Shown: in pieces, positions 1 to 64,000 of the stretch
Layout of the letters: every line of letters starts with the position of its first letter
Numbering within the stretch: position 1 is the first letter of the stretch
Origin: Capsulimonadaceae bacterium
GTDB taxonomy: Bacteria; Armatimonadota; Armatimonadia; Armatimonadales; Capsulimonadaceae
Assembly: GCA_965215505.1 (NCBI GenBank)
Contig: OZ244065.1
Span: forward strand, 3,744,001-3,808,000
Direction: 5' to 3'
Length of the DNA stretch: 64,000 bases
Translations under genes and position numbers: made by a program
Notes under the pieces: generated by a model
The model's input: only the letters and a program-made list of their open reading frames with translations
Told to the model about the DNA's origin: nothing
Database searches by the model: none

Positions 1-851
1 TGCTCCAGCGCCTGTTCGGGACGCAGTGCTGGGCGGCGGAGAACTTCGCGGACCTCATGGAGTCGCCCCACGCGCACTGCTTCCCCTGCGACTGGCCCGC
101 CCCGACGCGCGTGGACCGCCGCCTGCCCCTGGGCGAGACGTTCACCTGGGAGGAATACACCTTCTGCCTGCACCCCATGAGCGGTCACACCCGGTTCGCG
201 TCGCTGATCGGCTTCGAGGCCGACGGCGTGAAGTTCGCGCACACGGGGGACCAGTATTTCTTCCAGCAGGGCTGGGGCGGCGGGCCGATGCCGCCGTTCG
301 CCGAGAACCCCCTCGCCCAGAACCATGTGTACCGGAACGGGGCTTTGCTGGACGGCTACGACCGGAGCGGCGACTGGCTGCTGGCCTGGCGGCCCGACAT
401 CGTTATCCAGGGCCATCAGGCCCCGTTCCACACCGACGACGCCTTCTTCGAGCGCATCGCGGCGTGGTCCATCGAGTACAAGGACATCCACCGGCGCGCG
501 ATGGTCCTGGGCGACGACGAGGCCCACTTCGACCTGGACAGTTGGGGCGGCTGGATCTGGCCGTACCGGACCTTCCTGCCGGAGCCTGGCCCCGCCCATG
601 TGCGCGTCACCGTCCGCAACCCATTCCCCCGGCAGGCTTCGCTCACCGTGACCCTGGTCGGCCCCCAGGGCTGGGAAGGCACGTCCGCCGTCCTGGACGC
701 CGCCCCGCGCGCTGAGGTCTCGGCGACGCTGTCCATCACGCCCACCGGCCCCTGCCGCCGCCAGCCCTTCGCCGTGGAGCTGACCGCCGACGGCCGCCCC
801 TTCGGCCAGGTCGCCGAGGCCCTGCTGACGGTCGGCGGCGAGGCGTTCTGA
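1..851 (+). CDS. MBL-fold metallo-hydrolase-like protein, 5' truncated by the window edge
   Basis: Frame is open from position 3. Motifs MSGHT, AHTGD and IQGH are typical late MBL-fold motifs. Confidence 0.6.
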   Translation, partial: LQRLFGTQCWAAENFADLMESPHAHCFPCDWPAPTRVDRRLPLGETFTWEEYTFCLHPMSGHTRFASLIGFEADGVKFAHTGDQYFFQQGWGGGPMPPFAENPLAQNHVYRNGALLDGYDRSGDWLLAWRPDIVIQGHQAPFHTDDAFFERIAAWSIEYKDIHRRAMVLGDDEAHFDLDSWGGWIWPYRTFLPEPGPAHVRVTVRNPFPRQASLTVTLVGPQGWEGTSAVLDAAPRAEVSATLSITPTGPCRRQPFAVELTADGRPFGQVAEALLTVGGEAF

Positions 852-945
852 CCGCTACAGCCGGGAAGGGATGTCGGCGGCATGGCAGGAGCCGCACGTC
901 TAAAGAGCGATGTCATAGCCCGTGATCCCGAAGCCGGAACGCCTG

Positions 946-1896
946 TTAGGACGGCTTCATTGCCCGAATATCAGACACAACACGGGGCAATTTTGCTAGC
1001 GACGCAGCCACTACCATGCTGTCAACAAGAGCGCAGCACTCGGATTTTCCCGTCGCCAGCAGCTCGCGGAATGGCCGGACTCGTGACATGGACCAGAGCA
1101 TGGCCGCCACTGCCACTGCCGGACGGCCGTTGATGCGTTGCTTTGCTTTTGGATAGACCGGATACCCCAGCCGCGTAATCAGCTTGTAGCTCGCGTGAAC
1201 GCCGCGTGCCAGAATCAGAGCCTCTTTCCACGAGGCACCGCCCCCACGCCGCTCGCCCGCCACTGACACGCTTTCAAACGCCACACACATCGGGGCGTGG
1301 CAGCGAAGCCAGAGAGGCATGTCGGGTTCCAGTGCAGCCGGCAACCCGGCGGCGTTGAACACGTCCACCCAGCGCTGCCGGCTCATAATGGTCTTTTGAC
1401 CGCCAGCCCCGATGGTCGCTTTGAGCCTGCCGTCGCCATCCAAAGTGGCCTGCACGAATGGCATACCGAGGCAGCACCGCTCGCCCCCAATCGCTTCTTG
1501 AAGGCGCTCGGGATGGAAGGTGTTGAACATGAACTGGATGCTCTTGGCGGCGCTGCGCGTCAATGCCGGCAGCAGCGTGTCGGTTTGATGCGCCAGAAGC
1601 GTGACGATTACCAGATCATACGGCGTCCGCTCGTCGAGTGCGCTTGAAACACGGACGCTTGCCCGTTCGCCTTTGACATCAACAACTGCACCATCGCGTT
1701 GAAGCTGTTGCAGCCTGAGGGAGTCGGGCCGCGCGATGACGGTGACATCATGGCCGCCGACGCGGGCCAGTTGAAAGGCGAATGCGCTGCCGATCTTTCC
1801 TGCGCCTAAAACAGCGATGCGGAGAGGGGAAGACAGTAGGGAAGATGATGCGGGCATAACAACTCCTGACATCGTGGGGAATATACTGGAGGACAC
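946..1896 (-). CDS. Ketopantoate reductase (PanE/ApbA) family oxidoreductase
   Basis: IAVLGAGKIG Rossmann motif and YDLVIVT. Start is uncertain. Confidence 0.75.
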   Translation of the reverse strand: MSSSIFPTMSGVVMPASSSLLSSPLRIAVLGAGKIGSAFAFQLARVGGHDVTVIARPDSLRLQQLQRDGAVVDVKGERASVRVSSALDERTPYDLVIVTLLAHQTDTLLPALTRSAAKSIQFMFNTFHPERLQEAIGGERCCLGMPFVQATLDGDGRLKATIGAGGQKTIMSRQRWVDVFNAAGLPAALEPDMPLWLRCHAPMCVAFESVSVAGERRGGGASWKEALILARGVHASYKLITRLGYPVYPKAKQRINGRPAVAVAAMLWSMSRVRPFRELLATGKSECCALVDSMVVAASLAKLPRVVSDIRAMKPS

Positions 1897-1981
1897 GAAG
1901 AGAGCCTCTTAAGACAATTCCGTAGGCTGTTGGACACGTTCAACTGGACGGCCAGTTAATCTTTTGCAACAGGCGGTATAG

Positions 1982-2025
1982 TCGCACCGAGTGCGATCAT
2001 GGAATTATTATTACACCAAGTGCGA
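1982..2025. promoter_or_regulatory. Putative TetR operator pair
   Basis: Palindrome TCGCAC-CGA-GTGCGA (1982-1996) and related TTACAC-CAA-GTGCGA (2011-2025) lie between the divergent reductase and TetR genes. Confidence 0.55.
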
Positions 2026-2154
2026 AATTATGCAAGCCCTCCTGCAATTTCCCCCCCGCCTTTAGACGCTGACAGTGATATGATGTATATACGCGACCGC
2101 TCTGCACTGCGCCGTGTGCGAATGTAGAGCGGTTGTCAAAGGGAGCCGCTTACA

Positions 2155-2766
2155 ATGATTGAGAGTTCCGAGGTTGAGATGGCCGAAGGGAAGGAGGGGC
2201 TGCGCGAGCGAAAAAAGCGGGAAACGCTCAAACGCATCGCAGAGGCCAGCCTCAAACTCTTTGTGAAGAACGGATATGAGGGCACGACGCTGGACGAGAT
2301 CGCGGCGGAGGCCGGCATCGCCCGGCGGACGTTCTTCTATTACTTCAAGTCCAAAGAGGCCATCCTCATGGCGTACCTGGATGGGGGCTTTGCGAGGTCC
2401 AGCGTACCCCTCTTGCTCGCGCAGCCGACGGATCAGGCACCGCTGACTGCGGTTCGTAACAGCTTTTTGCAATTGATGTCCTGGTTTGAGACGGAGGAAG
2501 CCATCGTTGTGGACACCTTATTGGGGTCCACCGAGGCGCTGAGGGCGCGGATGCAGGCGAACTATGTGGAGACGGAGCATTTAGTCTTTGAAACACTGTG
2601 CGAGTTGTGGCCGCAGCCGGAAAGGAGGGCTTCGCTTCGGATCGTCGCGATGGTCTCGGTGGGTGCCATGCGCGTTGCGAAGGAGGCATGGCGACGGGAG
2701 GAAGGGCAGCGGCCTCTGGCGGAGTACCTGCGGGAGAGCTTCGCGGCTCTCGAAAGGATTATCTGA
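2155..2766 (+). CDS. TetR/AcrR family regulator
   Basis: GLRERKKRET...TTLDEIAAEAGIARRTFFYYFKSKE N-terminal HTH. Confidence 0.92.
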   Translation: MIESSEVEMAEGKEGLRERKKRETLKRIAEASLKLFVKNGYEGTTLDEIAAEAGIARRTFFYYFKSKEAILMAYLDGGFARSSVPLLLAQPTDQAPLTAVRNSFLQLMSWFETEEAIVVDTLLGSTEALRARMQANYVETEHLVFETLCELWPQPERRASLRIVAMVSVGAMRVAKEAWRREEGQRPLAEYLRESFAALERII

Positions 2767-3027
2767 CGGATCACGTCATTGCGTCAGACGAGCGCAGCCA
2801 CAAACCTGCCCTCAGTAGGGACATCTATAAACTAAAGCGACGTTCCCGGTTTACTATGTGATAACGTCCTCTATCGGATACAATGACCACATCAGGGGCT
2901 TCACCTGAAACTTTAGTCCGGTTCCGGCGACCCGGCCGTTGCCATCATCACACTCTTTCTGCGCTTGACCTTAACGGCTTCGCCCATGAATTCGCTCAGT
3001 TTCCGATTCAGCTCGTCCATATCGCGC

Positions 3028-3123
3028 TGCCGTCAGCCCTTCGCCGTCGGATTGGTGGCCGACGGCCGCCCCTTCGGCCAGGTCGCCGAGGCCCTGCTGA
3101 CTGTGGGCGCCGAGGCGTTCTAA
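3028..3123 (+). repeat. Direct copy of the 3' end of the MBL gene (756-851)
   Basis: Ungapped alignment at offset 2272, including gacggccgccccttcggccaggtcgccgaggccctgctgac and ending gaggcgttc-stop. Confidence 0.9.
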
Positions 3124-3191
3124 CTACTCTCCGGTGTAACCCTGCAAACCACCCTTTGTAAAAAAGATGAGATAAACCATAACTCTCGCTA

Positions 3192-3227
3192 TTGACTTCT
3201 TGTCTCTAATTGTGGACAATATGTCAC
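3192..3227 (+). promoter_or_regulatory. Sigma70 promoter overlapped by a GTGGAC-N5-GTCAC operator
   Basis: TTGACT-17-GACAAT. The operator resembles the boxes upstream of the C gene. Confidence 0.55.
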
Positions 3228-4624
3228 ATATGGCACTCTCCATAATTGACGGAAGTGAATTGCGAACTATTCGTATTCGACTTGGCCTTTCACAAGTCAA
3301 ATTAGCGGAGATTACTGGCGTACCTCAAGCAGACTTATCAGCCTTTGAGCTTGGCAAATCGTCACTTTCCTCTAGAGAAATAGACCACTTAAATGACTTG
3401 CTTTCTAAGGAAGAAGATGTTTTTCGTGTTGTCAGCCGCAAGAAGCGTTATCGCCAACATGAATTTGGTTCTCTGTTGAGAGATCAGTCGCGTGCATTGT
3501 TAGCGCGCAGGACGCCAGAGAACATCAACTATTTAGAGTTACTAGCGACGCTCCAACAACAAGCCAACCAGAACTTACAGGCCGGGCCGACTGCGCTTTC
3601 CCTCTTTTCGGGATGTGGCGGCTTCAGTACTGGCTTCAGTTGGGCTGGCTTCAAAATACTAGGGTTTTTAGAGATAAACCCTGACTTCCGACGCATCTAC
3701 CGCGAAAACTTTCCCGCTGCCCTAGAGCTTGCCACTGACATAACCAAAGTTTCTCAATTTCAAGTCCAAAGCTGGAAAGAGAAACTAGGCCAAGTTGACG
3801 TGATAATCGGCGGCCCTCCATGTCAGGGCTTCAGTCTGTCTGGCAAGCGCAAATCTGATGATTATCGAAACACTTTGTTTGAACACTATCTTAGAGTAGT
3901 TGAAATTGTACAACCAAGGGTCGCAGTTCTCGAAAATGTGCGGCTATTAACATCAATGAAGCTTCCTGACGGCAGCCTCGTTACCGATGCAATTCGCAAA
4001 AGTTTTCAAAGGTTGGGCTATTCGGTTCAAGCTTTCGAGGTTAATGCCAAAGAATTTGGCGTTCCTCAACATCGTGAACGCATTTTGTTTGTAGCCACAA
4101 GAAAGGACCAAACAGTAGTGCCTTCAATTCCTAACCCAATGCATTCCTCAAACTCAAACCTATTTGATAACAAAATACCCTGCCGCACCTTTGCCGACGC
4201 TTGTTCTGACTTAGAATTTTTAGAATCTGGACAAAAATCGTGCATTGACCCTCTCCATGAAGCTGTCGATCACCCGCGACATGTGATTGAGTGGCTTTGG
4301 AATGTCCGCCAGGGTGCTAGTGCTCACGAAAATGAAGATCCAGCAATGCGGCCTCCGTCTGGTTATAATACCACCTATAAACGGCAGATGTGGAACGAAC
4401 CAGCGTCAACCGTCCAAACCACATTCGGCATGATTTCCGGTTGTCGAAATGTTCATCCATTTGCAACTCGTGCATTAACTGTTCGCGAAGCTGCGCGGAT
4501 TCAGTCATTTCCTGACACTTATAAGTTTTCGGGAACACTTGGCGCAGTTAGAACCTCGATTGGGAACGCGGTTCCGCCACTTCTCGCTTACCATTTAGGA
4601 TGCCACATAAAACAGTGGCTCTAA
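3221..4624 (+). CDS. C5-cytosine DNA methyltransferase with N-terminal XRE HTH
   Basis: LFSGCGG, GGPPCQGFS, LENV, PQHRER, LTVREAARIQSFPD and IGNAVPP motifs; N-terminal LGLSQVKLAEITGV HTH. Low GC. Start is 3221 or 3230. Confidence 0.93.
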   Translation: MSHMALSIIDGSELRTIRIRLGLSQVKLAEITGVPQADLSAFELGKSSLSSREIDHLNDLLSKEEDVFRVVSRKKRYRQHEFGSLLRDQSRALLARRTPENINYLELLATLQQQANQNLQAGPTALSLFSGCGGFSTGFSWAGFKILGFLEINPDFRRIYRENFPAALELATDITKVSQFQVQSWKEKLGQVDVIIGGPPCQGFSLSGKRKSDDYRNTLFEHYLRVVEIVQPRVAVLENVRLLTSMKLPDGSLVTDAIRKSFQRLGYSVQAFEVNAKEFGVPQHRERILFVATRKDQTVVPSIPNPMHSSNSNLFDNKIPCRTFADACSDLEFLESGQKSCIDPLHEAVDHPRHVIEWLWNVRQGASAHENEDPAMRPPSGYNTTYKRQMWNEPASTVQTTFGMISGCRNVHPFATRALTVREAARIQSFPDTYKFSGTLGAVRTSIGNAVPPLLAYHLGCHIKQWL

Positions 4625-5601
4625 ATCTTGTGGAAATAGCCAGCCTCTAAGTTAAATTGCAATTGTGTGGGGTGCTGCGCTTGTCCTCCTCTCTGCATCT
4701 GAATAATACCGAATCGTGGGGCTTCGTGCTGAACACTAGGTGGGTCTCTGTAACTTCCCTTTCTGATCGAGTAACCTTTCTTGGAGAAACCGCCGTAAGC
4801 ACGAGATAATTTGATAAGCTCATCAATTCCATAAACAGCTACTTCAGTAGCATCCCAACTTGTTGAAGATTTTGTTTTGTGTAGCAGAAAATCAGGTGCG
4901 AATGGATCGTTCAAATAGGCTTTCTGAAAAAGAAGTCGCGAAACCTCCTCTTGTTTTACTGACAAGATGTATTCCCACTCTTGTCGCCCTGCTGCATTGA
5001 TTTCCTCCCAAAACCATCGTCTTGGGTCACTCAACCTTTCGTTCAATCCAGCAGGATCATCGCTCGGGCGAAAACCAACGTCGCCACAAAATTGTCTAAG
5101 GCTATTTATAGCATTTTGCGAAACCGGAAGCCCATTGCGTATCAATAGATTTGCGAAACCTACTGCTGTTGTAAAATACAGTTGGGCATTTGTCGGAGTC
5201 TGACCATTACACTGCTTTGTTGAAACTCCGATTGTCTTTACATCTTTATCACTCCATTCAAAAGTGATTACTAAATCGCTTTTACATCTGTTGACAGTAA
5301 CACCGTTGATGTTTAGCCAACGAACGCCTTCTTCGGAAGTTGCGAGAGCACCAGTTGAAATTGCCTGTATTCGCCTAATCACAGATTTGCCAAGGAGTTG
5401 ACTAACATAATCAATCAAAATGGTGGCTGGATCTCCTGAGAAGACATGTCCTGGTCCGACGGTAGTAAGACGTCGAGGATAAGTGAGCGAGTTAATTTCT
5501 TGAGCGATCCTGCCTTCAAAGCTATGGCCGGCTTTCCTACCTAAAATCCCGGCTTGAATTTGAAGAGCATGAATCTCATCGACTGGTGTAAGAGCCATCA
5601 A
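4621..5601 (-). CDS. Putative type II restriction endonuclease
   Basis: Lies between the C gene and the MTase. KSD...GVSTK PD-(D/E)xK-like core; C-terminal QMQRGG..TQLQF is reminiscent of MspI/HinP1I-like enzymes (from recall). Confidence 0.65.
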   Translation of the reverse strand: MMALTPVDEIHALQIQAGILGRKAGHSFEGRIAQEINSLTYPRRLTTVGPGHVFSGDPATILIDYVSQLLGKSVIRRIQAISTGALATSEEGVRWLNINGVTVNRCKSDLVITFEWSDKDVKTIGVSTKQCNGQTPTNAQLYFTTAVGFANLLIRNGLPVSQNAINSLRQFCGDVGFRPSDDPAGLNERLSDPRRWFWEEINAAGRQEWEYILSVKQEEVSRLLFQKAYLNDPFAPDFLLHKTKSSTSWDATEVAVYGIDELIKLSRAYGGFSKKGYSIRKGSYRDPPSVQHEAPRFGIIQMQRGGQAQHPTQLQFNLEAGYFHKI

Positions 5602-5822
5602 ATACCTTCAATCAGGTCTGACAAAGAGACTTCCAGACCTTCTGCTAGTTTAATTAGATTCACGAAAGCAGGGTTTCGCCGACCACGTTCTAACATGCTG
5701 ATGTATGTGCGGTCGAAGCCACAGCGATCTGCTAGGCTTTCTTGAGATAGATGGAGCTTTTCACGCTGACCTCGTATCTTCTCGCCTAAAGTATTCAGGC
5801 TGTTTTGATGTTCTCTCATCAT
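5598..5822 (-). CDS. RM controller (C) protein, XRE HTH
   Basis: LSQESLADRCGFDRTYISMLERGRRNP; overlaps the REase start. Confidence 0.85.
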   Translation of the reverse strand: MMREHQNSLNTLGEKIRGQREKLHLSQESLADRCGFDRTYISMLERGRRNPAFVNLIKLAEGLEVSLSDLIEGI

Positions 5823-5839
5823 TGATTACTGGATCAATT

Positions 5840-5870
5840 GTAGACGCTCTGTCCACGGACAGAACGTCAC
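5840..5870 (-). promoter_or_regulatory. Tandem C-box-like operator
   Basis: GTAGAC-gctct-GTCCAC followed by GGAC-agaac-GTCAC, just upstream of the C gene. Confidence 0.6.
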
Positions 5871-6127
5871 ATTAATTTAGGAAGGAACCATCAAAATTCA
5901 GAAACCATTTTGAGTTAGCTTTTGTACCAGACTGTAACCATTGAAACGGGCGTTTCACGGGTAACGAATTACTCCGTGACATTGTCCTTCATCGGATGTA
6001 ACAACCTGAACAGAAGCTTTGCCTGAAGCCCCTGTTCATCTTCGGCGGATAGTCGTTGCTGTCATGCTTTTTTTGTGTTCAACCTCGATGGATTCGCTCG
6101 GCTCCTGGTTTAGCCCGGCCAGTTCGT

Positions 6128-6195
6128 ACCGCCACCGGCCCTTCGTCGGCAGTCTGGCTGCCAAAGCCCTAATAACCGCAGGTGGGGCGTTCTAA
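6128..6195 (+). repeat. Third, decayed copy of the MBL gene 3' end
   Basis: Reads AKALITAGG-AF*, versus AEALLTVGGEAF* in the intact gene; ends gcgttctaa. Confidence 0.55.
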
Positions 6196-7405
6196 TTTGC
6201 CTGTAGTCAACGCTGGGCGCTCCCCGCGCGTCGCGGTCGCGGCCCTGTGCTGCGCGGCCCTCTTCCTGTACGCCGTCTACCTCGGTGCGTTGGGCGTCCT
6301 GCTGCCCGCCGTCGGCGTCTCCTTCAGGCTGGGGGCGGCGGCCCAGGGGCGGCTTTTTCCTGCCGACTTCGGCGGGTTCGTCATCGGGGTGCTGCTCTGC
6401 GGGGCGCTGTCCGACCGGCTGGGGCGCAAGGCCGTCCTGCTGGGCGGGGTGGCGGCCTATGCGCTGGGGCTGGCCCTGTTCAGCCGGGCGGGGACGTTCC
6501 CGCTGGCCCTGTTCGCGACGGGCCTGATTGGGGCAGGCAGCGGGGCGATGGAGACGGTCGCGAGCGCCCTGGCCTCCGACCTGTTCCCCCACCGGCGCGC
6601 GTTCCTGATCAACGCCCTCCAGGTCGCCTTCGGCGCGGGCGCGGCCCTCGGCCCGGCCCTGGCCCACCCGCTGCTGGCGGCGGGTGTGGACTGGCGGCTG
6701 CTCCCGCTGGCATTGGCCGCCGCCAACGTCCTGCTCTTTTTTGCCCTCGCCTTGCAGCCCATCGCGGACACCCGGCACGCGGGGGAGGCGCTCGACCCCG
6801 CCGCCCTGCGCGCGGCCCTGCGGCAGCCGGTCTTCCTGGCCCTGTGTCTGTGTCAGGCGCTCTATGTCGGGGCGGAGGTCGGCTTCGCCTCGTGGATGCC
6901 GACCTATTTCCTGCGCCATTTGCCCGGCGCGGCCTGGGCGGGGGCTGTCGTTTCCGTCTTCTGGGTCGCCATGACGTTGGGACGCCTCGTGACGGGGGCT
7001 TTGGTGACGCGCCTGCCGCTCCTGCGCCTGACCCTGTTCCTGGCAGTCGGCGGGACGGTGGGGGCCGCCCTCGCCCTGGCCTGGACCGCGCCGGGGCCGA
7101 CGATGGTCCTGGTCGGGGTCACCGGGCTGTGCTTCTCAGGCATCTTCGGCCTGATTCTGGCCGAGGCGGGGGAGCGTTACCCACGCTTCGCCGGGACGGC
7201 CTTCGGGGCGGTCGTCGCGGCGGGCGGCATCGGCGGGGCGGTCGTCCCCTGGGCAGTCGGGGCGCTGGCGGACACGGGCGCGGGCCTGCGCGGAGCCTTG
7301 CTGCTCGTCCCGCTGGCGATGGCGGTCCTGACCGCCCTGGTCTACCGGCTTGGGCTACTGCGCCAGCCGCTCATAAGCGGCGTACTGCCAGAGGGCGAGG
7401 CGTGA
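6182..7405 (+). CDS. MFS transporter
   Basis: GALSDRLGRK motif A and about 12 hydrophobic segments. Confidence 0.9.
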   Translation: MGRSNLPVVNAGRSPRVAVAALCCAALFLYAVYLGALGVLLPAVGVSFRLGAAAQGRLFPADFGGFVIGVLLCGALSDRLGRKAVLLGGVAAYALGLALFSRAGTFPLALFATGLIGAGSGAMETVASALASDLFPHRRAFLINALQVAFGAGAALGPALAHPLLAAGVDWRLLPLALAAANVLLFFALALQPIADTRHAGEALDPAALRAALRQPVFLALCLCQALYVGAEVGFASWMPTYFLRHLPGAAWAGAVVSVFWVAMTLGRLVTGALVTRLPLLRLTLFLAVGGTVGAALALAWTAPGPTMVLVGVTGLCFSGIFGLILAEAGERYPRFAGTAFGAVVAAGGIGGAVVPWAVGALADTGAGLRGALLLVPLAMAVLTALVYRLGLLRQPLISGVLPEGEA

Positions 7406-7416
7406 GGGCATCGGGG
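7357..7416. repeat. 60-bp direct repeat, copy 1 (PLD gene 3' end)
   Basis: Matches 8239-8298 with 1 mismatch. Confidence 0.95.
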
Positions 7417-7436
7417 GAGGGCGTTCCGGCCCGGAA

Positions 7437-7892
7437 CTACCGGCGGCGAGGGCCGACCAGCACTTCCAATGCGCTGCCGTCGGACAGCCGGTAGACGTAG
7501 AAGTCTCCGTCTACGGTCAGCACCCGGCTCAGAAGGCGCGTCTCCGCCGTGACGACCAGGGAGGCGTCGGCCAGGTCCATCGGCGTGTCGGCGTACTGCG
7601 CCATCAGCGCGCGCATCCGCGCCCGCTCGTCCGCGCTGAGGTCATGCAGGACGACCAGAGCGTCTTCCACATAGCCCCACAGAGCATCCTGTCCGCGCGG
7701 GCCGTCGGCCTCCCCGAGCAGGTACATCGCCTCGGTCAAGCAGGGCCAGGTCGTGAGCAGCGGCACTTCGGGCAGGAGTGCCATCTCAGCCAGGACGCGC
7801 GCGTGGTTGGGGTCGTTCCGGTCTATCATCGCGGTCAGCGGCCCGGCGTCGGTCAGTACTTCGGTTTCGCGTTTTGATTTGCGTCGGCTCAT
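7437..7892 (-). CDS. PIN-domain (VapC-like) toxin
   Basis: LTDAGP, TWPCLTE, MDLADASL and TVDGDF PIN acidic motifs. Confidence 0.88.
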   Translation of the reverse strand: MSRRKSKRETEVLTDAGPLTAMIDRNDPNHARVLAEMALLPEVPLLTTWPCLTEAMYLLGEADGPRGQDALWGYVEDALVVLHDLSADERARMRALMAQYADTPMDLADASLVVTAETRLLSRVLTVDGDFYVYRLSDGSALEVLVGPRRR

Positions 7893-8179
7893 CGCGCGTG
7901 CTTCCGCGCCAGCGCTTCGGCGAAGCGGCGCCCGCCGTCCTCGGAATGGGCTTCCCCGGAGCTGGCGACGAGGCCGACGCGGCCGGCAAACAGGTCGGCC
8001 ATGCTTCGGCCCATCAGCGGACTCTCCCCGTCTTCCGTTTCTTCGTCTTCCGTTTCTTCTTCAGCCAGCCGTTCAGTCAGGAGGCGCAGGGCGACCGCCT
8101 GTGCGTCTTCCCCGTCGCGTGTCGCCCGATGCCGCAGGCGTGCTTCCGCGTCCGGGGGCAGTTCCAGCATGATAGTCAT
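7889..8179 (-). CDS. Putative antitoxin (VapB-like)
   Basis: MTIMLELPPDAEARLR N-terminus and acidic middle; 4-bp overlap with the PIN gene. Confidence 0.7.
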   Translation of the reverse strand: MTIMLELPPDAEARLRHRATRDGEDAQAVALRLLTERLAEEETEDEETEDGESPLMGRSMADLFAGRVGLVASSGEAHSEDGGRRFAEALARKHAR

Positions 8180-8203
8180 GGTCGTCTCCTTGAGCCTGTT
8201 CTC

Positions 8204-8232
8204 ATTATGGCGCGGGTTAAGGGCCTTGTCAA
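8204..8232 (-). promoter_or_regulatory. Sigma70 promoter of the TA operon
   Basis: TTGACA-17-CATAAT on the minus strand. Confidence 0.65.
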
Positions 8233-8236
8233 ACGG

Positions 8237-9355
8237 TCACTGCGCCAGTCGCTCATAAGCGGCGTACTGCCAGAGGGCGAGGCGTGAGGGCATCGGGGCG
8301 GGGGCGGAGCGCAGCCAGTCGGCCTCGAATTGGGCCTGCATTTGGGCGATGACCGCGCCGCCGTGCAATTCGATGTCGGTTTCACGGACCCAGCCGAAGC
8401 CGGCCCGTGTCCAATTGGTCGAGCCTGCGACGGCGGTCTGGCCGTCGAAGAGGGCCATTTTCAGGTGCAGGCGCAGGACGTCCCGCCCCAGGCGGAAGAA
8501 GTGGACGGAGACACCGGCCCGGAGCAGGGCGGCCGTTGCCCCGACGTTCAGGGGCGCGGCGGGCAGCCAGGGGTAGGACACGAGTGGGTCGAGCAGGACG
8601 CGCACCGAGACGCCGCGCTCGTGGCAGGCGATGAGGTCGCCCACCAGGCTGGTCCGGCCCATCTCGCATAGGGCGACGCAGACGGAGGCTTGGGCGCGCG
8701 AAAGGTTCTCGTGCAGGGCGGCGTCGGTGGGGGACTGCCCCACGCCCGTGCCCAGCAGCCGCGCCTGTGTCTGCCCCGGCGCGTCCGGCACGGCGGGCGT
8801 GGGCGCATCTGGAGGCGGCGCGGCGTCGCCGTCATCGCCGGCCTGCCGCCACTCGTCGTCGAACAGGGCCGTCAGAGACCCCGCGATGGGGCCGCGCAGT
8901 TGCAGCATCAGGTCGTGGTAGCGCGCGAACAGGGTGCCGACGTTCATGCCGCCGACCAGGACCTCCCGGTCGTCAATGGTGATGAACTTGCGGTGCATCT
9001 GGGGCGGCTTTCGGGGCCAGTCCGGCAGCGGGCGCGTGTCACTGAGCCGGACGGGGATGCCGAGGGCGCGCAGCCGCCCGTATGCGCGCCGGCCGTCGGC
9101 CATGAGGCCGGGCAGGAAGTTCCGCAGGCCGAGCGACCGGTCGAGCAGGACGCGCACCATCACGCCGCCTCTCTGTTTGGCCGCCAGGATGTCCATCATC
9201 CGGTCGGCGTCGGGGCCGCCAAAGAGGTAGAAGGCCATGCAAATGGTGTGACGGGCGCGTCCCAGCAGGGCGGGCATCTCGGCATAGGCCGCGCCGTCGA
9301 AGAGCGCATCGGCGGCGTGGGGCGCGAAGCCGGGTATGGGGTCGGAGGGAGGCAT
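8237..9355 (-). CDS. Phospholipase D / cardiolipin synthase-like protein
   Basis: Two HKD motifs: HRKFITID..GGMN and HLKMALFD..GSTN. Confidence 0.9.
   Translation of the reverse strand: MPPSDPIPGFAPHAADALFDGAAYAEMPALLGRARHTICMAFYLFGGPDADRMMDILAAKQRGGVMVRVLLDRSLGLRNFLPGLMADGRRAYGRLRALGIPVRLSDTRPLPDWPRKPPQMHRKFITIDDREVLVGGMNVGTLFARYHDLMLQLRGPIAGSLTALFDDEWRQAGDDGDAAPPPDAPTPAVPDAPGQTQARLLGTGVGQSPTDAALHENLSRAQASVCVALCEMGRTSLVGDLIACHERGVSVRVLLDPLVSYPWLPAAPLNVGATAALLRAGVSVHFFRLGRDVLRLHLKMALFDGQTAVAGSTNWTRAGFGWVRETDIELHGGAVIAQMQAQFEADWLRSAPAPMPSRLALWQYAAYERLAQ
8239..8298. repeat. 60-bp direct repeat, copy 2
   Basis: Matches 7357-7416. Confidence 0.95.
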
Positions 9356-9387
9356 ACACCTCCATACCCCGTTTAGTGCTGGGAGCG

Positions 9388-10437
9388 TCAGGACAGGTAG
9401 GGGCGGGCCGTGACATTTTTGCCGTCGCTGACGAACGTGACCGCTCCCTGACGGTCGGTGCGGAAGGTCTGGACGCCGTGGGCGTCCAGCCGGGCCAGTG
9501 TCGCCGGGGCCGGATGCCCAAAGCGGTTGTGTCGGCCGCAGGAGATGACGGCCTGACGGGGCCGGAGGCGCGCAAGCCAGTCGTCGCCGGTCGCGTTTTT
9601 GGAGCCGTGGTGGCCGGCCTTCAGCACGTCGCAGGCGAGGTCCGGGTAGGCCTCCAGCATGGCGGCCTCGGCCTCGTTCTGGGCGTCGCCGGTCAGGACG
9701 AAGCGGGTCCGCCCGTACTGGACCAGCAGGGAGGCCGAGTAGTTGTTGATGGCGGCGTCGTCGGTGCCCGTGCCGAACGCGGCGGACGTGCCGAAGGCGG
9801 GCGTCGGCGGCGGGTTCAGGACGCGCAGGGTGACGCCGTCGCCCATGTCCAGCCTCATTCCGCGCACGGCGCGGGCGTAGGGGACGCCCTTGCGATGCAC
9901 TTGGGCGAGGAACTGGGCGTAAGCGGGGGAAGGGTAGGGGAGCGTAGTGCCGTCCAAGACCGTCCCGACCTCCTGGGCGCGCAGGACGGCGGCCAGGCCG
10001 CCGACGTGGTCGCCGTGCGGGTGGGTCAGGACCAGCACATCCAGCCGGTTGATGCCGAGGTAGCTGAGGAAGGGCACGACGACCCTGACGCCGACATCAG
10101 ACGCATCCGCGTCGGTCTCGTCGCTGTTCCCGCCGCCGTCAACGAGGACGGTCCGGCCCGAGGGCGTCTGGATCAGGGTGCTGTCGCCCTGCCCGACGTC
10201 GATGGCCGTGACGCGCAGCTTCCCTGCGTCCGGGTCGGGGCGGCGGGCCAGGGCATACCAGAGCAGCGAGCCGAGCGGCAGGAGCGGGGCCAGCCGCAGC
10301 AGGCGACGCCGCGCGGCGTCCGGGGGCGTCGTGGCTGGCGATGGGCCAGGCGGGGTGTCCTGTACGGGCGTGTCGCCCGATGGGGGCGCTTCGTCGTGTT
10401 CGGGTACGTCGTCATCCGGTGACATGGGTTCCTCCAT
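9388..10437 (-). CDS. ComEC/Rec2-type MBL hydrolase domain protein (no channel domain)
   Basis: DVGQGDS, THPHGDHVGG, LTGD, KAGHHGS, NRFGHP and FRTDRQG motifs. Confidence 0.88.
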   Translation of the reverse strand: MEEPMSPDDDVPEHDEAPPSGDTPVQDTPPGPSPATTPPDAARRRLLRLAPLLPLGSLLWYALARRPDPDAGKLRVTAIDVGQGDSTLIQTPSGRTVLVDGGGNSDETDADASDVGVRVVVPFLSYLGINRLDVLVLTHPHGDHVGGLAAVLRAQEVGTVLDGTTLPYPSPAYAQFLAQVHRKGVPYARAVRGMRLDMGDGVTLRVLNPPPTPAFGTSAAFGTGTDDAAINNYSASLLVQYGRTRFVLTGDAQNEAEAAMLEAYPDLACDVLKAGHHGSKNATGDDWLARLRPRQAVISCGRHNRFGHPAPATLARLDAHGVQTFRTDRQGAVTFVSDGKNVTARPYLS

Positions 10438-10466
10438 GGGGGCGGTCAGGCTGAGTGGGGCCGAGC

Positions 10467-10650
10467 GGGGACGAGTTAAGGCGAGTGAATGAATTCACTC
10501 GCTGCCGTCGGACCTGTCCAGGGGACAGAAGAGAAAAGTCACGCGGCGAGGGGATCACGCGGGGGCGCTTGCCCCCTGCTCTGTTCCCGTGTCCCCTGGA
10601 CAACTCCTGCGTCAGCGAGTGAATTCATTCACTCGCCTTAACTCGTCCCC
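10467..10650. repeat. Palindromic MITE/REPIN-like element, copy 1
   Basis: Terminal IR (cgagtgaatgaattcactcgctg) with internal cctgtccaggggacag / cccctggaca arms. Confidence 0.85.
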
Positions 10651-10740
10651 ACTTGGCCTGCTGCTATCTGCCAAATAGCAAGACGCCCAGCCCCCGTTTC
10701 AGGAAGGCCGGGCGTCTCTCTGTGTCATCCGCGTCTGTTG

Positions 10741-11118
10741 TCATCCCGACCGCCGGAGCGAGCGGCACTGGTGTGCCGCCGTGTCGGCATGCGCGTGGCA
10801 GTAGTAGCCGCCGCAGGCGGGGCAGTAGTGCCGCTCCTCCGGCTCCTCGATGAGAGTGTCGCATCCCCACAGGCGGGGCGACTTCCGGCCCCGGTTGAGC
10901 GGGGGGGGGGCGGAATAGCCGAGGGACGGGAGCGAGCCGTGCGCGCAGTGGAGCGCGAAGACGATCTCGCCAGGCCCATACGCCGGGGCCGGGGGCGGCG
11001 GGGCATGGGGAACAGTGATCGGGGCCGCCTGTCCGCCGTTCAGCGAGGCCAGGAGCCGAGAGAGAGGCATTTCGAGACCGCCGAGGAGCGCACCGCTGCT
11101 GTCAGTCAACCGTGCCAT
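10741..11118 (-). CDS. Small Cys/His-rich (AN1-like zinc finger) hypothetical protein
   Basis: YCPACGGYYCHAH..HQC; TTGACT-17-TATGAT promoter upstream. Confidence 0.55.
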   Translation of the reverse strand: MARLTDSSGALLGGLEMPLSRLLASLNGGQAAPITVPHAPPPPAPAYGPGEIVFALHCAHGSLPSLGYSAPPPLNRGRKSPRLWGCDTLIEEPEERHYCPACGGYYCHAHADTAAHQCRSLRRSG

Positions 11119-11275
11119 TGCCGTGTCCTGTTCTGCCGCCTAACCTGCGGGCGGCGCGAAAACACGAGAAGCGTCTCCATTCATCCCCGTGCCGGGGATA
11201 TGTATCATAAGAGTCCCATCATAGCACAGAAAACGCCGAGAGTCAAGGAGTAATTCGGCTAACATTCCGCGCCAC

Positions 11276-11292
11276 TTGGCACGGTTTATGCA
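11276..11292 (+). promoter_or_regulatory. Sigma54 -24/-12 promoter
   Basis: TTGGCACGGTTTATGCA (GG-N10-GC) upstream of the PEP-CTERM gene. Confidence 0.6.
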
Positions 11293-11337
11293 CTAGGTAT
11301 TTGTACCGGCTGTTCGCCGCGAGAAAGGGCTGCCCCT

Positions 11338-12309
11338 GTGTATTATTCCCCTAAGATTTCGATGGCCTCCCGCGCCGCCTTCCTGGCTTTGATTCCGGTC
11401 CTGGCGGCCAACGCCCCCCAGGCGTCGCAGGCCCAGACCACTTATGTGGCCGTCGGCGACAGCCTCGCCTACGGCTTCATGGACTTCAATGCCACCCCGA
11501 CCGGGACGGCGGGCTATCCCGGCTACGCCCAGCCCTACGCCGCCTTCCTGAGCAGTCCCGGCAAGACGGTGAGCCTCGTCAACCTTGGCATCGTCGGCGA
11601 AACCACCGACTCCCTGCTGGGCAACTCGGTCGGCAACAGCGCCCTCAACAGCAACTACAGCGTTGCCGCCCCGACCTCCCAGTACGCCCTGCTCTCGGCG
11701 GACCTGAACCCGAACGTCAGCAACGTCACCGTCCAGATCGGCGGCAACGACATCCTCGGCCTGGCCTCGAACCCCGCCTTCCAGGATGCCTTCGTGGACG
11801 GCGATACGGCCACCGCCAACGCGCTCCTGAACGCCACGCTGACGCACATCGGGGCCAACTACAATGCCCTCTTGACCCAGATCAACACGCTGGCACCGGG
11901 CGCGAAGGTGCAGGCGATGGGTTACTACAATCCCTACGCCTTCCTGCCGCCGACGAACCAGAACAACATCTATCTCCAAGCCGTCTCTGGCCCTCTGGAG
12001 CAGGGGCTTAACACCGTGATCGCGCAGGAAGCCGCCCTGCACCACGACCAGTTCGTGGACCTGAATACTGCCTTCGCCGCGCAGGGAAGCCAGTACGGCA
12101 GCTATGTGCTGACCGGCGAGACGATCCCCACCGCCTTCGGCCCCCTCCCCAACGACCACCCGACCGCCCTGGGCTACGGCCTCATCGCCCAGCAGCTTGA
12201 AGCCGCCCCCGTCCCTGAAGCCTCCACCGCGCTCTCCTTCGGCCTCCCGGCAGCCCTGGGGCTTGGCGGCCTGATCGTCGCCGTCCGGCGGAGGAAGAGG
12301 CGGGCGTAG
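11338..12309 (+). CDS. SGNH/GDSL hydrolase with PEP-CTERM sorting signal
   Basis: Signal peptide, VGDSL, GGND, DHPT; C-terminal PVPEAS-TM-RRRKRR. Confidence 0.88.
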   Translation: MYYSPKISMASRAAFLALIPVLAANAPQASQAQTTYVAVGDSLAYGFMDFNATPTGTAGYPGYAQPYAAFLSSPGKTVSLVNLGIVGETTDSLLGNSVGNSALNSNYSVAAPTSQYALLSADLNPNVSNVTVQIGGNDILGLASNPAFQDAFVDGDTATANALLNATLTHIGANYNALLTQINTLAPGAKVQAMGYYNPYAFLPPTNQNNIYLQAVSGPLEQGLNTVIAQEAALHHDQFVDLNTAFAAQGSQYGSYVLTGETIPTAFGPLPNDHPTALGYGLIAQQLEAAPVPEASTALSFGLPAALGLGGLIVAVRRRKRRA

Positions 12310-12364
12310 CCTCCCCGCCCCCGACAATGGGGGGCCGCATAGGAAGGCGCAGGCCCCGCCGTGG

Positions 12365-12507
12365 CGCAGGCCCCGCCGTGAACGGCAGGTCTGGGGGGCG
12401 AAGCGCCGACCGCCCTGCGGGTGGGGGTGACGTATCACCCGCTCTCCCGGTCGCAGGCCGGCCGGCCGCAGGCCCTCCAGACCTGCCGTTCACGGCGGGG
12501 CCTGCGC
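12365..12507. repeat. Intergenic long inverted repeat
   Basis: gcaggccccgccgtgaacggcaggtctgg ... ccagacctgccgttcacggcggggcctgc. Confidence 0.7.
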
Positions 12508-12604
12508 GGCTGGTTCCAGCACACGGGCCGTCCCCGTCCCCCAAACCGCGCACCGGGAAGGAAACCGGCTCCGATGCCGGGAACAATGGCATAGGAGAAC
12601 CCTC

Positions 12605-13615
12605 ATGCCATCCTCACCTGCGCCCTACTACGGTTTCAACTTCCTCTGGATGTACGTCTCGGACGGAGAGACGCCCCGCCCGCCCGACGAGCGCGCGCTG
12701 GACTTCCTGGTCCGGACCGGCTTCAACTTCGTGCGCGTCCCGACCAACTACCGCTCCTGGATCAAGGACTTCGACTATTTCCACCCCGACGAGGCCGTCT
12801 TTTCCTACATTGACCGCTACCTCGACGCCTGCCGGTCGCGCGGCCTGCATCTGAGCCTGAACCTGCACCGCGCGCCCGGCTACTGCATCAACAACAACGA
12901 CCTGGAGCGCGACAACCTCTGGCTCGACCCGGTCGCCCAGGACGGGTTCGTCTTCCAGTGGGAGACCTTCACCCGCCGCTTCCTCGGCACCCCCAGTTCC
13001 GCGCTCTCCTTCGACCTCCTGAATGAGCCGCCGAATGTCGGGCAGTACGGCCTGACCCGCGAAAACCACGCCGCCGTCATCCGCCGCGCCGTTCAGGCCA
13101 TCCGCGCGATTGACCCCGCCCGCGAGATCGTCATTGACGGCCTGGGCGGCGGCCACCTCGCCATGCCCGAGCTTGCCGACCTTGGCGTGGTCCACAGCGG
13201 ACGTGGCTACCAGCCCATGCCGGTCAGCCACCACAAGGCAAGCTGGTGGGACGGCCACGCGGCCGCCCCCGCGCCCGAGTATCCCGGCCAGGTGTGGGAG
13301 GGCCGGACGTGGGACCGCGACTCGCTGCGCGAGTTTTACCAGCCCTGGCGGGACGTGGAGGCGGGCGGCGCGCGGGTACACATCGGCGAGTGCGGCTGCT
13401 ACAACAAGACCCCCAACGACATCGTCCTGCGCTGGCTTGGGGACCTGTTCGGCCTGTACAAAGAGTTCGGCTGGGGCTACGCCCTCTGGAACTTCGCCGG
13501 CGACTTCGGCATCGTCGAACACGGCCGCCCCGGCGCGGTCTACGAGGAGCTGCACGGGTACAAAGTGGACCGCGCCCTGCTGGACATCCTAACGGAGAGC
13601 CGCGCATCGGCATGA
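12605..13615 (+). CDS. Glycoside hydrolase family 5
   Basis: NFVRVP, LNLHRAPG, DLLNEP and IGECG motifs. Confidence 0.88.
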   Translation: MPSSPAPYYGFNFLWMYVSDGETPRPPDERALDFLVRTGFNFVRVPTNYRSWIKDFDYFHPDEAVFSYIDRYLDACRSRGLHLSLNLHRAPGYCINNNDLERDNLWLDPVAQDGFVFQWETFTRRFLGTPSSALSFDLLNEPPNVGQYGLTRENHAAVIRRAVQAIRAIDPAREIVIDGLGGGHLAMPELADLGVVHSGRGYQPMPVSHHKASWWDGHAAAPAPEYPGQVWEGRTWDRDSLREFYQPWRDVEAGGARVHIGECGCYNKTPNDIVLRWLGDLFGLYKEFGWGYALWNFAGDFGIVEHGRPGAVYEELHGYKVDRALLDILTESRASA

Positions 13616-13670
13616 CAGAGGACAGGAAGAGGGGGTATAACTCTAACACGACACGCGGGGGACTGAAGAC

Positions 13671-14408
13671 ATGAGACAAGCCAGCTTTGCGGACATTAAC
13701 GAGGACTTCACGGCCCCGCCGTCGGGCTGCCGCGTGGTGCGCGCCGACGCCCTGACGGCATTGGCCGCCGTTCCCGATAGGACCTTCCGCTGCTGCGTCA
13801 CCAGCCCTCCGTACTGGGGCCTGCGCGATTATGATGTTGAACACCAGGTCGGGGCGGAGCCGAGGCTGGAAGATTACATTGCCAACGTGCGCGCCGTCTT
13901 CGCCGAGGTCCGTCGGACGCTGACGGACGACGGGACGCTCTGGCTAAACATTGGGGACAGCTACACAAGCGGGGGGCGGACCTGGCGCGACGCGGACAAG
14001 AAGAACAAGGGCCGGGCGATGGATTACCGCGCGCCTACTCCAGACGGGCTGAACCCCAAGGACCTCATTGGCGTCCCCTGGCGGCTCGCGTTCGCCTTGC
14101 AGGACGACGGCTGGTATCTGCGCTCGGACATCATCTGGCACAAGCCCAACTGCCAGCCGGAGAGCGTCAAGGACCGGCCGACGCGCGCCCATGAATACCT
14201 GTTCCTGTTCTCCAAGTCGGAGAAGTATCACTACGATCACGAGGCCGTCAAGGAGCCAACGGCCACGGCAGGCATGAAAGAGACGGGCCTGAAAAACCGC
14301 CGCTCCGTCTGGTCCGTCAATGAACCGCAGATGAGGCTTCGAAGTGACCTTACTCCTGAGCAGCGAGCATACGTTTTGCGGAGAATTGCCGACGAGGGTT
14401 TGCTCTAG
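13671..14408 (+). CDS. Beta-class amino-DNA methyltransferase (N4-C type), N-terminal fragment with added 28-aa tail
   Basis: VTSPPYWGLRDY, LWLNIGDSY, DLIGVPWRLAFAL, IIWHKPN, HEYLFLF, RRSVWSVN; no FxGxG motif. Confidence 0.9.
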   Translation: MRQASFADINEDFTAPPSGCRVVRADALTALAAVPDRTFRCCVTSPPYWGLRDYDVEHQVGAEPRLEDYIANVRAVFAEVRRTLTDDGTLWLNIGDSYTSGGRTWRDADKKNKGRAMDYRAPTPDGLNPKDLIGVPWRLAFALQDDGWYLRSDIIWHKPNCQPESVKDRPTRAHEYLFLFSKSEKYHYDHEAVKEPTATAGMKETGLKNRRSVWSVNEPQMRLRSDLTPEQRAYVLRRIADEGLL

Positions 14409-15237
14409 TCAGATGGCACCCGCGCGAACAGTACAGAACGCCAGGACGGTCTGCTGTAAACACCTTGCCGCAAGCTTGACACGCTTGGGGATCTCGTTTA
14501 AGGTGTACAGATCGACACGACCGAGAACAATATTTCAAGGTTCGGGAGGTCGCTCTCCGAGAAACGAAAACCTTGCCACACGCGATGCAGGATGCAGTAC
14601 AGCAGGCGTCACAAACTTTAGACGCAGGGGAGCGGGGCGTGAAGTCTACCCCGCACTTTGCACATGGGCGCAAAGGGACAACAAAGGGAAAACGTCGTAG
14701 GTCAGCAATGTCGGGATTGTTCCGCAGGAAGGCTATCTCCGCTTTGCCGTGACACTTGGGGCAGAGAGTAACAAGGTTTTCAATCTTGTTGGCATGGCGG
14801 TAGTCGGTAAACAGGTGGAACGGCGTGACATGATGCACAGGCAATCCACGGGCGATTATTCCACAGTGCTGACAAGTATCGTTGTCCCGCTTCCTGGCAG
14901 CGATTCTCTGGCGGTTCCAGTTTTCGCCACGATAGCTCATATGGCCGCCCTGCCATGTCGAGTTGTTTGGGCCGCTCATAATTCCAGAAGACCGCCATTT
15001 GGCCGCGCAGGATCGGCCGCAGAAGTTGTGTTCTTTGAGGCTACTTGGGCTGCGCTCTATCGTTCTGCCGCACATGAAGCAAGGAACCGAAACTTTCTTG
15101 GAGCCTACGCCTTTACGATGAGCCTGTTGCCATTTGCCGTAGCACGACAATCCGCAGAAATGGTTCACGGACAGCCCCGCCATGTAGGGCTTTGCCTGGT
15201 ACGGTGAGCCGCATTCATCACATGTTAGGGTGATCAT
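14350..15237 (-). CDS. HNH endonuclease with multiple C4 zinc ribbons (homing-endonuclease-like)
   Basis: CQHCG..LPVHHVTP..NKIENLVTLCPKCH, plus repeated CxxC...(F/Y)CxxxC units; lower GC. Confidence 0.88.
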   Translation of the reverse strand: MITLTCDECGSPYQAKPYMAGLSVNHFCGLSCYGKWQQAHRKGVGSKKVSVPCFMCGRTIERSPSSLKEHNFCGRSCAAKWRSSGIMSGPNNSTWQGGHMSYRGENWNRQRIAARKRDNDTCQHCGIIARGLPVHHVTPFHLFTDYRHANKIENLVTLCPKCHGKAEIAFLRNNPDIADLRRFPFVVPLRPCAKCGVDFTPRSPASKVCDACCTASCIACGKVFVSRRATSRTLKYCSRSCRSVHLKRDPQACQACGKVFTADRPGVLYCSRGCHLTRANPRRQFSAKRMLAAQE

Positions 15238-15270
15238 GCTCTATCATACGCTCTAAATGGAAAATCGTCA

Positions 15271-15591
15271 ATGAACATCACTTTGCGCCGGGACGAGATA
15301 CCCGATGACCTGCTAGAGTTTTTCGAGGATGCTGATACGCAGGCAAAAACGGACGTGTTCCGTGTCAACACCGAAGCCTTCCGCGAAGCGCACTTCGCCA
15401 CCTTCCCTACCAAACTTGTCGAGCCGTGCATCCTGGCCGGGTCGGAGCCGGGCGACACGGTCCTTGACCCCTTCCTCGGCTCCGGCACGGTCGGGCTGGT
15501 GGCCTGCCGACTGGATCGGAAGTTCTTGGGGGTGGAGTTGAGCGAGGAATACGCCTCAATCGCCCGGCGGCGGCTGGGCTGGACTAAATAG
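15271..15591 (+). CDS. DNA methyltransferase C-terminal (SAM-binding) fragment with added N-terminal leader
   Basis: EAHFATFP..LVEPCILAGS..VLDPFLGSGT..GVEL. Confidence 0.88.
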   Translation: MNITLRRDEIPDDLLEFFEDADTQAKTDVFRVNTEAFREAHFATFPTKLVEPCILAGSEPGDTVLDPFLGSGTVGLVACRLDRKFLGVELSEEYASIARRRLGWTK

Positions 15592-15750
15592 GTTCTGCTC
15601 CGGCGGGGGCGGTGTATCTTCCGGGGCGGGAGCGACGGTGGGGATGATCCAGGAGACGTGCCGAACGCAGAACTCTATTTGCAGGCCGGAGATGGTGATC
15701 TTGCCGTCGCTCCCGTCCAGGCGCAGTGTGAACGCAGGCCGCCCATCAAT

Positions 15751-16846
15751 AGATACTCCGTGAAATAGAGAAAGGGGTTGTCCCTGCCGAAGATTGTGGC
15801 ATGAACCTGACCCAACTGCACCGCCTGCCCAAAGACCGTGTCCGTGCCCTCTTCGGCCTCGACCCCGCCGCCCTCGGCCAACTGCTGGCCGCCGTCCTGC
15901 CCCCGCTTGTGGGGAAGCGGCACGCCTAACAGGAGGCCAAGGGGAAGCGGCACGCCCAACAGGAGGCCAAGAGGAACCGGCAGCGCGCCGTCGGCGGCGG
16001 GCGCAGGCGCAAGCTGCTCCCGTACCAGGAGGTTTTGATCACCCTGGTCTACCTGCGCCACAACGTCTCCCACGCCGTCTCCCACGCCGTCTGCGGCCAG
16101 ATGTTCGGCGTCAGCGCCGACATCAGCGAGAACAGCTTCCACGAGGTCATCCGGCTCTTGCGCGACGTGTGCCCCGCCGACCGCTGGGGCGCCGAGAAGA
16201 AGTGGACCAAGAGGGAGCCGTCGTGGCACCCCGACACGCTGGACCTGATCCTGGTGGACAGCTTCGAGACCCCCATCGGCCGGTCGAGCCTGCCGGACGT
16301 GCAGCGCAAGTTCTACTCGGGCAAGAAGAAGCGCCACACGACCAAGACACAGATCATTACCAACAAGCAGGGCGAGGTGCTTGCCATTGAGCCGGGGCAC
16401 CCCGGCCCTAAGTCCGATAAGAAGCTCTACGAACAAAGCCGGGCCAAAGATCAGTACCCGCAACGGGCCAAAGATCAGTACCCGCAAGCGGCGCGTCGGG
16501 CGGACCTTGCGTATGTGGGCGTGCCGGAGATGCTGCTGCCGCACAAGAAGGTGCGGGGCAAAGCAGGCGAGAAAGCCCTGCCGCTGACGCCGGAGCAGCA
16601 GGAAGAGAACCGGCACGCGGCGTCGGCGCGTGTCCCGGTGGAGCACGGGGTACGCCGGGTGAAGGCGTGGCGCATCCTGCGCGACGAGTACCGTCTGGCG
16701 CGGGGCCTGTTCTCGACGATCGCGCTGGCGACGGTGGGGCTGGTTCATCTGAGCCGTGTTGTGCCTGGATGAAGCCAAGCCGGAACAGAAGGGCGGCTGC
16801 GCCGCCCAGCTCACCCGGCAAGACATGGCTATTTCACGGAGCATCT
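15751..16846 (+). mobile_element. IS5-family-like insertion sequence (1096 bp)
   Basis: 18-bp TIRs AGATACTCCGTGAAATAG / CTATTTCACGGAGCATCT (1 mismatch); AAT duplicated on both sides. Confidence 0.9.
15801..16772 (+). pseudogene. DDE transposase with an in-frame stop at 15927-15929
   Basis: LVDSFE, YSGKKKRHT, ADLAYVG and RVPVEHGVRRVK motifs; TAA lies in the first copy of a 30-bp tandem duplication. Confidence 0.82.
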
Positions 16847-17629
16847 AATGGTGACCTTCACACTGCTACCGCCTTGGGAGGTCCGGGGACTGAAATCGGC
16901 GGACGTCAGGGCGGCAACGCGCCCCAGAACGTCGCGCGGTATCTCCACGATCTCGCAGAGCAGTCGGGTCGCCGACACGTCCCGTGCGCGGAGTACGAGG
17001 ATGCGGTCGTACTGGCTGAGGTGGGCTGGTATCCGCCGCGCGGCTTCCCGAGCCAGGTCTTCCAGCGTGGAGAACTGCTGTATCCAACGCGCCTCGGTGA
17101 ACTTGGAGATGGTGATCTTGTCCGGGCGGATGTCTTTAGAGGCTTCCGTTTTCAGCGAGAGCTTGACGCCTTCAACGGTCACGTCAATGCCGGAGAAGGT
17201 GTCACTGACAGTGATCGTCTCGGCCCTGCCATCGGCTGCACAGGCTCCCCTGAAGGCGTATTCAAACGCCTTCTTGCTCAACCGGGCTTCGTTCGTCGCG
17301 TGATGGATGAGGAGGCGGTTGCGAGAATCAGCCGTGAAGCGGGGCGTGGCAAAATCACTGGCCGGGTTGACGGTTTCCTCGACCTGACGCATCATCGTCC
17401 GGGCGACTTCGGTCAGCAACTCCACTTGAATCGGGTCAAGCCTCGTCGCGACCGAGATCAGTTCCCGAAGGGCGGTGCGTTCCTCGGCTTCGTCGGGCGG
17501 TTGATCGTCTCGCAGCATCACACCGAATTTAACACAGATTCCATCAGGAGTCAAACCCCATTGGGAAAGGCCGAGCGCAACGCGCCCGGCCTTCTGCTAT
17601 CCGACTGTGGGTGAAGGAGGTTGCTCGCC

Positions 17630-17842
17630 CTAAACTTCGCTCCGCGACTCGGGCTGCGGCGGCGAGATCGCGCCGCTGGTGGCGGCCCGCTCGAAGCTGT
17701 CTACTAGACCGGCGAAGCGCTCGAAGCGGCGGGCGGCGGCGGGGGACAGGTTATCCGTGTTGACTTTGGCGTCGTTGGGGGCGGGGCGCGGTTCGGCCCC
17801 TCTCTGTGACGGCGAGACGTTCGAGTTGATCGTTTCCGGCAT
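17630..17842 (-). CDS. Small hypothetical protein
   Basis: ORF with GAAGGGG RBS-like sequence, downstream of the GAF-like gene. Confidence 0.4.
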   Translation of the reverse strand: MPETINSNVSPSQRGAEPRPAPNDAKVNTDNLSPAAARRFERFAGLVDSFERAATSGAISPPQPESRSEV

Positions 17843-17915
17843 GACTTGTTTGACCCCTTCCGCCAATGCTGCCTGCAATGGTTCCTGTCTGGCCTGCGGT
17901 TCCTGATTATACCCG

Positions 17916-19013
17916 TCAGTTCGTCGAAATGGTTCCGGGCTTGTGTCCGCCCGCGATAATCACGCCCTCGCGCCACAGGAGTATCCCCAGGATAGAGCGG
18001 AGCGGGGAGATGAACCGCTTGATGTCCGCGGCATAGAACTCGTTCTCGCCGAAGATGTTGGGCTTGTTGGACTGGATGTTGAGGACGGCCACGATCTCCC
18101 CGGCGAACTCGACCGGCAGGCTGACGAAGCTGACGTACTGCTGCTTGGAAAAGAACTCGATCACCTCCCGCTTGACGGCGGGCGGCTGGCCTTCCAGGAG
18201 CGCATTCAGCCGGCCCGCGTCTTTGACATCCGGGATGACTGTTTCGTCGCCGGCGGCGAAGGCCCGCGCGGCCCCGAACAGCAGGCGCTCGTCGTCGGCA
18301 TCCACGGGGATCGCGAAGTCTCGGGGGACGCCCGAAGCGTTCTGCGCCCAGGCCGTGAGGAGAAGGACGGCCCGATACTCGTCATGCGGGCGCGACTGGT
18401 CGGCGAAATGGACCCGCCGGGCGTCGAGGTATTTGCCCGCCGCAAACTCCGACGTCGGGCGGGGCTGCATCAGGTTGGCGTTGACGTCAAGCTCGACCTT
18501 CTCCTGAAAGTAAGTGATCACAACCGAGGCGATGTACTTGAGCGTCTGCCGCTGGGCGAACTTGACCTGCTGGGCGTTATAGCCGTTCAGGTCTTGCAGG
18601 AGGTCCACCGCCCCGGAGAGTGTTTTGGTGTAGTCTTTGAGGAAGGCGTACTCGCCGGCCTGCCCTTGGAGCTGGCCGAGGTTGCCTCGCAGAGTCTTCA
18701 CCTGAGTCGCCAGGTTCCCCTTCTCGGCTTCGAGAGTCGTCACCTGATGCCGGTTTCTCGCCAGCACGCTGATCTTGTCCCACGCCTGGGCGAGCGACCC
18801 CGCGACCAGCAAAGCGCCGTAGGCCCACGGGTGATAGCCCTCCGAGTGGGGCGTATAGAGGTCCAAGTACCACGGGATCGCGACCCCACAGGCGAGCTGG
18901 AGGGCGATAAAGACCCAGGCCAAGATTGCGGAAAGCATTGCGTCAGGTATTCCGTCTGCCTGCCGCGTTTTCCTCCTCTGCGGGCGCCGATTCCTCCGCG
19001 CGCTACGCCCCAT
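17916..19013 (-). CDS. Membrane protein: 2 TM, coiled coil and GAF-like domain
   Basis: Two hydrophobic helices; SFVSLPV..EIVAVLNIQS..F GAF-like strands. Confidence 0.6.
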   Translation of the reverse strand: MGRSARRNRRPQRRKTRQADGIPDAMLSAILAWVFIALQLACGVAIPWYLDLYTPHSEGYHPWAYGALLVAGSLAQAWDKISVLARNRHQVTTLEAEKGNLATQVKTLRGNLGQLQGQAGEYAFLKDYTKTLSGAVDLLQDLNGYNAQQVKFAQRQTLKYIASVVITYFQEKVELDVNANLMQPRPTSEFAAGKYLDARRVHFADQSRPHDEYRAVLLLTAWAQNASGVPRDFAIPVDADDERLLFGAARAFAAGDETVIPDVKDAGRLNALLEGQPPAVKREVIEFFSKQQYVSFVSLPVEFAGEIVAVLNIQSNKPNIFGENEFYAADIKRFISPLRSILGILLWREGVIIAGGHKPGTISTN

Positions 19014-20302
19014 CAGGGCGAGGGGCTAAACACCTCGACCCGCGCATCGCCGTAGTCCGCGACATACACGTTCCCGCTCTTGTCTAACGTGATACCTTCC
19101 GGGCGGGCCAGGTCCCCATCCGCTCCCGATGTCCTGCCACTCCCGATCTGGGTTAGGAAAACGCCGCTGGGGCTGTATTTGTTCACGCAGTTTTCCTCAT
19201 TGTCCGTGACATAGATGTTCCCGCCCGCATCTAACGCCACGCCTCTCGGTACGCCCGTGTACCCCGCTTGCGGCCCGACTGCGCCGATCCTCGCGATCAA
19301 GGAACCTGTGGGACTGAACTTAGCGACCCCGCCCCGGCCGTCATCCGTCACATAGAAGTAACCCGAGGCATCTAAGGCGATCCCATTGCCGCCGATGAAC
19401 TGGCCGACGCCGAAGAGGCTCAAGTAGCTGCCCCCTGGCCCGAATTCCTCCACGCGATTACCGGGACCTGACGGACCGTTACCACCCGGAAAATAAGTGT
19501 CGGCGACGAAGACATCGCCGGATGTGTCAACGGCAATGCCGGAGGGACCTTGGAATTGGCCGTTCCCACTGCCGCTGGTTCCGAACTGGCTCAGATAGCT
19601 GCCGTTGGCATCGAATTTCACTACGCGCGTGTTGGAGGAGTCCACGACGAGGATGTTTCCGGCGGCGTCCACCGCTATTCCCAACGCGCCGGAGACTTGC
19701 CCTGGGCCTGCCCCCCCGAAGTCCAATAGTAGTGTTCCGGCAGGATTAAACTTCATCACGCGGAAGGAGGTCGTAATGTAGACATTACCGCTGCTGTCCA
19801 AGGTGATCGCTATCGGGGCGATGTTCGGACTGCCATCATTGGGTAACGTGAACTTGCTTTGGAAGACGTATGAAGGGCTGCTGCCGCCTCCGGTCCCAGT
19901 ACCCGTGCCGGTCCCAGTACCCGTGCCGGTCCCAGTACCCGTGCCGGTCCCAGTACCCGTGCCGGTCCCAGTACCCGTGCCGGTCCCAGTACCCGTGCCG
20001 GTCCCAGTACCCGTGCCGGTCCCAGTACCCGTGCCGGTCCCAGTACCCGTGCCGGTCCCAGTACCCGTGCCGGTCCCAGTACCCGTGCCGGTCCCAGTAC
20101 CCGTGCCGGTCCCAGTACCCGTGCCGGTCCCAGTACCCGTGCCGGTCCCAGTACCCGTGCCGACGGGCGTTGAGGGGGAGCCTGAGTTGCCGCCACCTGA
20201 ACAGCCGCTTAGGGCCAGGGATGTAAGAACAGCAAGGCCAGTATAACAAGACAAGTTGAAGGATAGACGGGGATGGAGCATATTTGACGGAGTCCTCGGC
20301 AT
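19013..20302 (-). CDS. NHL-repeat lipoprotein with long (GT)n linker
   Basis: Lipobox LSGC; repeated P.GIAVD..G.VYV.D..N.RV units. Confidence 0.85.
19890..20159. repeat. 15 perfect copies of an 18-bp unit (ccggtcccagtacccgtg)
   Basis: Read directly; encodes GTGTGT on the minus strand. Confidence 0.95.
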
Positions 20303-20522
20303 GCAAGCACGGCCACGTTCATGGTCTGGCTCCCAAGAGCCTGATTGTCAGATATTATACCAGGACTACGGCTATGGCTGTGAACGCCTGTGCGCCCGGT
20401 CAGGACATAGGCGGCTCACAAGACCTTAACACAAAAACGCGCATTTCGGGGCGCGTTGTTGAAAGTCTGCCTGTTTGGGGGGCCAGCGCGTCGCGCCCGG
20501 CCCCCGCCTGCTCCCGCGTGCC

Positions 20523-21746
20523 CTACGCGGCCATCTTCAGCCCCTTGACCGCCTGGGCCTCGTACTTGGGCTTGTAGTCGGGGCACTTGTAGCTCTTGGA
20601 ATACTCCTTGGGGTTCTCGGCCTCGGCGACGTAGATCTGGGCGGAGTTGACGCCGCACTTCTCGCGCGTCCGGTCGTAGTTGCCGCAGTCGTAGCAGCGG
20701 CGCAGGATGGTCCAGCAGACGGAGCAGCGCATTGAGCCGACCAATTCCACCCGGCCGCACAGCGGGCAGTGGATATAGGTCTCCTGGAAGCCGTACTCTT
20801 TGGACTTCAGGGCCAAGCGCACCTTGCGGTTGAACTCCTCCAGGCCGCGCGAAAGCTCGGCGCAGGTGGCGAGGAGCTGGTTCATCTGCACGGCGCTCAG
20901 ATACTCGATGACGCGCTCGTCCAGCAGTTCCGAGAGCTGCTGGCCGACCTTATCAATCGCCTTCATGTGCTGCTCGGCGGTCGCGGGGCGGTAGGGCTTG
21001 GCCTTCTCCGCCCGTGCCCCCAATGTCTTCAAAAGCTGCTCGGTGATGGCGAGCGGGACGCGCAGGAAGGCCTCGCGCTTCTCGGGATGCTTGACGATGG
21101 CCCCCATGATGCGCTCGGAGTCGCCGACGTTCAGCTTCTCGGCCTTGATCTTCTCCACCATCCGCTTCTGCGAGCCGGGATCGTGGGCCAGCGCGGCGAG
21201 GGCGCGGGCGTGGCCCTCCGTCAGAAGGATCTGGCCCGCGGCGGGGGCGCGCAGGGTCAGTTCCTGCTGGACGAACGGGGGCAGTTCCAGCAGCTCCAGG
21301 GACCGGCGCAGGGTGGTTTCGGAGACGCCCAGTGTCTTGCCGCACTTCTCCCAGGACATGAAGGTCAGCAGGCCCTGGATGGCCCGCGCCTTCTCAATGG
21401 GGTTCATGTCCTCGCGCTGGAAGTTCTCCAGCAGGGCGTCGGCGTGGGCGTCCTCGTCGCTCATCTCCTTGACGATGGCCGGGATGGTGAGGTTGCCGGC
21501 GATCCTGGAGGCGCGGAAGCGGCGCTCGCCCATGACGATCTGGAACCTGTCCGAGCCGTCCGGCATCTTGAACGGGCGGACGACGATCGGCTCCAAAACG
21601 CCGCGCTCCTTGATGGAGGCGGCCAGCTCCTCTAGGGTGTCCTGGTAGAAGGACTTGCGCGGCTGGTTCTCGTTGGTGACGATCTGGTCCAGCGGCATCT
21701 GCCGGACGGTCTGCTCCGGCGGGCTGAGTTGTTTGGTTGTAGGCAT
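20523..21746 (-). CDS. ParB/Spo0J family protein with Cys-rich C-terminal domain
   Basis: NQPRK, GVLEPIVVR, MGERRFRA, ENFQREDMNPIEKA; CPLC, CSVC and CYDC at the C-terminus. Confidence 0.88.
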   Translation of the reverse strand: MPTTKQLSPPEQTVRQMPLDQIVTNENQPRKSFYQDTLEELAASIKERGVLEPIVVRPFKMPDGSDRFQIVMGERRFRASRIAGNLTIPAIVKEMSDEDAHADALLENFQREDMNPIEKARAIQGLLTFMSWEKCGKTLGVSETTLRRSLELLELPPFVQQELTLRAPAAGQILLTEGHARALAALAHDPGSQKRMVEKIKAEKLNVGDSERIMGAIVKHPEKREAFLRVPLAITEQLLKTLGARAEKAKPYRPATAEQHMKAIDKVGQQLSELLDERVIEYLSAVQMNQLLATCAELSRGLEEFNRKVRLALKSKEYGFQETYIHCPLCGRVELVGSMRCSVCWTILRRCYDCGNYDRTREKCGVNSAQIYVAEAENPKEYSKSYKCPDYKPKYEAQAVKGLKMAA

Positions 21747-22159
21747 GGGGCGCTCCGGGTCGATCTCTGTCAGGGTCAATCTCTGGGCGTGGGTCCGTGA
21801 ACATCTGGGCGTTGGCCCGTGAACAAAGGCGGGTTTTCGTGGGATAATCATCGGCAGATGTGGGCGGGAGCGAGAGGGGGCGTGGCCATGCGCGCCAGAA
21901 AGTCAGCGGTGATGGCGGGGGCCGTGAGGCAGGCGGAAACCGTGGAGCGGATGGAGGCGCGGCCGGGGCCGCCACGGGGGCGCGGCCTGCCCGACGCGGG
22001 GGCTTCCGGGACGCCCCGGTGGAAGCGGCGGGCTGGGCACTGCATGCCGCCAGGCTGGGCCGCAGCCAGGTCCGCCTGTCCGGCGACCCCGTCCCGTCGG
22101 TTCCCCGCGCCGCGCCGTTCCAGGCACCAGGCGTCTCGCGGCTAGAACGTGTGGCTGGT

Positions 22160-23872
22160 CTAGAACGTGTGGTTGACCGGATCGTAGTTAATCTCGCCGA
22201 CCCCCATGCCCTGCCGCAAGGTGGACGGGTCATTGGGATTAGGAAGTGCCAACAAGAGGTCCATCTTCTTTTTGCCGTCCTTGTCCTCGTGCAGCCCGCC
22301 GGACAGCCGCAGCTCGCTGAACCGGGTGACTTCCCTGGGCGGGTCGGCAGTGAGCCAACGAATCAAGGAGTCCATCGTGTCCACCATGAGGACGACCGCG
22401 AAGGCCCGCCCCTCCCGCTCCGACAGGGCCGACAGCGCCACCTCCCCGTCTTTGGAGGCCCGGATCTTCGGCTCCGCCGCCGTCCGGATCTGCCGCACGG
22501 CGTACACCATCAGTGGCGAGAGGTCAGAATGGATGGGCGATTCAGGGTCGAAAGCGCCATAGGTGGGGTGCATCCGGTAGGCGCGGACGAGCGGGTCGGG
22601 CAGGAACTGGTCCACGACGTCGTGCAGGGCGGCCACGTCCAGCGCGGGCGTCGGTGCCCGCCGGGTCACGCGCAGGCGGTCGTGGCCCTGCTCCCTGTCC
22701 TCGGTCAAAACGCGCAGGCTGTAGACGTCTGCCAGCGCAGCCACCTCCTGACGGGGCGTCATCGCCTCCGCACCGAAGACGGTGGCGCGCTTGGGGGCGA
22801 GGTACGGCTGGATCGTCACTTTCAGGCCGTCGCCCTTGCGGGCGTTGACGTTCACTTGCGTGAGGATGTCGCCCAGGGAGGCGCTGACGGGCGGGGCGGG
22901 CGCGGGGGCATCAGGCAGGACGGGGAGCGGGTCGGTTATGTCGCCGGGCATGATCTTCTCGTTCGCCTGCGGTATCGCAGGCGCGGACACGCTCACCGGT
23001 CTTGGGGTAATCCGTACCGGCCCGTCAGGTTGTACGTTTATCTGGTCGGGCTTGCTCATCGTGATGAAGACGGGCTTCCCATCGGTGCGGGTGGCTTCAT
23101 ACCCGAACAGGGGGACGTCGCCTTGGGGATCAAAGCGGGCGAGCCAGGGGTCGACCTGGGCAAAGGTACGCAAACCGAACTTGGGATCGGTCGCGGAAAT
23201 ACGGCGGAGGCCGGCGAGGGTCCTCGGGAGGTCGTTGATCGCCGTCTGCACGTACAGGTGCAGAAGGAACTGCTGGACCTCCTGCTGCTGGACCGGTGCC
23301 AGTGAGGTCACTGGAACCCCCCGGTGGATGTCCTTCATCGCCGCGAGCTGTTCGGGCGTCAGCAAGTAGACTAGATCGTGGATGGCGTGGCTTCGGTCGG
23401 GCAGCCCCAGCACGAGATGCGGGTTGAAGTTCTCGGCATAGCGGTTGGTCTCTTCCAGCGCCAGGGCGCACTCCTGGACGGTGACGGAGGGCAGATCGGC
23501 GGGGTCGGTGTACCGCTTCCTCAGCAGGAACACCGTGCCGGAGGGTAGAGCGCCGGAGGGCTGTACGTCGTAGTCATAGGCCGCCGCCAGTCTGGGCAGG
23601 AGGGTGGACAGCGGCTCGCCGTCGGGGTTCAGCTTCAGCCCTGCCGAAGACGTCAGGGCGGGGTGTAAGGGCTGGTCCTCGGCGACGAGGGCGACATGGG
23701 CCTGCTCGGAGAGGGCGGTGAAGGCGGAGAAGAAGGTGGACGCCTGGGCGGGGGTGATCCGGACGCGGGGATCGGGGGCGGCCTGGGCATGAGAGAAGGC
23801 CGGGAAAAGCAGCGGCAGCAGGGCTGCGGCCGTCGCGGTGCGGACGCGACCTAGGCGGACTCGACGTGGCAT
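22160..23872 (-). CDS. Secreted hypothetical protein
   Basis: Signal peptide ending SHA; upstream TTGACA-17-TATAGT promoter. Confidence 0.65.
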   Translation of the reverse strand: MPRRVRLGRVRTATAAALLPLLFPAFSHAQAAPDPRVRITPAQASTFFSAFTALSEQAHVALVAEDQPLHPALTSSAGLKLNPDGEPLSTLLPRLAAAYDYDVQPSGALPSGTVFLLRKRYTDPADLPSVTVQECALALEETNRYAENFNPHLVLGLPDRSHAIHDLVYLLTPEQLAAMKDIHRGVPVTSLAPVQQQEVQQFLLHLYVQTAINDLPRTLAGLRRISATDPKFGLRTFAQVDPWLARFDPQGDVPLFGYEATRTDGKPVFITMSKPDQINVQPDGPVRITPRPVSVSAPAIPQANEKIMPGDITDPLPVLPDAPAPAPPVSASLGDILTQVNVNARKGDGLKVTIQPYLAPKRATVFGAEAMTPRQEVAALADVYSLRVLTEDREQGHDRLRVTRRAPTPALDVAALHDVVDQFLPDPLVRAYRMHPTYGAFDPESPIHSDLSPLMVYAVRQIRTAAEPKIRASKDGEVALSALSEREGRAFAVVLMVDTMDSLIRWLTADPPREVTRFSELRLSGGLHEDKDGKKKMDLLLALPNPNDPSTLRQGMGVGEINYDPVNHTF

Positions 23873-24192
23873 GGGGGCCTCCCCGCAGGACCTCCCTGCG
23901 GCTTCAGGGTCGTCATCATGGGCCGCTCGTGAAGAGGGCACCTCCACTATAACACGCCCCCGTCGGGCTGTCAAACGGTGCCCGCGACGGGCAGGCGGAT
24001 AGGCCGCCCGCTTCGGGGCTTTAGAGAGGATACGGCAGAGGAGAGCGCGGTAAGAACGCGGCAAGAACAAGGAGGGCGCGGCAAGCGTCGCCCCTACAGC
24101 CCGCGATCGTGGCCTGCCCCCAACCCTGGAGGGGCTTTCACTCAGGAGTAGCCCGGCCATTCATGGTCGGGTGCCTCTGAGTCCCCCCCGCC

Positions 24193-26694
24193 TCACTCCC
24201 GGCGGGCGCTGCGGACCGGCGCGGGGACCGGCACGCCCGGCTTCAAGGCGTGCCACAGGATCGCGTTCAAGGCGTCCGGGTCCGCCCGGTCGGGGGCCGA
24301 GAAGTCCAGCCGCGCCGAGGCGACCGCCCCCGCGCCCTTGGCCGGGTTCCTGGCTTCCAGGTCCACGCGCGGGCCGATGTTCGCCCAGGCGGTCAGGTCG
24401 GGCGTGGCCGTGAAGCAGGAGAGCATCGGCGTGGCCGCCCGGTCGTACTGGGTCATGGGGGGCAGGTGGAGGATCATCTCCATCGTGCGGACCATGGAGG
24501 CCGTCGTGTACTGCGTGCTGTCCACGGCGCTGCGCTTGACGTAGGGGGAGATGACGAGGCCCTCAGTGCGGTGGGCGTCTATGTGGTCGGGTCCGTTCTG
24601 GGCGTCGTCCTCGATGACGAAGATGGCGGTCTCTTTCCAGAAGCGGGACTTGGAGATGCCTTCCACGATCCGGCCCAGGGCCTGGTCGTTCTCGGCGACG
24701 TTGGCGATGGGCGTGTACGCGCCCGCCTCAAGCCCCTGCGTGTGGTCCTCGGGCAGTGACATCACCATGAACTGCGGCCACACGCCGGTCTTCTCCGCCG
24801 CGCCCAGGTCACTCAGGAAGATGTCCGCCCGCCCGATGTCGCGCGGTCCCTTGAACCAGTCGAAGCCGGCGTATTCCGCGCTGGCGTGGCCGGCTAATCC
24901 CTTGCTCCCCGCGAAGACCGGCGGCGCGTTGGGGGTGGCGGTGAAATCGGCCTCCTCGCCGTAGGAGCGGTAGGAGACCCCGTGCCGCGCGCAGTCGTCC
25001 CAGATCTCGCCGGCGGGCGAGTCGGTCAGGCGCGAGTCGGCGTCGGGTTCGCCCCGGCTGCTGTAGGCGCTCGGCCAGACCTTCTCCACGAAGCCGGTGG
25101 CGTAGGCGGCGTCGCACCACTTGTGGCCGTCCTCCGAGACTTCGCCGTTGCAGTACAGGTTGTCCAGCAGGACGTAGTGCGAGGCCAAAGCGTGCGCGTT
25201 CGGCGTGACGCTCGCGCCGAAGATGGTCAGGCTCGGGTCGCCGTTGCCCGCCGTGAGGTCCCCGAACACCTGGTCATAAGTACGGTTCTCCCGGATGATG
25301 TACAGGACGTGCTTGATCTTGCCCAGGGTCGCCTTCATGTCCGGCCCGGCCTGTGCGGTCCTCGCGTTCAGGCCGGGCGTGTTGGCGTAGACCTGCCGGG
25401 TGTAGGCGGCCAGGCCCGCAGCGCCCGGCAGGCGCACGGCGCAGACCGCGCCGCTGAGGGCGCCGCCGATGTAGTCGTAGGCCTGGCCCGAGACGGGCTG
25501 GTTCCGCGTCCAGGGCGTCGTCGCCTTGTCGTTGGCGCGGAAGCTCAGGCCCTTGCCGGTCCCGACGTAGAGCGTCCGGCCGTCGGGGGCGAGGGCCAGG
25601 GCGCTGGGATACCAGCCGGTCGGAATAAAGCCGAGGACGCGGGAGGCGCGGGGGCGGGAGGTGTCTATGACGGCCACGTCGTTGTTGTCGGCGTTTGCGA
25701 CGTAGAGCCGCCCGCCGTCGGGGCTGAGGGCGAGGGCGTCCGGCGTGGACCCGACGGGGTCGGTGGGAGACAGCGAGGTCTTGACCGTTTCCGTCACCTT
25801 GCCGCCCGTGATGACGCTGACGCTGTTGCTGCCTGCGTTTGCGACGAACAGGCGTCCATCGTTGGCCCAGGCCAGCTCGTTGGGCTGGCTGCCGGCCGTG
25901 ACGCGGGTTCGTTCTTGCAGATTCGATGCGTCCAGCAGGCTGACCGTGCCGTCGCCCATGTTGGAGACGGCGAGCGTCGCCCCGTCCGGCGACAGGGCGA
26001 CGGCGTAGGGGCGGTAGCCGACGTGGGCGGTCGCTTGCAGGGCGGCGGGCGAGCCGGCGAGCTTGTAGACGACGTCGCCCTCGACCTCCGCCACATACAG
26101 CGCCCCATCCTTGCCCGCCGCCACCCCCGCCGTCCACCGCTCCTTGCCGTCCAGGAAGGGCACGGCCAGCGGCTCTTGCAGGGTGAGCCGTCCGTCCGCG
26201 TAGCCCAGCCGCAGCACGGTCTCCTTTAGGGAGGCGACGCGCCGGGCCGAAGCCCCGTCCTTGACCGCCTTGTCCAGAGAGGAGGGCGTGTCGCCCTGCC
26301 CGGCGGCGACGTAGATGGTCCGGCCCGACGGGTCGAAGCACATCCCCGCCCAGTCCTTCTCCACGTCCACGCTCTGCACCAGCCGGTTGGTGGCCGGGTC
26401 AATGAGGCTGACGCCGTGGTCGTGCCAGCCGCCGGTGAGGGCGAGCAGGAACCGGCCGTCGGGGCTGAACGCCATCTTCAGCGGCAGGTCGCCCGGCAGC
26501 GCGATGGGCGTCCCGGCCGGGGTGACGTGCCAGCCGTTGGGCAGCCGCGTCCCCGTCCCGTTGCCGTCGGGCAGGTCCGGGAGCGCGACCGCCTTGCGGG
26601 CCTCCCCCCGGCGCAGTCCGTGCGCGAGGCTGAAGCCCGCCAGGGCGGCGGTGAGGGCGAGCGTGACGGCGGGGAAGAGTGTGCGGCTTTTCAT
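24193..26694 (-). CDS. YVTN beta-propeller / phosphoesterase (alkaline phosphatase superfamily) protein
   Basis: P..LALSPDG repeats, IPTGWYP, IKHVLYIIRENRTYDQVFGD, EDDAQNGPDH. Confidence 0.88.
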   Translation of the reverse strand: MKSRTLFPAVTLALTAALAGFSLAHGLRRGEARKAVALPDLPDGNGTGTRLPNGWHVTPAGTPIALPGDLPLKMAFSPDGRFLLALTGGWHDHGVSLIDPATNRLVQSVDVEKDWAGMCFDPSGRTIYVAAGQGDTPSSLDKAVKDGASARRVASLKETVLRLGYADGRLTLQEPLAVPFLDGKERWTAGVAAGKDGALYVAEVEGDVVYKLAGSPAALQATAHVGYRPYAVALSPDGATLAVSNMGDGTVSLLDASNLQERTRVTAGSQPNELAWANDGRLFVANAGSNSVSVITGGKVTETVKTSLSPTDPVGSTPDALALSPDGGRLYVANADNNDVAVIDTSRPRASRVLGFIPTGWYPSALALAPDGRTLYVGTGKGLSFRANDKATTPWTRNQPVSGQAYDYIGGALSGAVCAVRLPGAAGLAAYTRQVYANTPGLNARTAQAGPDMKATLGKIKHVLYIIRENRTYDQVFGDLTAGNGDPSLTIFGASVTPNAHALASHYVLLDNLYCNGEVSEDGHKWCDAAYATGFVEKVWPSAYSSRGEPDADSRLTDSPAGEIWDDCARHGVSYRSYGEEADFTATPNAPPVFAGSKGLAGHASAEYAGFDWFKGPRDIGRADIFLSDLGAAEKTGVWPQFMVMSLPEDHTQGLEAGAYTPIANVAENDQALGRIVEGISKSRFWKETAIFVIEDDAQNGPDHIDAHRTEGLVISPYVKRSAVDSTQYTTASMVRTMEMILHLPPMTQYDRAATPMLSCFTATPDLTAWANIGPRVDLEARNPAKGAGAVASARLDFSAPDRADPDALNAILWHALKPGVPVPAPVRSARRE

Positions 26695-26803
26695 ACCCTA
26701 TTATGGCCGACGGGGACAGAGTTTCGGCCGAAATGACAATACTTGCCGCAGGCGACCCGGACCCGGCGGAAATACTTGCCGTTTTTCTACCCGCTGCGCT
26801 TGT

Positions 26804-26820
26804 TTGGCATGGTTTGTGCT
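26804..26820 (+). promoter_or_regulatory. Sigma54 promoter with upstream direct repeats
   Basis: TTGGCATGGTTTGTGCT; AATACTTGCCG at 26738 and 26771. Confidence 0.6.
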
Positions 26821-26921
26821 GTGCGGAACAGTGGCCACGTTGTGCGGCCACACGACGGTTATTTGGCCCTTTCAATCCGTTACGCTTTTTGCGGCCCCGC
26901 TTCCGAAAGGTTGATCCCCTC

Positions 26922-28427
26922 ATGCCTCCTGCCTACCCGCGATTGCCTGCGCTCTCCAGGCTCACGACTCTGGGCCTTGCTCTAGCCTCATCCCTGACCG
27001 CCGCGCCTGCCGACGCCCAGACGCAGGACCTGTTCGTCGCGAACCAGCACGGCAGCACGATCTCGCGCTTCGCCGGAACCGGACCCGGCACATTTTCGAC
27101 CAACCCGACGGTGATCTCCGGCGGCCTGAACCAGCCGGAAGGGCTGGCCTTCGACGGGCAGGGCGACCTCTTCGTGGCAAACAACCTGGACGGCACTCTC
27201 GCGGAATTCGCGGCCGGAACAACGCCCGGCGCGCTCGACGGGGCGACGACCGTCCGGACCGGCCTCAGCCAGCCGCAGGGCATCGCCTTCGACGCGCGGG
27301 GCGACCTGTTCGTCGGGAACTTCGGCTCCGACACCATCATCGAACTCCGGGCGGGAGCGGCCCCCGGCACCTTCGGCACGTCCACCACGCTCACCCCCGG
27401 CTATCTGAATGGTCCGGAAGGTCTGGCCCTCGACGCCCTGGGGAATCTGTACGCCGCGAGCTATGTCGGCACCGTCAGCCCCATCAACGACACCATCACC
27501 AGGTTCCAGTACAACCCCACGTCGGACGTTTTTACCTATGGCATGATCGCCGAGAACGGTCAGAACCGTGTCCAGGGCCTGGCCTTCGATGCGGCGGGCG
27601 ACCTGTTCGCCGCGAACGCCGGTACGAACAGCATCAGCGAGTTCATGGCGGGGGCGACGCCCGGCACTCTGGGCACGAGCACCGTGTTCACCGGGGGCGG
27701 CCTGAACTATCCGCGCGGCATCGCCATGGATGCGGAGGGTGATCTGTTCGTCGCAAACACCGTCGGCAATACCATCACCGAATTCGCTTTCGACCCCGCA
27801 ACGAAAACCTTCGGGGCCGGCACGGTCGTTGAGCGCGGCTTGAGCAGCCCTTCGTTCATCGCATTCGGCCCGTCCGCGCCCGTCCCCACCGCCTACAGCC
27901 AGAGCGTCACCACGGGACAGGATGCCCCCGCCGCCGTCCTCCTGAGCGGGAACGACACGAACTCCCCTCCGCTATCATTGACGTATGCCGTCTCGGTCCT
28001 GCCGCTGCACGGGACTCTGACCGGCACGGCACCGAACCTGACCTATACTCCCGCCGCAGGCTACTCCGGCCCCGACAGCCTCACGTTTTCGGCGAGCGAC
28101 GGCGTTGAAACCAGCGCGTCCGCGACGGTCGTCATTCAGGTGCTCACCCTGTCCTCGTTGGCCTTCGTTTCTCCGGTCCCCGGCGGCACCGTGCTGACCG
28201 CCACCGTCACCCTCAGCGCGGCCGGCACGTCGGACACCGTGGTCGGCACGGCGAGCAGCGACCCCTCCGTGGTGCGCGTCCCCCCGGCGCTGGTCATTCC
28301 GGCGGGGTCGAGCGGCGCGACGTTCTTGATCGCCACGTTCCGCAGCCACACGACCAAGGCGGTGACGATCACGGCGACGCTAGGTTCGGCGGTCCGGACG
28401 GTCCCGCTGACCATCACGGGCCGGTGA
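26922..28427 (+). CDS. Secreted NHL-repeat protein with Ig-like C-terminal domains
   Basis: Signal peptide; GL.QP.GLAFD..GDLFVAN repeats; HGTLTGTAPNLTYTP Ig-like module. Confidence 0.8.
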   Translation: MPPAYPRLPALSRLTTLGLALASSLTAAPADAQTQDLFVANQHGSTISRFAGTGPGTFSTNPTVISGGLNQPEGLAFDGQGDLFVANNLDGTLAEFAAGTTPGALDGATTVRTGLSQPQGIAFDARGDLFVGNFGSDTIIELRAGAAPGTFGTSTTLTPGYLNGPEGLALDALGNLYAASYVGTVSPINDTITRFQYNPTSDVFTYGMIAENGQNRVQGLAFDAAGDLFAANAGTNSISEFMAGATPGTLGTSTVFTGGGLNYPRGIAMDAEGDLFVANTVGNTITEFAFDPATKTFGAGTVVERGLSSPSFIAFGPSAPVPTAYSQSVTTGQDAPAAVLLSGNDTNSPPLSLTYAVSVLPLHGTLTGTAPNLTYTPAAGYSGPDSLTFSASDGVETSASATVVIQVLTLSSLAFVSPVPGGTVLTATVTLSAAGTSDTVVGTASSDPSVVRVPPALVIPAGSSGATFLIATFRSHTTKAVTITATLGSAVRTVPLTITGR

Positions 28428-28471
28428 CGCGGGGCGGCCTGTGACTCGACTCCTCCGCCCGCCCGGAGACA

Positions 28472-28500
28472 AGAAGGCCGCCCCGATGGGGCGGCCTTCT
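28472..28500. terminator. Intrinsic terminator-like hairpin
   Basis: agaaggccgcccc-gat-ggggcggccttct. Confidence 0.55.
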
Positions 28501-28618
28501 GAGTCTTGCCGGCGCGGACCGGCCCGTCTGTAAACGGGCCGCGCATCTGCTACAATGAAAACGAAAAGGCCGCCCCCGAAGGCGGCCTCTTCAATCTTGT
28601 CGAAAGGAGGTGCGTCCT

Positions 28619-28726
28619 ATGCGACAAGGCAACTGGCGCAAGGTCTTGAAACTCAAGACCATTGCACAGACTATTGCTGCGATTGCGTCGGCAATCGCGG
28701 CGATCCATCAGCTACCGAGGAAGTAG
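28619..28726 (+). CDS. 35-aa peptide, candidate type I toxin
   Basis: MRQGNWRKVLKLKTIAQTIAAIASAIAAIHQLPRK; strong GAAAGGAGGT RBS; TGcTACAAT upstream. Confidence 0.6.
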   Translation: MRQGNWRKVLKLKTIAQTIAAIASAIAAIHQLPRK

Positions 28727-28800
28727 TCTGACGGCGGGGGACGTTATTGGAGCAACGCCCTCCCGTCTGCTGGTTGCAGTATACCACAAAACATCAATTT

Positions 28801-28819
28801 GATACAGTGATACTGTATC
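28801..28819. promoter_or_regulatory. Palindromic operator upstream of ggt
   Basis: GATACAG-tgata-CTGTATC. Confidence 0.4.
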
Positions 28820-28848
28820 GGTCTACCCAGAACGGGGGCAGCACGGGC

Positions 28849-30426
28849 ATGAGAAGCATCACGCGGACACCGGGGCGCACGGCGCGCACGGGGATGGTGG
28901 CGGCGGCGAACCCGCTCGCCTCGCTGATCGGAGTCGAGATCCTGCGCGCGGGCGGCAACGCCGCCGACGCGGCCGTCGCGATGGGGGCGGCCATGGCCGT
29001 CATGGAGCCGCACCTCTCCCACCTCGGCGGGGACGCCTTCGCGCAGGTGTGGGACGCGCCCGCGCGCAAGCTTTCCGCCCTCAACGGCAGCGGCGCGGCC
29101 CCGGCCGGGGCGACACTTGCGGCGATGGGCGGCGAGATCCCCCTGCGCGGCATCCGGGCGGCCTCGGTCCCCGGCGCGGTGGCGGCCTGGATGACGATGC
29201 TGGAAACCTGGGGGACGATGACCGCCTCGGAGGTCCTGGCCCCCGCCGCCGCCCTGGCCGAAGACGGCTACGCGCTGCCCGCCTGGCAGGCCGCGCTGCT
29301 GCGCTCCCATGACGCGCTGTGGGAGGAGTTCCCCGAGTCGGGCGCGGCGCTGGTCCCCGACGACCTGCGGCCCGGCGTCACCCTCTACCAGCCCGTCCTC
29401 GCCCGGACCCTGCGCCAGATCGCCGACGGCGGGCGCGCGGCCTTCTACGAGGGCGAGTTCGCCGAGAGGATGGTCGCCCATTCCGAAGCAAGCGGCGGGT
29501 TCTTCACGCGCGAAGATCTGGCCGCCCACCGGTCGCAAATCCTGGAGCCGATCCGCACGACGTACCGGGGCGTCACGGTGACGGAGCAGCCGCCGGTTTC
29601 GCAGGGCTGCCTGCTGCTGCAAATGCTGAACATCGTGGAGGGCTTCGACCTGGCCGGCCTGGACCCCGAAGGGGCGGAGGCCCTGCACCTGATGGCCGAG
29701 GCGAAGAAGCTGGCCTTTGCGGACCGCCTGGCCTATCTGGGCGACGTGCCCGACACGCCGCTCGCGACTTTGCTGTCCAAGGACTACGCCGCCCAGCAGC
29801 GCAAGCGCATCGGGGCCGAGGCCGCGCCGCGCTACTCGCCGGGCCGTCTGCCGGCCGTGAACGGCGGCTCGGACACCACCTACCTGTGCGTCGTGGACGG
29901 GCGCGGCAACGCCGTGTCCTGGATACAGAGCGTTTTCCACGGCTACGGCAGCGGCGTGGTCGTGCCGGGCACGGGCGTCCTGCTGAACAACCGCATGACC
30001 GGCTTCAGCCTGGACCCGAAGAACCCGAACGTGCTTGCGCCGGGCAAGAAGACGATGCACACGCTCAACACCTGGATGGCCTTCAAAGACGATGACCTGT
30101 GGGCGGTGGGGGGGACGCCCGGCGCGGATGTGCAGGTGCAGACGAATTTGCAGACGATCACGCAGATGGTGGACTGGGGCCGCAGCCCGCAGGAGGCCAT
30201 CGAAAGCCCCAAGTGGCACGTCCCGCCGGACGGCGCGGAGCTTGCCGTCGAGGACCGACTGCCGCTCGACACCTGCTACGAGCTGCGCCGCCGGGGCCAC
30301 CACCTGACGGTCGGGGGGCCGTGGTCGGGCCTGTGTTCGTCCCAGATCATCACTCTGGACCCGGCGACGGGTTCCTTGATCGGCGGCTCCGACCCGCGCT
30401 ACGACGGGCTGGCGCTGGGATACTAA
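28849..30426 (+). CDS. ggt: Gamma-glutamyltransferase family protein
   Basis: GGNAADAAVA, GGDAF, SDTTYL (nucleophile Thr), LNNRM and GTPG motifs. Confidence 0.92.
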   Translation: MRSITRTPGRTARTGMVAAANPLASLIGVEILRAGGNAADAAVAMGAAMAVMEPHLSHLGGDAFAQVWDAPARKLSALNGSGAAPAGATLAAMGGEIPLRGIRAASVPGAVAAWMTMLETWGTMTASEVLAPAAALAEDGYALPAWQAALLRSHDALWEEFPESGAALVPDDLRPGVTLYQPVLARTLRQIADGGRAAFYEGEFAERMVAHSEASGGFFTREDLAAHRSQILEPIRTTYRGVTVTEQPPVSQGCLLLQMLNIVEGFDLAGLDPEGAEALHLMAEAKKLAFADRLAYLGDVPDTPLATLLSKDYAAQQRKRIGAEAAPRYSPGRLPAVNGGSDTTYLCVVDGRGNAVSWIQSVFHGYGSGVVVPGTGVLLNNRMTGFSLDPKNPNVLAPGKKTMHTLNTWMAFKDDDLWAVGGTPGADVQVQTNLQTITQMVDWGRSPQEAIESPKWHVPPDGAELAVEDRLPLDTCYELRRRGHHLTVGGPWSGLCSSQIITLDPATGSLIGGSDPRYDGLALGY

Positions 30427-30430
30427 GGCC

Positions 30431-31378
30431 TTACCCCGGCGGCTCCACCGGACGCAGCTCCTCGGGGTGCAGGCGCAGGTAGCGCATCAGGTGACGCCGC
30501 TTCTCCAAGCCCCGGTGGGCGGGGCCGGCTTCGGGTGCGTCAGGGAACAGGCCCGGCTCCGTGCCGGCGACGCGGTCGTAGATGCCCACCCAGCGCTTCT
30601 TGACGGCGGCCACGGTGACGCCCAGGGCGGCGGCCATCTCCTCGTCCGTCTTGTCAAGAAGGGCGTGCCAGAGCAGGTCCTGCTCGCGGGGCTTGAAGTA
30701 GAACCGGGGCGGGGTGTAGACGAAGAGCCGCGAGACGTGAAGCCCAGGGTGCGGCAGCGTCTCCTCACGCGTGATCCCCAGCAGGGTGGGGCACTCGCCG
30801 GCGGGCCGCGCGTGGGTGCGGTAGTACGCGCCGTACTCGGAGCGGACGCGGAAGCCGCTCTCGATGGCGAACTGGCGCAGGTGTTCGCTGCGGTGTTCCA
30901 CCAGCACCTCGGCATAGCGGTAGCCGCCGTGGACGTAAAAGAACGTCTCCACCTGCTTGTCCCGGACGCCCCGCAGCCGCTCGGGGGGGCCGGGCGCTTC
31001 CGCATAGTGCAGCACGATCAGGTTCAGCCCCGGCCCCGAGTTCGCCCGGCGGACCGCGTCGGGGGCGAGTACGGGCGCGCGCCCCGATCCGAGCCGCCGC
31101 GCGACGAGGGCAGCCAAGCCCGGCGTCCCGCCGCGCCGCGCCTCGGCCATGAAGTCGGGCGCGGCGAAGACGCTCATGCCGAACGCGGCCAGCCGCTCGC
31201 CGGGCGCACCGGTCAAGTCTTCCAGCACCATACCGTTCAGCATGCCCGCCGCCAGCAGCCGCCGCCAGACCTGCGGGGCGCGTCGGAAGCCTTCCGGGTC
31301 GCCCGCGTAATCCTCCGCCGCCAGGGCGAGACACGGTTCGAGATCGGCGGCCTCCAGGGGGCGATAGACCAGATACAC
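30431..31378 (-). CDS. Putative regulator: unknown N-terminal domain plus LuxR-like HTH
   Basis: FKPREQDLL..KTDEEMAAALGVTVAAVKKRWVGIYDRV. Confidence 0.6.
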   Translation of the reverse strand: MYLVYRPLEAADLEPCLALAAEDYAGDPEGFRRAPQVWRRLLAAGMLNGMVLEDLTGAPGERLAAFGMSVFAAPDFMAEARRGGTPGLAALVARRLGSGRAPVLAPDAVRRANSGPGLNLIVLHYAEAPGPPERLRGVRDKQVETFFYVHGGYRYAEVLVEHRSEHLRQFAIESGFRVRSEYGAYYRTHARPAGECPTLLGITREETLPHPGLHVSRLFVYTPPRFYFKPREQDLLWHALLDKTDEEMAAALGVTVAAVKKRWVGIYDRVAGTEPGLFPDAPEAGPAHRGLEKRRHLMRYLRLHPEELRPVEPPG

Positions 31379-31465
31379 GCGCTTGCCTCCTCTGCATCCG
31401 GGAATGCGTCCGCGCCTATTTTACCCCGCGTTCCGGAATACCCGTGTTTTTACCCTTTTAGGATA

Positions 31466-31494
31466 TTGATTCCTGTCCCCGCCTGTCTTATAAT
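31466..31494 (+). promoter_or_regulatory. Strong sigma70 promoter
   Basis: TTGATT-17-TATAAT. Confidence 0.65.
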
Positions 31495-31792
31495 AGCACT
31501 CAGGACACGGGTTATGTTGCTGAGTGCCCCCCCAGGCACAGTTGACGTCCGTGTCTCCACTTTTCTTTCCCGTCCCCCTTCCGTTGTTCCCTCCCATGTT
31601 CCCTCCCAATGATGCGGCGCATTGACAGGCGTGTCGGTCCCGGCCCGCCACGAACCCGGCCCGGCGTATGGGGCGGCATAGGCAACCCGGCCCTTCAGGG
31701 CCGGGACCGATGCGCCGGGTGCGTCGCGCTCCGGGCCTCTCTTGCCCAGAGAGGCTGTTGAGCAGACGCCCCGTGCCGGGCGATAACGCTTC

Positions 31793-32332
31793 ATGGACAC
31801 AATGACAATCAAGACTCCTCGCATGACCCTCGTGCCCGCGACCGTCGCCCTGGCCCGCGCAGAGATCGAGGACCGTCCCGCTTTTGCCGCCCTGCTCGGT
31901 GCCGCCGTCCCCGCCGCCTGGCCGCCGGAGATCCTGCGGGACGCCCTGGCCTTCTTCCTCCGGCAGCTAGAGGCCGCCCCGGACCGGGTCGGCTGGGGTG
32001 CCTGGTACGGCGTGGCTGATGGGGAGGGCGGTGGGGCGGGCACTTTGGTCGCGAGCGGTGGGTTCTTCGGGCCGCCGGAGGCGGGGACCGTCGAGATCGG
32101 CTACTCGGTCCTGCCCGAGTTCCAGCGGAGAGGGTACGGGGGCGAGGTGGCCGGGGCGCTCACAGAATGGTCCTTGGGACAGCCGGGGGTCAGGCGCGTC
32201 ACCGCGAACGCGGCGTCGGACAACGCGCCCTCGGTGCGGCTGCTGCGCCGGCTGGGCTTCGTGGAGCGGGGAGCGTCCGAGGAGCCGGGGCACGTCCGGT
32301 TTGAGAAGGCGGCGGGCAACGGAGGCGGTTAG
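31793..32332 (+). CDS. GNAT (RimJ/RimL-like) acetyltransferase
   Basis: [29 protein letters not shown]. Confidence 0.85.
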
Positions 32333-33084
32333 ATCGTCAGTCCGCCGTCCATGACCAGGGTCTGGCCGGTGATGTAGTCGCTGGCCGGGCCGCAGAGGAA
32401 GGCCACCATGCCCGCGATCTCGTCGGTCCGCCCGAAGCGGCCGGCAGGGATCTGCCGCAGCAGCTCGCCCTTGCGCTCCGGGGGGATCTCCACGGTCATG
32501 GCCGTCTCGATGAAGCCCGGCGCGACGGCGTTCACCTGGATGTGGCGGCTGGCGACCTCTTTAGCGACCGTCCGCGTGAAACCGATCAGGCCGGCCTTGG
32601 CGGCGGCGTAGTTCGCCTGGCCGGGGCTTGCGATCAGCCCGATGACGCTGGTGATGTTGACGATCTTGCCGCGCTTCTGCTTCAACATCGGCTTCAGGGC
32701 GGCCCGCGTCATCAGGAACGCCCCCTTCAGGTTCGTGTCCAGCACGGCGTCCCAATCCGCCTCGGACATCCGCAGCAGCAGGCCGTCGCGGGTCAGGCCG
32801 GCGTTGTTGACCACGATGTCCAAAGCCCCCCAGTCCGCCAGGACGCGCGCCACCAGGGCGTCCACCTGGTCACTCTGGGTGACGTCCCCGCGCAGGGCGG
32901 ACGCCCGCCCGCCCCCGGCGGCGATCTGGGCGACCACTTCCGCCGCCGCCTCCTCCGAAGTCCGGTAGACGACGGCCACAGCCGCCCCCTGGGCGGCCAG
33001 GGCCAGCGCGATGGCCCGCCCGATGCCCGTCCCACCGCCCGTCACGAGCGCGATTTTGCCTGCCAAAGTTTCGCTCATCGGCAT
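32329..33084 (-). CDS. fabG: 3-oxoacyl-ACP reductase
   Basis: [23 protein letters not shown] and VAPGFI motifs. Confidence 0.85.
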
Positions 33085-33088
33085 CAGT

Positions 33089-33871
33089 TTACACCCACGC
33101 CCGGTAGACTTGCAGCGTCCAGACGTGGCGGGAGCGCCGGGCGGAGAAGTCGATCAGGCCCTCCGTGCGGAGGCGCGTCATGACGTCCATATTCTCCTTG
33201 AACTCGGCGCAGAAGGGCACCTCCACCTGCTCCATCAGCTCCACATTGTCGCCGAAGGCCCGCCGAGCCGCTTCCAGGGTCCGGGGGACGTTGGAGATCG
33301 TGCCGGTCGGGAAGTACAGAACGCCCTTGGGCTTCAGATACTGCCGCACCGAGTCCAGCATCCGGACGATCTGGTCGGCCCCGTCGTGCCCGCCGGTCGG
33401 GATCGAGTCGGGATACCAGGGCGAGAGCCGCGAGACCTCGTCCACGACGCCCGAGACGTCGCTGACGATCACATCGTAGCGCTGGCCCGCCACCGGCTGG
33501 AACAGGTCGCCGCTGGACACCACGACGCGGTCGGCGACGCCGTTGCGCCGGGCATTGGCCTCCACCAGCGGCTTGGCCTGCTCCATGACGTCCACGGCAT
33601 GGACATGGGAGGCCCCCTTCAGGGCGGCGATGATCGCCAGCACGCCCGCCCCGCAGCCCAGGTCCAGCACGCGGGCGCCTTCGGGGATCTTGACCGCCTG
33701 GGCCAGCAGCCGGCTGGTCAGGGTCGGCTGGAAGACGGTGTCGTTGATCTCCATCTCCACTTCGTAGCCGCCGTACTGGTACGAACGGAGGGTGGCAGTG
33801 GCCGCCTTGTCCGCGTCCGGGGCGGCCGTCTTCTTATCCTGGACGTTTGTCTTTTGCAGCGTGGTGTTCAT
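33089..33871 (-). CDS. Class I SAM-dependent methyltransferase (HemK-like fold)
   Basis: [21 protein letters not shown]. Confidence 0.82.
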
Positions 33872-34205
33872 GGTGTTCCTTGCCGTTTCGCGCGAGCCTT
33901 TGCGCGCCCGTGCGCGCCTGTATCCTAAGACAGAGCCTCTGAGATGGGATTATGTTCCCACGGCTTGTCGAGGACCATTGGGCATGGGGGAAATGCGGCC
34001 GGATAAAGCTGCCGACGGGCGACCCGAAGCAGGCGGCACCGACGCCCCGCGTCGGCACCTTCCGGTCCGGCTTGCCTCCATTTTACCACAAACTCGGACT
34101 TAGTCGGGGGTCACACAAAAAATAAGCCGCCAAAATGAAATCCCCCGCCGGTCGGCTGACGGCGGGGGCGATGGAATTGGAGAACAGAAGGTGGACGGGG
34201 CAAGC

Positions 34206-34496
34206 CTAGACGGCCCAGCGGTAGGCGACGGCGCGGGCGATCAGCGCCCGGCGCGTGGGGACGCCCGCCCGCTGCTGGAGGCGCGACAGGACCTGATGCG
34301 CCTCGCCCGGCGGCATCTCCAGCCGCTGCTCCGCCTGAATCAGAGGCTCGCCCCAGATCAAAGCCAGGAGCAGGCCGCGCTCCCCCGCCGAGAGCGGGAA
34401 GGACCACAAAGACTGCGCCCGGTTGGAAGAGTTAGAAGACTGCACTTCGCCGGAAGCCCGCGCGCCGTTAGGCTGTGTACTGCTCGTGTTCAACAT
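34206..34496 (-). CDS. Small LuxR-like HTH protein
   Basis: LSAGER.LL....G ... GVPTRRALIARA. Confidence 0.5.
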   Translation of the reverse strand: MLNTSSTQPNGARASGEVQSSNSSNRAQSLWSFPLSAGERGLLLALIWGEPLIQAEQRLEMPPGEAHQVLSRLQQRAGVPTRRALIARAVAYRWAV

Positions 34497-34700
34497 GGTC
34501 CTCTCCGGTGGATACATCGCGAAGTTCTTGACCTTGACGACTTACTTTACCACCCCATCGTAAACACAGCGTTAAATTTTGGCGAGTTCGGTAGTATATA
34601 CTACGAAAATCAAAATATATTTTTCGTCTGGCCTCCTGTACCGGCCCGCCGAATCTGCCGATAGAAGAGTCAGCCTTTTTCCGCGACCGGGAGAGCCGAC

Positions 34701-37418
34701 GTGGCCTCGCAACACCGAAACCCACTCACGCCCGAAAAGCCGCTCGCCCCGGCGGGCGTGTTCCGTCTGACCGTACTGGCGGCGGGCGTCCTGGCCCTGT
34801 TCTATGTGGGCTGCCTGGCCGCCCTCCTGTTCACAGTGGCGCTCCTCGCGCTCGACCTCGGCCTGGCCGTCGGGGCGACCCGGTTCGGCATCGGCGGCTT
34901 CATGAAGGGGCCTCTGGAAGCCCTCCTGCGGCTCCTCTCCTGCCTCACGCGGAGCCTGCGCCTGGAGCGCGAGGCGGACTACGCCCTGCCCCTGCGGGCG
35001 GAGCAGGCCCCCGGACTGTTCGCGCTGGTGGACCGGGTCGCCCGCGCGTCCGGAGTGCGGACGCCCGACCGGGTCGTGCTGGAGATGAGCGACAACGCTT
35101 GGGTCCGGCTGCGCGGCTACCGCCGGGGGCGCGGCCACTGCACGCTCGGCCTGGGCTACGACCTGCTGGCGATCCTCACCGAAGAAGAACTCGCCGCCGT
35201 GCTGGCCCACGAGATGGCGCACGCCCGGCTCGTCGGGCGCGGCCTCAAGGGCTGGCTCGGCAACGGCGTCGCCCGCGCCGCCCGCATGGCGGACGCCTTG
35301 CGGGAGGAGGCCCGACCCGGCCCGGAGCGGGGCCGGTTCTTCCTGGCCGAGATCCTGGCGAATGCCGCCGCACGGCTGGCCGGGGCGGGCGCGCGCCACT
35401 TCGCCGCCCTGTGCCGTCAGGATGAGTTCGACGCCGACCGCGCCGCCGCCGCCCTGTGCGGCAGCGCGGTCGGCGCGCGCGCACTGCGCCGGTCCCACGT
35501 CAGCGGCCTGAAGGCAGGCCCCCACTGGCGGGACCGCCTGGTCGCCTCCCAGCGCGGCGTCAGCCTGGCCGCCTGGGTGCGCGAACTCCGCCTGCCCGCC
35601 GACGAGGCCGAACGGCAGGCTCTGGAGGCGCTGGCGCTCGGGGAGGCCCCGAGCGGCGAGTTCCGGGCGCACCCCTCGCTCGCCGACCGGCTCGCGGCCC
35701 TCCAGAGCGTGGCCTCCCAAAGCGTGGCCCCGCCGCCCGCCGCAGGCGACGACCGGCCCGACGCTTCCCTCCCCGCCCAAGCGCTGCTCGGCGATGCGGA
35801 CGCGCTGGCCGCCGACCTGATCGCTCACGTTGAGCGTGTCGCCGCCGAGGAGGAAAGGCTGGCGGGCCGCCGCCTGCGCCGGCTGGCCCGCAAGGACCGG
35901 AAGCCGCGCACCCGCCACACGGCGGGCGAGGCGGCCGGGATGGCGCTCACCGCCGTCGGCGCGACGCTGGCCTTCCTCGGGCTGCTGGGCCTGGGGATCG
36001 CCCTCTGGCTGCCGTCTTCCCCCGGACAGGCCGCGAAGGATGCCGCCTCGTCGCTGACCTTCGTCGGGCCGGGCGTCCTGATGCTGGCCGCCGGGGGCGC
36101 CCTGATGCGCCTGCTCCGGTTCAAAGACCGGATCGCCCTGCCGGTCCCGCCGCTCGCCCTGTTCATGGCGTCCCTCGAGGTCCGTGACCTGAGTGCGCCC
36201 GCCCAGGCGGCGCAGACGTGCGCCCGGCAGGAGGCGGAGCGGGCGCTGCGGGCGCAGGCCCCGCCCGCCCTCAAGCGCCGGCCGGAGCGGGCACGGTTCT
36301 GGGCGCATCGGGCCTATGACTCCCTCGCGCAGTGCGACTATGTGCGGGCCGAGGCGGCGTCCGCCCTGTGCCTGGAGGCCGACCCGCGCTCCGTCGAGGG
36401 CCGGGCCGCGCGCGGCGTGACGTCGGCCTACTTCGGGGACGCGCCCGGCTTTGCGGGGTCCCTGGGCGTGGCCGTGCGGGAATACGGAGCCACTCGCTCC
36501 CTGAGCTGGGGCCTGGGATGGAGCCTCCTGATGCTCGGCGAGTGGCCGCGCGCGGAGGCGTCCCTGCAAGACGCCATCGAGTCTGCCCCCGAGACCGCCG
36601 CGCTCCGGTCGCTGTGCGGCCTGTGCCGGTGGCAGCAGGGGAAGACGCGCGAGGCGGCGGGGGCGGTCCGGCAGGCCATCGCCCTCGCGCCGCCCGAGCC
36701 GGCCCACCGTCTGCTGCTGGCCCGCATCCTGCTGGCCTCGGGCCTGCCGCGCGACGCCGCCCGCGAGTTCGATCTGCTGGAAGCGGACCTCCCGCGTGAC
36801 CCGGACCTGATGGCGGGCCGCGTCCGGGCCGCCCTGCTGCTGGGCGACGGGGAGGAGGCGGACTGCCGCGCGGCCTCCTTCGAGGCCGCCCACCCCTCGG
36901 CGAAGACCCTGCTGCGGCTGGCGGACCTCTACGCCGGGGCCGGGCGTGAGGACGCGGCGGAGGGGTTCCGGGGGCGCGTGCAGGCGCAGGGCTTCTATCC
37001 GGAGGCCTCGATCGGGCTGGCCCGTGCCGCCCATCGTCGCGGCGAGGACGGGGCGGCGCGGGCGCTGCTCCTGTCCGCGCTGGCCATGACGCGCGCGCCG
37101 GGGCCGCACGCGCTCGGGCCGCTGGACGTGCTGGCAGACATCCTGCGCGGCCTCCTCGTGCTGAACCCGCCGCCGTGCGCCTGCTCCGAATGGGCGGCGG
37201 CGATCCCGCTGCCCTCCCCCGCGCCGGGGATGCGGTGCCTGTCCCTGCGCGTGGCCGCGCCCTCGCCCGCCGAGGCCGCCGCGCTGGTCGGCGAGGTGTA
37301 TGCGGCCATGCGCCCCGGCGCGGACCTGTCGGGGACGGAGATCGAGTGGCGTCCCCTCCCGGCCTCCCCGGAGGGCGGCGATGTGCGCCCCGGCGTCACC
37401 GGCTGGCAGTTCTCGTGA
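34701..37418 (+). CDS. M48 metallopeptidase with TPR repeats
   Basis: AVLAHEMAH, DEFDAD, HPSLADRL; TM segments and C-terminal TPR-like helices. Confidence 0.82.
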   Translation: MASQHRNPLTPEKPLAPAGVFRLTVLAAGVLALFYVGCLAALLFTVALLALDLGLAVGATRFGIGGFMKGPLEALLRLLSCLTRSLRLEREADYALPLRAEQAPGLFALVDRVARASGVRTPDRVVLEMSDNAWVRLRGYRRGRGHCTLGLGYDLLAILTEEELAAVLAHEMAHARLVGRGLKGWLGNGVARAARMADALREEARPGPERGRFFLAEILANAAARLAGAGARHFAALCRQDEFDADRAAAALCGSAVGARALRRSHVSGLKAGPHWRDRLVASQRGVSLAAWVRELRLPADEAERQALEALALGEAPSGEFRAHPSLADRLAALQSVASQSVAPPPAAGDDRPDASLPAQALLGDADALAADLIAHVERVAAEEERLAGRRLRRLARKDRKPRTRHTAGEAAGMALTAVGATLAFLGLLGLGIALWLPSSPGQAAKDAASSLTFVGPGVLMLAAGGALMRLLRFKDRIALPVPPLALFMASLEVRDLSAPAQAAQTCARQEAERALRAQAPPALKRRPERARFWAHRAYDSLAQCDYVRAEAASALCLEADPRSVEGRAARGVTSAYFGDAPGFAGSLGVAVREYGATRSLSWGLGWSLLMLGEWPRAEASLQDAIESAPETAALRSLCGLCRWQQGKTREAAGAVRQAIALAPPEPAHRLLLARILLASGLPRDAAREFDLLEADLPRDPDLMAGRVRAALLLGDGEEADCRAASFEAAHPSAKTLLRLADLYAGAGREDAAEGFRGRVQAQGFYPEASIGLARAAHRRGEDGAARALLLSALAMTRAPGPHALGPLDVLADILRGLLVLNPPPCACSEWAAAIPLPSPAPGMRCLSLRVAAPSPAEAAALVGEVYAAMRPGADLSGTEIEWRPLPASPEGGDVRPGVTGWQFS

Positions 37419-37455
37419 TGCGCTCGGCAATGCCGACACAATAGGAGCAAACTAT

Positions 37456-38169
37456 ATGGACCTGGAACACGCGCCGCGCCCTTCTGCGCCGCCGCAGCTC
37501 GTCAGCGGCGACACCTTCGCCTCGCTGCCCGGACAACTGACCGTACAATACCCCGTCTGGATGCGCTGCTTCCCCGCCAAGACCGTCCCGCAGCTCCTGC
37601 TGCTCGCGCTGCTCCTGGCCGGCGCGGCGGGCCTGCTGCTGGCGACGCATTCGCCGATGGGCCTGTGGCCGTTCGGGCTGGGGGCGGCGGCGCTCCTCCG
37701 CCGGCTTGACTTCAAGTTCCGCCTGATCCGCGAGCATTTCCAGCATGGCTGCCTGAACCCCGGCCGCGTCGTCTCACTGGACCCGCCCTTGATTGCCGTC
37801 CATACCGACCTCTCGCACACGGCGGGCCAGTCCTGGCCCGCCGTCAAGGTCCTGCCCCAGCCGCTGGGCCGGGCGCGCGGCGCGCGCCCGCGCGTCGGCG
37901 ACCGCGTCGCCACGGTCGCGCTGTATCACGGCTCCCGGCGGCGGCCCCACTGGGGCGACTTCTCGCCCATCGCCGTCCAGTGCGTCACCGACGACGCGGG
38001 CGCGGTGCAGCGCGCCCTGGACCGGCTCTCCGCCGACCCGGACGATGTGTGGGCCGCCCTGGACCGTGGGCTTGCCGCCGTCCCGACCCCGACCACGCCC
38101 GGCCTCTACTGGGTCCCCTCCCCGGAGGCCCCGAGGACGCCGCACAACCCGTTCCTGCCTCCGGCGTAA
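37456..38169 (+). CDS. DUF3239-like membrane protein
   Basis: Two TM segments, then GCLNPGRVV..LIAVHTDL and VATVALY (from recall). Confidence 0.55.
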   Translation: MDLEHAPRPSAPPQLVSGDTFASLPGQLTVQYPVWMRCFPAKTVPQLLLLALLLAGAAGLLLATHSPMGLWPFGLGAAALLRRLDFKFRLIREHFQHGCLNPGRVVSLDPPLIAVHTDLSHTAGQSWPAVKVLPQPLGRARGARPRVGDRVATVALYHGSRRRPHWGDFSPIAVQCVTDDAGAVQRALDRLSADPDDVWAALDRGLAAVPTPTTPGLYWVPSPEAPRTPHNPFLPPA

Positions 38170-38392
38170 GCCCGGCTTGCCTGGTCTGCGGGCGACTGAA
38201 GTCGCGGCAACGAGTTCACAAAACCTGCCTTCGCAGGTTCGGATTCCGCGCAGGCGGACTTTGTGCCTTTGTTGGCGCGGTTTCAACCGCCCGCGAACCC
38301 AGCGCCGCCGCACGGACGCAGGAAAACGCCTGCCCGCCGCCGAACCTGAACACGCGCTCCCAATCGCGGACGCTTCGCTCAGGAGGAACCCC

Positions 38393-39634
38393 GTGCAGAT
38401 CACGCGCATCAAACCCGGCGGCTGGGTCATCATTCTCCTTGTCCTCGCGGGCATCATCTTTGGCATCCGCTCCTGCCGGAACTCACTCGCTGGCCGTCCC
38501 GCCACGACAGCGGGCGCGGGCGACATTGGGGGCGGCACATCTGGAACCGACTCCCAGGGGACGGCAACGGCGGGAACCGGCACGGGCGGGGCCGCTGTCC
38601 TGACGCCCCAGCAGGCCGGGAGCGGGGACGTCCTGATCTCGACGACCGGCACCAAGCAGGCGTGGCTCCAGACGGAGATCGACAAGTTCAACGGCCAGTC
38701 GTCGGGCGGCAAGGTGACGCTCAACATCACCGAGTCCCGGCAGGCCCTGCACGACATCCTGGACGGCAAACTCCAGCCCGCCCTGTGGAGTCCCTCCAGC
38801 CCCGTCTGGACCTCGCGCCTGGCGGAAGTCTGGCCCCAGCAGCACGGCGGCGCGTCGGTCGGCGACACGGGCGATTCGCAGTCCTACCGGGTCCTCTTCA
38901 AAAGCCCTCTCGTCTTCCTGACCACCAAGCGCAAGGCGGTCACCTTGAAGCCGCTCCTGTCCGGGGCCTCCCCCTGGGCCGCCGTGCGGGATCTCGGGTC
39001 GGGGCAGCGCAAGTCGCCGGGGGGCGCGTTCCACTTCGCCTATGCCGACCCGCTGAATGCCAGCAGCGGCATGCTGACCATGTCCCTGATCATCACCGAG
39101 TACACGCGCACGCACGGCGGCGCGGACAACCCGGCCGCCGCCGTCTCCGGCCCGGCCTTCGCCGCCTACCTGAGCCAGCTCGACCGGGCCTACGTCCACG
39201 ATGCCGCCACGTCCGGGTCGAGCGCCCTGGAGAAAGCCTTCGCCGCCGATCCGGGCGCGCGCGACTTCATCACCGCCTACGAGAACGCCGCCCTGGCCGC
39301 CGTGGACCGCGACCCGAAACTCGCGATCATCTACCCCGTGCCCACCGCGAACGCCGACCAGGGCGTGTTCCTGCTGTCCGCCCCGTGGGTGAGCGCGGGC
39401 CAGAAGAAGACCGCCCAGGCCTTTTTAGACTTCCTCAGCAAGCCCGAGGCGCGCGACGACGGCATCCAATACTACTTCCGGCCCGCCCAGGGCGACGCCC
39501 GCCTGCTCGCCAAACGCCTCGGCCCGGACGCCCGCGCCCAGTTCCAGGTTTCGCCGCCGACCATTGACCTCCAGCCCTATGACGCCTTGAACGAGGCCGC
39601 CGCGCAGTGGCGGACGCAGATGCAGATGAAGTAG
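38393..39634 (+). CDS. Extracellular substrate-binding domain protein (vWA-associated SBP type)
   Basis: AGGAGG RBS, N-terminal TM, PALWSPSS, SPLV, DPLNASSG, AYEN, IYP. Confidence 0.7.
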   Translation: MQITRIKPGGWVIILLVLAGIIFGIRSCRNSLAGRPATTAGAGDIGGGTSGTDSQGTATAGTGTGGAAVLTPQQAGSGDVLISTTGTKQAWLQTEIDKFNGQSSGGKVTLNITESRQALHDILDGKLQPALWSPSSPVWTSRLAEVWPQQHGGASVGDTGDSQSYRVLFKSPLVFLTTKRKAVTLKPLLSGASPWAAVRDLGSGQRKSPGGAFHFAYADPLNASSGMLTMSLIITEYTRTHGGADNPAAAVSGPAFAAYLSQLDRAYVHDAATSGSSALEKAFAADPGARDFITAYENAALAAVDRDPKLAIIYPVPTANADQGVFLLSAPWVSAGQKKTAQAFLDFLSKPEARDDGIQYYFRPAQGDARLLAKRLGPDARAQFQVSPPTIDLQPYDALNEAAAQWRTQMQMK

Positions 39635-39639
39635 GGGGG

Positions 39640-40116
39640 ATGAAGCAGATTATGCCGACGCCCAAACACATTGTCGCGGTCGCCGGGCTGGTTTCGGACG
39701 CGCGGGGCCGGGTGCTGATGCTCCGCAGCCCTCGCCGCGACTGGGAGTTCCCCGGCGGTCAGGTGGAGGAGGGCGAGAGCCTGACGGACGCCCTGCGGCG
39801 CGAGGTCATGGAGGAGACGGGCGTCACGGTTACTGTCGGTGCGCTCGTCGGCGTCTACTCCAACCTCAAGTCGCACATCGTTATGTTCGACTTCCTGTGC
39901 GCGCTGGTCGGGGGCGAGCTGACGGCCAGCGCCGAGAGTCCCGAGGTCGCCTGGGTGGAGCGGGGTGAGGCGTTGGCCCGCATCATCCGGCCCGCCATCC
40001 GCGACCGGATGCGGGACATGCTGGGGTTCAGGGGTCAGGTTGTCTACCGCTCCTACACGTTCGACGCGAACGAGGTGCATACCGAGTATACGGTGCATGA
40101 GGAGCGGCGGATCTAG
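39640..40116 (+). CDS. NUDIX hydrolase
   Basis: PGGQVEEGESLTDALRREVMEETG Nudix box. Confidence 0.92.
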   Translation: MKQIMPTPKHIVAVAGLVSDARGRVLMLRSPRRDWEFPGGQVEEGESLTDALRREVMEETGVTVTVGALVGVYSNLKSHIVMFDFLCALVGGELTASAESPEVAWVERGEALARIIRPAIRDRMRDMLGFRGQVVYRSYTFDANEVHTEYTVHEERRI

Positions 40117-40177
40117 CGCGGTGGCGGAACGGCCACTGATCGGGCGAGTGGCCGGGCGAGTGGCCGGGCGAGTGGCC

Positions 40178-40340
40178 GGACGAGTGATTGAAATCACTCG
40201 CTCCTGCCTGACCTGTCCAGGGGACAGAAGAGCGAAGGCAGAGCGGACAAGAGGTGTCTCCTGTTCCATACTGCCCTTCCTCTCTTTCCTCTGTCCCCTG
40301 GACAGGTCTGCGCGGAGCGAGTGATTTCGATCACTCGTCC
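40178..40340. repeat. Palindromic MITE/REPIN-like element, copy 2
   Basis: ggacgagtgattgaaatcactcgctc ... gagcgagtgatttcgatcactcgtcc. Confidence 0.85.
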
Positions 40341-40372
40341 AATCCCCCGCTCGCACAAGGTAAAATGACCCC

Positions 40373-40768
40373 ATGGCCGAACCCTCCCTGGACACGCTGC
40401 AAGACCAACTCAGCCGGGCCGCCGAGGCGCACGCGCTGGACATGGAACTGACCTTCAAGCCGATGTTCGGCGGGGTTTCTGCCTACGTCGGGGGCCGCGT
40501 GTTCGCGTCCCTGTCGGACATCGGGCTGGCCCTGAAACTGCCGCCCGCGGAACAGGCCGCGCTGCTGACCGTGGAAGGCGCGAAGCGGCTCCAGTACGAG
40601 CCGCACGCGCCGCCGAGCAAGCAGTACGTCGTCGTCCCGACGCCCATGCAGGCCGACCCGGCGGCCCTGTCGCCGTGGCTCGCGCGGAGCGTCGAATACG
40701 TCCTGGCCCTGCCCGCGCCGAAGCCGAGGGCGGGCAAGGCGAAGCGCAAGGAGAGCGGGGTAGAATAA
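40373..40768 (+). CDS. TfoX/Sxy N-terminal domain protein
   Basis: FKPMFGG..YV.GRVFA..LALKL; YVVVP. Confidence 0.75.
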   Translation: MAEPSLDTLQDQLSRAAEAHALDMELTFKPMFGGVSAYVGGRVFASLSDIGLALKLPPAEQAALLTVEGAKRLQYEPHAPPSKQYVVVPTPMQADPAALSPWLARSVEYVLALPAPKPRAGKAKRKESGVE

Positions 40769-40786
40769 CAGGGCGGGGAAACAACG

Positions 40787-41149
40787 ATGACGACCATAGC
40801 GATTATGCCAGTGGTGACCGGAGACGGTAGTATCGTTTATTGCGGCATGGCGGGCGAGAAGCGGTCAGAAGGCGACACCGCGGGGAAGGCACTCGACGCC
40901 CTGACGGCGCAGTTGCCCGAGACGCAGGACGGCCTGCTAGTGATCGTCCAAAGCCTACGTCTTGGCCGCTTCTTTGACGTGCAGCAGCAGCGCCGCTTCA
41001 GAGAACTCATGGAAGCCTTACGATGGGCCGGGGGAGAGCTGCCGGCAGAAGAGGAGGCGGAACTTGAGTCCCTGGTCGGGGTCGAAGTCCGCGCCTCCGC
41101 TGATCGCACCGCCATGTTCGCCGCCGAAATTGGGCGATGGTCCACATGA
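40787..41149 (+). CDS. Hypothetical protein (possible orphan antitoxin-like)
   Basis: G.TAGKALDAL; LPAEEEAELESLV. Confidence 0.55.
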   Translation: MTTIAIMPVVTGDGSIVYCGMAGEKRSEGDTAGKALDALTAQLPETQDGLLVIVQSLRLGRFFDVQQQRRFRELMEALRWAGGELPAEEEAELESLVGVEVRASADRTAMFAAEIGRWST

Positions 41150-41160
41150 AAGGAAACCGA

Positions 41161-41595
41161 ATGAAGATGACATGGTATGCGGGCGCGTGCGCCGTAGCAG
41201 GAATTTTGCTCCTCCCGGCGGCCGTCGGCGCGGCCCCCAAACCGGCTCCCGCGCCCGCCAAGGCTGCGGCCCCTGGCTTCACCTCCAAAGTGACGGCCAC
41301 GCCGGGCCACGCCAGGGTGGGGAAGGACGCGAACATCGCGGTCAGCCTGGTCAACAAGGGCGCGTCCTTCCCCGGCGCGAACGTGGACCTGGAGGTCTAC
41401 GACGCGAAGAACAAGAAGGTCGCGCAGCACACCTGGTCGGGGCAGGCGCTGGCGAAGGGCAAAGGCGGCGCGTACCGCTGGGCCTGGAAACCGGCCTCGG
41501 CGGGGACATACACCGTCAAGTTCGGCGTCTTCAGCAGCGACTGGAAGAACCTGCGCTACTGGGTGGACAAGGCCCTGATCCTGCCGGTTTCGTGA
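41161..41595 (+). CDS. Secreted Ig-fold-like protein
   Basis: Signal peptide; GTYTVKFGVF..W. Confidence 0.65.
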   Translation: MKMTWYAGACAVAGILLLPAAVGAAPKPAPAPAKAAAPGFTSKVTATPGHARVGKDANIAVSLVNKGASFPGANVDLEVYDAKNKKVAQHTWSGQALAKGKGGAYRWAWKPASAGTYTVKFGVFSSDWKNLRYWVDKALILPVS

Positions 41596-41656
41596 CGACC
41601 TCTTTTGTGACAGCCTCTTTCGTGACGGCCTCTTTCGTGACGACACCCGTAACCCC

Positions 41657-42313
41657 ATGCCGCTAGACCCACTCTGGAAACGCGCCCTGAAGGCAGTTGT
41701 CGAGATCAAGGACCCGCCAGCCCCCCCGCCGCCGGAGCCGGTCCCGCAGGCCGCCTATGACGAGCTGGACGGTGCCCTGAAGATCCAGGAGCGGCGCGAG
41801 TCGCGGCAGCGGCTCACGCCCGCGCCGCCGTCCTCGCCGGCCCCGGATGACGCGAGTCCGGTGGACGCCGACGGCCTGGTTTCCTTCGAGCGGGTGTACG
41901 AGCAGGCCGGGGTGCCCGTCGTCCCGTTCACGGCGGAGCAGGCTTTGGACATGCTCCGCAACATGCCGCCGGGCGTCTCCGACGACTCGCGCCAGCAGAT
42001 CATCAACGTCACCCTGTCCGCCCTGGGCCGCTCCGTCGGCGGGACGCCCGAGGCCATCGTCGCCGACGCCACGCGCAAACAGGCCGCCTTGACCGCCTTC
42101 CGGCAGGCGCGTGGGGACGCCCTGGCGGACCTGACGACGGCCGCCGAGGCGCGCATCGCCGAGCTGCGGCGCGAGATCGAGAAGGGGCAGGCCGTCGTCG
42201 AGCAGGCCAAGCGTCAGTACGAGGCGCTGGCACGGGGCTGTTCGGACGAGGAGGCGCGGCTGGACACGGTCGTGGACTTCTTCAGCCAGACGCCCGCCGC
42301 GCGGAGACCGTAA
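41657..42313 (+). CDS. Hypothetical coiled-coil protein
   Basis: Clean ORF with C-terminal heptad pattern. Confidence 0.65.
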   Translation: MPLDPLWKRALKAVVEIKDPPAPPPPEPVPQAAYDELDGALKIQERRESRQRLTPAPPSSPAPDDASPVDADGLVSFERVYEQAGVPVVPFTAEQALDMLRNMPPGVSDDSRQQIINVTLSALGRSVGGTPEAIVADATRKQAALTAFRQARGDALADLTTAAEARIAELRREIEKGQAVVEQAKRQYEALARGCSDEEARLDTVVDFFSQTPAARRP

Positions 42314-42324
42314 AGGAGAGAGTC

Positions 42325-43152
42325 GTGGACCTGGGCGTCGTGGTCAACTTGTATCCGGAAACTAACATCGGCGCGGCCTTTCGGGAGGCCGCCGAGGCGG
42401 GGTTCGGGCGCGGGCAGGTCACATCCTTTATGCACGGGATCACGGCGGGCGATGTCCGCCGGATCGCCCTCTGCGCCCGCGACACCGGGTTCCGGGTGGA
42501 CGCCGTGGGCTGCTACATCAACCCGCTGCGGCTCGATGACGCCTCGCTGCACGGCGTGGATGCCGGGGACTGGCGGACCTGGGCCGAGAACATGGGGATG
42601 CTCGGTACCGAGCGGCTGGTCTGCTGGAGCGGGACCCTGGGCCGGACCCTGATCACCCCGACCCTGCTGAACGGCGAGGCGCAGACCTTCAACAGCCTGT
42701 TCATCGCCCTGAGCGGCCTGCTGGAGATGGCGCGCGGCCTGCCCGTCCAGATCCTCCTGGAGCCGTACACCGCCCACGTCCTCGGCGATGCCGCCGCGTG
42801 CGTCCGCCTGGTCCGCAAGTTCCCCGGCGGCGAGGTGCGGGTCGTGCTGGATGCGCCGAACCTCCTGCCCGCCCGCACTCCGGCCCCGTTCGCGCCGCGC
42901 GTCTCCGAGATCGTCTCCGCGCTGGCCCCCGCCGTCGGCCTAATCCACTTGAAAGACTTCGCGCTGGGAGAGGACGGCCGCCCGCGCTTCTTCCGGCCCG
43001 GTGGGGGCGCTTTAGACTACGGCGAGTACCTGCGCGCCATCGCCCGATCCCTGCCCGAAGTGCCGGTCGTCATCGAGCAGGTGACGAGCGTGGCCGAGAT
43101 GCGCGCCGCCCGCGAGTTCGTGGAGGCGACCCTGAAGGAGTGTGGACTCTGA
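42325..43152 (+). CDS. Sugar phosphate isomerase/epimerase (TIM barrel)
   Basis: LLEP, LDAPN, IHLKD and VIE motifs. Confidence 0.8.
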   Translation: MDLGVVVNLYPETNIGAAFREAAEAGFGRGQVTSFMHGITAGDVRRIALCARDTGFRVDAVGCYINPLRLDDASLHGVDAGDWRTWAENMGMLGTERLVCWSGTLGRTLITPTLLNGEAQTFNSLFIALSGLLEMARGLPVQILLEPYTAHVLGDAAACVRLVRKFPGGEVRVVLDAPNLLPARTPAPFAPRVSEIVSALAPAVGLIHLKDFALGEDGRPRFFRPGGGALDYGEYLRAIARSLPEVPVVIEQVTSVAEMRAAREFVEATLKECGL

Positions 43153-44093
43153 TGCCTGAGGTTATGGAACCGCGAACGCCCGTTAAATCGTCCCGCTTCA
43201 CGCTCCCGCGCGTGAAGAGGGGGCCGCCGCGCCCCCGGCCCGACCACTGCCTCAACTGCGGGCACGCCGCCGAGGGCAACTTCTGCGCCCACTGCGGCCA
43301 GGAACACAAGGACCACGCTGTCGCCCTGCGCCCGCTCGTCTCCGACCTGCTGGCCGAGGTCGTCTCGTGGGACTCCAAGCTGATGCGGACGCTGGTCCCG
43401 CTGGTCATCCGGCCGGGCTTCCTGACCAGCGAGTACACGGCGGGCCGGCGCGTCGGCTACCTGTCGCCGCTGAAGCTGTACCTGACCGTCAGCGTCCTGT
43501 TCTTCCTCGCCCTGTCCTGGAAAGCGCCGCTGAACGAGCACAACGTCGTCATCAACCCCACCGGCGTCACCGTCCGCGCCGGCGGCAGAACAGTGGCCGC
43601 GCCCAAGTCGCGCACGCTGGAGGAGTACGATGCCAACCAAAGGCGCAAGCCATTGGCCGAGCGGGACCCGCCGCTGACGGCGACCCTGATCCGCCACTCC
43701 TTCAAGGCGAAGCAGAGTCCGATGACGTTTGTTTCGGCCCTCCTGGCTGACATCCCCAAGATGATGTTCTTCCTGCTGCCGCTGTTCGCCATGACGCTCA
43801 AGCTGCTGTATCTTCGGACCAAGCGGCTGTATGTGGAGCATCTGGTTTTCCTGCTGCACGTCCACGCCTTCGCGTTCCTGTTTCTGACCCCGCTGCTGAT
43901 GGCTCCCCTTGTCTGGCGTGGCCTCTTCGCCGGGCTGGTCCTGCCCGTCTACTTTGTCCTTGCCATGCGCGCGGTCTACAAGCAGGGCTGGCCCAAGACG
44001 CTGACCAAGTTCGTGCTGCTCAACCTGGGCTACGTCATCCTGCTCGCGTTCTGCCTCGCTGGCACGGCAGTCGTGGCGCTGTGGCTGCTGTAG
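43152..44093 (+). CDS. DUF3667 membrane protein
   Basis: CLNCG..NFCAHCGQ, RPGFLT.EY.AGRR..YLSP, YVEHLVF. Confidence 0.82.
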   Translation: MPEVMEPRTPVKSSRFTLPRVKRGPPRPRPDHCLNCGHAAEGNFCAHCGQEHKDHAVALRPLVSDLLAEVVSWDSKLMRTLVPLVIRPGFLTSEYTAGRRVGYLSPLKLYLTVSVLFFLALSWKAPLNEHNVVINPTGVTVRAGGRTVAAPKSRTLEEYDANQRRKPLAERDPPLTATLIRHSFKAKQSPMTFVSALLADIPKMMFFLLPLFAMTLKLLYLRTKRLYVEHLVFLLHVHAFAFLFLTPLLMAPLVWRGLFAGLVLPVYFVLAMRAVYKQGWPKTLTKFVLLNLGYVILLAFCLAGTAVVALWLL

Positions 44094-44137
44094 GGCGGGG
44101 ACAGGGAAGAAGGGCGGGGGGACCCCGCCCCTTCCCC

Positions 44138-45115
44138 CTACCGCAGCCACGTCAGCAGCAGCGGCACCGTGATGGCGGACAGGACCGTCGAGACGAACAC
44201 GACGCCGACGGCGAAGTCGCCCTCCATGTCGTTCTGGCCCGCCAGCACCGACCCCATGACCGAGGCCGGCATCGCCATCTCCAGGACGCCGTCCATCCGC
44301 ACCTCCCCGCCCAGCCCCAGCAGGCGGCACAGGCCCCACATCGCGAGCGGGCTGACCAGCAGCTTGCACGCACAGGCCAGCGCCATCGGCCCGACCCGGC
44401 CCCCCGCCGCGCCGGGCCGCAGGGCGACCCCCAGCGCCAGCAGGACCAGCGGCGTCGTCCCCTGCCCGAGATACTCCAGGCCCTTGCCCAACACCCCGGC
44501 CACCGCGCGCAGCCCGGCGACATCGCCCAGAGCGGGCGGGACGGGGACCAGCCGCAGGACGATCCCCAGGACCGCGCTCAGAAACAAAGGCGACCGCAGG
44601 AACCGCAGGACCGCCCCGCGCCGCCCGCCGGTCCCCGTAGTGCCCGCCCCTTTGCCGCCGCCCATCTGCGCGCCGAGCAGGGCCGCCGACAGGTACATCG
44701 GGATGTTCATGCCGAACTGGTCTATCAGGATGGTGACGGGGAACTGTGCCGGCACCAGGGCCAGGGTCAGCGGGTAGCCGATGAAGCCCGTGTTGCCGTA
44801 GACCCCGACCAGCAGCAATGCCCCCAGCACGCCCGGCGTCAGCCGCATCGCCCGCCCGACGGCGTAAATGACGGCGGCGGCGGATGCCTCCGCCCCCACG
44901 CCCGCCAGCACCGGCAGGGCCAGCGCGGCGGACAGGTGGGGTGCGTTCAAAAGCCCGTGCAGGACGAGGGCGGGCAGAGTGACCTGGACGACCAGCCCGT
45001 TCAGGATGGGGACATGGGCGGGGTGCAGGACGCGCGCCTTTTTCAGCCCCCAGCCAAGAAGGATCAGCAGGAACGGCGGCGCGAGGGCGGTGAGGATGGC
45101 GGCGAAGAGGGGCAA
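44138..45115 (-). CDS. AEC family transporter
   Basis: GNTGFIGYP, SPLF, PLVLLALG, EMAMP. Start is approximate. Confidence 0.82.
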   Translation of the reverse strand: MPLFAAILTALAPPFLLILLGWGLKKARVLHPAHVPILNGLVVQVTLPALVLHGLLNAPHLSAALALPVLAGVGAEASAAAVIYAVGRAMRLTPGVLGALLLVGVYGNTGFIGYPLTLALVPAQFPVTILIDQFGMNIPMYLSAALLGAQMGGGKGAGTTGTGGRRGAVLRFLRSPLFLSAVLGIVLRLVPVPPALGDVAGLRAVAGVLGKGLEYLGQGTTPLVLLALGVALRPGAAGGRVGPMALACACKLLVSPLAMWGLCRLLGLGGEVRMDGVLEMAMPASVMGSVLAGQNDMEGDFAVGVVFVSTVLSAITVPLLLTWLR

Positions 45116-45120
45116 ACTTG

Positions 45121-45570
45121 TTAGGCACTTGGATGGGCGACGAAGCCGGTCTTGACGCCGCGCTCGAAGCCGGCTTTTTCGTAGAACCGCAGTGTTGACT
45201 CGTTTTTGCTTCCCGTCAGCAGCATCACCTTGTAGCAGCCGCGCTCCCACGCGGCTTGGAGGGCGTGCTTCAGGACCGCCGTCCCCAGCCCGTGCCGCCG
45301 GTAGTCGGGGTAGGTCACGACGTTCTCGATCAGCCCGTAGGGGTGCCCGCCGCGCGTCAGGTTCGGGACCACGACCAGGGTGCAGGTCGCCGCCAGGGAG
45401 CCTTCCCAATAGGCACCCCAGCACTGCTGGTTCGGGTCCTGCCGCAGCGCCTTCCAGAGTTGTGTCGCCTCGTCCAGCGGCAGCATCTCGTCTTCCGGGT
45501 GGAGGTGCGCGTACAGGCACAGCAGCGCGAACAATTCTTCGTCGGCGACTTCGCGGATGGTTACGGGCAT
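45121..45570 (-). CDS. GNAT acetyltransferase
   Basis: IENVVT.PDYRRHGLG; FYEKAGF. Confidence 0.9.
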   Translation of the reverse strand: MPVTIREVADEELFALLCLYAHLHPEDEMLPLDEATQLWKALRQDPNQQCWGAYWEGSLAATCTLVVVPNLTRGGHPYGLIENVVTYPDYRRHGLGTAVLKHALQAAWERGCYKVMLLTGSKNESTLRFYEKAGFERGVKTGFVAHPSA

Positions 45571-45616
45571 GGGGTAGGCCTCGTCAAGCCGCCGTCGGGT
45601 GGACGTGAAGGTGGGG

Positions 45617-45757
45617 GGACGAGTGATTGAAATCACTCGCTGCCGTCGGACCTGTCCAGGGGACAGAGGAGACGGAAGGGGACGCCTGTGACCTCATGCC
45701 TGTGCCCTTGTCCCTTGGACAAATCCTGCGTCAGCGAGTGATTTCAATCACTCGTCC
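45617..45757. repeat. Palindromic MITE/REPIN-like element, copy 3
   Basis: Same terminal IR and internal cctgtccaggggacag. Confidence 0.85.
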
Positions 45758-45922
45758 GGTTCCACTGGCCCTGCTCCATACAATCTGCGGTCAGGGCCTT
45801 CATCAAGGCGTCGGCAGCCTCGTAAGCGTCGTAGGGCGACCAGAGCGGGTGAACACCCGGCGGCAGCAGTTCCGGCACGACCGCCGCCACTCCCCCATGC
45901 GCTGCCACTCCCCCATGCTCCG

Positions 45923-47914
<1,992 letters not shown>

Positions 47915-47961
47915 TTATTATAGTTAATATAGTGTAATGATAAGGGAAAGGAGACAGAAAA

Positions 47962-49929
47962 ATGTGGCAGCGATTCACGGAAGCCGCCCGTCAGGTCGTG
48001 TTCTACGCGCAGGAAGAGGCCGGGAAATGGGGCGAAAGGTCCGTCAGCCCGGAACACGTCCTGCTCGGCATCACGCGCATCCCTGACAGTGTCGGGGCGG
48101 CCGTCCTCGAACAGCTCGGCGTGAGCCTGGAAGACATGCGGCTGGAGGTCCAGTCACACCTGGAGCCGGGCGAAGGCGGACCGGAGCAGGACATGCAGCT
48201 CACCGAGTCGGCCAAAAAGGTGATAGACTACGCCTACGAGGAGGCGAAGCGCCTGAAGAGCAGTGCCATCGGGGCCGAGCATCTGCTCCTGGGGGTGCTG
48301 CGCCTGCCGTATGGCATCGGTCCGGAGTCCCTGGCAAAGCTCGGCATCACGCTTGAAGCCGTTCGAAACCAATTGCTACAAACGCAATCCAAGGGTTTCA
48401 CGCTGGGGAAGCTGCCCCAACCGCGCAAGAAATCTCAGGATATGGCGGCGTATGTGGGGGCCTTGGAAGAACAGGCCAAGACGGCAGAGGGCCTCCTGAG
48501 CCTGGACGAAGCCGTCAAATTCCTCGGCACCAGCAAGCCGACTCTGTACCGCCTGCTCGGACAGGACGAGATCAAAGGACTCAAGGTAGGCCGCCAGTGG
48601 CGGTTCCGCCGCGCCGACCTGACCGCCTACATGGAGCGCGGCCCCGTGGCCGTCTCCGCCGCCCCGAAGGAGGATCTGGACATGGAACTCGCGTTTTTCT
48701 CGGACCTGCTCGGACAGGCCGCGCCGGACCTGACCGGCGACGCCGAAGCCAAGACCGTGCGGCTGGCTGAAGACATCTTCAAGCTCGCCATCCAGTCGCG
48801 GGCCAGCGACATCCACCTGGAGCCGAACGCCGACGACTTCCTGCTGCGCCTGCGCGTGGACGGCGTGCTGCAAGAAACGCGACGCCTGCCGTCCAGCACG
48901 AAAGAGTCGCTGACGGCCCGCTTCAAGATCATGGCCGAGATGGATACCAACGAGAAGCGGCTGCCGCAAGACGGGCGCATCCCCGTCAAGCACGAGGACA
49001 AGGACTTCGATTTCCGCGTCGCCGTCGTCCCGTCCGTGTACGGCGAGGCCGTCACCCTGCGGATTCTTGACCGCAGCACGGTCCTCCTCGGCCTGGACAG
49101 GCTGGGAATCGCGCCCGAGGACCTGCACCAGATCCGGGGCTTCATGCAGCAGCCGAACGGCATCGTCATCGCGACCGGCCCGACCGGGGCGGGCAAGACG
49201 ACCCTGCTCTATAGCTGTCTCCAGGAAGTGGCCGGGGTCGAGAAGAAGACCATGACCGTCGAGGACCCCGTGGAGTATGTCCTACCCTACACCACGCAGA
49301 CCCAGGTGAACAAGAAGGCCGGGCTGACCTTCCCCGCCGTCCTGCGCTCGCTGCTGCGGCAGGACCCGGACGTCATCCTGGTCGGCGAGATGCGCGACCT
49401 CGAAACCGCGCTGATCGCCGTCGAGGTTTCCCTGACCGGACACCTGCTGCTGACGTCCATGCACACCGGCGACGCCCCCTCGGCCCTGCTGCGCCTGCTG
49501 GACATGGGCGTCGAGCCGTACCTCGCCGGGGCGACCGTCGCGGGCGTCGTCGCCACCCGCCTGGTCCGCCGCGTCTGCGACGACTGCAAGCAGCCCGTGG
49601 ACCTGTCGGGCGAGCCAGGCCTGGGCTACGTCGCCCAACTCGCGCGGGAGGGCGGCTACGAGATCCCCACCGACGCGGTGTTCGTGCGCGGCGCGGGCTG
49701 CGAGTCGTGCCGGGGCCGGGGCTATCGGGGCCGGACGGGTCTGTACGAGGTCCTGCCCATGTCGGAGTCGCTGACCGAGGCCGTCCTGCGCCGCGCGCCG
49801 GTGGAGGAGCTGACCGACATCGCCGTCGAGGCCGGCATGCGGACCCTGCTGGCCGACGGCATCCGCAAGGCCGCCGCCGGCCTGACGACCATCGAGGAGG
49901 TCATGCGCGTGGTGACGGTGTCGGTGTGA
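47962..49929 (+). CDS. Fusion of Clp N-terminal domain, excisionase-type HTH and GspE/PilB ATPase
   Basis: MWQRFTE..EHVLLG (ClpN); LSLDEAVKFLGTSKPTLYR..KVGRQWRF (HTH); ASDIHLEP, GPTGAGKT, LVGEMRD, C4 motif. Confidence 0.9.
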   Translation: MWQRFTEAARQVVFYAQEEAGKWGERSVSPEHVLLGITRIPDSVGAAVLEQLGVSLEDMRLEVQSHLEPGEGGPEQDMQLTESAKKVIDYAYEEAKRLKSSAIGAEHLLLGVLRLPYGIGPESLAKLGITLEAVRNQLLQTQSKGFTLGKLPQPRKKSQDMAAYVGALEEQAKTAEGLLSLDEAVKFLGTSKPTLYRLLGQDEIKGLKVGRQWRFRRADLTAYMERGPVAVSAAPKEDLDMELAFFSDLLGQAAPDLTGDAEAKTVRLAEDIFKLAIQSRASDIHLEPNADDFLLRLRVDGVLQETRRLPSSTKESLTARFKIMAEMDTNEKRLPQDGRIPVKHEDKDFDFRVAVVPSVYGEAVTLRILDRSTVLLGLDRLGIAPEDLHQIRGFMQQPNGIVIATGPTGAGKTTLLYSCLQEVAGVEKKTMTVEDPVEYVLPYTTQTQVNKKAGLTFPAVLRSLLRQDPDVILVGEMRDLETALIAVEVSLTGHLLLTSMHTGDAPSALLRLLDMGVEPYLAGATVAGVVATRLVRRVCDDCKQPVDLSGEPGLGYVAQLAREGGYEIPTDAVFVRGAGCESCRGRGYRGRTGLYEVLPMSESLTEAVLRRAPVEELTDIAVEAGMRTLLADGIRKAAAGLTTIEEVMRVVTVSV

Positions 49930-49967
49930 TACCGACAAGGTGAGGCCAGGGAGGGTGAAGCCATAAG

Positions 49968-50023
49968 AGGGCGGGGGACCCCGCCCCTACAGCGCGTCCC
50001 GTAGGGGCGGGGTCCCCCCGCCC
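49968..50023. repeat. Inverted pair of GTAG-type REPs
   Basis: gggcggggaccccgcccctac ... gtaggggcggggtccccccgccc; related REPs near 24074, 51598 and 62836. Confidence 0.65.
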
Positions 50024-50145
50024 TTCTTTCCTTGCCCCTCTTCCCCTCCCTCTTGCCCATATTCTTTTTTCCAAAACCTTGCAGGATTCCGCCTGTCGGG
50101 CGCAGAAAAGTATTGGGAGAACTTATCTTTAGGGAGATTATCAGC

Positions 50146-50394
50146 ATGGCATCCTATGATGCGAAGATCGCCGGATACACCGTCACCATCAACTACCAGC
50201 AGGGCGGGACCAATCAGGTCGGAGTCAAGAAGCCCGCCAAGGTGAAAGCCTGGGCCATCTGCCCCGTCTGCGAGAAGAGGATCGAGGGTGCCTCCAACTC
50301 GATGGGCGAGGCCACCCGCGATGTCGAGCGGAAGGTCGCCGAGAGCATCCAGACCGAAACCGAGGCGAAGAACGCCGAGCCGGCCAAAGTCTAG
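50146..50394 (+). CDS. Small hypothetical protein (CPVC)
   Basis: AGGGAG RBS; coding-like composition. Confidence 0.6.
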   Translation: MASYDAKIAGYTVTINYQQGGTNQVGVKKPAKVKAWAICPVCEKRIEGASNSMGEATRDVERKVAESIQTETEAKNAEPAKV

Positions 50395-50419
50395 CCGAGG
50401 TCTCCGAGAGGGAGGGCGC

Positions 50420-51373
50420 ATGACGGACGCGATGGGGCGGCGAGAACTGATCGGGCGCGGCGTCGCACTCGGCGTCGGCGTCATGGGGGCGGGCGCGCTG
50501 GCCGCGCCCGCCGCCGCGCAGGGCGGGGCGGGGTCCTTTACCTTCCTGCACTACACCGACATCCACGTCGAGCCGGAGCTGCACGCGGTCCAGGGCTTTT
50601 CCAAGGCCGTGGACTCGATGAAGCGCGCCGCCCCGGACGCGGCCTTCGCCCTCTGCGGCGGCGACCTCGTCTTCGACGCCAACGCCGTCCCTTACTCCCG
50701 CGCGGCCCTGCTTTACGATCTGTACCAGGAGCAGGAGGGGCGGCTGGGCGTCCCCGTCCACCACTGCCTCGGCAACCACGACATCTTCGGCCTGGACCCC
50801 GTCAAGAGCGGGGCCGCCGCCGGTGACCCCCACGCCGGCAAGGCGCTCTTCAAGCAGCGCACCGGCCTGGCAAAGACTTACTACTCCTTCGACCACGGCG
50901 GCTGGCACTTCGTCGTGTTAGACACCGTCCAGATTACCCCCGAGTCCTCCTGGCGCGGCTTCGTGGACGACGCCCAGATGGCCTGGCTCGCCGCTGACCT
51001 GGAGAAAGCCGGCAGGACGGCGCCCACGGTATTGATGGTCCACATGCCGCTCCTGTGCGCCATCACGCAGTACACCAAAGGCACGACCGAGCCGACCCCC
51101 GACAAGCTGATCGTCGCCAACGGCCTGGCCGTCCACGAGTTGATCCGGCCCTACAACGTCAAGGCCGTTTTGCAGGGCCATACCCACGTCGTCGAGGAGA
51201 TCGCCTACCTCGGCACCCGCTACGTCTCGGCAGGCGCGGTCTGCGGCGACTGGTGGAAGGGCTGGCGGCTCGGCGTCCACCCGGAGGGCTTCACCGTCTG
51301 CACCGCCCACGAAAACGGCGACTTCGACTGGCGCTACGTCCCCTACGGCTGGAAGGCGGACAAGGCTGCCTGA
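50420..51373 (+). CDS. Tat-exported calcineurin-like metallophosphoesterase
   Basis: GRRELI Tat motif; TDIH, GGD, GNHD, GHTH. Confidence 0.9.
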   Translation: MTDAMGRRELIGRGVALGVGVMGAGALAAPAAAQGGAGSFTFLHYTDIHVEPELHAVQGFSKAVDSMKRAAPDAAFALCGGDLVFDANAVPYSRAALLYDLYQEQEGRLGVPVHHCLGNHDIFGLDPVKSGAAAGDPHAGKALFKQRTGLAKTYYSFDHGGWHFVVLDTVQITPESSWRGFVDDAQMAWLAADLEKAGRTAPTVLMVHMPLLCAITQYTKGTTEPTPDKLIVANGLAVHELIRPYNVKAVLQGHTHVVEEIAYLGTRYVSAGAVCGDWWKGWRLGVHPEGFTVCTAHENGDFDWRYVPYGWKADKAA

Positions 51374-51374
51374 A

Positions 51375-51494
51375 ATGAGAATACTCGCCATCGGCGATAT
51401 TCACCGCTGCGCGTCCGCCTTAGACACGCTTCTGGCCGCCGTTTCTCCCACATCGGAAGACACCGTGGTCACGCCGCTGCTCACTCAGGGCTAA
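51375..51494 (+). pseudogene. Truncated metallophosphatase (PphA-like N-terminus only)
   Basis: MRILAIGDIHRC..ALDTLL, then an abrupt stop. Confidence 0.65.
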
Positions 51495-51783
51495 GGGCCG
51501 CAGTGTCCCAGCCCTGAAGGGCCGGTCTACACGGATGGGCCGCCCGCTTCGGGGCTTCGGAGGGATCTCTTCGGGGGGGGCATGCAGAAGGCGTCCCGTA
51601 GGGGTAGGGCTTGCCCCTACCCCTTTCTCCTGCCTTACCTTCTTCTCCTGCTCCCCCTACGGAACGCGCGGCAAGAGGGCGGGGGACACCACCCTACGCG
51701 GCCCGGACGGCACCGTCCGGCAGCGTCCTCCGAAGCCCCGAAGGGGCGGCCGACCGGCGGAGCCGACGCGATAATCCCGGCCC

Positions 51784-52347
51784 CTAGCCCTGAGTGAGCA
51801 GCAGCATGGCGAACCCGTTGCCGGGCCAGGTGTAATACTCCTGCCCATCGGCGGCCTTGCCCCAGCGCACTTCATATTTGTCCAGCATGGGAATCAATGC
51901 GGCCTCCACCTCGGCCTCGGTGACTCCCAATCGGGCCGCCAGATCGGCCTTGGTGCGGCGCATCTCCCGGTCTTCGAAGTGCGGCTCCACCAGGCAGCGC
52001 AGGGCGCGCAGGGTCAGCGGGTTCCGGACGAAGGCCGAGAGCTGGGCGATCTTCTCGGTGATCTGGGCGTCGGTCGGCAGGTCGGCGGCCCCATGGATAT
52101 TGTTCAATCCGAACGCCGTCCCCTCGTTGCCGCCGGCCCGGATCTGGTTGATTACGCAGCCGATGGAGATACCGGACCCCGCGCCTTTCTCGGTCATGCT
52201 TTGCCTGAGCTGGCGGCGCATGATCTGGCCGACGTCCGGCGCGTCCTGTCCGGCGGGGGCGGCGTCCAGACGCGCCCGCAGCCCGTCCACCTCCCGCCGC
52301 AGGGCCGCGAGGTCGTTCTGAATGTCCGTGACAGTGGGTTCGCTCAT
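51784..52347 (-). CDS. Hypothetical protein with C-terminal wHTH-like segment
   Basis: TKADLAARLGVTEAEV; third gene of the ECF operon. Confidence 0.6.
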   Translation of the reverse strand: MSEPTVTDIQNDLAALRREVDGLRARLDAAPAGQDAPDVGQIMRRQLRQSMTEKGAGSGISIGCVINQIRAGGNEGTAFGLNNIHGAADLPTDAQITEKIAQLSAFVRNPLTLRALRCLVEPHFEDREMRRTKADLAARLGVTEAEVEAALIPMLDKYEVRWGKAADGQEYYTWPGNGFAMLLLTQG

Positions 52348-52359
52348 GGTGTGTCCTCC

Positions 52360-52677
52360 TCAGTGCGTCCGGGTCGTCTGGTAGACGGTCACGCGGGTCC
52401 CCTCCCGGTACCGCCACTGCGTGAAGGTGGCGCGCGGAGGGACGGCCGGGCTGGGCGGAGGGGCCGGGGGTGGGGCGGGATTGTACTGCCGCCACTCCAC
52501 GGCCCAGCCTCCGGCGTCCGTCCGCCGCCAGACCTGGGCTTGTGCCTGGAGGGCGTCAGCCTCACGCCGGACCCGGGCCATGACCGCCCGGCGCAGGCGG
52601 GGCGGCGGGGTGGGGCGGGGCAGGCCCGCTAGAGCCTCCTGAACCAGTTCCTGTTCGATCCTGTCTTGCTCGGTCAT
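52360..52677 (-). CDS. Putative anti-sigma factor
   Basis: Follows the ECF sigma; LPRPTPPPRLRRAVMARV. Confidence 0.55.
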   Translation of the reverse strand: MTEQDRIEQELVQEALAGLPRPTPPPRLRRAVMARVRREADALQAQAQVWRRTDAGGWAVEWRQYNPAPPPAPPPSPAVPPRATFTQWRYREGTRVTVYQTTRTH

Positions 52678-52689
52678 GCGTCTTCTTTC

Positions 52690-53280
52690 CTACTCCTCGG
52701 TCAGCCAGGCGCGGGCGACGGCCCGGAGATGCGCCCGCCCGGCGTTGATCCGCGACTTGACCGTGCCCAGGGGGCAGCCGGTGATGCGGGCGATGTCGGC
52801 ATACGCCATCCCCTCCATGTCGCGCAGGACGACCGCCTCGCGCTGCTCGAGCGTTAGCCGGTCCAGGGCCGCCCCGATCGCCCGTTCCAAAGCGCCCATG
52901 ATCGCTCGGTCGCATGGGCCGGCCGCGCCCAGCATTGCCGCCGTCATCCCCTCCGTGAGCGGCCCGACCGGCAGTTTGGGCGATTTGGCGTGGTCTAAGA
53001 CTAGCCGCCGGGCGACCGTGAACAGCCACGTCCGAAACGCCACTTCGGGCCGGTAGGAGTGCCGCGCCCGCCAGACGCGCAGCCAGCACTCCTGCGCCAG
53101 ATCCTCGGCCAAGTCCCGGTCGGACACAAGCCGCGTCAGATAGTGGAACACGGCGGCCTCGTGCCGCCCCAGCAGAGCGTCGAAGGCCTGGGCGTCCCCC
53201 TGCGCCGCCCGCCGCATCAGCGTGGCATCTGTCGGCACGGGATTTGTCGGCACACCGTCCGAATGCTCGGCCTCTCGCAT
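52690..53280 (-). CDS. ECF sigma-70 factor
   Basis: GDAQAFDAL, AEDLAQE, FRTWL, YADIA..PLGTVKSRI. Confidence 0.92.
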   Translation of the reverse strand: MREAEHSDGVPTNPVPTDATLMRRAAQGDAQAFDALLGRHEAAVFHYLTRLVSDRDLAEDLAQECWLRVWRARHSYRPEVAFRTWLFTVARRLVLDHAKSPKLPVGPLTEGMTAAMLGAAGPCDRAIMGALERAIGAALDRLTLEQREAVVLRDMEGMAYADIARITGCPLGTVKSRINAGRAHLRAVARAWLTEE

Positions 53281-53416
53281 CGTCGTCTCCTCGGCCCCTA
53301 CACCCAGTTAAACGAGGCGGGAATGGGAAAGTTCGGCTCCGGGGCAGGAAGCGGGCGCGCGGGCGGCGAATAGGGGAGAAACGCCGGTCTGCCCGACGGC
53401 GGAGGAGATTTCAACG

Positions 53417-53827
53417 ATGAAGATTGCCCGCCCGTCCCGCCCCGCCCCTTTGGCCGCTCTGTCTCTGCTGGCCTTCGCCTTGGCCGGCTGCGCCTCCCCC
53501 AAGCCCACCGTCGTCGGCAAATGGCAGGGGACGGTCACGCAGCCAGGCGGTAACATGAGCACGCTATTCGAGTTCACGCCCGACAACAAGGAGACGATCA
53601 CCGTGACGCCGGTCGGCGTGCCGACGATCATCGTCATCCACGGCACCTACGCGATCAACGGCGCGAACATGACCCAGACCTTCACGACGATAACGATGGG
53701 AAGTCAAACCAGGCCCGCGCCTGCTTCCTCCGGCAGTCCCCGGCCGTTCACGCTGGACGGCGATCACCTGATGCTGTCGGACCCGACCGGCAAGCAGACG
53801 ATGACGCTGACGCGCGTGAAGCAGTGA
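53417..53827 (+). CDS. Lipoprotein, paralog 1
   Basis: LAGC lipobox; VVGKWQG. Confidence 0.75.
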   Translation: MKIARPSRPAPLAALSLLAFALAGCASPKPTVVGKWQGTVTQPGGNMSTLFEFTPDNKETITVTPVGVPTIIVIHGTYAINGANMTQTFTTITMGSQTRPAPASSGSPRPFTLDGDHLMLSDPTGKQTMTLTRVKQ

Positions 53828-53850
53828 CGGGCGGTAATAGAAAATCCCCG

Positions 53851-54267
53851 ATGAAGAAAACTTCCCTGTCCCTGCGCCCCGCCTCCCTCGCGGTTTTGCC
53901 CCTCCTGGCGGCTGTGCTGGCCGGCTGCGCCCCCAAGCCCACCATCGTCGGCAAGTGGCAGGGCACACTTACGCAGCCGGGCGGGGCGATCACCAGCACG
54001 TTCGAATTCACCCAGGGCGGCAAGGAGACGATCACCAGCCAGGCGACCGGCGGGGGGACAACGGTGGACATCACGGCGGGCGGCACCTACACCGTCAGCG
54101 GCACGAGCCTGACCCAGACCCTCACGACGATGACCCTGCGCGGCCAGCCCATGCCCATCCCGCCCGGCCAAGCCAAGTCTGCGCCGTTCACGCTGGACGG
54201 CGACCGCCTGACCCTGACCAGCCCCGGCACCGGCGAACCGCTGACGCTGACGCGCGTGAAGGAGTAG
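53851..54267 (+). CDS. Lipoprotein, tandem paralog 2
   Basis: LAGC; IVGKWQG; shares PFTLDGD..LTRVK with paralog 1. Confidence 0.75.
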   Translation: MKKTSLSLRPASLAVLPLLAAVLAGCAPKPTIVGKWQGTLTQPGGAITSTFEFTQGGKETITSQATGGGTTVDITAGGTYTVSGTSLTQTLTTMTLRGQPMPIPPGQAKSAPFTLDGDRLTLTSPGTGEPLTLTRVKE

Positions 54268-54274
54268 GGCGGCC

Positions 54275-55690
54275 TCATGGGGGCGTGGCCGGGGCCTCAT
54301 ACGGCCCGTGGAAGATGCCGACCCGCGCGAGCGTCGGGCAGGCTTCGGAGTCGGTGATGGTGACGCGCACCTTGCGGGCCGTGACGGTGGGGAACCAGAG
54401 CAGCCGCTTGTAGCCGACCGTCGTTCCCCCGGCGACCTTCCGCCAGGAACCGTCCACATCCGCCTCGACGGTGAAGGCCGCGATGCGCTGCCCGAGCGGC
54501 AGGTACTCCTGGAGCATGACGTTGTTGAAGGCCGTCGGCGTCCCCAGGTCCACCTCCAGCGAGGCCGCCCGGACGCCGTCGCCCGCCGCCCAGTACCGGC
54601 CCGGCTCGCCGCCGACGGCATTGGCGGCGGCAAAGGTCCTGCCGCGCGCGTTTGTCGCCGTGGCCGGTCGGTGTGCTGCCAGGTCATGCCCGAAGATCGC
54701 TTTAACGGCCTGGCCGAACTCCTTCAGCCGGGCGACATCCGCGTCGGCGAACCGGCCCCGTCGGTCCGGTGGGACGTTCAGCAGCAGGACGGTCCCGCGT
54801 CCGACCGAGGCGTAGTAGATTTTCAGCAGGTCGGCCAGAGGCTTGACGCTGCCGTCCTGGTCGACATGGTAGTACCAGCCCGGACGGATCGAGACGTCTG
54901 CCTCGGTCGGGTCCCAGAACGGGGAGCCGTCGCGGCTGTCCCGATTGTTCCAGACGGTGGGGGGCGCGAAGCCGTCCTCATTGCCGACCCAGTGGACGGG
55001 GTTCACGGTGTTGCCGGAGCCGTCCGCGAAGATGACCGCGTGCGGGGCCAGTCTCTGGATGAGCGGGAAGAAGCGCGCCCAATCGTAGACCTGCTTTTTG
55101 CCGTTCGGCCCCTCGCCGTTGGCCCCGTCCAGCCAGACCTCGCCCATGTCGCCGTAGTGCGTCAGCAGCTCCGTCATCTGATTCATGTAGTAGGCGTTGT
55201 AGGTGTCCCCCTGCCCGTAGAGCGCCGAGTTGCGGTCCCAGGGCGAGAGGTAGATGCCCGGCGTGACGTTCTGCGCGCGGCAGGCGTCCGTGAACTCCCG
55301 CACCACATCGCCCCGCCCGCCCTTCCACGGGCTGTTCCTGACCGAATGCTCCGTCCAGACGCTCGGCCAGAGGCAGAAGCCATCGTGGTGCTTGGCCGTC
55401 AGGATGGCTTGCGTGATTCCGGCGGCTTTTAACGCGCTGATCCACTGATTACAGTCGAGCTGCGTGGGGTTGAACAGCTTGGGGTCTTCCTTCCCGTCGC
55501 CCCATTCCGCGCCGGTGAACGTGTTCATGTTGAAGTGGACGAAGGCGATCAGCTCGCGATGCTGCCAGGCCAGTTGCTGCGGCGTCGGCACCGGCCCGTA
55601 GGCGACCGGCGGCACGTCGGCAGGCGCGCGGCTCCCCGCCGCCATCGCCGCGCAGGCCAGCAGGGAACAGAAGAGCAGCAATGGTTTCAT
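54275..55690 (-). CDS. Alpha-L-fucosidase (GH29) with F5/8-type C-terminal domain
   Basis: FVHF, TAKHHDGFCLWPS, YLSPWD, WLDGA, SIRPGWYY, LLNVPP. Confidence 0.93.
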   Translation of the reverse strand: MKPLLLFCSLLACAAMAAGSRAPADVPPVAYGPVPTPQQLAWQHRELIAFVHFNMNTFTGAEWGDGKEDPKLFNPTQLDCNQWISALKAAGITQAILTAKHHDGFCLWPSVWTEHSVRNSPWKGGRGDVVREFTDACRAQNVTPGIYLSPWDRNSALYGQGDTYNAYYMNQMTELLTHYGDMGEVWLDGANGEGPNGKKQVYDWARFFPLIQRLAPHAVIFADGSGNTVNPVHWVGNEDGFAPPTVWNNRDSRDGSPFWDPTEADVSIRPGWYYHVDQDGSVKPLADLLKIYYASVGRGTVLLLNVPPDRRGRFADADVARLKEFGQAVKAIFGHDLAAHRPATATNARGRTFAAANAVGGEPGRYWAAGDGVRAASLEVDLGTPTAFNNVMLQEYLPLGQRIAAFTVEADVDGSWRKVAGGTTVGYKRLLWFPTVTARKVRVTITDSEACPTLARVGIFHGPYEAPATPP

Positions 55691-55811
55691 GGAATCTCCT
55701 CAAGAGGCGCTGATGACGGCAGCCCCCACCCCCCTTTTAGCCCTCTGGGTGCTTGATTCCTTCCAAACGGTCCTCAAGTCGTGCCGAGGCTTGGCCCAGG
55801 GAGCGGCGACG

Positions 55812-55844
55812 AAAAAGGCGCGGGTGGGACTTCCCACCCGCGCC
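55812..55844 (-). terminator. Intrinsic terminator after the ScyD/E gene
   Basis: 13-bp stem followed by a U5 tract on the minus strand. Confidence 0.7.
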
Positions 55845-55872
55845 GCCCGTCTCCCCGTGGGGTTCCGGGGGG

Positions 55873-57207
55873 TCAGTCTGACGCCTCCCCGTTCCGCTTC
55901 TTGCGCCGGGCGGCGACCACCAGCCCGCCAAGGCCCAGGGCCAGCAACAGGCCGAAGGAGACGGTGGTGGCGGCCTCGGGGACGGGGGAGTTCAGGGAGT
56001 AGCGCAGGACCTCGCCGCTCCCCTCGAACGTGCCCTGGCTGTTCATCACGCCCTGGCTGGAGATGAAAAGGGCGTTGCCCGGCCCGGCGATCAGGGCGGT
56101 GTAGTCGATGCCGCCGGGGAGGGAGGCGAGGAGGGTGTGTACGCCGGACGGGTCCACCTGGAACAACTGGGCGGCACCCGGATTCGGGCCGAGGCCGTTG
56201 GTGGTTTCATCCAGCACATACATGTTCCCGTTCGGGCCGAACGTCAGGCCGGTGATCGTCGTGAAGCCGCCGGAGCCGGCGAAGGAGAACGGCTTGCCGG
56301 AGGCCGGGTCCAGGCGGAACACGCTCGCGCCCCCGGCGGGGAAGGGGTAGCCGGTGAACTCGCCGGCGTACAGGCCGCCCTTGCCGTCCAGGGCCAGGGC
56401 GGTGGGCACCGACTGGAAGGTCGGGCCGCCCCGGCCGGTCGTGTTCGGGGCGGCGGGGAGCGCACTCAGCAGGGAAGGAGCGCCGCCGCCCGCCGGGGCC
56501 TGGAGGACGACGTTCCCGCCGCCGTCGGATATGGCGAACCCGCCGCCGGGGAGGGCCGCCAGGCCGTAGGGGTTCGCCTCGGGGACGGACCGGTCCGGGT
56601 TGTTCGCGGCATAGTTCTGGGTCTCATACGGCACCAGGTCGGACAGCGGCGTCACGGTGTTGGAGCCGGTGTTGAGCCGGACGAGCTGGCCCAGGTCTGC
56701 GGCGTTCGTCGCGCCCGCGCCGGTCGCGCCGAGGACGTCCGTGACGAGCTGGGTGCGCTGCGCTTCGGTGCCGCCCAGGCCGAAGGCTCCGTAGAGCTGG
56801 CCGCTGCTGTCGAAGGCGATGCCCTGGAGTCCGGTGGTCTCGCCGCCCCCGGCGGGGCCGAGCGAGGGCAGGCCGCTGATGACCCGCGTCTGGATGCCGT
56901 TCTGGAGGCGGCTGACGGCGCCCGTGTCGCCGAAGTAGGTGGCGACGCCTGCGCCGCTGACGAAGCCGGGGCCGGTCGCGGCGCTGTGGTTGCCCGTCCC
57001 GCCCTCGGCGACATACAGGCCGCCGCCGGGGCTGACGGCAAGGCCGTAAGGGTTGTCCAGGCCCGTCATGACCGGCTGGAACCCGGCCTGGGCTCGGGCC
57101 GCCGGGGCCAGCGCGGGCATGAGGGCGAGTGCGCCCAAAGCCGCGCGAGCGGTAGTCCGCGCGAGCGAGAGGCGGCCAGTCGAGGGCTGCTTGATGATCT
57201 TCTGCAT
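55873..57207 (-). CDS. ScyD/ScyE-family beta-propeller with PEP-CTERM
   Basis: GLDNPYGL..LYVAEGG, NPYGL, QSVPT, GEFTGYPF; PVPEAA-TM-RRKKR. Confidence 0.82.
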   Translation of the reverse strand: MQKIIKQPSTGRLSLARTTARAALGALALMPALAPAARAQAGFQPVMTGLDNPYGLAVSPGGGLYVAEGGTGNHSAATGPGFVSGAGVATYFGDTGAVSRLQNGIQTRVISGLPSLGPAGGGETTGLQGIAFDSSGQLYGAFGLGGTEAQRTQLVTDVLGATGAGATNAADLGQLVRLNTGSNTVTPLSDLVPYETQNYAANNPDRSVPEANPYGLAALPGGGFAISDGGGNVVLQAPAGGGAPSLLSALPAAPNTTGRGGPTFQSVPTALALDGKGGLYAGEFTGYPFPAGGASVFRLDPASGKPFSFAGSGGFTTITGLTFGPNGNMYVLDETTNGLGPNPGAAQLFQVDPSGVHTLLASLPGGIDYTALIAGPGNALFISSQGVMNSQGTFEGSGEVLRYSLNSPVPEAATTVSFGLLLALGLGGLVVAARRKKRNGEASD

Positions 57208-57315
57208 GTTCGTGTTCTCCTCCGGCGATTCGTCTGTACGGAGAGAATAGCACCCGGAGCGTAATGCAAAGCGTAACTAAATCGCGGGGAATTTGTGCAT
57301 GGAAAGGATATCCGG

Positions 57316-57353
57316 AAAAACAGGGGCCGACGGCATCATGCCGTCGGCCCCTG
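57316..57353 (-). terminator. Intrinsic terminator
   Basis: caggggccgacggcat-c-atgccgtcggcccctg with adjacent U tract. Confidence 0.65.
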
Positions 57354-57406
57354 CTGTAAAGTACGACTCGCCCCAAATTTCCGCCCTGGGCCTTATCGCC
57401 CTCGCT

Positions 57407-57700
57407 CTAAAGGGACGCTCCCGCAAAGTCATGCCGGTCCAGGGCGTATCTGACGGCGGGGTGACCCGTCACTTCTCCCGTCCGCGGGTCGGCGAGCGTG
57501 TTCCTGTTGAAGTGGATGAAGGCGATCTGCTCACGCTGCTGCCAGGGCAGCAGGGAACAAAGCAGCAACGATTTCATGGGGTCTCCTCGCGAGGCGCTGA
57601 TGACGGCGGACCTCACACTCCCCTTATCCCTCCTTGTGCTTGACTCCTTCCGACAGGCTCCCAAGCCGTGCCCAGGCTCGACCCAGGGGGCGGCGACGGA
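57407..57700 (-). pseudogene. Chimeric remnant: fucosidase upstream region and N-terminus fused to GNAT C-terminus
   Basis: 57497-57700 resembles 55520-55812 with an internal deletion; 57421-57496 resembles 58679-58755. Confidence 0.85.
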
Positions 57701-57820
57701 AGGTGAGGGCTGGGGAGGGTTCCGGCACGGCGGCGGGCGGCACGAAGCTCAGGTCGAGCGTCACGCTGCTTCTGGGGGTAAGCGCGAGGTTCTGAAATTT
57801 GGCGAACACGTCCGTGGCGT
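57700..57820 (-). pseudogene. Remnant of another PEP-CTERM gene
   Basis: Reads ...SVTLDLSFVPPAAVPEPSPALTF. Confidence 0.5.
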
Positions 57821-57923
57821 CTGGCGATGGGGGATCTGCCCGTCTCGCTTATGCGAAGGTCGGCGAAGGTGGCTTGGCCGACACTGTTGAAAGAGGCAGA
57901 CATAAATCACCTCTCAGACGGTT

Positions 57924-58292
57924 TCACAGGGCGAAGCGGATGGGGCTGCCGTCCGCCGCGCCTCGATTCGCGGCGGGCGCGCCGGGCCTGGAGTCTACCG
58001 GCTTAGTCAGGTCCAGGAGCGCCTGCCCGTCACCCGCCGCGCGCATGATCCGCGCGAAGACTTCGCCTGCTTTGGCCTCCGCCTCGTGGTGTCCACAGTC
58101 GGGGCGGACCGGGAACGAGGCCAGGGAATACTTGCGCTCGTCGGGGAAGTGTGCCTCCACGTCGAACCGCACCGCGTCCTTGGCGGGGGCGCGTCCGCCG
58201 GCGGCGGGGCCGGAGGCTCTGGACTCCTGGACGACGACGCGCGCGGCCAGGCCCAGGTTGATGCAATTATTCTCCGAGATCTTGACCCACAT
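57924..58292 (-). CDS. Hypothetical protein
   Basis: MWVKISENNCINL; preceded by a sigma54-like promoter. Confidence 0.55.
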   Translation of the reverse strand: MWVKISENNCINLGLAARVVVQESRASGPAAGGRAPAKDAVRFDVEAHFPDERKYSLASFPVRPDCGHHEAEAKAGEVFARIMRAAGDGQALLDLTKPVDSRPGAPAANRGAADGSPIRFAL

Positions 58293-58359
58293 CTTTCGGG
58301 CACTCTTTTCTATCTTGATACAGTCGCTTGCTACGATCGGACGTTGTATTATCTTCTAA

Positions 58360-58376
58360 TGCACAGACCATGCCAA
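58360..58376 (-). promoter_or_regulatory. Sigma54 promoter
   Basis: TTGGCATGGTCTGTGCA on the minus strand. Confidence 0.55.
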
Positions 58377-58673
58377 GTCTTCCTGTGGGAGCGGGGTGAG
58401 GGGCGGGAGCAGGATGAAGGGCGGGAGAGGAACGCGATGCGGGAGGCCGGCGACTACCAGTTATAAGGCCGAAGGGGGAGCGAAAGAGGCACCGTCGGCA
58501 ATCCAAACCGCTTGCAGCACCGACACCGCGAGGTTTTGGCCTGTTCAGCGAGGAGCGAGGCCAGAACGGCCCCCGCGCCTCGCCGGCCTCGCTTCAGGGG
58601 GGCGACCGACTCTGTAACCCGAGATCAATGCGGCGTTGTAACCCGGCGTTCACCAAACCCACGCGCGGGCCGC

Positions 58674-59234
58674 CTACGCCGCGAACTCGTGTCGGTCCAG
58701 CGCGTACTCGACGGCGGGGTGGCGCGTCACTTCTCCCGTTTCCGGGTCGGTGAACTCGTAAGTGTAGCCGCGCTCGAAGCGCAGGCCGCTCTTCTCCAGG
58801 ACGCGGACCGAGGCGACGTTCGCGGCCAGGGCGGTCGCTGTGACTCGGGCCGTGCCTGGCTCCAGGAAGCCCTTTCGGATGAGTGCGCGCGACCCCTCGG
58901 TCGCGCAGCCCTTGCCCCAGGCGGACTTTTTGAATCGGTAGCCCAACTCGACCTCATCCGGGCTTCCTTTGGCGGGCCGGAAGTGGAACCAGCCGATGTC
59001 TTCGCCGGTCGCCTTTAGGGTAGCCACCCAGTAGCCGTAGCCTTCGTACCTCTCGTGATAGGCGAGGTTGCGGGGGATCAGGACATCGCGGTAGAAGGCA
59101 TACGGCATGCGGCGGCCGTCCAGGTTGGTGAACCGGATCACGTCGGGGTCGCCGTCCAGCGCGTACAGGAAGTCCGTATCATCCGCAGTGAAGCGGCGAA
59201 GGAGGAGGCGGTCGGTTTCCAGGAAGACGGTCAT
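58674..59234 (-). CDS. GNAT (RimJ/RimL-like) acetyltransferase
   Basis: LETDRLLLR, ELGYR..WGKG.ATE, NVASVRVLEK. Confidence 0.88.
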   Translation of the reverse strand: MTVFLETDRLLLRRFTADDTDFLYALDGDPDVIRFTNLDGRRMPYAFYRDVLIPRNLAYHERYEGYGYWVATLKATGEDIGWFHFRPAKGSPDEVELGYRFKKSAWGKGCATEGSRALIRKGFLEPGTARVTATALAANVASVRVLEKSGLRFERGYTYEFTDPETGEVTRHPAVEYALDRHEFAA

Positions 59235-59259
59235 GGATACTATCCTGGCGGCTGGGGCC

Positions 59260-61287
59260 TCAGAGGCGGCGGAGCAGGAGGGCGCAGACGTCGTCGCGGA
59301 AGACGCCCTGCGCGTGGGCGTCCGCCTCGGCGACGATCCGGGCCGCCGCTTCCTGGGCGTCCGGCTCGCCCGCGTGGGCGCGCAGGAAGCGGAGGAGGCC
59401 CTCCGTCCCCAGCAGGTCCAGCCGGGTCGGTCCGGCCTCGGAAAGCCCGTCGGTGTGCAGCAGCAGCGTGTCGCCCGGCGCGAGCGTGACGCGGCCCTCG
59501 GTGTAGGCGGCGTTCTCCCAGACCCCGAGCGGCGGCCCGGTCGGCTCCAGCCGGTCGGCCTGCCCGCCTTCGGCCCGGTGCAGCAGCCCCGGCTCGTGGC
59601 CGCAGGAGGCGTAGACGATCTCGCCGGTCCGGGCGTCATACAGGCCCGCGAAGAGGGTGACGAAGCCTTGGATGAGGTCGTGGGCGGTGACGATGGTGTT
59701 CAGGCCGGTCAGGGCCGGGGCGGGCGCGCGGTACTGGTACAGCACGCCGCGCAGCATGTTGCGGACCGTCGCGAGCTGGGCGGCGGCGGCGAGGCCCTTG
59801 CCGGAAACGTCGCCGATGACGACCGCGTACAGCTCTTTGTCCAGGGCGAACACGTCGTAGAAGTCGCCCCCGACCCGCGCTTCATCCAGGGCGGGCTTGC
59901 TAAAGGCCCCCAGGGCGAGGCCGGGGACCTCGGCGGGGATGGCGGGCTGCAAGGCGGCCTGCAAGGCGTCCGCGATGCGCCGCTCGCGCTGCCGGACGCG
60001 GGCGGCTTCCAGGGCGGCCTGTGCCTGCGAGGCGATGGCCTCCACCAGCATGACCTCGTTCGATGTCCACCGGCGCGGCACGTCCACCATCGCGACGCCC
60101 AGGGCCGTCATGGTGAGGCCGGGGGAGAGCGGTGCGCGGATGAGGGCGCGCAAACGGCCCCGGTCGTCCGGGTTGACCGCCCCGCCGCCGGGCAGGGCGG
60201 CGACGTCCTCGATGACGTGGGTGTGCCCGGCCAGGTACGCCGGGTCCCGGTTGTAGCTGTAGGAGAAGGCGTCGTACTCGCCCATTAGCGAGGGGCGGCC
60301 CTCCCGGTGCCACTCCGGCTGGAGGACGCCGCTGCCGGCCGCCAGGTCGTAGGTAACGAAGTAGCAGTGGTCTACGTCTAAGGCGCGGCCCAAGGCGTCC
60401 ACGGCGATTCTCAGCACCGCCGCCGGCTCCTCGGCGGCGCGGATCGCCTGGCTGATCCGGTTGACCAGCCGCTCGCGCTCGAACGAGGCCGCCAGCTCGC
60501 GCTCGGCCTCCTTGCGGCCCGTGATGTCCATCGTGATGCCGTCGAACCGGACGGGGATGCCCACGTCGTCGTAGTAGCCGCGGCCGACGGCATTGACCCA
60601 GCGCGTCCTCCCGTCGGGTGCCTGGGTGCGGTACTCGATGTTGTACTCGGTACGCTCCTCGATGGCGCGGTTGACCGCCTCCCGCGTCCGCTCCCGGTCG
60701 TCCGGGTGCAGCAGGGAGTAGAAGAGGGTGAAATCCACCTCAGCGTTCGGCGGCAGGAAGAAGTGTTCCTTGCACGTCTGGTTCCACAGGATCTTATCGA
60801 AGGGCCACTCACAGTAGAACGTCCCCAGGCGGGCGGCCCCCAGGGCGAGCTGCAAGTCCTGTTCGCTCCGGCGCAGGGCCTCCTCAGCCCGCCGCCGCTC
60901 GGTGATGTCGGTCATCAGGGAGAAGGTGCCCGCGTAGACCCCGTCCTCCTTGATGATGCTGACCGCGGCGATCACCCAGCACGCGCCGCCGTCCTTGCGC
61001 CGCAGGCGGACTTCATACTGTTCCCGCTCCCCCTGCCGCCGCGCCGCGCGCCGCTCGCGCCCCCGTTCGGCGTCCTCGGGGAACAGCAGGTCGTACACGG
61101 GCCGCCCCTCCAGCTCGCCAAGCCCCCAGCCCACCATCTCCGCCATCCGGGCGTTGGCGTAGGTGATCCGGTCGTCGGCGTCCACGCGCACCAAGCCCTC
61201 CAGGGAGAGGTCCAAGAGGCGCTGGTACAGCATCTCGGCCACGGGGGGCGCAGCCGAGAAGGCGGGTTGTTCTTCGGGAGGGTTCAT
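59260..61287 (-). CDS. PAS-PAS-GAF-SpoIIE (RsbU-like) phosphatase
   Basis: Two PAS/PAC (DITER, DITGR), GAF, VGGDFYD, GDVSGKG, HTDGL, DD. Confidence 0.92.
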   Translation of the reverse strand: MNPPEEQPAFSAAPPVAEMLYQRLLDLSLEGLVRVDADDRITYANARMAEMVGWGLGELEGRPVYDLLFPEDAERGRERRAARRQGEREQYEVRLRRKDGGACWVIAAVSIIKEDGVYAGTFSLMTDITERRRAEEALRRSEQDLQLALGAARLGTFYCEWPFDKILWNQTCKEHFFLPPNAEVDFTLFYSLLHPDDRERTREAVNRAIEERTEYNIEYRTQAPDGRTRWVNAVGRGYYDDVGIPVRFDGITMDITGRKEAERELAASFERERLVNRISQAIRAAEEPAAVLRIAVDALGRALDVDHCYFVTYDLAAGSGVLQPEWHREGRPSLMGEYDAFSYSYNRDPAYLAGHTHVIEDVAALPGGGAVNPDDRGRLRALIRAPLSPGLTMTALGVAMVDVPRRWTSNEVMLVEAIASQAQAALEAARVRQRERRIADALQAALQPAIPAEVPGLALGAFSKPALDEARVGGDFYDVFALDKELYAVVIGDVSGKGLAAAAQLATVRNMLRGVLYQYRAPAPALTGLNTIVTAHDLIQGFVTLFAGLYDARTGEIVYASCGHEPGLLHRAEGGQADRLEPTGPPLGVWENAAYTEGRVTLAPGDTLLLHTDGLSEAGPTRLDLLGTEGLLRFLRAHAGEPDAQEAAARIVAEADAHAQGVFRDDVCALLLRRL

Positions 61288-61462
61288 AACGGCATCAACA
61301 GGGACATATTACCCGATACGACGCTTCTGGTGAGGCCATTGGGACAGAATTCTTGCGCCGTGTCGCCTGGGCGGGACAAAAGCGGGCAGGAGACGGTGCG
61401 GGACGCGGCGAGCTCTGGGTCAAAGGTGTGTCTGCTGCTCCGGGCACAGCTTCAGGACGAGC

Positions 61463-61602
61463 TTCAGGACGAGTGAATGAATTCACTCGCTGCCGCCGGA
61501 CCTGTCCAGGGGACAGGAGAGGGAGAAGGACGGCGTCGTCTTGTTCTCGCGTCCCTTGGACGCCTCCAGTCGCAGCGAGTGAATTCATTCACTCGTCCTG
61601 AA
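61463..61602. repeat. Palindromic MITE/REPIN-like element, copy 4
   Basis: ttcaggacgagtgaatgaattcactcgctg ... cagcgagtgaattcattcactcgtcctgaa. Confidence 0.85.
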
Positions 61603-61607
61603 CCATC

Positions 61608-62730
61608 ATGCCATACATGCTCGGAAACCACCCACATTTCGTGCCCTGGACCGACCCCGTCTCGGGCGTCCGCAGCTTCCTCCTGAACGAACACGTCGCC
61701 CCGGTTCAGATGGTCATATACTTCGTCAACCCCGCCGTCTCCGCCGACGAGAAGTGGCTCTGGTTCGGCTGCGGCTACCCGCCCAGCCCGTACAAGCGGC
61801 TGGGGGTTGTGAGCCTCGACTCGGATAACCCGTTCATCAGGGTCTTCCAAGAGGCGACGTTTCAGTCCGAAACCCCGCTGGTCTCCGCCGCCGGGGACTC
61901 CTGCTACTTCGCCTGTGATACGGGCGTCTATGAGGTGAACACCGCCGGCGAAGTGCGGCCCGTCTTGCAGATACCGCCGGAGATACTCAAAAACAGGCCG
62001 CTGGCCCGCGTCGCCACCCACCTCACGCTCTCCGCCGACGGGAGGTGCATGCTGCTCGATGGCGCGTTCGCATCGGGGCGGTGGTTCGTCGCGCTGGGCG
62101 ACATGGCGACCGGCGAGGTGCGGGTGCTGAAGGAGTGGACCCGGCACATGAACCACGCCCAGTTCTCGCCGACCGACCCGGAACTCTTCTCCATCGCGCA
62201 GGACTGGTGGCACGACCCGGTCAGCGGGCAGGCCTACCCCTTCGACCAAAGGATCTGGCTGATGGACACCCGGAACACGCGCTATGAGCCGCTGCGCCCC
62301 GGCGACTGGTTCGGCCACGGCACGCAGGCCTGTCACGAGTGGTGGGATAAGCAGGGCCGCCTGTGCTGGGTGGATTATCAGGCCGGCGCGATGCGCTGCG
62401 ATGTCGGCACGCGCCGTGGAACACATCTGGGAGCGCGCGCTGTGTCACGCCCACTGCGACGCCTCGGGCGAGCTGTGGTGCGCGGACCAGTCGCCCTATC
62501 TGTGGCAGGAGCGGCCCTGTGAGGTGCTGTTCTTCAACTCGCGCACCGGCAAAGAGGTGGCTGTCGCGTCGGCGATGCCCCAGCCGTCCCTCCCGCGCAG
62601 CCCGCTCCACCTCGACCCGCACCCGCACTTCTCGCCTCAGGGGACCTATATCACCACGATGTTCACCGTGCGCGGTCTGCCGGAAGTCGCGCTCACCGAG
62701 GTTGCCCCGCTCGTGGCGCGGACGCAGTAG
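61608..62730 (+). pseudogene. Oligogalacturonate-lyase/TolB-like beta-propeller with a frameshift near 62410
   Basis: HAQFSPTDP, RIW and HEWW in one frame; DPHPHFSP in the next frame. Confidence 0.7.
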
Positions 62731-62962
62731 CCCAAAGCGTTCCGGCCCGTCCGGGTCCTCGGAGGGGCGGGGAGGCCCCGCCCTCTTCAATCCCTCCGCT
62801 CTTCCACCCTCCGCTGAGGGCGCGGCAGGAGAAGAGGGCGCGATGAATCGCGCCCCTACGCCATCCCCGTTCCGTCCTGACCCTTCCTCAACCGCGCAGC
62901 GGTTTTCACTCAACAGTAGACCGGCCATTCATGGCCGGGACGTTCTTCGGACCGTAAGAGGT

Positions 62963-63838
62963 TTACTGCATCTGCCGGCGGAAAGCGCCGGGGCTGAGGT
63001 GGTAGTGACGCCGGAACACCTTGCAGAGATGGTTGGCGTCCGCGAAGCCGGTCGCGGCGGCGATGACCGCCAGCGTGTGGTCCGTCGCCAGCAGGCGCTG
63101 CGCGACCTGCTCCAAACGGACCTGGGCGACGAACTGGGCCGGGGGCAGGCCGGTCACGGCCCGGAAATGGTGGCTGAAGTGGCTGCGGCTCATCCCCCGC
63201 GACCGTGCCAGATGCGCCACATCGGGGGCATTGTCCAGCGTCCCCATCACCTCCCGGCGCACGTCCTCCAGCAGCCGCTCCCGCGCTGGCAGCGCGTACC
63301 GCCGCCCGTGTTCGTGCCGCTCATACTCCCACAGGAACTCGAACAACGCCTGCTCCTGCGCCCACTCGTCGCGGAATCCCCCCAAACAGGCACCCTCGAA
63401 CAGCCGGACCAATCGCGCTGCCACCAGGCCCTCCGGGTCCATCTCGCTCACCGCACTCCCCGCCGACTTGACCTGCTCCAGGCGCGCGACGACGTGGGGG
63501 TGGTTGAACATGAGCCAGAAGAACGTCCAGCCCGGCGATTCGGGCGGCAGGCGGTAGACGTGCGCCGAAGGCACCTGGGCGGCGAACGTCCCCCCCGGCG
63601 TCAGGCGGTGCGACTCCCCGTTCTCCTCATAGACGCCCCAGCCCGCCAGGGTGTACTGGAAGATGACATAAGGGCGGGAGGCCATGTGTCGCCGCAGGCC
63701 GTCCCAATGGTACGCCGTGCCTGCCGGGCGCTCCTCAAGCCCCGCGCTCAGATATTGGCCGGACGACGACAGCAGCACCCCTGGGCGGTGCGCCGCCGCC
63801 AGGCGTTCCAGGCTCTGCCGCAGCGCAGAATGACTCAC
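62963..63838 (-). CDS. AraC family regulator
   Basis: MSRSHFSHHF, IAAATGFAD..VFRR..SPGAFR. Confidence 0.92.
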   Translation of the reverse strand: MSHSALRQSLERLAAAHRPGVLLSSSGQYLSAGLEERPAGTAYHWDGLRRHMASRPYVIFQYTLAGWGVYEENGESHRLTPGGTFAAQVPSAHVYRLPPESPGWTFFWLMFNHPHVVARLEQVKSAGSAVSEMDPEGLVAARLVRLFEGACLGGFRDEWAQEQALFEFLWEYERHEHGRRYALPARERLLEDVRREVMGTLDNAPDVAHLARSRGMSRSHFSHHFRAVTGLPPAQFVAQVRLEQVAQRLLATDHTLAVIAAATGFADANHLCKVFRRHYHLSPGAFRRQMQ

Positions 63839-63868
63839 ATACAGACCCTCCCAGGATTATATAGCATA

Positions 63869-63897
63869 TTGTCAGAACAAATCGGCCCCTGTATAAT
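63869..63897 (+). promoter_or_regulatory. Sigma70 promoter
   Basis: TTGTCA-17-TATAAT. Confidence 0.65.
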
Positions 63898-63944
63898 AAT
63901 CACAAAGCGACAACAGCTCTTCCACCGACGAAGGAGTCAGCGAA

Positions 63945-64000
63945 TTGAAACCCTCTCGATTGTTCAGGGCGGCCCTCGCCGCCGTCACCGGCCTGGCCGT
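63945..64000 (+). CDS. Start of a secreted protein (runs off the window)
   Basis: AAGGAG RBS, TTG start, signal-peptide-like sequence. Confidence 0.5.
   Translation, partial: MKPSRLFRAALAAVTGLA

Follow-up and report, generated by a model that had tools for sequence, protein, structure and literature searches.

A SmaI-type methyltransferase gene divided into two reading frames by an antisense HNH cassette

How can a nuclease gene reside within the coding sequence of an enzyme and spare its host? Homing endonucleases are thought to persist in genes mainly by means of self-splicing introns or inteins. To our knowledge, endonuclease insertions that fracture a gene without intron or intein have been described for few genes, the nrdA gene of phage Aeh1 being an example. 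The question is raised by a SmaI-type restriction-modification locus found in the window, the 64,000-nucleotide stretch of DNA of a Capsulimonadaceae bacterium (contig OZ244065.1). At this locus, the gene of the beta-class SPPY methyltransferase is made of two ORFs with an HNH cassette between them. In the explanation that we consider probable, the methyltransferase gene of a SmaI-like locus has been entered by an HNH cassette of the homing type, and its halves would be translated separately and reassemble non-covalently.

Architecture of the interrupted locus

The gene of the methyltransferase N-half (13671..14408, plus strand; 245 residues in the ORF listing) ends in RRSVWSVN followed by EPQMRLRSDLTPEQRAYVLRRIADEGLL and a stop. 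It encodes the SPPY catalytic motif and the target-recognition part, then a tail supplied by the cassette, and closes with its own TAG (14406-14408). The protein matches PF01555 with E=2.2e-28 over profile positions 2-145 of 221, and its residues 19-219 match phrog_67 in the PHROG profiles. Its host-derived part, exon 1 (13671..14321, plus strand, GC3 0.84), terminates in the strand SVWSVN, copy 1 of a repeated strand (14304-14321); this end is placed by the joints of empty alleles at 14320/14321 and by intact alleles of the same genus. The C-half gene (15271..15591, plus strand; 106 residues in the ORF listing) has its own ATG and starts with MNITLRRDEIPDDLLEFFEDADTQAKTDVFRVN followed by TEAFREAHFATFP, the ATG being followed by the head peptide and the repeated strand, and these by motif X and the DPFLGSGT part, which binds AdoMet. 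It matches PF01555 at positions 142-220 (E=2.9e-22) and is also present in alignments A3 and A4. Empty-allele joints and intact alleles likewise delimit its host-derived exon 2 (15370..15591, plus strand, GC3 0.84). The insertion point is located exactly between a VW.V. beta-strand and the AHFATFP motif, and this boundary separates the catalytic and target-recognition part from the AdoMet-binding part.

The inserted cassette (14322..15369) measures 1048 bp, a length that shifts the reading frame, and comprises the tail coding sequence, the antisense HNH gene, a divergent intergenic region, the head coding sequence and a second copy of the strand. Its GC content is 0.538 and its GC3 0.513, against a GC3 of 0.84 in both exons; the parts taken one by one have GC3 values of 0.54 (tail), 0.62 (head) and 0.58 (HNH). 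Along the DNA, GC is 0.51-0.57 across 14200-15400, versus 0.60-0.68 on either side. The intergenic region (15238..15270, 33 bp) has a GC content of 0.39. On the minus strand, a sigma-70-like consensus match (TTGACG, 17 nt, TATGAT) runs from 15271 to 15243 and ends 6 nt ahead of the HNH ATG; it agrees with the consensus at 10 of 12 positions, and two such sites were found where 0.7 were expected in shuffles. The promoter scan of the cassette gave none for the C-half on the plus strand, and transcription of this half would probably occur by read-through across the antisense HNH gene.

Beside the methylase lies a SmaI-like restriction gene that has itself been broken. Its truncated ORF (16829..17554, minus strand) matches PF17411 with E=1.2e-17 over profile positions 8-182 of 240, which, next to the PF01555 methyltransferase with its SPPY motif, gives the type II pairing of the SmaI kind. 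An IS element (15744..16853, plus strand) carrying a DDE_Tnp_4 transposase (PF13359, E=1.9e-25) sits within the gene, bounded by 25-nt terminal inverted repeats that are 88% complementary (I1, 15744-15768 / 16829-16853). The last 8 codons and the stop of the truncated ORF are located in the IS terminal repeat, and the open frame counts 255 residues here, versus 297-301 in the same genus. The displaced C-terminal fragment of the restriction gene (15562..15743, minus strand) is still an open frame, convergent with the methylase and overlapping its 3' end. It has no match in Pfam, and its identity comes from same-genus homologues, since it is 71-72% identical to the contiguous restriction C-terminus in loci L091 and L092.

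A sequence-only reading of the window had placed the interruption of the methyltransferase at RRSVWSVN; ORFs, Pfam and intact alleles agree with it. The reading had also described a catalytic half with its own stop and a SAM-binding half with its own ATG, as the ORFs confirm, and had taken both halves as otherwise intact, in line with the retention of the SPPY and DPFLGSGT motifs. Its lower-GC insert of about 1048 bp at 14322-15369 proved exact in length and junction when set against empty alleles, and its zinc-finger HNH on the opposite strand was recovered from the ORF, the PF01844 match and the zinc units. Conservation of the end peptides, duplication of the VW.V. strand and the presence of the IS in the neighbouring restriction gene are observations beyond that reading.

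Mobility and recurrence of the cassette

The HNH gene (14350..15237, minus strand) encodes 295 residues arranged as a central beta-beta-alpha-metal core between about five zinc units of the type CxxC...(F/Y)C(S/G)xxC. It matches PF01844 (E=1.1e-6) in Pfam and phrog_1271 (E=1.4e-34) in PHROG. Residues H136, N150, N154 and H163, as well as the CxxC pairs, are invariant in 20 homologues. In an AlphaFold2 model with a pLDDT of 82.3, the core matches the HNH of phage GVE2 (5h0m; E=5.2e-4, TM on the target 0.64). In the source genome the gene occurs once, apart from a weak match of 55 residues at another place. Phage records contain relatives that are free-standing genes, 26-41% identical, and the two that were inspected adjoin tail-structure genes.

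Empty and filled alleles of the same site were both found: three empty joints and four filled contigs, from four metagenome runs. Among the empty ones, X7 record 22 matches 14153-14321 and then 15391-15546, with 21 letters in between that read T-E-P-F-A-E-A; the other two are X10 joints. Filled alleles are X7 record 21, X8 record 23, X3 record 14 and X10 record 6. The cassette is also missing from loci L091 and L092 of the same-genus genomes G157 and G130, where the uninterrupted methylase reads ...RRSVWSINTEAFPEAHFATFP... and ...RRSVWSIHTEAFPEAHFATFP... and adjoins an intact, convergent restriction gene, with no HNH. Within a sample of 401 genomes across the phylum, the HNH gene is present in one, the source genome itself. 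Altogether, the comparison of alleles supports the view that the insert is a mobile HNH element. The sequence-only reading had suggested looking for intact alleles, and these turned up at the predicted junction in two same-genus genomes and in metagenome contigs. Its proposal of a homing-type mobile element is likewise supported by presence and absence at one site, by occurrence in 1 of 401 genomes and by the lower GC3.

The synteny search also suggested by that reading retrieved the same split in related loci: the order N-half, antisense HNH, C-half is seen again in all 17 loci that contain the closest relatives of the HNH, and the split is thus no accident of one sequence. The head of the C-half is found antisense to the HNH gene and just upstream of it in 17 of 17, and the tail of the N-half lies past the HNH 3' end in all 15 loci whose contig extends there. 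Proteins of these split loci are only 36-62% identical to those of the window; the halves are nevertheless open and carry their motifs, VLDPF.G.GT being kept in 12 complete C-halves. Stand-alone C-halves that begin with the head make up 63 of the best 150 representatives of clusters built at 50% identity. Furthermore, homologous tails and heads border HNH relatives at further positions in this methylase family (L040, L086, L087/L088), and the second-site type accounts for 26 of 53 head-bearing proteins. Among sequenced phages, 459 records match the C-half; no head-started protein occurs in the best 40 of them, and the two of these matches that were inspected are intact methylases.

The pair L006 and L015 was considered as a case of clean cassette transfer and rejected. 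The identical block extends into exon 2 and the divergent part sits within the C-half, which indicates recombination rather than transfer of the element alone.

The end peptides and the fate of the two halves

The tail, EPQMRLRSDLTPEQRAYVLRRIADEGLL with its stop (14322..14408, plus strand), is about 28 residues long, and its last 59 nt overlap the 3' end of the HNH gene on the opposite strand. It is conserved in 16 site-1 N-halves, as seen with an HMM, and in alignment A8; the conservation holds also where the tail does not overlap the HNH gene. The head, MNITLRRDEIPDDLLEFFEDADTQAK (15271..15348, plus strand), has about 26 residues here and about 26-33 over the loci. Its residues P11 and F18 are invariant in 41 C-halves, and E19 as well in 16. 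The invariant residues of both peptides are encoded by 2-6 synonymous codons. Comparison of the loci shows tail and head to be translated and under selection at the protein level. Both belong to the cassette, as their insert-like low GC3 in the window shows. Distances between heads track those between HNH proteins (r=0.36, p=0.005); no correlation is seen between head distances and C-half core distances (r=0.13, p=0.22). A 40-residue head profile matched 53 proteins, of which 51 contain PF01555 while no other Pfam family occurs in any, so that this query found no head outside the PF01555 methylase family. A word search of C-half residues 1-40 against longer proteins gave no match in other host families, and in the source genome the tail and head HMMs recovered the copies of the window only. 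The idea that the tail is a homologue of the head was rejected, profile-profile comparison giving it a probability of only 1.1%. Both peptides resemble a short strand followed by a helix that begins with P.

Just within the right end of the cassette, TDVFRVN (15349..15369, plus strand; 7 codons, GC3 0.86) repeats RSVWSVN (14301-14321) as copy 2 of the target strand, and the Pfam and PHROG profile positions of the two halves overlap at this repeated strand. The two copies co-vary within a locus, as seen in 12 loci. Such within-locus likeness is not expected under simple homing from an unrelated donor.

Considering these features, a mechanism may be envisaged. The HNH protein would cut or nick empty alleles, and repair would then copy the cassette in. 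The left end of the cassette finishes the N-half with a tail of about 28 residues and a stop, and its right end opens the C-half with a start codon, a head of about 26 residues and a second VW.V. strand. The halves would be translated separately and reassemble non-covalently into an active two-subunit methylase, probably acting on N4-cytosine. In this assembly the tail would pair with the head, each contributing a strand and a helix, and hold the halves together. A model of the N-half/C-half complex reaches an ipSAE of 0.83, the best of three controls giving 0.00. Of 80 solved complexes, 58 attained the benchmark mark for this score, as did 2 of 110 mismatched pairs. To a large extent the pass reflects resemblance to beta-class methylases that were solved as intact proteins, and it thus shows that resemblance, not binding. 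The runs share at least 71% of contacts, with partner pLDDT of at least 70. Tail residues 218-245 and head residues 2-21 are included in the predicted interface, the best-determined contacts being those of the core and not those between tail and head; the repeated strand of the C-half (residues 22-44) falls outside the confident predicted interface. Judging from the conserved open halves and from this model, the halves would complement each other as fragments, as the sequence-only reading had proposed.

A bolder proposal, which we consider almost as likely as not, is that tail and head constitute a portable, non-splicing assembly device, a heterodimerising peptide pair. With it, homing-endonuclease genes could reside in coding genes by dividing them into two subunits that recognise each other, in place of RNA splicing by introns or protein splicing by inteins. 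The pair would accompany HNH relatives to three or more sites within a single methylase family, each insertion would leave a duplicated target strand, and the pair may outlast a lost nuclease gene as an in-frame scar, of which the proteins P0131 and P0135 would be examples.

Other explanations start from the same observations. The locus could be decaying after being hit by the HNH cassette and by the IS, the methylase pieces being inactive here. Since the IS interrupts the restriction gene and displaces its last ~60 residues, nothing in the source genome requires activity of the split methylase; the argument that an intact restriction gene obliges the methylase to work is ruled out here, and the methylase, being dispensable, could already be inactive. 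As the cassette arrived before the IS, the methylase may no longer be needed in this genome, which contains further PF01555 genes (9 matches altogether). Decay of loci of this kind is illustrated by L003, where the N-half is frameshifted and the C-half ends after residue 38, and by the frameshifted methylase of G266 (L093). We nevertheless judge an inactive gene unlikely. The halves of the window are open, with SPPY, DPFLGSGT and typical exon GC3, and the split is kept open in the diverged loci and cluster representatives counted above. Moreover, X7 record 21, a relative with 95% DNA identity, carries the filled allele followed by restriction-gene sequence without IS, as compared by eye. Much less probable still, in our opinion, is that the HNH is not a homing enzyme and serves instead as a functional partner of the methylase, nested for co-inheritance: a nuclease of restriction-like or addiction type that methylation keeps in check, or a domesticated DNA-binding regulator. 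The arrangement is old and diversified, and related HNH genes directly adjoin intact methylases of the same and other families at several loci (L021/L022, L037, L040, L047, L049, L053, L054), as a partnership would have it. However, same-genus relatives run the methylase and restriction pair without HNH, close alleles differ in having or lacking the gene at one exact position, its composition is foreign, and its long array of zinc units suits a long recognition site.

The halves could also be joined after all, through an unrecognised intron, trans-splicing, translational bypass or an atypical split intein. Gene 60 of phage T4 is said to show that a bypass can travel with a homing cassette. It is also relevant that the ShiLan element of phage methylases was once taken for an odd intein, according to the available text of PMC11855218. 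Against joining, Rfam 15 gave no match at E<=1 on either strand of 13000-18000, catalytic intron RNA included, the 1048-bp insert holds an antisense gene, and the Pfam scan contained no intein family. In all loci the N-half retains its stop and the C-half its start, and selection acts on both extensions at the protein level. Over 13 loci the tail begins with E, T, M, K, Q, G or N, with no conserved Cys/Ser/Thr nucleophile; the residue before exon 2 varies as well (N, S, A, R, G, P), the +1 residue being T, P or S, and no (H)N plus Cys/Ser/Thr is conserved at the head end in the aligned loci. Tail and head together stay below 65 residues, when a Hint fold needs about 130 or more, and true inteins at related loci L018 and L027 look quite unlike them. 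The sequence-only reading had described the split as free of intron and intein, and this holds; joining of the halves appears extremely improbable.

Relation to known systems

Natural two-subunit methyltransferases such as M.AquI and M.EcoHK31I are active from two separately translated polypeptides. These are C5-cytosine enzymes, and we know of no splitting of them by a mobile nuclease gene. Closer to the present case, the mobE gene in nrdA of Aeromonas phage Aeh1 was reportedly presented in 2007, by Friedrich et al. and by Gibb and Edgell, as an instance of 'genes in pieces'. According to the accessible accounts, a free-standing HNH gene there splits a conserved enzyme gene into two ORFs with neither intron nor intein, and an active enzyme is reportedly reconstituted from both products. 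Those accounts describe a single phage case with mobE on the same strand, in one operon, and a ribonucleotide reductase as host, whereas the locus of the window has an antisense HNH, a methyltransferase host and a large diversified family. Conserved cassette-borne end peptides and a duplicated target strand are not described for mobE in the available portion of PMC2677866.

That article (2009) reports, mostly from phage and metagenome data, enzyme genes broken in two with an endonuclease gene in between. In its accessible sections, the halves are said to carry short element-derived extensions thought to bring them together, and the nuclease gene overlaps the adjoining coding region, two features also encountered here. 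The extensions described there are, however, split inteins that ligate the halves, whereas the tail and head of the window lack every tested intein feature, so that any rejoining would be non-covalent. The hosts named in the same sections are eight kinds of DNA synthesis and repair enzyme, and methylases are unmentioned in that text.

The present locus suggests that, for one enzyme family, being fractured can be a strategy that succeeds, spreads widely and lasts long. It may be a route, besides introns and inteins, by which a selfish nuclease spares its host gene, and a mobile cassette may itself carry what keeps the host enzyme functional. If tail and head did act as assembly tags, they would provide a natural compact heterodimerisation pair of about 25 residues each, usable in split-protein engineering, as well as a testable model of gene breakage into subunits, and would represent an intermediate stage of the scheme for gene breaking by Dassa et al. 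For annotation, the methylase halves are readily miscalled pseudogenes or 'hypothetical proteins'.

The nearest likeness in host and nuclease is offered by the ShiLan domain and the Pacc40 insertion in actinophage methylases (Arsenault, Gosselin and Gogarten 2025, PMC11855218). As far as the available text of that study goes, an HNH with flanking zinc fingers is inserted there at conserved residues of a phage DNA methylase, with no detectable intron or intein and with a patchy distribution suggestive of homing, and related HNH genes adjoin intact methylases too. The ShiLan insert is described in the same text as an in-frame read-through that leaves the host protein in one piece, with the HNH in another frame of the same strand. 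In contrast, the cassette of the window truly splits the gene by a stop (TAG, 14406-14408) and a new start (ATG, 15271), carries its HNH gene antisense and supplies a conserved tail and head. Between the two states, P0131 and P0135 look like a bridge. Both are contiguous natural proteins; in P0135, tail and head are fused, and its structure model is poor over the tail-head region, with a pLDDT of 40-77.

An interrupted methylase and its uninterrupted alleles

The locus consists of three ORFs. The N-terminal piece of a beta-class methylase (N-half; 13671..14408, + strand, 245 aa) matches positions 2-145 of the 221 positions of PF01555 (N6_N4_Mtase; E=2.2e-28), and the C-terminal piece (C-half; 15271..15591, + strand, 106 aa) matches positions 142-220 (E=2.9e-22). 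Between them lies an antisense nuclease gene (HNH; 14350..15237, - strand, 295 aa; PF01844, E=1.1e-6). PHROGs are in accord with Pfam: both methylase pieces match phrog_67, at overlapping profile positions (123-274 and 262-344), and the nuclease is assigned to phrog_1271. The SPPY motif, typical of N4-cytosine enzymes, is found in the N-half, and DPFLGSGT in the C-half. Across the insert, GC goes down to 0.51-0.57. No Rfam match was obtained at E<=1 in 13000-18000. Downstream of the methylase, Pfam identifies an insertion sequence (IS; DDE_Tnp_4) and a convergent SmaI-family endonuclease gene (PF17411, E=1.2e-17).

Contigs of four public sequencing runs (X3, X7, X8 and X10) were aligned to 13000-15800. 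In X7, a 331-nt contig (record 22) is an uninterrupted allele, running from 14153-14321 to 15391-15546 with 21 bridging letters that read T-E-P-F-A-E-A. In X10, one uninterrupted joint links 14320 to 15388 with 19 letters between, and a 7297-nt contig covers 14075-14234 and 15385-15739, separated by 87 letters. Filled alleles are found in X7 (record 21, 13667-15744, 102 differences), X8 (record 23), X3 (record 14, 1 difference) and X10 (record 6). With the restriction protein as query, the locus turned up in 6 of the 401 genomes sampled from the phylum, one being the window's own. In two of the same genus (G157 and G130), the restriction gene is whole and the methylase contiguous, 77-81% identical to the N-half and reading ...RRSVWSINTEAFPEAHFATFP... 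and ...RRSVWSIHTEAFPEAHFATFP.... Because of these joints and contiguous alleles, the insert is placed at 14322-15369 (1048 bp), between N and T codons, exactly where the sequence-only reading had put it. The methylase split with its antisense HNH is real.

Three nearby or related regions may be mentioned. At 13590-13667, X7 and X8 have 75 different letters in place of the 76 nt that precede the methylase start; this upstream region thus differs among close relatives. Elsewhere in the same genome (C1:1909170-1909846, - strand), another PF01555 gene is present as two neighbouring pieces (profile 1-52 and 76-219), perhaps through a frameshift or a split; no tail or head signal (see below) was found there. 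In another family of the phylum, a homologous methylase adjoining a SmaI-like gene (L093; G266:C202, ~2250-3060, - strand) is frameshifted without any insert.

Peptides carried by the cassette

Each half ends at the break in a peptide encoded by the inserted cassette. After R.VW.V., every split N-half continues with a tail, EP.(F/Y)RLR.DLTPEQRAYVL.R(I/L)...G.., and then stops. Every C-half opens with a head, M.IIL...(I/V)P.DL.E(F/Y)FEP, followed by 5-8 residues, a second copy of the target strand, DV(W/F).I., and then ...AHFATFP. Intact alleles have neither tail nor head extension. Local HMMs detected the tail in 16 N-halves split at the window's insertion site (site 1), 3 of them outside the training set, and the head in 19 C-halves, 1 outside the training set; applied to the genome to which the window belongs, they gave no copies besides the window's. 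Head residues P11 and F18 are invariant in 41 C-halves, and E19 too in 16. Since invariant residues use several synonymous codons (four at head P11, six at tail R7, four each at tail L6 and T11), it is the protein that is conserved. The HNH gene does not reach the first nine tail residues, and in four loci (L010, L011, L016 and L017) the tail has no HNH overlap, yet is conserved.

GC3 is 0.84 in both host-derived exons of the window, 0.54 in the tail, 0.58 in the HNH gene, 0.62 in the head and 0.86 in the 7 codons of the second strand copy. These values place both peptides with the mobile cassette. For 13 loci, a Mantel test relates pairwise identity between heads to identity between HNH proteins (r=0.36, p=0.005) and finds no such relation to the C-half core (r=0.13, p=0.22); HNH and core give r=0.11 (p=0.23). 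As the sequences are short, it is suggestive only that the head tracks the nuclease rather than the core.

In modelling of the N-half with the C-half (alignments A2 and A3), ipSAE values of 0.83, 0.83 and 0.82 were obtained, against 0.00 for the best of 3 controls, with at least 71% of contacts shared between runs and partner pLDDT of at least 70; 58 of 80 solved complexes attain this ipSAE mark, as do 2 of 110 mismatched pairs. Because intact beta-class methylases have already been solved, this pass may come from memorised structures, and it shows likeness to those enzymes, not binding. The confident predicted interface comprises a tail strand (residues 218-225), one face of a tail helix (227, 231, 235-236, 238-239, 242, 244-245) and head residues 2-11, 14-15 and 17-21; C-half residues 22-44, including the second strand copy, are absent from it. 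A strand-plus-helix pairing of tail against head would fit this interface, which is listed per residue and not by pairs. Activity of the enzyme as two halves is putative.

The AlphaFold2 model of the HNH protein has a pLDDT of 82.3 and a pTM of 0.39, as would be expected of beads on a string. Its core matches the phage GVE2 HNH (5h0m; E=5.2e-4, 32% identity, TM on target 0.64), and in model comparison the flanking units weakly resemble YacG-like zinc fingers. A minus-strand promoter-like site, a consensus match only, ends 6 nt before the HNH ATG. No plus-strand promoter-like site was found within the cassette, from which we infer that the C-half would be transcribed by read-through.

Recurrence, target strand and spread

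The HNH gene is single-copy in its genome and was found in none of the other 400 genomes sampled from the phylum. Database searches gave 34 relatives at E<=1e-3, 19 of them 44-95% identical over at least 82% of the length; invariant Cys, His and Asn columns are common to 20 HNH sequences. One genome locus (L003) and 80 metagenome loci (the best 80 of 95) were examined, and tblastn with both methylase halves gave matches in 32 of these 81. All 17 loci whose HNH genes are the closest (L003-L018 and L020) have a C-half starting antisense, directly upstream of the HNH start. An N-half finishes at or over the 3' end of the HNH gene in 15/15 loci whose contig extends there; the contigs of L013 and L015 stop inside the HNH gene. 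VLDPF.G.GT is retained in 12 complete C-halves. L003 is decayed: its C-half is truncated after residue 38 and its N-half is frameshifted.

A profile of 16 C-halves retrieved 77,327 proteins at E<=0.001 from 1.84 billion cluster representatives. Among the best 150, 63 have the head at the N-terminus (mostly proteins of 155-260 aa), 85 lack it (mostly full-length enzymes) and 2 have it internally, namely an over-extended ORF (P0078) and a contiguous methylase (P0131). P0131 and another contiguous methylase, P0135, have no HNH. Both strand copies persist in them, along with a remnant of the tail and/or head; either they are scars from loss of the nuclease gene or they show the ancestral state.

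The 6-9 codons preceding the insertion site recur at the right end of the cassette, and the two copies are more alike within a locus than between loci: DVIEWR / DTIEWR in L006 (12 identical bases), NVWAIN / DTWAIN in L005 (13 identical bases), NWWVVN / NYLVVN in L011 and NVWHLG / DVWRLG in L018. In 12 loci, the copies agree at 128/216 bases, against 91.9 +/- 7.5 when permuted (0/20,000 shuffles reached the observed value), and at 39/72 residues, against 21.8 (p=5e-5), the test overstating independence because the loci are interrelated. Such likeness is not expected if the element simply homed from an unrelated donor; it looks like target-site duplication on insertion, or else concerted evolution.

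Other observations concern these regions. On the minus strand of the window, a T-run follows a perfect 5-bp hairpin formed by the second strand copy (15349-15363), a terminator-like arrangement directly upstream of the HNH promoter-like site. A 207-aa methylase fragment (P0158) has at the same insertion site a ~35-aa in-frame insert, unlike tail or head, between repeats SVWDI...SVWDI; it may be the footprint of another element. L006 and L015, from different metagenomes, are 100% identical over ~620 nt (the HNH 5' part, the head and the first ~35 codons of exon 2), diverge strongly in a variable Cys-rich insert, and are then 98.5% identical again, forming a recombination mosaic inside the C-half.

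Homologous tails and heads also border related HNH genes elsewhere in the same methylase family. In L040, the site follows SPPYFGLRSY..., the HNH is on the sense strand, and the HMMs match at the expected ends (tail E=0.003, head E=0.0096). In the viral contigs L086 and L087/L088, an antisense HNH lies between ...GLE..P.CG... and C..C..C..V.VFREV. L024 and L027 have a tail-like end, undetected by the tail HMM, after ...SE(K/R)GCC, then an antisense HNH, the C side being off the contig. In L089, a site-1 tail and head enclose only a small zinc-finger ORF, not an HNH. These HNH proteins are all mutually homologous at 23-53% identity, one 68% pair excepted. Against longer proteins, a 40-aa head profile gave 53 matches, 51 with PF01555 and none with another Pfam family; 22 are of site-1 type, 26 of second-site types and 5 unsorted. 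In L037:349-2245 and L040:2061-3723, an intact methylase is followed at its 3' end by a more distant HNH relative in antisense orientation and, past the HNH, by a second, degenerate copy of the methylase C-terminus, as though a replacement 3' end had come in with the cassette and displaced the old one.

Related systems and the neighbouring restriction gene

The recurrent cassette and the filled and empty alleles support the earlier proposal of a gene fractured by a homing endonuclease. The comparison drew on Dassa et al. (2009; PMC2677866), Arsenault et al. (2025; PMC11855218), bioRxiv 10.1101/2025.01.02.630785 and PMC4190342. Aeh1 nrdA, the gp43 gene of Aeromonas phage 25 and an sbcD gene are known cases of endonuclease fracture without an intein; 'fractured genes' rely on split inteins (Dassa et al., 2009). 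In phage methylases, the ShiLan element is inserted in frame and hides its HNH on the same strand (Arsenault et al., 2025), whereas the window's HNH is antisense. A search of main article texts returned no account of a methylase split by an antisense HNH or of conserved non-intein end peptides. As far as found, the cassette-borne tail and head, the duplicated target strand and the spread to several sites of one enzyme family are undescribed.

Split methylases of other loci also contain true inteins or in-frame endonuclease-like inserts: after DIIW (C...THN|S) in L027:318-2654, between AHFA and TFP in L018:1-1317, an intein end in L016:2730-3245 and a LAGLIDADG-like block in L009:4818-6296 (all - strand). 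This methylase family is a hot spot where selfish elements of several kinds insert.

In this genome, the IS (15744-16853, 25-nt inverted repeats) lies inside the SmaI-like restriction gene, leaving a truncated ORF (16829-17554) that ends 8 codons into the IS repeat and a displaced C-terminus on the - strand, of roughly 60 residues at 15562-15743 or roughly 65 aa if taken to 15759. G157 and G130 have this C-terminus contiguous with the rest of the gene, at 71-72% identity. Because the restriction gene is interrupted, the methylase is not needed for survival here. The filled X7 allele (95% identical) crosses 15744 into restriction-gene sequence without the IS (14/17 bases agree beyond the junction in a by-eye comparison), so cassette insertion preceded the IS. 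In the X7 relative, the split methylase and a restriction gene, read in part, may coexist.

Follow-up and report, generated by a model that had tools for sequence, protein, structure and literature searches.

Homing endonuclease genes are thought to persist inside other genes by way of introns or inteins that mend the damage and, where an intein is split, its two parts measure about 100 and 35-40 amino acids (aa). One experimental case of a third way, in which the insert itself bears peptide tails, is the NrdA protein of phage Aeh1, where tails derived from mobE were shown by experiment to aid assembly into active enzyme (Crona et al. 2011, PMC3045599). According to that report, these tails, with pI values of 10.4 and 3.8, are not needed for the association of the two fragments, only for higher-order assembly, and are unique to one phage; its authors expected variable tails that would escape similarity searches. 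In addition, work on engineered, bisected M.HhaI and M.SssI indicates that methyltransferase fragments can reassemble to active enzyme (e.g. PMC2836561, PMC3439449).

The locus described here lies in a window of 64,000 nucleotides from a Capsulimonadaceae bacterium, the whole stretch of DNA that was analysed. As in Aeh1 (PMC3045599), a free-standing endonuclease gene of the HNH family divides an enzyme gene, the insert provides a C-terminal tail for the first fragment and an N-terminal one (the leader) for the second, the leader is acidic and the tail more basic than it (family means -4.4 and +1.1, the tail of the window being at 0), and splicing of RNA or protein appears to play no part. Unlike the Aeh1 tails, those found here belong to a conserved sequence family, present in 111 of 124 examined proteins, which occurs at at least five break sites and with several unrelated endonuclease genes or none; tail function has been demonstrated for Aeh1, whereas for the window family it is presumed. 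With the 'fractured genes' of Dassa et al. (2009, PMC2677866), the locus shares the order of host N-part with peptide, endonuclease gene, and peptide with host C-part, a setting of mostly phage-like DNA, and control elements that arrive with the nuclease gene. It differs from them in that the window family has no intein blocks or conserved nucleophiles, in that its added peptides are of about 28 and 25-33 aa, and in that any reunion of the halves would be non-covalent. The ShiLan domain of mycobacteriophage methylases (Arsenault et al. 2025, PMC11855218), which has a similarly sporadic distribution, likewise places an HNH gene in a phage-type DNA methylase with no detectable intron or intein, but reads through in frame without a stop, its HNH gene lying out of frame on the same strand, whereas in the window family the reading frame stops and restarts and both peptides are conserved; that paper does not use the word 'split'. 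The bisected M.HhaI and M.SssI (PMC2836561, PMC3439449) are artificial C5 enzymes; fused DNA-binding domains, in place of natural peptide extensions, join their fragments. We found no published account of a conserved, portable tail/leader family; the first-pass annotation, made from the letters of the window, had called the pair the best candidate for an undescribed system, a view that is not supported given the precedent of the Aeh1 tails.

Results

An inserted cassette divides a DNA methyltransferase gene

Positions 14322-15369 of the window coincide exactly with an inserted cassette of 1,048 bp, with a GC content (0.51-0.565) below that of the flanking methyltransferase gene (0.60-0.70). 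In four congeners (L086-L089) the same methyltransferase runs without interruption, its N-part (77-86% identical to that of the window at the amino acid level) being joined to its C-part at SVN|TEAF. The conserved site in the host gene is therefore empty in close relatives at exactly this point, as for a homing cassette, and these four joins confirm to the letter the extent of the insert given in the first-pass annotation. Within its own genome the insert is present as a single copy, and a search of that genome found no second copy, nor a second tail or leader. The open reading frames and peptides are also as first described: the insert supplies the N-half with a 28-aa tail and a stop codon, running antisense to the 3' end of the HNH gene over 59 nt, and the C-half with a 33-aa leader, its ATG and, ahead of these, a Shine-Dalgarno-like site that is degenerate in the window. 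Uninterrupted homologues lack these terminal extensions. The features of the region are as follows.

13671-14321, + strand: host part of the methyltransferase N-fragment, from motif IV (SPPY) to RRSVWSVN; PF01555 positions 2-145, collinear with L086-L089 to the junction
14322-15369, unstranded: whole cassette (tail, HNH gene, spacer, leader and second VWxIN copy); absent from four congeners, distinct in GC, single copy
14322-14408, + strand: insert-encoded 28-aa tail EPQMRLRSDLTPEQRAYVLRRIADEGLL with stop codon; kept in 15 loci, with codon pattern and profile matches
14350-15237, - strand: HNH endonuclease gene, 295 aa, with many CxxC pairs; PF01844, phrog_1271, 34 homologues
15238-15270, unstranded: spacer of 33 nt; Shine-Dalgarno-like site on the + strand, promoter-like site on the - strand
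15271-15345, + strand: insert-encoded acidic leader MNITLRRDEIPDDLLEFFEDADTQA; kept in 18 loci, with codon pattern, net charge -5
15346-15369, + strand: KTDVFRVN, insert-borne second copy of the host motif RRSVWSVN; both copies in every locus
15370-15591, + strand: host part of the methyltransferase C-fragment (motif X HFATFP, motif I DPFLGSGT); PF01555 positions 142-220, collinear with L086-L089
16829-17554, - strand: intact SmaI-family restriction endonuclease gene of cognate type; PF17411, congener orthologues

The N-half reading frame (13671-14408, + strand, 245 aa) ends in RRSVWSVN followed by EPQMRLRSDLTPEQRAYVLRRIADEGLL and the stop, and that of the C-half (15271-15591, + strand, 106 aa) begins with MNITLRRDEIPDDLLEFFEDADTQA and KTDVFRVN. 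Both match PF01555 (Pfam) far above its cut-off, over profile positions 2-145 (E 2.2e-28) and 142-220 (E 2.9e-22) of 221, and both SPPY and DPFLGSGT are found, which places the divided enzyme among the PF01555 N6/N4 DNA methyltransferases (beta class). The reading of KTDVFRVN as a second version of RRSVWSVN holds at every locus, each of which has both copies. Exact direct repeats at the two junctions measure 10-13 nt in five loci (L006, L007, L009, L010 and L012) and only 5 nt in the window.

A group I or II intron or other known RNA element was rejected, since positions 13000-16500 gave no Rfam match at E<=1 on either strand, as was an in-frame, hidden-HNH insertion of the ShiLan type, since the host frame stops at 14406-14408 and restarts at 15271. 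A split intein or fractured gene was also rejected: neither methyltransferase half matches an intein family (Pfam) and the junction residues vary, and real inteins in relatives are detectable (PF14890 in 3 of the 124 proteins examined). It appears very improbable that tail and leader instead derive from a split intein or other splicing element that has degenerated. True inteins do occur in this methyltransferase family (L019, L098 and P0039), the fractured-gene layout is one of split intein, free-standing endonuclease gene and split intein (PMC2677866), and Crona et al. raise such an origin for the Aeh1 tails (PMC3045599). The two peptides together, however, amount to about 55-60 aa. Directly after the N-junction the residue is variable (E, Q, K, M, T or G) and non-nucleophilic except for T in two loci, and that at the C-junction varies as well (N, S, R, A, G or P); the absence of intein-family matches in the halves and of Rfam matches in the region weighs on the same side.

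The antisense reading frame in the cassette matches the PF01844 HNH family (E 1.1e-6, 29.1 bits against a cut-off of 21.4) and phrog_1271 (PHROGs, E 1.4e-34). We identified 34 homologues of this enzyme, 19 of them at 44-95% identity, and the HNH proteins at 18 loci of the same architecture are 38-59% identical to it over the best aligned segment. On its - strand the spacer carries a promoter-like TTGACG-17-TATGAT (15271 to 15243, matching 10 of 12 consensus positions) ahead of the HNH gene, and on its + strand a TGGAG...ATG that is kept in most loci, with a degenerate TGGAA in the window. Contigs from two sequencing runs (X3 and X4) match the window to within 1-2 letters over a tract that opens at about 14073/14157, takes in the insert and closes at 15575/15700, and diverge by 2-4.5% farther upstream, leaving a near-identical left flank of about 170-250 nt; this pattern, seen in contigs only, is what would be expected from homing with co-conversion of flanks. 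In run X7, a low-depth contig (depth 3.1, side 30, likeness 85) runs directly from 14278 into 15517, and this single weak contig may represent the empty allele of a relative.

Tail and leader are conserved beside a restriction gene

The tail consensus RLRDDLTPEQRAYVL and the leader consensus MEIILRxxEIPxDLxEFFEP were found in 18 metagenomic or MAG loci. The leader is kept in all 18 loci with homologous insertions, and the tail in all 15 whose contig extends to that side, with a frameshift in one. In the peptides' own frames variation is greatest at third codon positions and least at second (mean pairwise differences at positions 1/2/3: leader core 0.37/0.22/0.64, tail core 0.43/0.20/0.64), which is the pattern of protein-level purifying selection. 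Furthermore, L013 retains the tail although its HNH gene does not overlap it. The first-pass annotation had seen in the peptides evolved elements and not random read-through, a view that would have failed had they not been conserved among homologous insertions; their conservation there, the codon pattern and 110 further tail-ended representative proteins (see below) all bear it out.

Downstream of the split gene lies a SmaI-family gene without stops (PF17411, E 1.2e-17, 64.6 bits against a curated cut-off of 27.3). Its orthologues (85, 68 and 65% identical) adjoin the uninterrupted methyltransferase convergently in three of four congeners; in the window an IS stands between the methyltransferase and the restriction gene. 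The presence of a SmaI-family endonuclease gene beside the methyltransferase identifies the pair as a SmaI-type restriction-modification system, and the genome contains 77 copies of CCCGGG against 4,582 expected. No SmaI-like gene was found in the available flanks of other split loci. Since the nearby restriction gene is intact, the split methyltransferase probably has to function, although the restriction sites could be protected instead by another methyltransferase of the genome. A split copy can decay, as it has in L004, the one locus of 16 assessable in which the C-fragment is degenerate; in the other 15 it is an open frame with motif I. The decay in L004 would favour functionless read-through from a dead methyltransferase gene, an explanation to which we attach hardly any credence given the selection pattern on the peptides, the intact fragments in 15 of 16 loci, the retention of the tail in more than 100 diverged clusters and the intact restriction gene nearby.

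One peptide family marks many break points of PF01555 methyltransferases

A tail profile search among 1.84 billion representatives gave 123 matches at E<=0.001, which together with P0036 made up the 124 proteins examined. A true tail is present in 111, its end lying within 25 aa of the C-terminus in 105 of these, and 76 of the 124 match PF01555. In 107 of the 111 the body falls into one methyltransferase similarity group, shared with all 61 motif-IV bodies; the remaining four are too short for judgement. By tail profile there are 110 further protein clusters, almost all of them C-terminal ends of PF01555 fragments. The first-pass annotation had suggested that profile searches might find the peptides on split genes, including non-methyltransferase hosts: split PF01555 genes were indeed recovered, and the part concerning other hosts found no support, in view of the similarity group just described.

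Tail-bearing PF01555 fragments show at least five different break sites, and three middle pieces (P0035, P0037 and P0039) carry both a leader and a tail. Depending on the locus, a different HNH gene, a small ORF or no gene lies between tail and leader. In L098 the pair stands at the same site as in the window, around an HNH_5 gene without detectable similarity to the HNH of the window; in L041 it lies just past motif IV, accompanied by an HTH-HNH gene that runs in sense; and in L097 it flanks a small non-HNH ORF. In addition, 75 Mycobacterium phage records have a tail match inside a DNA methylase gene, and in the two examined (Bunnies and Philus) a leader mini-ORF follows 75 nt after the tail with no nuclease gene between, a 7-nt frame break separating leader and C-fragment. 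Two natural in-frame fusions of tail to leader were found (P0067 and P0105); a short tail-leader join is therefore tolerated, as would be expected if the tail and leader helices lie side by side. Judged by their sequences, tail and leader are one family, which marks where PF01555 methyltransferases are split irrespective of the nuclease gene that it encloses.

Word-indexed searches of a 5.8-billion-protein set, limited by length range and to exact words, returned four matches for the tail region, all PF01555, and for the leader region only the window's own protein. A tblastn search of phages with the leader gave no match, a viral-contig scan with leader alignment A3 gave two loci, and of the 109 methyltransferase loci recovered by viral scans with P0152 and P0045, none has a tail or leader at E<=0.01. 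Tail subtypes (..SELAKA..ISDATQEG) and leader subtypes (..HLLKFFKP) were noted at the LNLGDSY break, not together in one locus. Tail and leader subtypes also appear to co-vary, ..ELxxRGLL tails going with D/N-VP leaders, an association confounded by common ancestry.

The diversity of passengers bears on whether the peptides serve the endonuclease gene, by translational coupling, expression control or nuclease binding, and not the methyltransferase. We regard this as improbable. Although in the window the tail is antisense to the HNH 3' end and a promoter-like site for the HNH gene lies in the spacer beside the leader, the peptides are retained around unrelated HNH genes (L098 and L041) and around a non-HNH ORF (L097), and the two mycobacteriophage records examined have them with no gene between; the tail is kept in L013 without overlap, and the codon pattern is that of selection in the peptide frames.

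Physical character of the peptides

The leader was called acidic in the first-pass annotation, and its core indeed has a mean net charge of -4.4 (17 loci), the window's own copy standing at -5; its helix is moderately amphipathic (helical hydrophobic moment z 1.0-2.2, 17 loci). The tail, which had been described as amphipathic, is not distinguishable as such by helical moment (z 0.5 in the window, -1.3 to 1.1 over 15 loci) and is only weakly basic: its net charge averages +1.1 across 15 loci and is 0 for the window's own copy. A simple charge zipper is therefore doubtful. Complex prediction for a tail piece (36 aa, alignment A2) and a leader piece (44 aa, A3), run without controls, scored 0.16 against a mark of 0.32, a value that speaks neither for nor against contact. 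An AlphaFold2 model of the natural fusion P0067 (alignment A8; mean pLDDT 64.8) has a tail helix at 284-295 (pLDDT about 60-70) and a leader part below 50, and is uninformative for the insert because MAFFT could not place the leader rows. Searches of Pfam and PHROGs with the peptides alone gave sub-threshold noise only (DUF7433, E 0.011).

The absence of distinguishable amphipathicity in the tail is one of several observations that would suit peptides contributing to the split enzyme otherwise than by docking on each other, each packing on the methyltransferase core or DNA. They might cap the new chain ends, promote oligomers or replace the cut loop, which is the place of the target-recognition region in beta-class enzymes. 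The family occurs on PF01555 fragments only, a second VWxIN copy travels with the leader, and the Aeh1 tails are dispensable for fragment association and essential for activity (PMC3045599). A site-specific patch is nevertheless hard to square with one pair at at least five structurally different break sites, the tail is always accompanied by the leader at a break, and the natural fusions connect tail straight to leader; we consider this alternative unlikely.

Discussion

The explanation that we favour, and hold with some reserve to be the probable one, is that a homing-endonuclease cassette split a SmaI-type methyltransferase whose fragments are assembled by tail and leader acting as interaction extensions. 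The cassette entered a methyltransferase gene of SmaI type (PF01555, with SPPY) between motifs VIII and X and made two genes of it. From the cassette the upstream fragment has its conserved C-terminal tail and stop codon, and the downstream fragment its conserved acidic leader together with a start codon and presumed ribosome-binding site. Through tail and leader the separately translated fragments would then form an active enzyme, and their assembly would render the insertion harmless for a host equipped with the restriction enzyme as well. We infer both the physical contact of tail with leader and the activity of the split enzyme. By analogy, the role of the pair is most likely that established experimentally for the mobE-derived tails of Aeh1 NrdA, and the pair probably helps the methyltransferase pieces to work together. 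The family was found on PF01555 fragments only, whereas one would expect to meet a general docking tag in further hosts as well; given this single host family, the peptides may instead stand in for, or supplement, a structural feature peculiar to methyltransferases.

More tentatively, and as a joint reading that we find possible but would not call probable, the tail/leader pair may be a self-contained, portable 'split-and-dock' module, a third vehicle for homing endonucleases beside self-splicing introns and inteins. Such a module would move to new gene positions, swap its nuclease passenger and outlive the nuclease, and the host protein would be restored non-covalently by a small two-peptide domain. 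If the break-site subtypes were mutually orthogonal, this would explain the correct assembly of enzymes in three or more pieces and would provide ready-made natural docking tags.

A recognisable and widespread tail family, reused with different nuclease genes at many break points of one enzyme family, turns the single Aeh1 anecdote into a phenomenon open to counting, alignment and testing. If the peptides dock on each other, they would also be short natural parts for protein-fragment complementation. For the biology of these elements, the prediction is that restriction-paired methyltransferases are homes indispensable to the cell, and this would account for the success of the solution in them.

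An HNH insert divides the methyltransferase gene

The window harbours a methyltransferase gene divided by an antisense HNH gene, with a restriction gene close by.

13671-14408, + strand: methyltransferase N-fragment, 245 aa (PF01555 profile positions 2-145, E 2.2e-28)
14350-15237, - strand: HNH gene, 295 aa (PF01844 HNH at residues 122-165; many CxxC pairs)
15271-15591, + strand: methyltransferase C-fragment, 106 aa (PF01555 positions 142-220, E 2.9e-22)
15801-16772, + strand: IS with a DDE_Tnp_4 transposase (16035-16772), between methyltransferase and restriction gene
16829-17554, - strand: intact SmaI-family restriction endonuclease gene, 241 aa (PF17411, E 1.2e-17)

The N-fragment ends in RRSVWSVN-EPQMRLRSDLTPEQRAYVLRRIADEGLL and a stop codon, the added tail overlapping the HNH 3' end by 59 nt in antisense, while the C-fragment opens with a leader, MNITLRRDEIPDDLLEFFEDADTQA-KTDVFRVN-TEAFREAHFATFP. 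These ORFs, peptides and the overlap, all described in the first-pass annotation, were reproduced in the ORF listing and sequence. In a search of 41 related genomes, N-part orthologs were identified in four congeners (79-86% identity, open frames of 289-313 aa), in each of which the match to window residues 1-217 directly abuts the C-part match, ..SVWS(L/I/V)(N/H) being followed at once by T(E)..HFATFP. Since the two parts join directly in all four, the insert can be delimited to 14322-15369 (1,048 bp), exactly the interval first proposed. Its GC content is 0.51-0.565, as against 0.60-0.70 in the flanking gene; it is present once in its own 6.18-Mb genome, and an Rfam scan of the insert region returned no family at E<=1.

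The arrangement and its peptides are conserved across loci

The window HNH protein has 34 homologs in a set of 5.8 billion proteins, 19 of them at 44-95% identity. Using tblastn with the three window proteins, we compared 81 loci (one MAG locus, L004, and 80 metagenome loci), and found that 18 (L004-L019, L021 and L074) share the order N-fragment, antisense HNH, C-fragment. HNH identity to the window enzyme is 40-59% in these loci, except in the truncated L074 (38% over 66 aa). One further locus, L020, has a related HNH gene yet no methyltransferase flank by tblastn. The leader is present in 18/18 loci (consensus MEIILRxxEIPxDLxEFFEPV, leader alignment A3) and the tail in all 15 whose contig extends beyond the HNH gene on the tail side (EPxxRLRDDLTPEQRAYVLxxLxxxG.., tail alignment A2). 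L004 is decayed, with its tail out of frame and its C-fragment truncated; C-fragment motif I is kept in 15 of 16 assessable loci, the window included.

Averaged over sequence pairs in the codon alignments, the differences at positions 1/2/3 were 0.37/0.22/0.64 in the leader core and 0.43/0.20/0.64 in the tail core, a pattern that is the signature of protein-coding constraint in both frames, as judged from sequence. In L011-L013, L017 and L018 the HNH protein has a different C-terminus or one that ends before the tail (with no overlap at all in L013), and because the tail is retained there, its conservation does not follow from antisense coding of the HNH C-terminus. The suggestion that the peptides are evolved elements is thus borne out by conservation across loci and by protein-level constraint in their own frames.

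KTDVFRVN, encoded by the final eight leader codons, is a second copy of the pre-insert host motif RRSVWSVN, and both copies are found in all loci. The two junctions share 10-13 identical nt in L006, L007, L009, L010 and L012, and just 5 in the window. Because congener sequence resembles the window's upstream copy and not its downstream one, the second copy here arrived with the insert.

Most loci keep a GGAG, degenerate in the window, about 9 nt upstream of the leader ATG. The 33-nt spacer also holds a site that resembles a promoter of the HNH gene (TTGACG-17-TATGAT, 10/12 consensus matches), and in other loci a TATAAT-like box, read by eye, lies a few nt upstream of the HNH start. The -10-like box stands just 6-10 nt before that start, both in the window (15243-15271, - strand) and in the spacers of L005-L019, a position that points to a nuclease transcript that is leaderless or almost so. 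Transcripts of the methyltransferase would cross the nuclease gene in antisense.

None of the sequencing runs containing this stretch is of RNA; contigs from four DNA-type runs were compared over 13600-15700. Run X3 has one contig spanning 14073-15700 that departs from the window at 1 position, and contigs that are 2-4% divergent over 13600-14099. Run X4 shows 2 mismatches in a contig across 14157-15575, against 19 in 424 over 13600-14023. Such a mosaic is expected after homing with flank co-conversion; ordinary recombination may also produce it.

The tail marks several break sites in one enzyme family

A tail-only profile (alignment A4, 32 positions), searched against 1.84 billion representative proteins, gave 123 matches at E<=0.001. 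Together with protein P0036 these made 124 proteins, 76 of which match PF01555. A tail of >=20 bits is present in 111, and the remaining 13 are multi-stretch repeat proteins. No more than 25 aa separate the tail's end from the C-terminus in 105 of the 111. The first-pass annotation had suggested looking for these peptides on non-methyltransferase hosts as well, an idea that the profile search did not support: no such host was found among the 124 proteins, 107 of the 111 bodies being joined by similarity into one methyltransferase group (including all 61 with a [DS]PP[YF] motif) and the other four proteins being only 31-56 aa long.

Break sites among the 111 tails
..RxVWxI, the window's site: 59
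..AKASxxER, in DPPY-type enzymes, topologically the same place as the window's: 19
..LNLGDSY: 6
shortly after motif IV: 2
..DGW: 1
unsorted, most falling by eye in the named classes: 24

Three proteins (P0035, P0037 and P0039) are middle pieces that open with a leader and close with a tail; in shuffled controls the leader pattern occurred in 0/22,200.

The gene between the peptides varies. L041, split just after motif IV, has a tail ..VIRADLPPEKRAAVIAELAARGIF, a sense HTH-HNH gene and a leader VSIYRKDQIPPHLLECFEP. In the viral contig L098, split at the window's site, the peptides surround a sense HNH_5 gene with no similarity to the window HNH (best E 1.1), and in L097 a 105-aa non-HNH ORF. 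Tail matches also lie inside the DNA methylase gene in 75 Mycobacterium phage records. In two of these, Bunnies and Philus, the gene ends ..KLRLRADLTPEQVDHVVARLREAGVEID (stop), followed after 75 nt by MRDFNVDEIPADIRPYFEE..AHPT (stop), with no nuclease gene between tail and leader; 7 extra nt (TAGAGCC) break the frame in motif X, between HPT and VKP, before the C-fragment. Their methylase is annotated as two genes flanking a 29-aa 'hypothetical protein' (Bunnies, L095 1480-1840; Philus, L096), which is the leader plus ..VAHPT. With its passenger gene varied or absent, the tail/leader pair therefore outlives and outnumbers any single endonuclease gene. In-frame tail-leader fusions occur in P0067 (residues 270-325), a 442-aa methyltransferase that contains ..QRIAGG-DEIPADLMEF.., and in P0105 (residues 450-526); they suggest that the nuclease gene was deleted. 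Both fusions form a scar of ~50 aa within an otherwise complete enzyme.

Other insertions were noted in this methyltransferase family. More distant antisense HNH relatives lie near motif I (DPFxGSGTT) in L041 (2025-2870), L038, L050 and L043/L047, with the last ~40 codons present again past the insert; supplying a replacement 3' end seems to be another way to spare the host gene. True inteins with a LAGLIDADG-type domain occur between HFA and C (motif X) and between KPN and C (L019 1-1263, -; L098 513-2399 and 2980-4584, +; P0039), and some of these genes hold the tail/HNH/leader cassette alongside two inteins.

The split enzyme neighbours a restriction gene

The restriction gene lies ~1.2 kb downstream of the split methyltransferase, in convergent orientation, and in 3 of 4 congeners directly adjoins the uninterrupted one (85, 68 and 65% identity). 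The split gene (13671-15591, +) is, by prediction, part of a SmaI-type restriction-modification pair, whose SPPY-type enzymes presumably make N4-methylcytosine. CCCGGG occurs 77 times in the 6.18-Mb genome against 4,582 expected (fourth-order model), a sign of long exposure to a SmaI-type enzyme; GGGCCC (126 vs 3,990) and CCGCGG (746 vs 5,976) are likewise strongly depleted. Were the restriction enzyme active, we infer that methyltransferase loss would be lethal; the restriction gene could be silent, or another enzyme could protect its sites.

Just upstream of the transposase gene, a ~33-nt segment stands twice in tandem at about 15905-15975, and 16060-16090 holds a short tandem duplication. 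Elsewhere, the ORF list includes a GDSL-type secreted protein (11338-12309, +) with a PEP-CTERM-like C-terminal sorting signal, VPEAST..GLGGLIVAVRRRKRRA.

A probable role in assembly

Tail and leader are, on these comparative grounds, functional elements. Because the conserved pair always stands at a chain break, at any site, and because the fragments are intact and here lie beside a restriction gene, the best-fitting reading is that the two peptides probably help the separately translated fragments to assemble into an active methyltransferase. In both, a short extended stretch appears to lead into a helix (xxRLR and TPEQRAYVLxxL; EIIL and IPxDLxEFFE); AlphaFold2 modelled a helix in the tail and none in the leader. 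The leader is acidic and the tail mildly basic on average, with no amphipathicity in the tail by helical moment.

The first-pass annotation had proposed a heterodimerising tag pair. Each peptide may instead pack on the enzyme and not on its partner: the family is confined to one enzyme family, and in phage Aeh1, whose NrdA gene is split by mobE, Crona et al. 2011 (PMC3045599) describe insert-derived tails needed for activity and not for fragment association. The same authors give these tails pI values of 10.4 and 3.8 and propose a general mechanism. Split inteins flanking free-standing endonuclease genes were described by Dassa et al. 2009 (PMC2677866). Arsenault et al. 2025 (PMC11855218), who make no mention of split genes, reported mycobacteriophage methylases with in-frame insertions that conceal an HNH gene. 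Full-text literature searches, thin in subscription journals, returned no title or abstract on tails and leaders conserved as a family among split methyltransferases. The principle of insert-derived assembly tails thus has one experimental precedent, and a conserved, portable family of them is, as far as we have seen, new.
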